Below are positions 1-64,000 of a stretch of 64,000 bases of DNA, piece by piece (the stretch's first letter is position 1; each line of letters begins with the position of its first letter). Source of the DNA: Saccostrea cucullata (Eukaryota); the NCBI RefSeq assembly GCF_032062105.1, contig NW_026926947.1, positions 186,001 through 250,000 of the forward strand, written 5' to 3'. The notes under the pieces were generated by a model that was given only the letters and a program-made list of their open reading frames with translations, had not been told where the DNA came from and did not search any database. The position numbers and the translations under genes are program-made.

Positions 1-22880: not shown

Positions 22881-24920
22881 TGATAGGACGTTCATATCTG
22901 ACACATCATGTCGTAAATAATGGCATTTTATCCACTAATATATTATTAAGACACCGAAACCGAGAAGGGTTCTTTAAATGTTTTTGTTTTTTTTTATCAT
23001 TAAATCTAATTAAAATTTTATACAAAGAGCTAGATGACACAACTCTCAACATAGATTCAGATATACCTAGATGAAACATATGGAGATGACGAACAGTATT
23101 CAAGCTCAAGGGTCCATTCAAACAATACATTTCAGAATCAGAGCAAACACGGACTCTATAACATCAGAGGTACATTGGATCAGGTGCGTACACATGTATT
23201 TCATCTTCATAATCTATCATTCAGTCATAGAAATGAGAGCATTATTATACGATTCTCTCCATTGATATAGCAGCTTTTTTATCTTATTTCGTTTCTTTTG
23301 ATATATTAAATATAAAATCCTATTTTCCTGCAAGCCTCCATTAAAATGATACACGTTTTGGCAATTAGTTGTTTAAAAATAGATTCTTCTATAAATAAAG
23401 AATAAAAACCTGGGAAGATTTGTGTTTTAACACAGCGGTGCCATTATAATGTACATTATTTAAACTGTCTTCAAAAGTTGCATTATCTCATCTATAGTTA
23501 CATTTTTCTCTCTTTATTCCAAAAATATCCAGTTCCTTGATTCCAATTAGAAGCAGTTAAGGAGATCTTTGGTTTAAGAACAAATTAATTTATATGTCTA
23601 TTTTATAAATATGATGTCAATTATCTTCAAGGTAAGCACAGAGTAAATTAAGGCAGTTATACATTAAGCGTTAAGCAAATTGTTCATTTTTGAAAAGTCA
23701 GCACAAATTTACGTATTTCATGTAATTCTCATTTTTATTATTAATATAACTATAGTTAAAATATATCAAAAAATTATCTATCACTCCTTTCATCCGAAAA
23801 AAAAAAATCTTGTGGTAAGAATGTTACAATATTTATTACATCGTATGACCCCATTTCAATTTATTCCTAGAATGTGTGCCGGTAAATGCCTGGCAGGCCC
23901 TCATTTTGATATTGACGATGTTTGACCCCTTAAATCTCGATACCTTGTCTCCACCCCCGGCCGGGTTTCATCAATCCATCGACTTCAAATTAACGAGCTC
24001 CTCTAGCATCCTATGGCCGTCAGCGTCAGAGAAATAAATTACCAAATAGTTCTCATCCAAGTTATCTTTTTATCCTTGATCCTTTTTTTGTGATATGTTG
24101 TACCTTTGCTTAAAATAACAATTTTTAATTGATCACGCAAGCAATTATAGATGAAGAGCATAGATTCTGTTATTTTTGCTTTGCATAACATTACATAAGA
24201 GTACTTTTAAAAGTGAGCACATTTTAATATAGAATTAAAACACCCGCTTGGAGACATGACATCGCAAATTTCAAAATTTCAAGAACTCTCATAGAATGTC
24301 TTATTTTAGGCCCTTGAACCTCAACGCCCATCAAAATTTGTCAAGTTTTCCTGATCCGAATCCGTCTTCGTAAGACCCCAAGCCCCTGAACAATTTGTAA
24401 AAAGAACACAGATTTCCTTTATGTTAAGAAGATACACTTATTGCCTGAGAAAGTTTACGTAAACCAACGTAAAACTCTACTCAAGTGTAAAATCTTTTTG
24501 TTTAACAAAAAATGAGAAATTATATACCGGTATTTGTTCAGCATGTTTCAAAACAGGAACAACCACTTTGTTAAGTAGATATCTAACTAACATCAAAAGT
24601 TTATAAATGAATGATTGGTGTCTCCCACTTAGCCAACATTTTGATTAAATACAGGTTAAAAACAGGCAAATCTGTGTTGGCTAAGTGGGAATGCATCTAA
24701 TCCAGATCATGAATTCAACTTCTTCGACAGTTTCAATATCTTCATCATTGTAATTGTACGGAGAGCCGTTTCTTTTGAAAAAAGAGTATACCATTTTGTT
24801 TTTCTTACAAACTCTTTTAATACTCCACAAGAAGGAATCTTTGCTTGTTAAACGTCCCATTGAAATGTTTTGTCACATTTAGACGACACTGCTTACTTAT
24901 GGAGGGATGCGAATTTAGAC

Positions 24921-25152
24921 CTGGGACCCGTTTCACAAATGAATTTACGACTAGGAGCAAAATTTAATTCTGTATATATACATTTCATTATAAGTGTATA
25001 TTGAAAATGATTTTTATCCTTTAAAAAGTAATGCAGTATGACCTTTTTACATCAGCAATTTTAAACAGAATCATTCATTTAACAAATAATTACAATCAAA
25101 TTAATTATTATAAGATTTTTGTCTTAGTCCTAAGCTTTTTGTAAAACGCACA
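24921..25152. mobile_element. Decayed Harbinger-like MITE
   Basis: Degenerate inverted ends CTGGGACCCGTTTCACAAA..TTACGACTAGGA / TCTTAGTCCTAAGCTTTTTGTAAAACGCACAG. Confidence 0.45.
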
Positions 25153-25384
25153 GGTATGTGCGCGTTCATACTCTCTGATACTAAAACGTTACTTCAGTTT
25201 CAGAGAGTATGAATTTAAGAAAATGCCAGTTTTTGTTTAAATTTTGGATTTTTTCATTTGTAATAATTTGTAAATATGATATAGATATATAATTTATTTA
25301 TAGAAGGTTAAAGAACCATTGGGGTACAGAACATAGGTGGGTGTGAGGTTGAGGGGTCCTGCCCTCAAGGACCTGTGGTAAACG

Positions 25385-25584
25385 AGGCCCCTGTACTCGG
25401 TTCTTGCCTTTGAACACCGGGGAACCCTTCTCGTGCCATCACACACTGCGAGGCGGGGCTTCGTCTTCGTTTATATTGTCTCATATAAAGGACTAATATA
25501 CATGTCCTGCATCTGATTTGAACACGTGATTCAAGGTCAGCGACTCTTGGACAATCGCTCTAACCACTTCGCCACGCGGGCGGC
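25385..25584 (-). mobile_element. tRNA-derived SINE fragment
   Basis: The minus strand begins GCCGCCCGCGTGGCGAAGTGGTTAGAGCG (A-box-like) and has a B-box-like GTGTTCAAATC. The body loosely resembles the SINE at 43042. Confidence 0.55.
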
Positions 25585-26548
25585 AAAGAGCAATTGCGTT
25601 TTTAAGTTTATTGTCCAAAATTAAGAACTTCCTTTTCTTCGTAGGGTGAGGTATAAAAGAAATTTTAAAGTATTTCAATATTTGAATTTTTTTATGAAAT
25701 ATGAAATCAAGGCAAGAAAAAGCAATTTACAATGTGGGTCGTTGTGTCGCTAGGACGTTTAATTTTGTTTCCTTATCATTTCCATTAAAGATCCGGGAAG
25801 GATCCTGCAGCGAGCACCTTGTAACTTTACGTTGACATCCGAATACTTTTATATATTCCGCCTAAAATTTCAAACCGAGAATTGCAGATATGGGAACCAT
25901 TTACTGATTATGAACTCTTGAATGGATACCTGCATTATCATAATAGTCAACGTTGATTTTTTTTTTTAAGTTGCAACCTACGTTATATAGTATTTCATTC
26001 AAAAAAACAGTGCTTATTTTAAACATCTGTGAAAAGAAAACTAGAAAAGATATTGTTAAAAAATAAATTGTTTTACAACATACACGTACTAGACTATCAT
26101 TTGATAAAAGTTCATTTTTTTTTTGAATATGGTGCGGATTTTGATGCTTCTTGGCTATATACATGTACTTAGTAGTTAGAGATAGAGCATTTCGTTCTTT
26201 TGTACTCCAATGCCATTATGTTAGGTTTTTCAGCTCACATGGAGTGCATATGAATTTGAAATCATTAAATTAACATAAAAATAAGTCAAACCACGCTTGA
26301 ACTTTTGACCGATGAAATTGTAGCTTGAAACCTTAGGAAATTTATACATATGTTTATACAATGTACTTACATATAATATGTAGTTTACAGAACATGTCCT
26401 TATATATACAGTATATATGTAACATGTATTCTCTCGTGAATGTAAACTTTCTTAAACATGTTAAATGAGATGACAAATTATCCTTTTTTTAAAGTCACTT
26501 TCAAAATGCTGACAATTCAAAAGATATCCTGTACCTGTATTACTACTA

Positions 26549-26721
26549 CTGTAAAAACAGAGATATTCGTGGGGGATTTAATTTCGCTAATTTTGTTGTT
26601 AACACTTATCAACGAAAATAAATCCCCACACGAAATTTTTATATGACTACATGTATATATTGAAAAGGGTAACCTTTAAAACAACGAAATTTTATGCCCA
26701 CGAAAATTTGTGTTTCCACAG
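26549..26721. mobile_element. Tc1/mariner-type MITE
   Basis: Imperfect 25-bp TIR CTGTAAAAACAGAGATATTCGTGGG / CCCACGAAAATTTGTGTTTCCACAG, with TA on both sides. Confidence 0.75.
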
Positions 26722-29700
26722 TATATAGCACAAACTTGGCAAAATTCAATAACAAATCACATATCTCAAGATCTTTGTGGGCGAGCTCAAGAAAAATGAA
26801 AATAGTGTCTGTGCATGCACATGTGACGTCATAAAGCATTTAAAAACACACGACCATGATTTTTCTGCATGGAATTTCAATTAATGATTTCACCAGTTTC
26901 GTATTATTATTGATAATAATTATATGAACATAAAAATACAATTTGTGAAAGCGAAAGAGAGTACAAAGGATTCAAAGTTTTTAAAGGATTCACTGTTTTA
27001 GGAACCTTTACCGATTTGAAACCAAAATTGATAATAATAATCAACTTTTACGGTAAATCTTAATCAAGTACTCAGATTTCGTGCACCGTCTTGACCACAT
27101 GGGGTTACACTCAGGAATGTGAAATATGTAAGCCTATTTAACTTTTGATAATGGACTTTGTCATTGTAATGTCATGAAGTTAACGTAAACATCGAATAAA
27201 GTGAGAATCTTTTCTATGCGCTCTATTAAAAAAAGGTAGGCTCATGAAAAGGGTTGATTGTGTTGCCAGAATGGGGCGGTGATGTTCCCTTAAGCTCCAA
27301 AGAATCAAATTAATTTCCTTTAAACATGCCTGTATCGAATTTTTACCAGCTAGTAATAAAAGTTGACTACGTATTGAGCTTGTTCATTTAGAATTAAAAC
27401 TTGATACACCTGGTGATGAAGCGGGTAAAAATTAAACCTTCACAAAACTTTATAAATATAAAAAGCTTATTCTTCCCTTTTCATGGTGTCATTTTGCAAA
27501 GAAAAAGTATTTGGCACTAAATTGCCAATGTTCTTGAATTCAAGTGACAACTGTCTCGATCTGAAATTAAAATTGTCTGTAGCAGGATGGAATGCTAAAT
27601 ATAGGTACCTGATTGATTAACCACCCCAAGATAACTGTTATTTACACAATTCAAGGTTACTAAGCAAACTAAAATAAGATCCAGCGGGGAGTAATAAAAC
27701 GCGATAATTCCCCAACTTTTGTTATTTTTAGCAATATCAGTGATAATATGCAACATAAAAGTGGCATGCACGTCTTTTCATGCAAGAAACGAAACAAAAT
27801 ATATTTTTCCTTTGAATGAGCAGGACACTTCCGTATTCCATACAGGCGTGATTCTATCGACCCCCCGGAGAACTTCAGAAGTGGTGATAAAATGTAGAGA
27901 TTCTTCGGGTTCTATTTATTACAAATCTTTAAATTAAATAATTCAAATGATGCTGACTATATGAGATGCATGTGGACTGTTCGGGCTGTATGTGGAACAC
28001 AATTTAATTTCACACAATTAAAGTAGTTAAAGATTTCGAAATATCTTATTTTGTAAAAGTGTTGTCTTTCAATATGTTTATAGACTGATATTTTTGTTAT
28101 TCTCATTTCTTTATTATTAATCAAGAAATATATATATAGGTATCAATATTAATGTAAGATAATTTTTGTTTTGACAGCATGCATCAAGTTGTCTACTTAC
28201 ATTCTCAAAGATTTTGTAGGATGCCTGGGATTATTTCAATTAAAACATCTGCAATTTAGATTGCCCCAATCCCTGGTCAAGAAATCATCAATAATCATGT
28301 ATCAAATAGTTATTCTAACTCTTAAAATCAATTGCAGATTATAAACAAAAATATGTTTTTTCTGATAGATTTCAAGTGTTTATGTTTGGATAAATCTTGA
28401 TTAATAGTCATTTTAGTGAATTTCTTCTCCTCACCTGTTAAACTAACTTCCAATCAGCGCCATCAATCAAACACTAACGCAGCTTTTAGCCATGTTAACA
28501 AGTGCAAACATCGCTCCCCTATCTCTTTAGGAACAAATTTCACCCATTCACCCCTCAAACTCACTCTTAATTCAATTACCTGGGAGGGGTGTTACGCTTT
28601 GTTTATATTTCCCCCTCAGTCTTTCACCTCGCATCTTCTTTTTAGCAGCATCTTTACTTTCTACATCTTTTGTGTCGACTGAAGTAAGGGAGAGGCCCAC
28701 TAAAAAATGTTGCCTTACTCCGAACTCACCCATTTATAATGTAATCAATCTCTCATTGTAACAGTTACTTTTGTCAGCAATTTTTAATTGTTATAAAATA
28801 AATGAATTGTCCTCAGATAAAAATATACATTCAAAGCAGAAATAATTCTTAACTGACGTGGTTAATCAAAGGTCCAGTTTTATGTAAATCAGATAAATCC
28901 CTAAGTCTAGGATATACAATGATGAGTCAAGAGTGAATACTTTCTTGTAGAATTTAATTCAATAACTCGAAGATCAAAGACACGAAAAGCGAGAATCTTG
29001 ATCTTATATTAAAAGGCAGAAACGAAATAGCCTTGTCGTGCCCAAGTCTCTGTGTTAATGTTATGATTCAGACAGCTCAGTTATTGTAGAAAGATTAACA
29101 AAAGATAAAGAATGGTTTTTATCTAGGCTCATTTGGAATTAACGATGTCTGCGTTAAAATTGACATCAATCATAAAAAACGAGCCGCTAAAAACTTCAAC
29201 CCAGTAAAAAAGGATTTAAAATTTTCCAGTTGGATTGACGGCTCTACAGTAAAAGCTGTGATGTGCATTAACAATGTTTAAAAAAAATTCCTTTATCAAT
29301 TACAATCCGACAGGTAGATAGTTATCAGAGTTTTAAACTGCAGATTTAGAAGACTTAGACAAAGAGGAAGGGAACACGTTTTCTATAGGTAAACATATAT
29401 ACATGTATTTGATTATACGTAAAGTTAAAAATGCAAGAAACATGCATGTGTGTTTGATACATGTATTACAAATATATTAGTCGATATGATGGAATGATAG
29501 ACGAGTACACGAATATTCGTTGACATCCCTAATTTATATAAATGCACATATATTTGTATGCAAAAAGTGGACAGTCCTTACCCTTTCGACCGTTTACTGA
29601 ATCGGCATATGGGTACAATATGTTAAATTACGTTAATTAACAAAGAAACCCTATCAGTATGTATGCGTAAAAGTATACAAAATCCCCCACAAAGTATAAC

Positions 29701-30005
29701 CCTTACAAATTCGTAATATCTTATCGATTTCATGAGTAATTTATTATTGACAAGGCGATAACAAAATTTAAAATTATTATCGGGAATCTATTTTTCAAAT
29801 GAAATTAAATTTACTTGGGTCCTTTTTCTCATGGAGAAAGAGAATGACACGAAAACTAGGCGAATGCCCTCGTTACCAAGTGACGCCTAAGTACTTCGCA
29901 CGTGAGATCTGACAAACTTTCAAATAACGGAAAGGTCGGGGAGATAGGTAAAGGGCTCCAGTGTCCTGGTTATGGATTATTTGAACTGTGTGTCATATAT
30001 ACACT

Positions 30006-30171
30006 TAAGGAATCACTGTCTAGTTTTGAGAGTATGCCAGGGCATCAACAATAGTGGGAAACATGGGATAATTTGCATAACGGGCGAAGCCCGTTATGCT
30101 AAAATTATCCCATGTTTCCCACTATTGTTGATGTCCCTGGCATACTCTCAAAACTAGACAGTGATTCCTTA
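30006..30171. repeat. Long near-perfect palindrome (about 80-bp arms, 3-nt GAA loop)
   Basis: Left arm 30006-30085 (TAAGGAATCACTGTCTAG...ATAACGGGC), loop GAA 30086-30088, right arm 30089-30171. Only about 3 unpaired extra bases. Confidence 0.95.
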
Positions 30172-30600
30172 TATTTCCATTTCATTGTAAAATAAAATTT
30201 TAGACTTATACCCCATTCATACGACGAAAATTTGCTTATGTGTGCAAATTTACATATGAGTAAATATACACACGTAAGTAAAAGTTAATTTGCGATGCGT
30301 TCAGAAGAGATTTATGTTCTGTAAGTAAATCTTTATATTTTCATATAAAATAAGGAGATCCACAGATTCAGAATTGTTGATTTGTATAGAAAAAATGTTA
30401 TCTTTTACTATTTGGGTATAAAATTAACTTTTGAATGTTCCCCAGAGAAATAAAGGGGGGATCCAATCTATTTATTTTTTGATGCGGAAGAAAAACAAAC
30501 TTAATAACTTCTAGAAAAAATGTACACATGAAAAAGGAAAATTAATTAAAATCATTGTTTAAATTTTGAAAACGCCTCGGTCCTAAAGTCTATAGAAGAG

Positions 30601-31460
30601 CCATTGGGTGTTAAGAAAAAGATGGTTGTTGCCATCTACTGAATGGCGTCTTCAGCAGAAAAAAGTACGACTGGAAATCTTTTTTTGTGTTTGGAAATCT
30701 ACAGTACCTCAAGTTTGCGAGGTCATTATGCAATATCTGCTTGAATATTATATGTATTTTCCAGGAGAATGACATGGGCAATCAATTTTTAAAAAAATTT
30801 AAACGAAACAAATTATATGAATAGGAAATACTGTTAACGTATTACATTTGGCTGTGTATTCTTTTTAGCGGCTTTGGCGTAACTCAACAACCGCTAAATC
30901 AAGTACACCGCTTTATGTCTTGCACATATACACAAAAATAAGAAGAAAAGCGCTTAATCAAATCAACACTAACTTATTCAAAATTGAATTACCGTCAAAT
31001 ATCGTACACGCTATTGAAATACAATACATTTACAGTAAACACGACTCCCCTAGAAATTCATGGTGGGACATGTGGCCAAGGATCGAGAATGCTCAAAAAT
31101 GCTTATTTTCAACAGGGTTGTTGAAATTCCTGAAGCATCAATTTATATTTCAGTAGTTTGCCTTGGTTTAAAAACAAAGAAAGGTAGAAGAAAGTCAAAC
31201 TGTAATGGGGCCCGGGCGATTGACGTAATGCCTATTCCTATCACAGCCCCGGAGCATTCCCATGAAGACTACTTGAATTGTAAGGGGACTACTTATTAAT
31301 CCTGCAGCTAGGGCACATGTTTGCCGGACCACAGTTATATCTTTTTTAATTTAGAGGTAAAAACATAGGTTTGCCAAATTTAAATTTATATCAGAGGACA
31401 CTGGAGATGCAGTGTGGATTCTTGTTTTCAGAGTAAGTTGAAAAAGCCATTTGTGGAAAG
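30601..31460 (+). pseudogene. Harbinger (HARBI1/DDE_Tnp_4-type) transposase remnant
   Basis: PLGVKKKMVVAIY*MASSAEKSTTGNLF, then a frameshift to ..KSTVPQVCEV (HTH region, 30601-30745). ARAIDVMPIPITAPEHSHEDYLNCKG (about 31209-31290) matches the GAIDGxHIPIxAP...DYxNRKG motif. Contains stops, frameshifts and a MITE insertion. Confidence 0.8.
30831..31035. mobile_element. Tc1/mariner-type MITE inside the Harbinger transposase remnant
   Basis: Ends CTGTTAACGTATT / AATACATTTACAG with TA on both sides. Confidence 0.7.
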
Positions 31461-33938
31461 AACTATGCTAAAACAACCCGGCGTACCTTTAAAACAGTAC
31501 CCTTATCAAAACTCAAATTACTTTCAGCTGTTGTTGAAGTACGGCATAGATGACAATAAAAAATCCAGTTTTTTATGTTTTGCTGTCTAGCCGCCATGCT
31601 AACAGACTGATATTATACACAAAACAATGCATTAACAACCGAAACAACACTTAAAATGGAGATTTATGCAATAAACAAAACAAAATACATACATTAGTAT
31701 ATTTGCTGCGAGTTCATATGACAAAATTTACACACATGAACTATAAATTTGCGACAACATGTATGCAAAAGTTAATTTGCACCTAGTCCTGACCAGGTGT
31801 AAATTTACTCAACTGTGCAGAATTTACATGTGAGCAAATCAGTTCATACGACAAAAATTGCACATGTGAGTAAATTTACATATGAGTAAAATATACTGAT
31901 GTATGCAAATCATGTCGTATGAATGGGGTATTAGACATTAAAAATGTAGACTAATAGATTTAAATTACACGAGGACTTCTATGCCAATTTCAATAGTTCG
32001 ATCTCGCACACTGGCGTCAAACACAAAGGTAGCTGCACGAGATTTTCATGCATATTTGGTCTTCTTAGCGTCAGACACAGAGGCAGATGCGCACGAGATT
32101 TGCATGCATATTAGGCCTCCTTAGCTGATGACCTATCGACCTGCCTAATTTACATTCCGGCAGAATTATAAAGAAATAAATTCCCCCAACTTTCAAACAG
32201 TTATCACAGAGGAAAAAATTAGAAATGGAAATATTTAGAGAAAATTGCAGTCTGGGTCACTTCACCTCGCTTCATCTGATTCCATTGACAGGGGACCGGT
32301 ATTTATGATAGAATTCTCATCTCTGATTATCATGAGGCTTTCAAGGTTTATTTATATTAGATAGAATAATCATGAAATGGTGAGATGAGAAACTTTACCA
32401 ATATTTTGATATTGTGAGGAAAAATGGTGCGAGTTTTTCTTACTTTGAGAATATTGTAAAATTTACTATACATGCATGTGTTTCAAAACTGAAATATTTA
32501 CATGTATATAAGGCCATTGCTTGATCGCCTTACTTGAATATGAAAAGTATAACTTCCGGAGGTATATCAAATTTAGCTCAAATTATTCACTTGGTAAAGA
32601 GGACAATTGACCCATTCACCTCCCAATTCCCAATACAAATAGGCATATACATGTACAGTGATGTTTCAGGAGGGAAATGTTCTGAAATTTAGGGTGGGGT
32701 ATATTTGAGGACTAGAAGTACGATGCAGAATTCTAATGTATAAAATTCTGCAAATATAACAATTAAACGATGTAAACAAGGAATAAATTAAACAAGAAAT
32801 TCAATCTTATGTCTGGATTTGACTAGAAATTATGTCATATGTAGGCTGGACAAAAATGAGTGCATTAGCATTTTAACCAAAAGGGTTTATACGTTTTGAA
32901 TACCTCAAGATAAATGCGTTGCAGTCGACCTGTGTGTCATACTGTTGAATGACATAATCGGAAATCTTTTAAAACATCACCACAATGTGCAAAAAGGTTT
33001 ATTAACCGTAGATACAATGGATCTGAAATCGTGAGAAGAAAATGACCGTAGGACCTACTCATCCAAATTTGAATTGACCCACTGAAACACAAATTTGCTC
33101 AGGTGAGGGGGAAAACAAAAGATGTATGTAAAGTAAATTAGGGATGACCGGAGAATTTACTCAACTTCATGGCTAGGTCTGACCCAGTGATACATATAAT
33201 ATACGCAAAATAAACATGATAGGTAAAGGAAAAAATATATAAAAGACGGCTGAGAGGAATATATATAGAAAGTTTTTAAGGTTATTGACAGTTACTGTGT
33301 CTATTTGACGTTAATGTTTACACTGAGAGGAAAACGACTCAAAATTCGACCCTGCTTTACCTGCGCGGCTTTCTGTATTAAAGCACCTGTGTACACCTTT
33401 ATAAGCCCAGTCAGTCTGATAGCACAGGCAGGAAGAACTCTGGTGTGTGGAATAAGCCCACTATTCTAAAAATATTGATTCAAGGTATCAGCCTTGACGC
33501 GCAACACCTTCAGTGCATCGGTAAAGAAGAAGTTGAGTGAACTGTTTTTTTTAATTTATTTCTTACATAAGTTATTTTCTACCAACACCAGGTATTATAA
33601 GCACCCACACAGCAGCCTGGGGAGTCATTGATGCCTCGAGACGCTGGGCATACAGTGTGTTCATGATTTTATGGAGTAGAGCCAGATTTGCAGCTGTATG
33701 AATTAATATCGGAAATCGTCTAATGGAGTAAAAAAGTCAGCAATTATCGAACACTCTGTCACCAATTATCTGTTGGCTTTACTCACTTTTTTTTTTTTTA
33801 AATTTGGAGTTGATATAAATACGTTAAACGGTTTACAAACGATGTAGATGTTCTTTGTGACTTAGAATTGTGGCATATACCTGGGACTTGAGTTTACAAC
33901 ATTAACTTTGTATAGTAGATCAGCGGGACTATTTCCTA

Positions 33939-36900
33939 ATGAGGACCACTATGACGTCATCATTAAGGGTCATGGTCTTAGGAGCAGAGAAAACTGGAAA
34001 ATCTGGTAAGTCTATTATAGTTATTCTGTGGTGATATTTGACAATCTGAATATGTATACATATATCCCGGTCCATTCTTGTTGGGGCTAACAGAAACTGT
34101 TTTGAATTACTTTTTTTCAACTGGGTTTAACGATTTTCAGAACTACTTGAAGAAACCCTTATATTTCAGGCTTGGTCTTGCCTACATTTTAAACTAAATG
34201 AAACAAAACTAGCTTAATTAAAAAGCAATAGTAATTCAGCTGATGAAAATCTAAGAGCATTTCATTTGATGTTCAGTGGGAATTGTCGGGATGTTAAAGA
34301 TACGGTGTTTGATTATCATAAACTGTAAGGTATTAAAAGATACAGCTCTTGAGATATATGATAAACAGTGCTTGATCCTGAATACACCAATATCCTATCA
34401 TAAAACTTGGCGTACTCTCTGACCATCTGTTGTCAATAGGACGGACATCTGTTAAAACATCTGACTACATGACTACAACGTCAATCCTACAATTCCAGAA
34501 AAAAGATTGTATATATGTTTAGATTTGAGATCACGGAATTCAAACCACTTCAGAGTGTCTCTGTTGGGAGATGTTATTCTAGTTAAGCTGTACACAAATC
34601 CATTTAGAAAGTTGTTTAAGTACGCAAAGCGTTCAATAAGATCATTGTTTGCTATGAAATTTTAAAAGACTCGTTACGAAATCGAGACGGTTGAAAATAT
34701 TTTCACACATTTCAAGGACAATCGAATCATTACGTATTGGAATTAAAAGCAGCATCGTGGTTTAACACGTGAAAAACAAAAATGGGGGAACACACAGATA
34801 AGAGGTTTCGATGAGAATTTACAGAACAACAAAAGACGATTTCACAAAGAACAGTGCATTTTATTAAATACCTCTTTTGGGAGCCTAATGCTCTTAAAAT
34901 GACACTGCAAAATATCGAACGTTCATTGAGTGACTGTCTTTTTTTTTCTGGTTGAGGTCAAGCATTCAATGTTCATCAAATGAACTGAACTGGTCATGTA
35001 TATTTTTTTCTTGCATAAATTTACTTGCTTTATTGCTTCAAAAATAAACGGTTTACAAGAAGTCCAAGGAGAAGTCAAGTCTCAGCATAATTCCTTTACA
35101 TATGTTAATGTTCTGTTATTGTTGGGGGCCTTGTTTAAATACATCAGCAGACATCAAAGAAATATTTTGACAATTTGAGGCCAAGAGGACAATTCCTTGT
35201 TAGGCCATTTCGTGGTCTGCTGCTTTTGTCAGTGGCATACAAGACACAGGGGACGGGCTCGTACGTATAGAGTAGACTTGTTTTTCGTGACGGAGAACGA
35301 GGAAATACAACCGTAAAACAACATAGATGAGAACTTGAAAAGGATTTTAATTTAGAGAAACTAAATTCTTTCCGACTTTAAAATGAACCGACAAATAAAA
35401 AAAAATAAGCACATTTTTTGGTAGGTAATTTTGGGGTTGAATAGAAGTACACTTTTTACTGTTTACAGACAAAGGTAACCGTATGCACCAAAGAGTTCAG
35501 AAAAAAACCAGACAACTGTTCCACGGACCATTAATATAGTGCTATTTGAATTGTTATTTTACTTTGGTTGCTGAGGATAATTGCCTTTACATGAGAAGTT
35601 CTCTTGTATTGCAAAGTGTTGTTATTGCGTGCAAACGGTTTTAAAAAAAGAGATCTCACGAATGCATTAATTTCATTTCGTTCATAAAATATATACACTC
35701 ATTAAACAAAAATACCCCCATTTATAGCTGACTTTTTTCTTCTTTAGCGTGTGATTTTCTGATATTGGCCCTAGGAAACAATAACACGTGCCAAATCTCT
35801 CGATTACGCAACATTTAACAAAAATAATGTATCTCATAATAAATGTAGCAGATAAGCATAGAATACATTTCTTCAGATGATAGGCTGATGTGGATGAAAT
35901 GCGGAATAGTTCAATGTAGGATAAGTAAAAATAAGTCATTCAATCGTTATTGGGATCAGCAAACGTAAACAGTTCGTGAAAAAATTAATCCATTCATATA
36001 TTTTTGTTTTTAAAAAAGGAACGAATTTCAGCTTCTTGCTTGATATCTCAGATTTTATCGTATAATAAAGCGGGTAATGAAACTCCAAGCAAATAATATC
36101 GGTCGAGCATTTTTTCCTATCTCAAAAAATCGTTCATTTTTTTATATCAATATGTGCCGCCATAGATGAATTGCAAAGTTTTGGACTTAGGTACTTTTGG
36201 TCATGTATATAGATGGATTACTTAAGATAAATAAAAACTTTATTTTTAAATTTCTGCATGTTGGCTCTTCAAAGAATATCTATAGGTCAATTACCTATGT
36301 GACTGTATATTTTCTTGAAAGACAAGTCTTTTGAAAGACAAAAATGTCAGTCCTCTCCCTTCAAGAGGATGATATACAGTACACAAATACACCTTTTGGT
36401 GTGCTCCTCAAGGTCTTCGTGTGTATTGAATTCTCTCACACAGAAGAGACTCGCAAAGGCCTTCTGTAGAGACGAGACAGCCATCTTAAACGTTAAGAAA
36501 TTTAAATTCTCTTACATGAAATACTGGAATTAAAATTGATCAGCGGGATGCTCACTTACTTGCGCCGTGAACAACTAGACAAATAGGACGTTAGATATAG
36601 ACAACCCCCACGCCACATTTAACAAAGAACGTCTTCCCTCGACTTTAATTAAAACAATATTTGTCACCGAAGTGTAATCCTAGGGTTTCACGACATTGGC
36701 CTCTTAAATCTTCTGTTTCACGACACAGTATGCATACAAGGGGGATGTTTGCTCTAAATATTTCTGTAAAGAGGGCCTCTTATGGTATTAACTATCCCCT
36801 CTGACACACATATAATAAAAATCGTATGAAGCTGAGAAAATAAAATTAAACATATAAAACATCAAAGCTTGTGTTTTATTATCGGTTCACTGTAAAAGTC

Positions 36901-38567
36901 AAGACGACCTATTAATTTTAGTGATAGGAATGTATTCCAAAAAGACGAAAAAGAGGAGGGGCATATAGCTGAAACTTAAGTCATATTTTGATGTGATGAA
37001 AAATTCATTACTTTTCGAATCATTGACGTATTTTTCTTTATTTTTCAGCTGTTACCGTAAGATTCTTAACCAAAAGATTTATAGGCGAATACAACTCCAA
37101 TATAGGTAAGAAATACAGAAAAAAGTCATCATTTTCTTTTGAATTCTTCAGGACGAATCATAACATTGTCAATTGTTTATAAATTTTCTGATTTAAAGAC
37201 TCAATGCTAAAGTTCATTTTTTTTTTAATTTCAGATTTGTTATATAAGTCGTGCATCAAGCAAGAAGATTACTTGACAGACATTGAAATCTTAGACACCA
37301 GTAGCAGAAAGGTAATTTTCGTAATTAATCATCAAATTAACAAATCGTTTTTATTATTACTCATCAACAAATTAACATTGCAAGCGATAACGATGTTTTG
37401 TTATTGAATGCGTACTTTCGCAGATGTTTGACGCAAGAGAAAAAACTAACTTTTGTGATGTCATGCAAAGAAATACTATAGTAAAGGAAAACACACATGA
37501 ACTATCTTTAAAACATGAATGGAGATTACACAGCTTTAGGGAAAAGTATCAATTTTATTTCTTGTGTCTTCCATTTGTTTTGACGGAAAATTCAGAACAT
37601 ATTTTATAAACAAAAACTGAATATTAAGTCTTCTGTAGCAAGACACCGAATTTATTTGGATAATAAGCATACTTAAACTCATTCCATGTCAAATTTTTAA
37701 CCGCTTTAGTTCGTAATCTATTAAATATGTTGGGGTTATGTTTGCTCTAGCCTGACTTCGATCTCCAGAATGTGTTAAGTTTGGACGGCTATTGTTATTG
37801 ACATTATTTACATGGTGAGGGGATTACGGTGGATTATGTAGTAGACTTAATACTCTCACCGAGTTATCTGTCAAATTCGTGCTAACATTCGATTGTATGT
37901 AAGCATTAAATATGATTCCATATCGTATATGGGTCATCTAGAATGTCACGTAAACAAACTAAAATTGAGAATTTTTGTCCTATATACAAGAAAAGACCGT
38001 GCAATTTTTTTAATCTAGACATTGTTTTATTCCCTTTTCAAATAAAGGCCATTCAAAATACCAATTTATATCTTTCAATTTTCTCTTTTTTAGAATAACT
38101 CATCTTCGCCATCCACAGAGACTCAGTTGAACTGGGCCGATGCTTATGTGATTGTGTACAGCATATGTGATGCGTGTTCGTTTGAAAGAGCTAAGACTCT
38201 CTTAGAGAGCATCAACAAAGTTCGTTCTAACTCCTACATTCCCGTTCTTCTATTAGGAAACAAAACAGACCTCGAACACAGAAGAGCTGTTGGTGTTGAG
38301 GACGGCCACCAGGTGGCCATTGAGTACAACTGCCAATATTACGAAGTATCCGCGGCGGAAAATTACGTCACGATCAACATTGCATTCCAAGCTTTGCTCA
38401 GAGAAGCTAAGATAAACCAACAACAGAAATCTATGTTAAAACGAAGGAGAACGTCTTTAGTGAATGTATCAAAGAAACTTGGTGCCATGTTCAGTGGGAA
38501 GAAAGACTGTGATTTTGATAAAAGAAGGACTTCCGTCGATACGAATTCTCCGCTCAAGCTCACGTGA
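33939..38567 (+). CDS. RERGL: Ras-family small GTPase of the RERG/RERGL/RASL11-12 group, 4 coding exons, 224 aa
   Basis: Exons 33939-34005, 37049-37105, 37235-37311 and 38094-38567; GT-AG, phases consistent, 675 nt. G1 GAEKTGKS, family signature AVTVRFLTKRFIGEY, G3 position DTSSR, WADAYVIVYSI, G4 NKTD, G5 EVSAAE. No CAAX box. The start could be the second ATG at 33951, and exact orthology is uncertain. Confidence 0.88.
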
Positions 38568-40974
38568 AACAAATTTGGCTTTCATCCTCAAAGAAAGCGT
38601 CTGATGATGGACAGAATGTCTGCCCATTTGTATGCCTTAAAATATAGATCTAACGTGCGAACATTAAAAATAAAAGGGTATACAACTCAATTTCTACATT
38701 CAATTAGCAGACATGTGGCACGAAATTATTGCTTGTTTTGAGAAAAAAAGACCTCTTCTTTGTTGAAGATACGAAGATAGTTTAAGTCACATGACTTTAT
38801 AATGCTCCCTGTGATGTACTAACGAGAGAAATGATCAAATCATTGCTCACTTAAAGAACGCCTGTCAGTTATAGAAGTGGAGACTGTTTATTATTAGCAT
38901 TGAATGCTTCGTTGTTTTGTTACATTTGTTTCCTTTTTATGTTATTTCGATTATCTTTGTATATCTATTAAAATAAACAATGTGATTTCCTACAACTCTG
39001 CTCTCCATTTTCTTGTTCTATCTTCAAAATACAGAATGTGTAAACGTAAATAAATTAGTTTTATCAAACATGCCCTTTCTTTGGATAGACCTGTGTCAAC
39101 AACTTGGTGAAGGTTGGTATAAAAAAGAATATTGATTTTGGCAGAGGGTTTTAGGTTTCCGTATTGACATATTTACACGCTTTGACAACCCGTTACTCAA
39201 GTTGACATGGTGTAGATTGGAAACCTTACAATGTATACACTTATCATGCATCTAGTGCATTTGGTTTGCAAACATGTCACAAAAAAAACTGGTAAAAGGA
39301 TAAGACATATGCATTAACCATTATCCATTATAACCCAAATACGTTATGGATAAGGACTCATAAACTGTCAAAACTTAATTAAGCTGGAAATTTCTGCTCT
39401 CTCTTGTATTGGCTCCTTCAACTGCCCAGTATGCAATATTCATTGATAGCTTTTAACAAAATACACATTTACATGCTTTTTTGGAACATTCATCTTATTC
39501 TGAAGTCACGATATTCCCCTTGTTTTGTTTTCCCCCAAATGATGTTTCCTGGGATTACATATGTATTCGCTCTTCACCTAAATCTGCTCCTGAAACCGGG
39601 TTACGCAACCATTTTAGTTTCTAAATTTGGAAAGTACTTAAAACTTCCGTTTGAAATATTGTAATCTTAATGCATTTAATGGATCTATCAGAGTCGAGAC
39701 CGGCCACAATGCTATTGAGGCAAACAAATCACACCGATTCTCGTTGTAAATCAAATACTTATTACATAAGAAGGCATAAGAAAATTTTTATTCGTTATAT
39801 AGATTTTGGCCTTTTAACCCTCTTAAAGGTCTTTTAAAAGGTCTTGCACTTACTCTTTAATTAACAAGATTTGTGAAAATAAAATAAAGTCCAAGGTTTT
39901 GCCTTGGTTCGTGTAATTACATATTGCTTGAAAAAAGAAACATGCTTGTATGTACAGCATAAAGGAGAAGTTGGGCGCTGGTTCGTCTTCATAAAACAAA
40001 TGATGACCTCTGAGACATGCACTTGGTAGTTTCCAATAGTTGTACGTGTGGGACGCACTTTCCATTCTTGTCTTTGATAGCTTCACAGTATTCATTTAAC
40101 AAACATTAATACGTAGGAACATATGCTAAAATGGATGAGAAAGTCAGACATATGGACAGATACATGTATAGTATATTCATGGTTTTACGAATGAGATATG
40201 AAAAAATATACAAATGATCGTGTTTTCCTTTTAAAGCCTTTTATCCCCAAAATCCAAGTCAAAATCTTTTTTTTTTTTTTCCAAGATTTGCAATGTCTGA
40301 ATTTGAATAGAGAATTTGCAACACTATTTTTCTGAGATTTATGACTTCATTAGCCAAATTCGAGAAATCAATTTTCTCTCAATGCCAAGAAATAACAGGA
40401 AACCAGTGCAATATCGTTTAATTCTTTGCAGCCTTATAACATGTATAAAACAAATTTCAATGAAGATTAACCAAGATATAGTTATCTTTGTATGTTGATA
40501 GGTGAAGTGTAATACTTTGAAAATTTGATAGTTCAATCGCGCTGCGCCCACAACACTTTCCCTGCAGGACGCGCCTCTCCAGTATATGACTTGTAGGAAC
40601 GATCTGACTTTCACAGCTTAAATCACCGAGAAAAGTGCATGAAAGACTGTTGGAAATCTTCCTCTTCCATCTCCACTGAGACCTTGTCATGATCAGGAAG
40701 TTTAATTAATTAGGTTATTAATTAAGAAATTAATTGTCTCTGTCTGTTGATATGCATTTTTGTATTGTGCATCTGAGGAGCACAGAATGATACAAGAGAG
40801 TTGCCAAGAAACATGACTCGACCATCATACAACCCATTGTAGTGATACATTTAAAAAAAGCCACAAATTATATAGAAAAAGTTGAAAAAAAAACTTTAGA
40901 TTCAGATCCTGAGAACTTACCGTGAAAAGGTTGACTCCATTTTTGTAACTGTAAATTGAAAAAAATATTCAAAG

Positions 40975-41020
<46 letters not shown>

Positions 41021-41452
41021 CACCCCTTGTAGTGATCAAGAACCACTGAGCCTATTTTGACCAAACTTTAAAAAGCATCCTTGAGTAAAGGGGAATTTAA
41101 ATTGTTAAAAAAAAGCCAAGAAAACAAAAAATTATAAAAAATAGCTGAAAAAAGTTGTAAAAAAAAAACTTGGGGCCACAATGGGGAATCAAAGTTTTAC
41201 ATAGAAATATATAGGAACAATAAGGTCTCAATAAGGTCTCAAAGGAAATATATAGAAAAAATCTTTTAAAAATCTTCTCCTCAAGACCCACTGAAAAGGA
41301 AACTTATGTGGAAGCTTCCTGGGATAGTGTAGATTTCAAATTGTTCAAATCATGACCCCTGGGGGTAAGCCTAAAGGTGTCACAATATGTATTACAAGGG
41401 GGTGAAAGAAAATGGGCAACAGGTGAGCGATGTGGCCCATGGGTCTCTTGTT
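40975..41452 (+). mobile_element. Short HINE-type element with both ends present
   Basis: 5' TTTTTAGCTCACCTGAGCCGAAGGCTCAAGTGAGCT and 3' CAGGTGAGCGATGTGGCCCATGGGTCTCTTGTT, with about one satellite unit inside. Same family as the elements at 17652 and 6912. Confidence 0.85.
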
Positions 41453-42829
41453 CAATTGATAATTTTATTTTTCTGGCTTGCCTCTCCTTACGATACTATT
41501 GCCTATATACCTGAATCTTAATTACTTGCATTGTAGACTAAATAAAACAAACGAGTCAAAAATCCTTTACCTTGAAACAAGTTCATTTTAATAAGCCATT
41601 TTTGTTAAAGTAAATTTGTAATTTTGCTAACAATAAAAAAAATCCCACAATATGAAGGCTTCTTTCCCATAAATTTTTACAAATGGGTTACAGCAACCTC
41701 TCCTACGTTTGCATTGCAGTAAATTAAAAGCAGTATAAACTTGCACCAATTTAGTTCTATCTTTTTTCCCTATAATTTTTATCGCCCTACTCTGAAAATA
41801 GAGAATACAAATCCTACTTTTTGTTTTTATAGTTCATGATTTCCAAAGCTAAAGTCGAGCACGCCACTTCTCCTCACTGCCAAACGAAAATTAGAGCAAA
41901 TTTAACTAATTTCAATGAATATTAACCAATATATAGCTATCTGTTGATATTGATAAGTGAATCCTTGAGAACCTGACATAGAGCGATCACACCCTCAACA
42001 CTTTCTCTGCATGACCTGTGTCTCCTGCAAGGGGAGTTGATGGCTTCGGCTTGGAATAATACACTGATTAAGGACTTCCACAGATTTAGAAATCATTCTC
42101 TTCCTCTTCCCCTGTGTCCTTGATGTATTAATTATCAATTAATAATTTAGTAATTAATCAGTTCCTGGCTGTTGTACACTATACTATGCAAGGGTTTAGT
42201 TTTGCGAAGGAGCGCTGAATGATATTAACAGAGTTGCCAAGAAACATGACTCTGGAATCACCCCCACTGCTTTACTGTAGGTTCATGTTTACACAGTAAG
42301 TGCATTTCACTTTTTTAGATATCAATGTTTTTAGCAAAAGCAAAAAGCAGTTGAAATAAAAAAAAAATCCACGATGACATAGTGATTCTTGTTACCTGAT
42401 ATAAACATAAGACGAATTCAAATATTTTTAATTGCATTTGTTTACCATTGTAAATTAAATAACATAACAATAGAAAGACCTGCATAATTTTGCATTATTT
42501 CAGAGATGATCTCTTCTAGATTTGTTACGTCTTCTCGATTCTAAAAAAATATATATCCCGATTTTTATTCAGTTTATGTCTTCCTTAACTAAAGTCGAGC
42601 AATAAACTTTCTCTAAACGCCAGAAAATAACAGGGAATTGGGTCAAAATTATTTTTTGAAACTTTAACGAATTTCAACGAAGATTAACCAAGATATCGAT
42701 AAATTTAATAGCACGATCACATCATCTACACTTTCCCCGCAGGACCGACCTATCCTGCACATGGATTTGATAGTCACTGGTGGGTATGATAAGACTTCCA
42801 AAAAATTACATATAGTCACGAGTGACAGA

Positions 42830-43048
42830 CTGTTGGAATCATCTTGATAGTGGCGCGGACCAATGTTCGTTGATTTCATGGATTACTATTATCCATGAAT
42901 TTACATCCCTTCTAACAATGGTTTTGTCAAAGTATTTATTCATTGAATCGTTTAGATACATGTACATACGAGTTATCCTCCCAAAACTCCCAAAATTTTG
43001 CTTTACCACTAACATTGGCCCCCACGAATTATAAAGATTTCCACGGTC
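42830..43048. mobile_element. Decayed Tc1/mariner-type MITE
   Basis: Degenerate inverted ends CTGTTGGAATCATC..GACCAATGTTCGT / ACTAACATTGGCCCCCACGAATTATAAAGATTTCCACGG. Confidence 0.5.
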
Positions 43049-43317
43049 TTGAATTTGAATCTCTGCCACGACTGACCTAAGTCCATGAAAAAGGTACATG
43101 TATAGCAACTGTTCCTTCTCCATGCGCTCAGCACTTTGAAGTGAAAATTGCAGGTCCTTTGGATGAGACCTTGAAAACTGAGGCCCCATGTCACGGAAAG
43201 ACAAAGATCCCTCACTGCTTAATGACCCTGAGTGCCGAGTAATGGTCAAACTTTCATCGGTATATGATAACGTCTCTTTAAGTGGAAAAATTCTGAATGG
43301 GACGTAAAACAACAATT

Positions 43318-43361
<44 letters not shown>
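43042..43361 (+). mobile_element. tRNA-derived SINE, 5'-truncated, with an (AATC)n tail
   Basis: B-box-like remnant, central body (GATCCCTCACTGCTTAATGACCCTGAGTGCCGAG), and 3' end GAAAAATTCTGAATGGGACGTAAAACAAC followed by about 11 AATC units (43318-43361). Confidence 0.75.
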
Positions 43362-43363
<2 letters not shown>

Positions 43364-46300
43364 AGGCCATCTTTATAATAATGTTTAATTGCCCTTTACC
43401 AGTTTAGGGTAAAACTATTGGTTCGGTAGGTAGGTGGAAAAAAAATCATGTCCTGGAATGTATCAAATATGTTGAGTCGAGCCATTTTAGTCAGTCTGTC
43501 GGGAGAGGACGACCAAACAGTTTTTTAAAATGGTTTTATCCAATATCCTTTTTCCTAAGTAGCATAAATATGTGAAAAATAGTATCTTTGCACCTATATT
43601 TTGGCAAACGAGCGCAGAACGATAATTAAGGAGTGGACAAGATCGACACACCACTCTGGAATCGCCATTATGCAATGGATAAGTGTACTTCTCTTTTAAG
43701 GCGTAGATATTTTTGATACGAAGATGAATGATAGCATAGAGAATATGGAAAGAAGTACACCGTAAAAGAAGGATTACAATGTACCATGTCTCAATGGACA
43801 TATATGTATATATATACTTTTTATTCTACAAAAAAAAAAAAATATGCCAAGAAAATTTAAGGTTGTGAATCCCCAATCTAGTGAAAGAAATTTTAACCAA
43901 AATGTCAGTAAATGTTGGTGTTGATCAGTCAATTATAATTAATAAAATTGATAATTCAATCAAGTCTCCTGTAGGGTCCACCGCTCCCACACAAGGAGTT
44001 GATGGTTGCTGGTGGGAATGATCAGATTTCTACCGATTTATGAAGCCACCAGTAAATGAGGAAATCGTCCCATTCCTCCTCTCTCTGTGACCTTGAACTT
44101 CATATATTAATAATTAATTTGGTGATTAATTTATTTCTGTCTGCTTATACATGTACTTACACTGTGCACGTATTGTGTTTTGCGAAGGAGCGCTGAATGA
44201 TATTTAGAGAGTTGCCAAGAGCATGACTCTAGAATCACCATGATGCTGTGGTGTATATTGTAGATTGTTACTGTTTCAGTGCATTTCACTTTCTGTGGTA
44301 TTAAAAAAAAGTTAAAACAAAGGACATTTGAAATGCAAATAAAGAAAAAAATGCACACAGATAATACAATAATGACTCCTACATGATATATGGTTGCATG
44401 GAGGCATTGTATAGATAAGTTCAAATATAAAATGATATATACACAGTGTACTACTAACATATAAAAACTGTTACTAGACGTGTAAACAGCATGTAATTCT
44501 AAACATTAAGTAAGGTACAGTTGATGGTTGTAATAAAACCGTGGCCTTGAAAAAACCAAAAATGACTGTAGTGAAATATAAATCAGAACTACAAGTCTGA
44601 AATTAAAGTATGAATATATAAATTTAACGAAAAAGCAACAATTCATAAAGAAGTCAAATAAAATTTCAGAACCAGCTGTGATTCAGAAAACTGTCAAAAA
44701 TTTTGATAAAGATTTTGAATTAACAGATGTTTCACAAACTGTAGTCATCAAAGTAAACAAGTACAAATGATGATGAAATTTTGTTTTATAAACCTATATT
44801 AGCCACTAGAAATTAAAAATAAACTTCGCTAAAACTTATAACAAAACAATTCGTTTTTACAATATGAATAAACCTTGCTTACAATTTTGCACCACAAAGT
44901 ATTTGGAACCTTTACAAAAGTTATTGCAACCTTTCAATGACCTTTGAGCACGTTTGATAACTAATTTATTTAATTAAAACAATGAGCTTAATACCTTGTT
45001 GGTCAATGACTTTTCAGTTCCAAAAATATTTTCAGGAAACCAAAACAAAGTTATTTTTACCAACCAGCAATAGAATCTTCATAATTAAAGGTTGTTCACC
45101 AACGCTTCATCTATCCCAGGTGCTTGTCCATGATACAGTGTATATGGTAGAACAATAACTTCCGATTTCCATCTGTACAATTTCTTTCAGTTCTACTGGT
45201 TTACCTTATGCCATTGACTTTGTTGTTTCCAAGGTGCAAAGCAATTTATTTAATGTTCAAACAGTATGTTTCCTACGCTGAAACATATGTGAATGGTTAT
45301 TTGACATTTATGACTTCAACCTGTCTATTTGAAAGTACATCTTTTACTATGTTTATGTAAGTTTTCAAAAGACCTAGATATAATTAAAAGAATCCTAAAC
45401 AGCAATTAAAGAATAAATTATCCCAACATAGATGAGCCACCTTTGATATTTCAGATGCTTGATATCCATCATGTCTGCCTTTGTTAAATGTGCACTTTGA
45501 AAAGAAACCGTTTTCCTGGTTTCAAAGAAATATTTATCATTTCTACTTAGGTATATCATAATGCTAGGTCTTCAGAAATGGTAACTATTTCTATTTATTT
45601 ATATAAATTTGTAATTTCACACTGTGACAATTTCAATTTTGTACTTCTTGCGCTCGTATCACTTTTCGACTCCTATAAAATCTTCGATTAAAGCTTTAAG
45701 TACAAAATACTTTCATAGAAGAGGTTGTATGTAGACAAACTCCTACACACGTCTGGTATCTTTCAGTAGGTTGTCTGTTATATGTCAGGTTTTTAATTGT
45801 TTTACATACAAATACTCAAATTTATACCTGAGTATATATAGCTTTTCTGAGTAAAGTTGATCTGAACATTTGAGAAATATTGTATTTTTGGTTGTCAATT
45901 TCTTTTGTAGAAATTTATAATGGAAGTAGCCTGTGCTATTCCATATATATGTCTTTTTTCGTTTGTTTGATCTTGGCTTGAAAATTACCTAATAAAACAT
46001 AAATTTATATGCACCAATCTAACAAAGTCGGGTTTAGAATGCCTGATTTTGATGCATCGAAGACTTGAGTCAAAATTTATTTTAGGCTTTAAATTTTGTT
46101 AAAGCAAGGTCTGAAAATATGATATAGAGTAAGAATTTGTCCCAATCGTGTTACTAGCAAATTTTCAGTATTTTATATTTGATTAAGTCATTATATTGTC
46201 TAAGATTTTTCAACACTTTTTAAACATATTTTCCTTAATTTACTAGAATATAATTGATAATTCTATTTTCCTATATAAAAAAAGGGATATCTCTTTTAAA

Positions 46301-46699
46301 AGAAATATTATCATTTCAGTATCCATTGTTGACTGGTGACGCATGCTTAATTTAAGTTCTACGTATAGAAACATTGGTTTCGGGCTTTACTTGTACATGT
46401 ATTATGGTTACAATCTAGGATTCAATATATCAAATCACGTGCATTGTACAGTTGTACTGATTATGTCTTATTGTACATTAAATGTACTAATTCAGTTGTG
46501 TTAAATGCGAATTATCTTTATGCATGTAGGCATTTAAAATGCTCCATTTTTATAAAATATTAATAAATTTAAAGACTCCCTACCAATAACAGAGATGGTA
46601 CATATTATTATCAGTTTGTTTTACTTTCCATTATTTTTATATTTTCTTTCATTTTATATACTTCTATTCCCAAGCTTAATTTGTCTCAAACCTGTGCTA

Positions 46700-46870
46700 T
46701 TGTGGGATCAGGTGCCATGGAGGAGTGGAGGAGTGCGCTCCTTGTTATGATTTGGAAATACCGGAAAAATCCGTTGTCAATTCAATAAATAAATAATGGA
46801 CTAACAATTAGTTTGAAAACCGCCAGTCAGCATTTGACTCAATGATAAATTGCACTTGCTAACAAGGTAC
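46700..46870 (-). mobile_element. Penelope-like element 3' fragment
   Basis: Reverse complement of the 52780-52952 tail (GTGGGATCAGGTGCCATGGAGG; AAATCCGT.GTCAATTCA; GTCAGCATTTGACTCA). Confidence 0.65.
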
Positions 46871-47595
46871 AAACATCCAAATATGAAGTATGATTGATAA
46901 ACTCTGTGGTGCCCTTTACAGTAAACTATATATGGATGCAGATATGAATGGAAATAACAACTGTACATTGAAATCCCCCCTCCGTTTTATTATTGTCTCA
47001 TTAGCTATACCCTTCATTGGGCGAATTTTAAAAGGGACAATTTCAAAGAATACAGTATAACTTCAGGAACAGAACTGTGACTTTAAAATTTAGGAAGGGG
47101 CGAAATTGTTTGCAGGTGTGAAGAGGCGAAGATAACACGGAGCGAAAACAACCATATTTACAGGATTGTTAATTGATTAACCGTCCTTGATATATCTTAA
47201 TGTCGTATTGAAGGTCATAACAAAAAGTCAAAATATCCTTCGTAAAAAATAGTATATAAAATGGGTATAAAGCACATTAGGCAAAATACAACAGAAGGAT
47301 TGGTTGCAATGGCCACTACAGAATCTGTGAAATGCTAACTTTAAAGGATATTTGTAGAGAAATGCATGTACTCAAATGCATATATAATTCAATTTTATAA
47401 AGTTTTCATAAAAGATGCCAGTGTACATTTATAAGAAATAAGCCTCTCTAAAATGAAACCACAAAGACTACATTATATAGATTTTAAGTGTAGATAGTGA
47501 TTCTTTAATTATTTGTCTTTAATTATTGAATGCAACAAGTATGTAAACTTTGTGACAAACAATATGGAAAGCCAAAGTGAATGTAGTCAGTGTTC

Positions 47596-47630
<35 letters not shown>

Positions 47631-47899
47631 GCTAGGTCTTCCAAATAACAAAATGTATTAGTCCCGCAAAAGCAGAAACGGAAAGATGAATTTGAACTTT
47701 GTGACTCGTTCACTCCAATATTTTACATGTACTGATTGACCAACAAATGAAGAAACAGGCACATATATTCTGTAAATATTACTTAGAGGGTACACCAGGT
47801 GTTTATAATGTTATTATTATCCCGGTAATATTCTTTTGCAATTTCTTCCATGTTATGCCTTCACGCTGTGAAATTTATTCTCTGTATTTGATATAGTAG

Positions 47900-50006
47900 G
47901 CAACTTTAATAAAACGAAGATGTTTTCTGTCATTTCATATCAATATTTCTTGCATTTATTGACCACCCATGGTGGAAAAATATATTGCTGCATTTGGTAA
48001 TTCCAACGTTTATTTTCAGTAAATGTACAGCATATCTACATCCATGTATCTAAAGATATAATTTGCAAACACATAGAGAATATAATGAAGACAGAAATAC
48101 AAAGTAGGGGTATTAATATTAGTAATGAAAGACTAAAGTCAATAAACTATACAATGCAGGGATATTGATATTGGTAATGAAAGACCAAAGTAAATAAACT
48201 ATATAATGTATTGTATTAACTGATTCAATTGTTAATTATTTGTCCAAGGCCACTTATTCAGAAACATAAATATTTGTGATTTACTGATCTTTTGATTCTT
48301 AACCACCATTCTGTATACGCAATATTAGATTTACGACGAGGGATCTGTAATTTAAGAAAATGTTTTAAAAGCCAAGATATGTTAATATACCTATATTCCT
48401 CCCCAAAATGATAACAAAGAAAATATTAAAAAATTCCTTTGACATCCAAATTTAATATTAGAAGTACTAAAAAATATATTATTAAATACCTGTACAAGTG
48501 CAATGATATCGGAAAATGTTTCACCATTTAAGACATTTTACGTCTTATTAGAGAGGAATGAAATACAAAAAAAAAATGAAAAGCTTTCGGTCCAATTATT
48601 TATTTCAATTGAAATATATTCACCACAGAGGAAGAGGTTAAAAAGGCAATCCAAAAAATGAAGAGAGGAAAGAGTCCTGGCATAGATAACATCAATGCGG
48701 AACTACTAAAGGAAAGCATAACACATTCAACATCAGAGCTAACAAATTTATTCAACAGAGTCATAGTGCGAAATACCAAACTTGAATGTAGTCATTGTGT
48801 TACCAAAGAAAGGAGATCTGACGATATGTGACAACTATAGAGGAATATCACTACTATCAGTGCCATCTAAAGTATTTTGTAGGGTAGTGATTGAACAAAA
48901 TGTATTAGAAGACAAAAGACCAGAACAAAACAGAAGAGGAAGAAACTGACAGATTTTTGTAAGAAACATATTAGAACAATCTATAATATCATTATATGTT
49001 TCATAGACTTTAAAAAAGCCTTTGAACATAATCAGAGAGAAAGATAACAAGGCACATATTTTTTGTAAACATTTGTGTATAGAGGAAGAACAACCGACTT
49101 ATTATTATACAGGAGTAATATGTGTTATGTCTGAAATTTCTTCATCATTGTGATGACCTGAGAAATCAACAATAAGAAGAGAGGCTGTGGAAGTTTATGT
49201 CACTTTGTAAAGATTTGATTATAGAGACCTTGCAACTTTAAAAAAACTGCAAGAGAAGATGTTTTCTGTCATTTCATATCAATATTTCCTTCATTTATTG
49301 ACCACCCATGGTGGAAAAATATATCTGCACGTGCATTTGGTAATTCCAACGTTTATTTTCAGTAAATGTACAGCATATCTACATCCATGTATCTAAAGAT
49401 ATAATTTGCAAACACATAGAGAATATAATGAAGACAAGGTCCATACCTCTATCATGATACAAAGAAAAAGGGTATTAATATTGGTAAGCTCTCACCTGGG
49501 CCCCTGAGGGAAAGAAAGACCAAAGTCAATAAACTATACAATGCAGGGGTATTAAAATTGGTAATGAACAAGGTAAATAAATATACAATGTATTGTATTA
49601 ACTGATTCAGTTGTTAATTTTTTGTCCAAGGCCACTTATTCAGAAGCATAAATATTAGTGATTTACAGATCTTTTGATCCTTAATAACTGGCATTCTATA
49701 TGCGCAATATTAGATTTACGAAGAGGGATTTGTAATTTAAGAAAATGTTTTAAAAGCCAAGATACCGTATGTTAATATACCTATATTCTTCCGCAAAATG
49801 ATAACAAAGAAAATATTGAAAATTTTCTTTGACATCCAAATTTAATATTATTAGTACTAAATTATATAAATACCTGTACAAGTGCAATGATATCGGAAAA
49901 TGTTTCATCATTTGAAACATTTTACGTCTTATAAGAAAGGAATGAAATACAAAAAATGAAAAGCTTTCGGTACAATTATTTATTTCAATTGAAATATATT
50001 CACCAC
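47900..50006 (+). repeat. Direct duplication of about 0.72-0.77 kb (47900-48626 and 49232-50006)
   Basis: Both copies run from GCAACTTTAA..GAAGATGTTTTCTGTCATTTCATATC to TATTTCAATTGAAATATATTCACCAC with long identical stretches. Confidence 0.9.
48619..49520 (+). mobile_element. RTE-clade non-LTR retrotransposon remnant (reverse transcriptase region)
   Basis: FTTEEEVKKAIQKMKRGKSPGIDNINAELLK, LPKKGDLTICDNYRGISLLSVPSKVFCRVVIE, FIDFKKAF, and C-terminal ALTWAPEGK (49488-49514). Confidence 0.85.
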
Positions 50007-51089
50007 TTTTTCAATAATCAACCTCTTTTGTTTTATTTCAAACATCAAGTAGGTCTCTCAAACTGAACTCAAAACTTTCAAAGTCTTGGTGTTTATTTAG
50101 TTTTCAAATTAATCTAAGTAATTATAAAATAAGTTGATGTAACAAGGGTATCAAGTCAACATCTGACAAACTTTATGGCCGGTACATGTACGATGCCTTC
50201 ATTCTGATACTATCTTCTAGAATATATAAGTTATGTTATAATGGTAACCTGCACTTAAACGTTAGTGTTGAAAATTAACCCCTTACATTATCTTAAGAAA
50301 ATGAACATTTTGTTACAACGAAGGGAAAATTCACATTCCTGTGACCTTTGTACATGGAATCACTACAATCAATACTTTTTTGTAAAACTAGAGTGGTTAC
50401 AGGTGTTACACTATTCTAAGGCATCCAAAAGTGAGGCCATAAAGGACCTAAGTCTGACAGGTTCTTTTTCTGCTCTCTTCGGTTGCACTAAACTCAAAGA
50501 TGTATGGGTAATTGAGTATTTCTATGTACTTTGTTAGAAGCAAAGATTTAAAGTACATATACTTACTAAGGGTACAAGGTATATAGACAATAAAGCTGTT
50601 ACTGATTTATATATGGTTTACTCTTCCTATTTCTTTGATGCATGTTCACCTACATTAATTAAACCCAGGTTTCATATTGTTTCTGTAAAGAATGCACTCG
50701 AGATTTTAGATATGGTCAAAGACAGATATTTGCATTTGAACTTTGTTAATTGCGCTCCAAGAATATCCCTTAAAATTGTTCTCTCAAATATGTTTTCATA
50801 ATCAGTCTGTTAATTATCTGGATATATATTTACACAACATAAACCTTGTGAACCAATGGAGAGTTTTCTAGTGCAAAGAATGAATACAGATATAAACGTC
50901 TTATTTAATTGAATTACTGATAATAACGGAGATTGCCTACAGTTTGAATCAAGAAGTCTTACTACTTATTTTTCCTAGTTTTGAAATTTTTATTTACTTT
51001 TGGTTCAAGAAGTGCCAATGTATAGATATTTACTCTTAATTCGTTATGTAAAATCATGATATATTTATGATTTTTGTTTTAAATGAAGC

Positions 51090-53050
51090 AAGCTATTGAC
51101 AAGGAATTCGATGAAACAAGAATATCAACAGTCTTTGGTTAAGTCATCCGCTCGCAAGTTCTACGGACAATACAGTCATCATGTTACATAACACGATCTA
51201 TCATTAAGAGAGATGATAACTGACGTTTTTCAAAATGCTTCTCATTAGTCATTTGCAAAATTATTTTGTTACTGTACACACAAGTAATCTGAAGTTGACA
51301 TGAAAAAGATGCTTGAGCTTCTGATTGACAACATCTATGTCGTTTTTGGAGACCAGGGGCTCGTAACATAAAGCTTGCTAAGATTTTGACTTCAGTAGGG
51401 TCATAAGTACGTTTTAGGCACAATCTTAGGACCTGTCTAAGTACTACTTAAGTATGTTTTAAACCGTAACATAAAGCAAACTAAGATTTGTCCTAGCTAA
51501 GTCAGACTTATGTTAGAGATATTTTTTAATGAATTACCCAATAGTTTTTCATTTTATTCATATATATTGCTACAAAATGATTCGGTTAATTAAATATGTA
51601 TAAAGATTAACGTCCTTACCTATCGTTTTAGTTATGTAACATTAGATTTCGTATTAAAGATATAATTTTGTTATAGAATACAATGCATATTTGATTTAGA
51701 AAAAATACTGTGTGGTCACAAAGCGATGATTTTTGGTTCATTGTAAATGTATGACTATTGTTTATCCCTCGAAGCTGCGATGTTTTCATTTACAGATCCA
51801 TGATTTAGACTATTACTGTGTTCAGTTTACTTGTAACCGATCGAGGTCCCACTAATTTCAGATGTATCCCCGAAATTAAATTTTGCATTTACATGTACGG
51901 TGTCTTGAGAGTAATAGTGGAATCATTGATAAGCCCCCCCGACGAAAAAAATCTCATAATAGTATTTAATAGGAATAATTATTTTTTTTAATGCATAATA
52001 TGAATAGAGGAATGCTTTAACACCGAAAGTCAACATATAATAGTTCTTAATATATGTATAAGAAAGTTAAGATATACTTAAGTCACATCTATCTTTCGCC
52101 TAAGTTTTGCTAAGATTGACAAATCTTAGCAGGTTTCTAGTTACGGTCTTAAGTTTTATACTGTACTTAAGCCCTACTTAAGCACGGTCGTAAACTTAAG
52201 TAGCCTTTATGTTACGACTCCCAGGTCTTCCAACAATCTATTAGAACTCCCATGGGTACCAATTGCGGTCCGTTATTAGCAGACCTATTTTTGTAATCAT
52301 TTGAAGCAGAATTTGTGCAAAATCGTATGCGTGAAACGAAGAAAACACTTGCTACATGGCTTTGAACTCGACATCTAGATTTATCGACGAGGTATTGTCA
52401 ATTAACAATAATAATTTCCATTCTTATACGATATATCCTGGTGAGCTTGGAATAATTACCAAAGAGTCTGACACACCTGTTTCGCATCTGGATATTCACA
52501 TGAAAAAGACATTAATGGTAATCTAACAACCAAGCTCTATGATAAACATGACGACTTTAACTTTTCTATCGTCAACTTCCCTTACTAATGCAGCAATATA
52601 CCTTCATCACCTGCATAAGGCATATAAATATCTCAGTTGATTCGATACGCAAGAGCATGAACAATTTCTAGAACGAGGAAAACTATTGACAAACGCGTTG
52701 ATGAAACAAGAATTTAAGAAGTCTCGTTTAAAGTTTCTATTGTCGATACAATGCCTTTTTAGAAAATACGTGTCAATTTATCACTGAGTCAAATGCTGAC
52801 TGACGTTTTTCATACTAATTGTTAGTGCATTATTTATACACTGAATTGACGACGGATTTTCCCGTTATTTCCCGATCATGAAGAAAGAGAACACGGCGGG
52901 TATGGCCGGTCAGCAGGGAATGCTCACCCCTCCATGGCACCTGATCCCACCTCCGATGTTTTAGTGGTCCGTGTTTGCTCTGCTCCTATTTTGTACTGTT
53001 TTATGGACTTTTGATCTTGGATACTGTTCGTTATCTCAATATGTTTCATT
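51090..53050 (+). mobile_element. Penelope-like retroelement remnant (RT pseudogene plus 3' tail)
   Basis: KKMLELLIDNIYVVFGDQ|VFQQSIRTPMGTNCGPLLADLFL*SFEAEF, RFIDEVLSINN, KLYDKHDDFNFSIVNFPY*CSNIPSSPA*GI*ISQLIRYARA. Part of the 3' segment is duplicated upstream (about 51090-51232). Confidence 0.85.
51357..52221. mobile_element. Harbinger-like MITE inserted in the Penelope-like RT
   Basis: 17-bp TIR GGGCTCGTAACATAAAG / CTTTATGTTACGACTCC with CAG TSD (51354-51356, 52222-52224). Excision restores the codons G-D-Q-V-F-Q-Q. Confidence 0.9.
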
Positions 53051-55233
53051 GTTAGGCCTTTATTTACACACTGAAATATCTATGGATTTTTTTCGTCCTC
53101 ACGACCTTGACAATAAACACATGTTGCAAAGTTTCTGTAAAAGTCAAGTTAAATTTTCCGCAGTGATATTGGAGGAGTTGCGGACAAAAGGCGAGTACCC
53201 AAAAGTTAAACTTATATGCCCGGAAAAATCCGCGCGGACTAACGAACGGTGGGCGGACATACCCATCACTATGCATTAATTTTTATACCTTTTTCTTATC
53301 AATTTCTATAAAATAGCTAGTGAATTATTATTAGTGGGTATTCAAATGATATTACACAATCTCAACTTTGTGTACTCTTTCGGGATGTCTGCCCAACTAT
53401 TCAACACTCATCGTTCTACTTGAAGGGGGTAACGCAGTCGTGTAATTTTTATATTAAACATTTAAAACCGATATTAGAATTCACGCCAACTGTTCTCAAG
53501 ACAAATGGTTTTGCTTCGCTTTAAAAGAAAACATGGATGATAATGTAATATGAAGCCTCATTGTCTCGATTTTTGTCTGCCATTAATTGTAACAAAAACT
53601 GAAGAAAAAGCATAAATATAAGAACATTCTTTTTTTTAATTTATACTTAGAAAGATTTTTAATTTGCACTTCTTTTGTTCAGCGAGGGTAATAAGGAAAT
53701 ATTAAATTTTATACACTTGTGATTTTTAATTATAAATTAAGAAATTAATTATTTCTCAATTGTTTTTCTCAGCAAAATGTTGGTGTGAACAACTCTTTGT
53801 TACGATAATAGAAATAAGAAATGTTTCGCTTGTGAATCAGTGTGTTTTACATAATAATGAGAATATGAGGCAGATATGTTTAATCTCTAGGACTGGAAGA
53901 TGAAAACAATTATGATATCTAGTTCGTGGTAGGAAGCTTTTTATATGACATACATTCTAATAGATGAAATACCAATGTTGAATGAATACAACTTAAATGT
54001 AGTGGAAAAATACAAACTCGTTTAAATAAATCTATTTTCGTATTTCATATTCCTTCAAACAAACCTTTTTACCACAAAATTCAATAGATAAATCATTTTT
54101 ACATCTACCTGATATTTTCTTCCCTACTATTTTAAAGTACACGATGAAAGTGTACCTATACTTATTTTCGATCATGTACAGAATCAACAGATAGATGCAG
54201 CATAAAGACCTTGCCGAACTCTGCTAGCACTCTTAGACAAGATTGTCTTATACAGATGTCAAGGGAGTGTGGTTTTAATAATGGCATTGTATCCAGGAGC
54301 CGCTCTAAGACTATCCATGCCAACTAAAAACAAAAACGATGAGTTAGTGTTAACCTGGATTGTTTTGATGAATAATGTGATATATGTCTACATTTATTTG
54401 TTACAGGAAGAAAAGAAATCAAGAGTTTCAACTCCTAGAAGAAATGGAAATCCGTGTAGTCAGTTGTAACAGTTAAAGTACAAGATTTCTTTCCATTCAT
54501 GAGCATGATTTTTAGTGTCTGAGACCATGTTTTGTGTTACTTGTATCTGATGTAAGTATAAGCTTTTACCGATTTTTGGCTTCTGTTGATTGAAGCAAAA
54601 AATTGGCGATCGTGTAGCTGCTTGAACAACATTCACGAGTAAACGAAATTTGAAAAAATACAATAAACTAAAGAAAGGAAAGTTACCATCCAGTCATAAC
54701 TCTGTAAGCAAGTTGTGTTTTTGAATGAAATATATTGAGGGGTATTGAGAGATTGTGTATGTTTTTGTTATGTAGGCAAGAGGAAGAAAGGATAGTGGAG
54801 AGCATGGATTGTACAGCATCCTGTGCTTGTTTTAAGGGATTCTATTCCAGAATTCACTGCAATATACTCAGTATTTCCGTTCCTTGTAAAAAATTTTATA
54901 TATTTAGATTTTTAATCAAAAACTCGAAAATTGAAAGGCAACAAGTATAGCCTGTCTCCTGTAATTAAAAAAGACGGTATAGAAATATCACTCAACTCTC
55001 CGTTGTAACACAGGAACTGATAATATCATAGTGGTATGTTTAATATGAATTTCCCGAGAACAATTAACTAACTTTGCACAGGAAATATGAAGGTAGAATA
55101 CATAGGTACAGTTTTGTGCCTTAAATCGATTTGAAATTTATGACAAGGGTACATAAATCCAGTATTGCAATACTCTAGTACCTTCTTTATAATACAACTT
55201 GAGGTTATCTTAACACAAGTACCTCTTATTTCA

Positions 55234-56192
55234 GTACACCCAGCTTGAAAAGTGGGAGGGTATAAAGTGTTGGGGATGTCTGTCCTCCGTCCGTCTGTCT
55301 GTTAGCTTTGGTGTACCTATCTCTTATCCACAACTCCTCTAATACTAGTGAATGAAATTTGATGAGACTTTCACAGAATCTTTACTACATGTATATTGCC
55401 ACTGTGCACCTCCTATTTTACTTGTTAATCCGACACATATTTTAGGTTTCCCATAGCAAAACATGGACATTGCCATTATATTCATATGGGAGGCGAGGGT
55501 GGGGGTTTTATCATTTATTGAACTCATTGCTCGCAGTACCTCTAGTTTTGTTTGTATTAAGCAGAAGAGTTTCAATATTTCATACATATCATAAATTCCC
55601 GTTTTGTCAAAAAAGAAATGGTTTGGTATGGTACTAAAATTGTCTACAAAAAAATCTTCAAATATACGTGTTTTATCAGCGACCCATTCTAATAATTTAC
55701 TTAAAAGTACTGTTAATCATGAGCTCACTTAAATGATGACCCCCGCCTCACATATGGTTATAATGGCAAAGTCCACGTTTTGCTTTGTGAAACCCCAAAT
55801 AAGTGTTAGATCAAAAAGTAAAATAAGAGGTCACAATAACCTTATGTAATACAGAATATGTGGAAGTATCATTCACTTTTATTCAGTAGTATATAGGAGG
55901 AGTTGCGGATAAGAGATGGGTACCCTTCAATATTATTGAAAGAAGAGCCGTGTCCATGTTTTGCTATGGGAAACCCAAATCATGTGTCCGATCACAAAGT
56001 AAAATACTTCATAATGACACTATATGACAAAGATTCTTTGAAAGTCTCATTAAATTTCATTCAGTGATAAAGGAGTTGTTGATAATAGATGGACCCGTAC
56101 TCTAAATGTAATGTTCAACCAGACGGACGTACGGACGGATGAACATTCCGATCACTACAAACCCTCCCACTTTTCAAGCAGAGGGAATAAAA
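55234..56192. mobile_element. Two HINE-type elements tail-to-tail (about 55234-55548 +, about 55715-56192 -)
   Basis: Head CTTGAAAAGTGGGAGGG..GTCCGTCTG and its reverse complement; shared unit TTTCCCATAGCAAAACATGGACA. Another copy at 58122-58416 (-). Confidence 0.7.
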
Positions 56193-57017
56193 ATGTACAT
56201 TGCCCAATATTTCAACTATAAATTCTGGTTTTAGAACTGAAATACATATTTCATATAAGCACCGATGTACACCTGGAAAAAACCTTTCTTTTACATTGGT
56301 ATGCTAAGAAATGATTCATTTTTCTGTTTTTTTGGTTTTTTTTCGTTTTTCAATGTCAAATTAAAATGAATGAATCATTACCCCTTTTTTCTTCTTTTAG
56401 CTGATTATAAAGAGGTGAAACAATTACCCTCTTTCCCGATCTTATTATTTTTATGAACTTTACTAGTGTTTCAAGGTTCCAAAGCTCAATGGTGGTATCG
56501 GTAGGTTACGTATACTGTCATGTGTAATAGCAGGGGAGGGGTGCGACCTGTGTACAAGTACTAATGCACTTCCTATCAAGAACTGTGGAAATTGATACAT
56601 GTTCGGATTGTTAGCATGAACACCATCCGAAGATGCATTAATTGATGATTGACTACCACATGAGGTTGTTCCCCTCCTGTTAAATAGGGATCAATGCCAA
56701 AAGGATGCAAAGATTTGCCCATTAATTTAAAAGTGATTTTCAAGTGAAAACGGAAATGCAAGTTAACTAATGATTTTTATGGCTTAACATAATTTGTGTT
56801 TATTTTCCCCAAAACAGATAGAGACAGATTTTTATTCTTTTTACACAGTGTCGCGGCCAAATTTTAAGCACAGTTTGTAACACCTCATCACAATCAGCTT
56901 TTAACTATTGAGAAGTGTTGTCTGTCCCGGAAGGATGTGATTATTATATATTATTTCCTGTACGTTGATTCTTCATCTGCAGTTTTATAAACTTCCCGCC
57001 TTAGCTATTTTTGACTA

Positions 57018-57162
57018 ACCGTTAATCACTTTATTTTCGCGTTATTAAGCGAGAAAGTCTGCTCGCGAATAGTTTTCTCTCGCGTATGTATGTTACGTAA
57101 AGGATAAGTCTGGCATATAAATACCTATCTCGCGAGTCGACAAAATATTGTGATTTACTGTA
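57018..57162. mobile_element. Small decayed Tc1/mariner-type MITE
   Basis: Ends CCGTTAATCACTTTATTTTCG / AAAATATTGTGATTTACTGTA; internal CTCGCG repeats. Confidence 0.45.
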
Positions 57163-58121
57163 TCACAGTAAAGCTATAAAATATGGCACTTTTGATGCAC
57201 TAGGGAAAATACATGGTATATAAGTAGAACAATTACCCTGGAGACTTGCTCAAACAATAGTGTTCCTGCTATTGTTCCAGGAAGTCATCGCTTGCTTAAT
57301 TTAAAAAGGTCGGTCGTAGAAAATTTTCCTTGTTAAAAATGAGTAGAAGGGTCAAATTAAAAATTCGAGAAAATATATAACTCTAGATAAATTAAAGGTT
57401 TTTTAAAAATCCGAGTTATTCTTTAAAGAAAGCAATAAATCAGGAAGGTAACGAATAATCATATTGACCCTGTAGCACTCTGTTTTCTGTTTACATATAT
57501 TTTTTTTTTATTATCAGACATGGATTTCTTAAATGAAGATATGATCTACTTAGAATGAAAATACATGTATCTGTGCCTAATAATTATATTAATTTTATAG
57601 TTATATCACTTAATATTAATTTTGTATCTTGTTGAAATACTTAGTACTACGGCAATAAACCCGGAAAGAAAATCGGACAAGTGGAGTTCAATGCAATCTT
57701 CTGAGGGAGTGCACCTGTCCCTACCGATTAGGGAAATAACAATGTATAGGTCATACATGTATACATTATTTATAAGGGCCGAATCTGGAACTGTAATTTA
57801 AGCAAATAGGCTATGCCTCAACTCATAATATACTGTACGTTTACATATTTTGACATCAAAATTTAGCGCAATCTATTGGTATGGCGTTGATTGCGTAATC
57901 ATGAATTTGCAATACACATGTCCGTTTCGTGTATTGTATTTTTTGTAAATGATAATTTCTAAGGAGTATTCATAAATTAACGGGAACGAAAATTTTAAGT
58001 ACACTTACAGTCTACGATGTAACCAAAGTGCAGCAACTCTGTTTTTATTCGAAATCCTTGGCATTGATCAGTATAGACCTTCAGTATAGACCTCACAAGT
58101 TCCCTCCCTTTTTATTTAAAA

Positions 58122-58416
58122 GCAAGAGGTACTGTGAGCAATAAGTTTATTAAATACCCCCAGCCTCCCATATGAATATAATGGAAGTGTCCATGTTTTG
58201 CTGTGGGAAAACCAAAAGGTGTATTGGAACAAAAAGTAAAATAGGAGGTCGCAATGGCAATATGTAATAAAGATTCTGTGAAATTTTCATCAAATTTCCT
58301 TCAGTGGTATGAGAGGAGAAGCGGATAAGAGATGGGTAACCCAAAGCGTAAGAGACGGGCGGACATACGGACATACCGATTACTATATACCCTTCCACTT
58401 TTCAAGTGGGGGTATC
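58122..58416 (-). mobile_element. HINE-type element, same family as 55234
   Basis: Reverse complement of the 55234-55548 element, with both ends (GAGGTACTGTGAGCAAT ... CCACTTTTCAAGTGGGGGTAT). Confidence 0.7.
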
Positions 58417-60334
58417 AAAAGCACATAGTACTTCCTAAATGACTAAACTTTTCATTTGATAGCAAGTCCTTTGACCCTTTGACCTTGACATTGGAGTTTC
58501 ACCTACTTTTAATTTTTTTAAACCTTGGCCACAACTTCTAAACGGTTAGGGCTTCCATACTTTACATATACATTCTTTGTGGCAAGACCTTTCATTGGAT
58601 ACCAATTATCTTGACCTTTTGACCTTGACTTCGGAGATTTCCGTACTTATGAAAAAACTTTAACCTTGGCCTTCTTTGATATTTCGCAACTGTATTTCCA
58701 GTGAGAATACCCTAATTTTGGTACCAATATATTAACTTTGCATTTAAGAAAAGTATAAACTTCTCTATGTTGTCATACGGTGGCATCAGTGTTTCATAAA
58801 CACATCTTTTTTTTGTATAAGATATCGCATTTTTTGTCTTAAAATGTAAAAAATATTGTTTAAATTGTTTTATTTTTTCAAACAAATTCAAAGTACTTTC
58901 AAAATTTTATGAATTTAATTTTACATTTAAAAAAAACCCTTGAAGACAATCCCCTATATTGCTATAATGGACTGTATTGGTGGGTCTACGATTTCGATGG
59001 GGATGTATCCTCACAATATCTGACAGGGTCCCGAGTCTACTTGTTGTGGGGGTGGGATGACAAATTTCATTCGATTTTTCTCTTACTGAGGACCCCAAAT
59101 TTTATTTGCAGTTGACAGAAAACTGTGTCATATTCTGCATCTCTCTCTCTCGCTCTCTCTCGTAATCGTGCATTTGGTTCCTGCATTACTGAGTATACTA
59201 CAAATTACCTAATTAGATAACATTAAACCAAAGTATGCATGACTTCTAACTCGCAAGTCTAAATTCGGGAGTAGTGTTATACATGTGTAGAGATTATCGA
59301 AACCTTTCCGTGAAGTTGAAATGCATTCTTGATATTAATATTTAATATATATATGTAGAATCAAATTATTTTGTTATGAATAGCCTTAACATCCCACTTC
59401 CTTCACTTTTCCGATATTTCGAATTTACAAATTGAAAATGAACGCATTTGTCACATGTAAAGAAAAGACAGAAGTTATTTTCATTGAATCAAAGAGATAT
59501 CAGAGATGAATTATATGGTTTACTAAAAAACTCACGATATAATATTTAGTTTTAAACAACGAGCAACGGAGTTTGAGGCGATATGGTATAGTAATGCGCT
59601 TGTTAGGGTGTGCGTGTGAGTGTTTGCGTTATTTGTTCTTGTGCAGAACGTAAGAGTTCGATGTCGCATGCTTTCTTCATTTGGAAATCTATTAAGCTTC
59701 TATAAACCCTGTATCGTTTGGAACAAAAGCTTTTGTGTTCGGAAGATCACATATTTCTCTCATGCTCTTAAATTTCTACAAAGATGCTTATTAGTTTTAA
59801 TTTTTATGTGTGTTACATAGAAATTAAAATTTATAAAAGAAAAAGCGTACCCGATCAAAAATAGTTTACAAGATAAAGATAAAAACCATAAAATAGATTG
59901 TTTACTATAAGATAAATTATGGTTATATAATACATAAATTTTGATTCATAATTTTAATGACAGGAATATATGACATACTATATTTGTCTCATCGATAAAA
60001 AAGAGTACGAGTTTTATTAATTAAACGTTTTTATTTCAAATATTTTCAATAAATGATCAATATCGCGATTTCATCTCTTATAAGGGCATGGGACAAGACA
60101 TAAAACGTTTCATAAAATTAAATTAAAACATGATCGATAGGACAGTTTTCCGAAGTGTATAAAACAATCAATTCCATTATATTCATTAATTATCTGTTGA
60201 CAGGTCTGATGCAATGGTATCTTTATAAGAAAACGCATGATGAAATCAGGAAAACTCCTTATATACAGTATACAGCTAATATATTAAAGCTGACCTAATT
60301 ATTTATAAATACAGTCCACGGAGAGGTGTGCGTC

Positions 60335-60437
60335 GTTCGTCCAATGAAATCGCTTCGTTAGTCCAATGTCAAGTTCGTTTGACGGCGATTATAAACAAGT
60401 CCGGATTGAATTTTGTCTGTGATCAATTCTCACTGAA
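60335..60437 (+). promoter_or_regulatory. Putative PAH core promoter
   Basis: CCAAT at 60341 and 60363, TATAAA at 60390-60395, Inr-like TCAATT about 30 nt further on, ATG at 60438. Confidence 0.55.
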
Positions 60438-63262
60438 ATGGATAACGGAATTTCTCCAGCCAAAAAACAGAAAGTGATCAACGGTGATAATGTAAGTAGT
60501 TTGGTCACCTCTGGTTTCCAAATTATCCTTTTATTGCACGAAACATACACTTTGTTTATTAAGTTCATTGCTTGCTCATGCAATACAATAAAACAGGATC
60601 TTTTCTACTGGATAACGTCCAAGTCATTGATTATTTTGTATAACTTCACATTGACGGACGCGAGGCATATAACTGTCCATGCTAGGCTTCTCTCATGCAC
60701 AGTCGACCTCTTTTTTTCTGCTATATTACTAATATTACTAATATTAGTCTTTGCATGTTTTATTTATAAAAATATAACCGATCGATAGTGATATATTGCA
60801 CGGTTGATTCAATCAAATATGAATTAATCCATCATTGTATTGACTTTATGTTTTGACTTTGTACTTGATTTCGTAAAAATACGTTTTATATCCCGCAAAA
60901 TGTATAACATATTAGATTATGTAATCGTCATGAACATATGGTCTCGTATTTGGATAGAAAACGTATTGTGAATCAGTGAAAACTGACAATATTCGTACTA
61001 AATATTGATTTTTACATGTTTAATTTAAAAAAGGCATGATATTGATCTTTTCCTTTCGCAATAGACAGGAATCTTTTAATTTAAATTTTAGTAAGTTCAA
61101 AGATGCAATTTTCAAATCCCGATCATTATAAATTAATTTCCAAAATTAATTCAGGATGTAAACTTTTACCTTTTTTTCAGTTAAATTTTTATTTTAATTT
61201 AAACTCAGTGCGGTATTCCAGAAAAAATTGAAAATCAAGAGTATAACGTTTCATTTATGTATAGCAGGATTTGCATATGGTATCTGAATTTGTCTGGCTT
61301 GTCAGAATTCTGGCACATTATGAGTTATTTATTACACTACTGTGTTAACAGTTTAAAAACCCTGATCCCTGGTACGGCCCTCGAAAACAGCTATTTGTGT
61401 CGACTTCTCCTGCATGTACATTTTTATTTTACTGTAACATGTCATTTTTGCATGTAAATAAATTGTTACCGGAAAGGTGTAATTTTGTTGTCAGCTGGAT
61501 AGTAAAATTGAGGATGGACACGTTTGTTCGTTGAATTTTTTTTCCCCCCCCCCCCCCCCCCCCCCTTAAAAAATCTGTCACCATTTTATTAAAAAAAAAA
61601 AATTATCCATTCTCTTAACGTCTCAAAACCAAAATTATGGCAGACCAGCCAAGGTATACGAATAAGGAAATGTAAGTGAATACTCTGTAAAACCTTGATC
61701 TAATTTTATTCTTCTTTCTCATCACCCAACTTAACTTTGTTTTGTTAATTAAAGTGCAGGCAAAATTACACACAACCCTGATAAACAATTTACATGGATA
61801 TATTTATTTTTTGCATTTCAAAACTTTGACATGATGGAAAACTCTATGAAAATGAATTTGATACAAACAAAATATTTTTTTACCAAAACATATTCATTAT
61901 CATGATATGAAATGGTTTTGATGTCCAGGATTAAAGAATAAACTTAATGGTTTGTCGTATTTTATCCAATAGACTGAAAAGATTTTTACAGTAAAGAAAG
62001 CAGAATTGTCCAATGTTTCTTAGCATTAAATTTAAAGTAACAGACATGCATGGGATTTTATTTGGTAACGAATAAAATATATGTGTAAATATGCGTTAAT
62101 ACACACTAGGCGAATTTTATCTTAAGTATTTTCATATAGTTTAAGTTCATGCATTTTTTTTTTAAAAACATGAAATGAACCTTCTTTCTATTTTTAGAAT
62201 GACTCAAAGTCGGAGAAGAATAGCTACCTTAAGGTCCAGACGGACCCAGAAAACAGCGTCAGCATCTTCTTCTCTCTCCCCGAGAAAGTCGGGGCCTTGG
62301 CCCAAATTCTGAAAATCTTTGAGGTACACGTCCACTGAAATGGTAAACGGTTGAATGAGTTTGGATGTGTGGGTGGATTTCTATGGTATATGTTTCTTCA
62401 AGAAGCAATGAAAGAAAGAATTGAGTTACTGAAGGACAGAGAACGAATATAATAGCAATGAAAGAAAGAATTGAGTTACTGAAGGACAGAGAACGAATAT
62501 AATAGCAATGAAAGAAAGAATTGAGTTACTGAAGGACAGAGAACGAATATAATTCCGTTTTTAATGTCGTTATTTATATACTTGCCTGTCCGTCTTATAA
62601 CGAATGACTCTGGACTACGACCTTGCCATCTGTCATGGGAATGTATCTTAGTCAATATTTGGGCGATGTAAAACAAAATTTTGTATGCATGAATGCTAAC
62701 CTGCAAATATTAATTTAAATGAAATAAATATCAGTGTATGAACTTGTAAAACAAAATAAATCCAGAAAAAGCAGACATCTGAATGGCAAAACTGAATCAA
62801 TGATTGGCAATATGTTATGTTTTTAATTTAATGGTGTGTACATTTTATAGAATTACAATTTTATCGCGTCCGTCAAGGAATGCTTTGATCATCTTTTGTT
62901 GCAGAATATCGAGGGGCATATTTCGTCACATTCACAGGAACCTCTAGTAAAAAGGTGGAAAAAATGTTAACGGCAATTTTTATTCCCTCTAAAATCGTCG
63001 CAATTAACTATTCGTTCCATTGCTGCAGATGTGTAAGGCAACTAATCACATTTTATGCATGTTTCCTCATAGGAACGCCAAGTCAACCTACATCATATTG
63101 AATCCCGACCTTCCAAGCAGAGCAACACGGAGTTCGAGTTCTTCGTGAGTTGTGATAACAAGACTGGTGGCCTGAAAGAAGCACTGGATCAAGTGAAGGG
63201 AATCGCCAAGACATTCCGAGTGTTGTCAAGAAAAGCCGGGGAATACCCTTCTGATGACACCG
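60438..63262 (+). CDS. PAH: Phenylalanine 4-hydroxylase, first three coding exons (ACT regulatory domain); gene continues beyond the window
   Basis: Exons 60438-60491, 62198-62323 and 63073-63262; GT-AG, phases 0, 0, 1. Protein ...SVSIFFSLPEKVGALAQILKIFE|ERQVNLHHIESRPSKQSNTEFEFFV...VLSR...DDT(V). The GAL and IESRP motifs and the intron positions match vertebrate PAH. Exon 1 is assigned by phase and promoter context. TPH cannot be strictly excluded without the catalytic domain. Confidence 0.85.
62404..62553 (+). repeat. Perfect 50-bp tandem repeat, 3 copies, PAH intron 2
   Basis: AGCAATGAAAGAAAGAATTGAGTTACTGAAGGACAGAGAACGAATATAAT starts at 62404, 62454 and 62504. Confidence 0.95.
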
Positions 63263-64000
63263 GTAGGCGGCGCAATGTGTTGATTCAATTAAAATCTGCA
63301 TAGCAGGTTCTTTACTGAAAATCTTTAAATTATTTTAAAAAAATCACAAAAAGAAAAGAAAAATGTATATCAAAATGCAGTTTTGCACACGGAATATTTA
63401 TAAATATACATTAAAGACAATGTATGTAGAGGCACCTTGTACATAGAAATAAATCAACTTGTGAATGGGGATAGCTCTAAAACCAAACTTGTGACAAGAA
63501 TTATTACCCGAGAGCTTGCCCGAGGACATTACGCAGGCGCGGATCCAGAAATTTTTTCAAGGGGGGGGGGGCGGTAACCCCAGTCAAACAAAAAATTCCA
63601 ACCCAAAATTTCTCTGACAAGAATAAAAAGTTCCTAACGTGAAAAGACTATTTCGTAGGGGAGGGGGGTTAGTGGATGACTTTCAAAGCTTTATATTAAT
63701 ACTTATGAATTTTCATACCAATATCACATAGATCCGTATTTTCGAAGAGGGGTCAACGTTTTCTATGGGGGGGGGGGTTGTTTCCAAGGTCACTTTGACA
63801 TGGGGATGATAAAAACAATATTTCACGAGGCTCTTTAGAAAAAAAAAAATAGCAGTTCAATTCGTCATATTTTAAAAAGAGAGAAAAGTACACAGAGGTA
63901 TTATATCAATAGTTAAGTTTAGGAACTCAAATCCATTTGCTTCTCATGGGCCAAAGAGAATAAAAGAGCAAGTTAGTTTTTGAAATTTGATATGTATATG

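What the first reader, a model, noticed from the sequence alone, without database searches (positions are those of the whole stretch)
30006..32233. Hairpin-headed element whose internal sequence is complementary to its own circle junction (tyrosine-recombinase-type architecture)
Seen: an 80-bp-arm palindrome with a GAA loop starts at 30006 (TAAGGAATCACT...). Its right arm continues ...AGTGATTCCTTA-TATTTCCATTTC (to 30183), but the matching extension is missing to the left of 30006. It appears instead 2 kb away as GAAATGGAAATA(T) (32222-32234). Joining 32233 to 30006 gives GAAATGGAAATA|TAAGGAATCACT, the exact reverse complement of the internal stretch, so the hairpin is complete only in a circularised molecule. 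There is no TSD. Removing the nested Harbinger leaves an element of about 0.5 kb with a 2-copy about 55-bp repeat (32015-32125). Known: DIRS elements have an internal region complementary to both termini, and DIRS/Crypton elements integrate from circles via tyrosine recombinases. Inference: a non-autonomous element mobilised through a circular intermediate, possibly of a poorly described family; the autonomous partner is not in this window.
Basis: partly seen in the sequence, partly recalled or inferred. Interest (0 to 1): 0.75.

Follow-up and report, generated by a model that had tools for sequence, protein, structure and literature searches.

The report
Oyster Crypton with self-splinting ends
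This is a short, high-copy jumping element that shares both ends with a recombinase-coding Crypton transposon in the same genome, and one of its strands is predicted to fold so that its two ends meet on an internal splint, which would give a testable mechanism for a transposon class whose way of moving has not been demonstrated.

Summary
The feature is real. It is a copy of a ~500-bp non-autonomous element with thousands of candidate matches in this genome, interrupted by a TTA-flanked transposon. Its partner, absent from the window, is a 2.75-kb element with the same two ends and an intact tyrosine recombinase (DUF3504): a Crypton, not a DIRS or Helitron. One correction: empty sites show the element owns one more T at each end (30005-32234, no TSD), so the end-to-end junction is 2 nt longer than the internal complement, not exact. 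The layout is general here: 27 of 31 Crypton lineages carry a terminal hairpin on the clade-typical side, the far end matches the hairpin-adjacent bases family by family, and the 2-nt excess recurs in 10 of 10 families folded. Stable GNA/GNNA loops lie on one strand (19 of 27). Best reading (0.55): a folded single strand juxtaposes the ends, and integration uses one strand exchange plus replication, as integron cassettes do. No circle was observed. Eight literature searches found no description of this layout; Repbase/Dfam could not be checked. This scan noted the same layout earlier in other genomes.

The parts
30005..32234 (-). Non-autonomous Crypton copy (about 0.5 kb without the nested insert); strand given relative to the partner's recombinase gene
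   Evidence: shared ends, empty sites; partner L125/L126
30006..30085 (+). Outer arm of the terminal hairpin; 30005 is the unpaired terminal T of the element
30086..30088 (+). GAA loop within a GCGAAGC mini-hairpin, a stable loop on the + strand only
   Evidence: PMC13037366 passages
30089..30171 (+). Inner arm of the hairpin with unpaired bases at 30100-30101 and 30134 (all unpaired positions unchanged in 29 of 45 distinct hairpin copies)
30171..30183 (+). Internal complement of the far end (putative splint)
30209..31930 (.). Nested, separate TIR element with a TWA duplication (TTA at 30206-30208 and 31931-31933); PIF/Harbinger-like by TSD only
   Evidence: 2067 candidates; TWA duplication in 4 of 5 other copies; far end not found in the fifth; no Pfam hit in 4 ORF pieces
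32014..32125 (+). Two copies of a 56-bp repeat in the body; not shared with the autonomous partner; role unknown
32222..32234 (+). Far end of the element, complementary to 30171-30183; its last three bases TAT resemble the preferred target TAY

Best explanation
The stretch is a non-autonomous Crypton copy that shares both ends with a 2.75-kb tyrosine-recombinase element of the same genome, and it likely moves through a folded single strand in which the hairpin arm plus the adjacent 13 bases act as a splint that brings the two ends together. Shown: family, ends, no TSD, partner gene, family-specific complementarity, 2-nt excess at the junction, loop polarity, target preference. Inferred: (1) the strand with the hairpin at its 5' end (+ strand here) folds when single-stranded, probably during replication; (2) the partner's recombinase joins the juxtaposed ends into a circle whose junction carries two extrahelical bases; (3) integration into A/T-rich TAY^W targets uses a single strand exchange resolved by replication, as shown for integron attC sites, which gives a fixed crossover point, no TSD and copy gain. 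Which strand is exchanged at integration is unresolved.
For: Partner: L125 and L126, 99.3% identical over 2748 bp with unrelated flanks, match the short element at 97.8% over the 178-nt hairpin end and 88% over the 34-nt far end, with nothing significant between; DUF3504 and Phage_integrase above cut-off; R, HxxR, H and Y motifs intact (motif assignment from recalled YR chemistry). Far-end 16-mer versus hairpin-adjacent sequence: mean longest exact match 11.7 nt within family (19 families) against 4.75 nt across families (342 pairs; 7 reach 10 or more); 15 of the 19 far ends are fixed independently by 2 or more copies with unrelated flanks. Junction strand 2 nt longer than its partner in 10 of 10 families folded in silico. 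Real head-to-tail junctions in the genome show the same 2-nt excess: 3 in this family (L173, L174, L176) and 1 in family I (L089). C-GNA-G or C-GNNA-G at the hairpin centre on the hairpin-5' strand in 20 of 27 lineages by pattern (19 at the loop tip on inspection) against 1 of 27 on the other strand, although the hairpin lies 5' of the gene in one clade (14 of 16 lineages) and 3' in the others (13 of 15). Only GNA loops form the extra-stable DNA mini-hairpin (PMC13037366, passages). One product class: 49 of 53 far ends keep the element's 8 terminal bases and 1 of 52 left flanks equals the element's last 6 bases. One-strand exchange with replicative resolution is established for attC (PMC3458562, abstract).
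Against: No circle or single strand was observed; nothing biochemical was tested. The 3-base target similarity (TAY versus TAT) lies 3' of the crossover on the strand opposite to the one with the stable loops, so by the recalled homology rule for tyrosine recombinases the exchanged strand would not be the best-folding strand. The hairpin is only modestly better conserved than the body in copies picked by the body (4.85% versus 7.15% mismatch), and uncompensated changes (70 distinct) far outnumber compensated ones (8) among 45 hairpin copies. The partner's own internal complement has one mismatch in 12 to its far end. 3 of 31 lineages showed no hairpin and 1 a doubtful one. Left boundaries of families B and X rest on one copy each, those of K, W, Y and V on two. 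Folding energies of the two strands are nearly equal in the model, so strand choice rests on the loop literature. Head-to-tail junctions can arise by insertion next to an existing end and do not prove circles.
Confidence: 0.55

Rival explanations
1. Classical Crypton model: excision and integration of a double-stranded circle by two strand exchanges; the hairpin and internal complement are accessory (extra recombinase-binding site, cruciform, or origin for copying the circle).
For: This is the published proposal (PMC3212892 and PMC13565253, passages). The target homology fits exchange on the strand opposite the stable loops. Mini-hairpins occur at priming sites of single-stranded replicons (PMC13037366), so the loop could serve copying rather than recombination.
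Against: Gives no reason for a constant 2-nt excess (10 of 10 families) or one-strand loop bias. Two exchanges across a non-matching overlap should leave two reciprocal product classes; one class is seen.
Confidence: 0.28
2. The hairpin is resolved into covalently closed hairpin ends (protelomerase or rolling-hairpin style) and the element is amplified as a linear or dimeric intermediate before integration.
For: Long near-perfect terminal palindrome with conserved asymmetries; protelomerases are YR-fold enzymes (recalled); multi-base compensated changes in both arms of older copies (L174, L177) suggest arm-to-arm copying.
Against: Persistent bulges lie on the same arm in most copies (29 of 45 with all unpaired positions unchanged), with no sign of flip-flop isomers as a second major class; only one end has a hairpin; does not explain the far-end complement.
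Confidence: 0.07
3. DIRS-like cycle: an RNA is reverse transcribed by an enzyme supplied in trans, and the internal complementary region templates the missing ends.
Against: No RT in the partner; a 255-nt GT-AG intron is kept in 6 of 6 partner copies; ends copied from the internal region would lose the 2 extra bases and the mismatch; hairpin side flips relative to the gene between clades.
Confidence: 0.05
4. A Helitron2/Helentron non-autonomous element (asymmetric TIRs plus 3' hairpin) moved by a RepHel protein.
For: Read on the minus strand the layout is terminal repeat, subterminal repeat, hairpin, with no TSD; Helentron-type elements are reported for this genome (unchecked note).
Against: The long element with the same ends encodes a YR, not RepHel; in that orientation the element begins and ends with A and the subterminal repeat is 167 bp from the end, against 5' T and 20-30 bp for Helitron2 (PMC3627910, passages).
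Confidence: 0.03

Closest known systems
Animal Crypton DNA transposons, DUF3504/CryptonA group, and their non-autonomous derivatives (Kojima and Jurka 2011, PMC3212892)
   Same: Recombinase-only coding element with DUF3504 and a weak QRICH1-domain match; abundant short derivatives sharing both ends; no TSD.
   Different: That paper found no terminal repeats in animal Cryptons, and a 2026 paper (PMC13465315) lists only 4-6-bp direct repeats or no description. Here there is a long terminal hairpin, a 10-14-nt internal complement of the far end, a 2-nt junction excess and a strand-biased loop; the only direct repeat is a degenerate trinucleotide.
DIRS1 retrotransposons with an internal complementary region (PMC7192593)
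   Same: Internal sequence complementary to both joined termini; YR integration; trinucleotide similarity between junction and target.
   Different: No RT, RNase H, gag or long inverted repeats; intron retained; complement not exact.
Integron attC sites (PMC3458562; CTX-phage attP recalled)
   Same: Works like: YR, folded single strand with extrahelical bases, strand bias, predicted one-strand exchange with replicative resolution.
   Different: Eukaryotic; the fold would be completed by joining the two ends of the element; no IntI; loose target; nothing tested biochemically.
Helitron2 / Helentron (PMC3627910)
   Same: Asymmetric terminal inverted repeats next to a terminal hairpin; no TSD; gene may lie in either orientation.
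   Different: YR instead of RepHel; hairpin of about 166 nt reaching the terminus; opposite end and target polarity.

Membership tests
Crypton (animal, DUF3504 group) | Autonomous form encodes a tyrosine recombinase with R-H-R-Y residues | tested here: met
   L125/L126 exon 2: DUF3504 48.1 bits, Phage_integrase 30.8 bits; motifs intact; PDB profile hits are integrase/Xer proteins
Crypton (animal, DUF3504 group) | No reverse transcriptase or DDE transposase | tested here: met
   All frames of 70 aa or more listed; the 550-aa spliced product has only DUF3504, Phage_integrase and QRICH1 matches
Crypton (animal, DUF3504 group) | No target-site duplication | tested here: met
   49 copies and 4 empty-site comparisons
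Crypton (animal, DUF3504 group) | Non-autonomous copy shares both termini with the coding element | tested here: met
   178 nt at 97.8% and 34 nt at 88%
Crypton (fungal/oomycete definition) | 4-6-bp direct repeats at both termini (not found in animal Cryptons by Kojima and Jurka) | tested here: not met
   Only a degenerate trinucleotide: target TAY versus element TAT
CryptonA versus CryptonV/H subgroup | Phylogenetic placement with named reference elements | not testable with these tools
   No Repbase/Dfam references held; the tree holds only elements of this genome
Crypton | Extrachromosomal circular intermediate | not testable with these tools
DIRS1 | RT/RNase H and gag | tested here: not met
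DIRS1 | Long inverted terminal repeats plus an ICR exactly complementary to both extremities | tested here: not met
   No long terminal repeats; junction 2 nt longer than the complement
Helitron2/Helentron | 5' T, 3' ATIR 20-30 bp from the end, 5' hairpin | tested here: not met
   Begins with A in that orientation; repeat 167 bp from the end; no stable fold at the far end (definition)
Helitron2/Helentron | RepHel-coding element with the same ends | not tested
   No RepHel search was run; the partner found encodes a YR
attC-type single-strand YR substrate | Folded strand with conserved extrahelical bases near the crossover and strand bias | tested here: inconclusive
   Predicted fold, 2-nt excess and loop bias; strand of exchange conflicts with loop bias
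attC-type single-strand YR substrate | One strand exchanged, junction resolved by replication | not testable with these tools
   Only indirect: a single product class

The most novel reading that the evidence does not exclude
Animal Cryptons as a group are single-strand tyrosine-recombinase transposons: a terminal hairpin plus an internal splint folds one strand into a recombination site with two extrahelical bases at the junction of the element's ends, the eukaryotic counterpart of integron attC recombination and possibly the DNA ancestor of the DIRS internal complementary region.
Probability: 0.4. Interest if true: 0.88.

Novelty: new variant of a known kind. Interest (0 to 1): 0.66.

Why it matters
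Crypton transposition has not been shown experimentally (PMC13565253) and animal Cryptons were reported to have no terminal repeats (PMC3212892). This family supplies a young, intact, two-exon recombinase element, a 0.5-kb minimal substrate with exact ends, and structure-specific predictions (splint, 2-nt excess, strand, target) that can be mutated one by one. The layout also gives a sequence-independent rule for recognising non-autonomous Cryptons, which resemble Helentrons or fold-back elements and are easily misfiled.

Tried and rejected
Fold-back MITE rearranged locally: rejected, 49 copies share the layout. TT or T target duplication: rejected (TT fits 21 of 49; empty site of L018 not TT). 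Exact junction complement: rejected. Search for the empty site of the window copy itself: the left flank is single-copy. Pattern search for junction-like motifs gave 6 hits; 3 (L172, L175, L177) are single copies with small insertions in the internal motif and were dropped, 3 are head-to-tail. First automated complement search picked far ends by the complement itself and is circular; it was replaced by multi-copy boundaries, where several first seeds had the wrong strand and were redone. Metagenome scan: 45 of 80 loci (L213-L257) were weak integrase-like matches and were dropped; most of the other 35 are too short to hold both ends. RNA reads on exon 2: 142 and 159 reads in two oligo-dT runs, low depth, both mate directions, many from an internally deleted derivative; not taken as proof that the recombinase is expressed. 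The structure prediction had not finished and was not collected; no fold search was run. The careful tree did not finish; the quick tree was used. Kojima's 2019 review was not held.

Full report
Observation. The hairpin (arms 30006-30085 and 30089-30171, GAA loop, unpaired bases at 30100-30101 and 30134), the 12-nt extension and its complement at 32222-32233 are as described. Searches of the 1.17-Gb own genome with the two halves gave 2104 and 3084 first-look candidates, of which 40 were scored each time. In the 60 loci fetched, the halves are joined into an element of about 500 bp. The insert 30209-31930 is a separate repeat (2067 candidates) with a TWA duplication in the window and in 4 of 5 other copies; it is Harbinger-like by that duplication only, as 4 ORF pieces gave no Pfam match.

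True ends. The element therefore runs 30005-32234, with no TSD. Target bases left of the insertion are T at -3 (38 of 52), A at -2 (44), and T, C or A at -1 (33, 12, 7); the first base to the right is T or A (36 and 15 of 53). Joining the true ends gives a junction two bases longer than the internal complement; folded in silico it pairs on both sides with those two T unpaired.

Partner. A DUF3504 search gave 151 matches among 150 scored of 500 candidates; I fetched 80 stretches around them. L125 and L126 hold a 2.75-kb element, 99.3% identical between unrelated flanks, that shares the hairpin end (178 nt, 97.8%) and far end (34 nt, 88%) with the short element and nothing significant between. 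Six copies at 96-100% were found, two of which share a flank and one of which is interrupted. The gene has two exons and a 255-nt GT-AG intron, present in 6 of 6. Exon 2 matches DUF3504 and Phage_integrase above cut-off; the catalytic motifs (assignment recalled) are intact. A 550-aa protein that matches copy L132 at 100% is labelled by NCBI as an uncharacterised protein of Saccostrea cucullata, and named relatives are from bivalves and one gastropod. RNA reads cover exon 2 thinly and do not establish expression.

Generality in this genome. Of 31 recombinase lineages in a quick tree, 28 have a hairpin of 80-260 nt within 2.8 kb, one of them doubtful; the 64-kb window has only two other, weaker ones. 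The hairpin lies 5' of the gene in 14 of 16 lineages of one clade (SH-aLRT 99) and 3' in 13 of the other 15. Read with the hairpin at the 5' end, the last 16 bases of the far end match the hairpin-adjacent sequence over a mean of 11.7 nt within family (19 families; 2 of the 21 listed had no coordinates and were skipped) and 4.75 nt across families (342 pairs); 15 of the 19 far ends are fixed by two or more copies with unrelated flanks, 4 are not. The two lowest scores (6) come from single mismatches, one of them in our partner. In 10 of 10 families folded, the junction strand is 2 nt longer than its partner; boundaries are well supported for A, I, U and T, by two copies for K, W, Y and V, by one left end for B and X. 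Four genomic head-to-tail junctions show the same excess. A C-GNA-G or C-GNNA-G motif sits at the centre on the hairpin-5' strand in 20 of 27 lineages (19 at the loop tip) and on the other strand in 1; five of the rest have CTTG or TTT loops.

Outside this genome. A metagenome scan returned 80 loci, 35 of them clear relatives. Six (four families) carry a 3' hairpin starting like ours and one more is ambiguous; in two (L190, L194, one family) the far end is present and complementary; most contigs are too short to tell. Their hosts are not identified.

Mechanism. The layout is what a single strand needs to bring its two ends together on one continuous partner strand. Loop polarity that ignores gene orientation points to single-stranded DNA rather than RNA; only GNA loops form the extra-stable DNA mini-hairpin (PMC13037366, passages). 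A fixed crossover with one product class (49 of 53 far ends intact, 1 of 52 left flanks element-like) fits one strand exchange resolved by replication, as shown for attC (PMC3458562, abstract). Against a simple version: the three-base target similarity lies 3' of the crossover on the other strand, which by the recalled homology rule is the strand that would be exchanged. A combined model, folding for circle formation and integration from a filled-in circle by one exchange, reconciles both but is inference. Hairpin conservation is unremarkable at copy level. I give the folded-strand model 0.55 and the classical double-stranded circle 0.28; that the element is a Crypton derivative moved by this recombinase I put above 0.9.

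Literature. Seen as passages: PMC3212892 (no terminal repeats found in animal Cryptons), PMC13465315, PMC5753468, PMC3627910, PMC7192593, PMC13037366, PMC13565253 (mechanism not demonstrated), PMC8969392. Abstract and outline only: PMC3458562. Eight full-text searches, read as listings, showed no description of this layout for Cryptons. Repbase, Dfam, Goodwin 2003 and Kojima's 2019 review were not available, and supplements were not opened (Additional file 1 of PMC3212892 lists element termini), so curators may have noted the palindromes. Earlier notes of this scan report the same layout in other genomes; my reading was recorded before I saw them, and they are not independent support.

Verdict. 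Real, high-copy, a Crypton derivative with an intact partner; a terminal architecture not found in the papers searched; mechanism inferred and directly testable. Interest 0.66.

Noticed in passing
window 13633-14838: 156-bp satellite array (7.7 copies); copy L035 of the Crypton derivative is inserted into a unit of the same satellite elsewhere, which supplied empty sites.
   Followed up: partly
window 18154-19722: Three short arrays of 165-167-bp units, resembling the Helentron-borne oyster satellites (recalled resemblance).
   Followed up: no
L126 4461 onward: RNA reads (25 and 29) and one contig join exon-1 sequence to the middle of exon 2: an internally deleted derivative of the partner appears in RNA libraries more than the full element.
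   Followed up: no
L095 1217-1326 and 3754-3885; L106 6682-7386; L124 4856-5159: Hairpin elements inserted into other Cryptons, in some cases at or near the internal complement, whose sequence resembles the target.
   Followed up: no
L113 6749-6896, L119/L120 about 7300-7500, L122 5596-5777, L127 1653-1824: Further hairpin-ended elements near coding Cryptons, probably other non-autonomous families; L120 shows the far-end complement at 1.18 kb.
   Followed up: partly
L145, L149: Pairs of near-identical Cryptons in inverted orientation a few kb apart (families I and U).
   Followed up: no
L107/L108 about 5000-5115: Family I has a second 90-nt hairpin near its far end.
   Followed up: no
window 30580-30760: Decayed coding remnant in the nested insert that resembles a Harbinger transposase segment by eye (recalled); no Pfam match.
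   Followed up: partly
L019 170-733: Older, about 80% identical relative of the short element with its own nested insertion.
   Followed up: no
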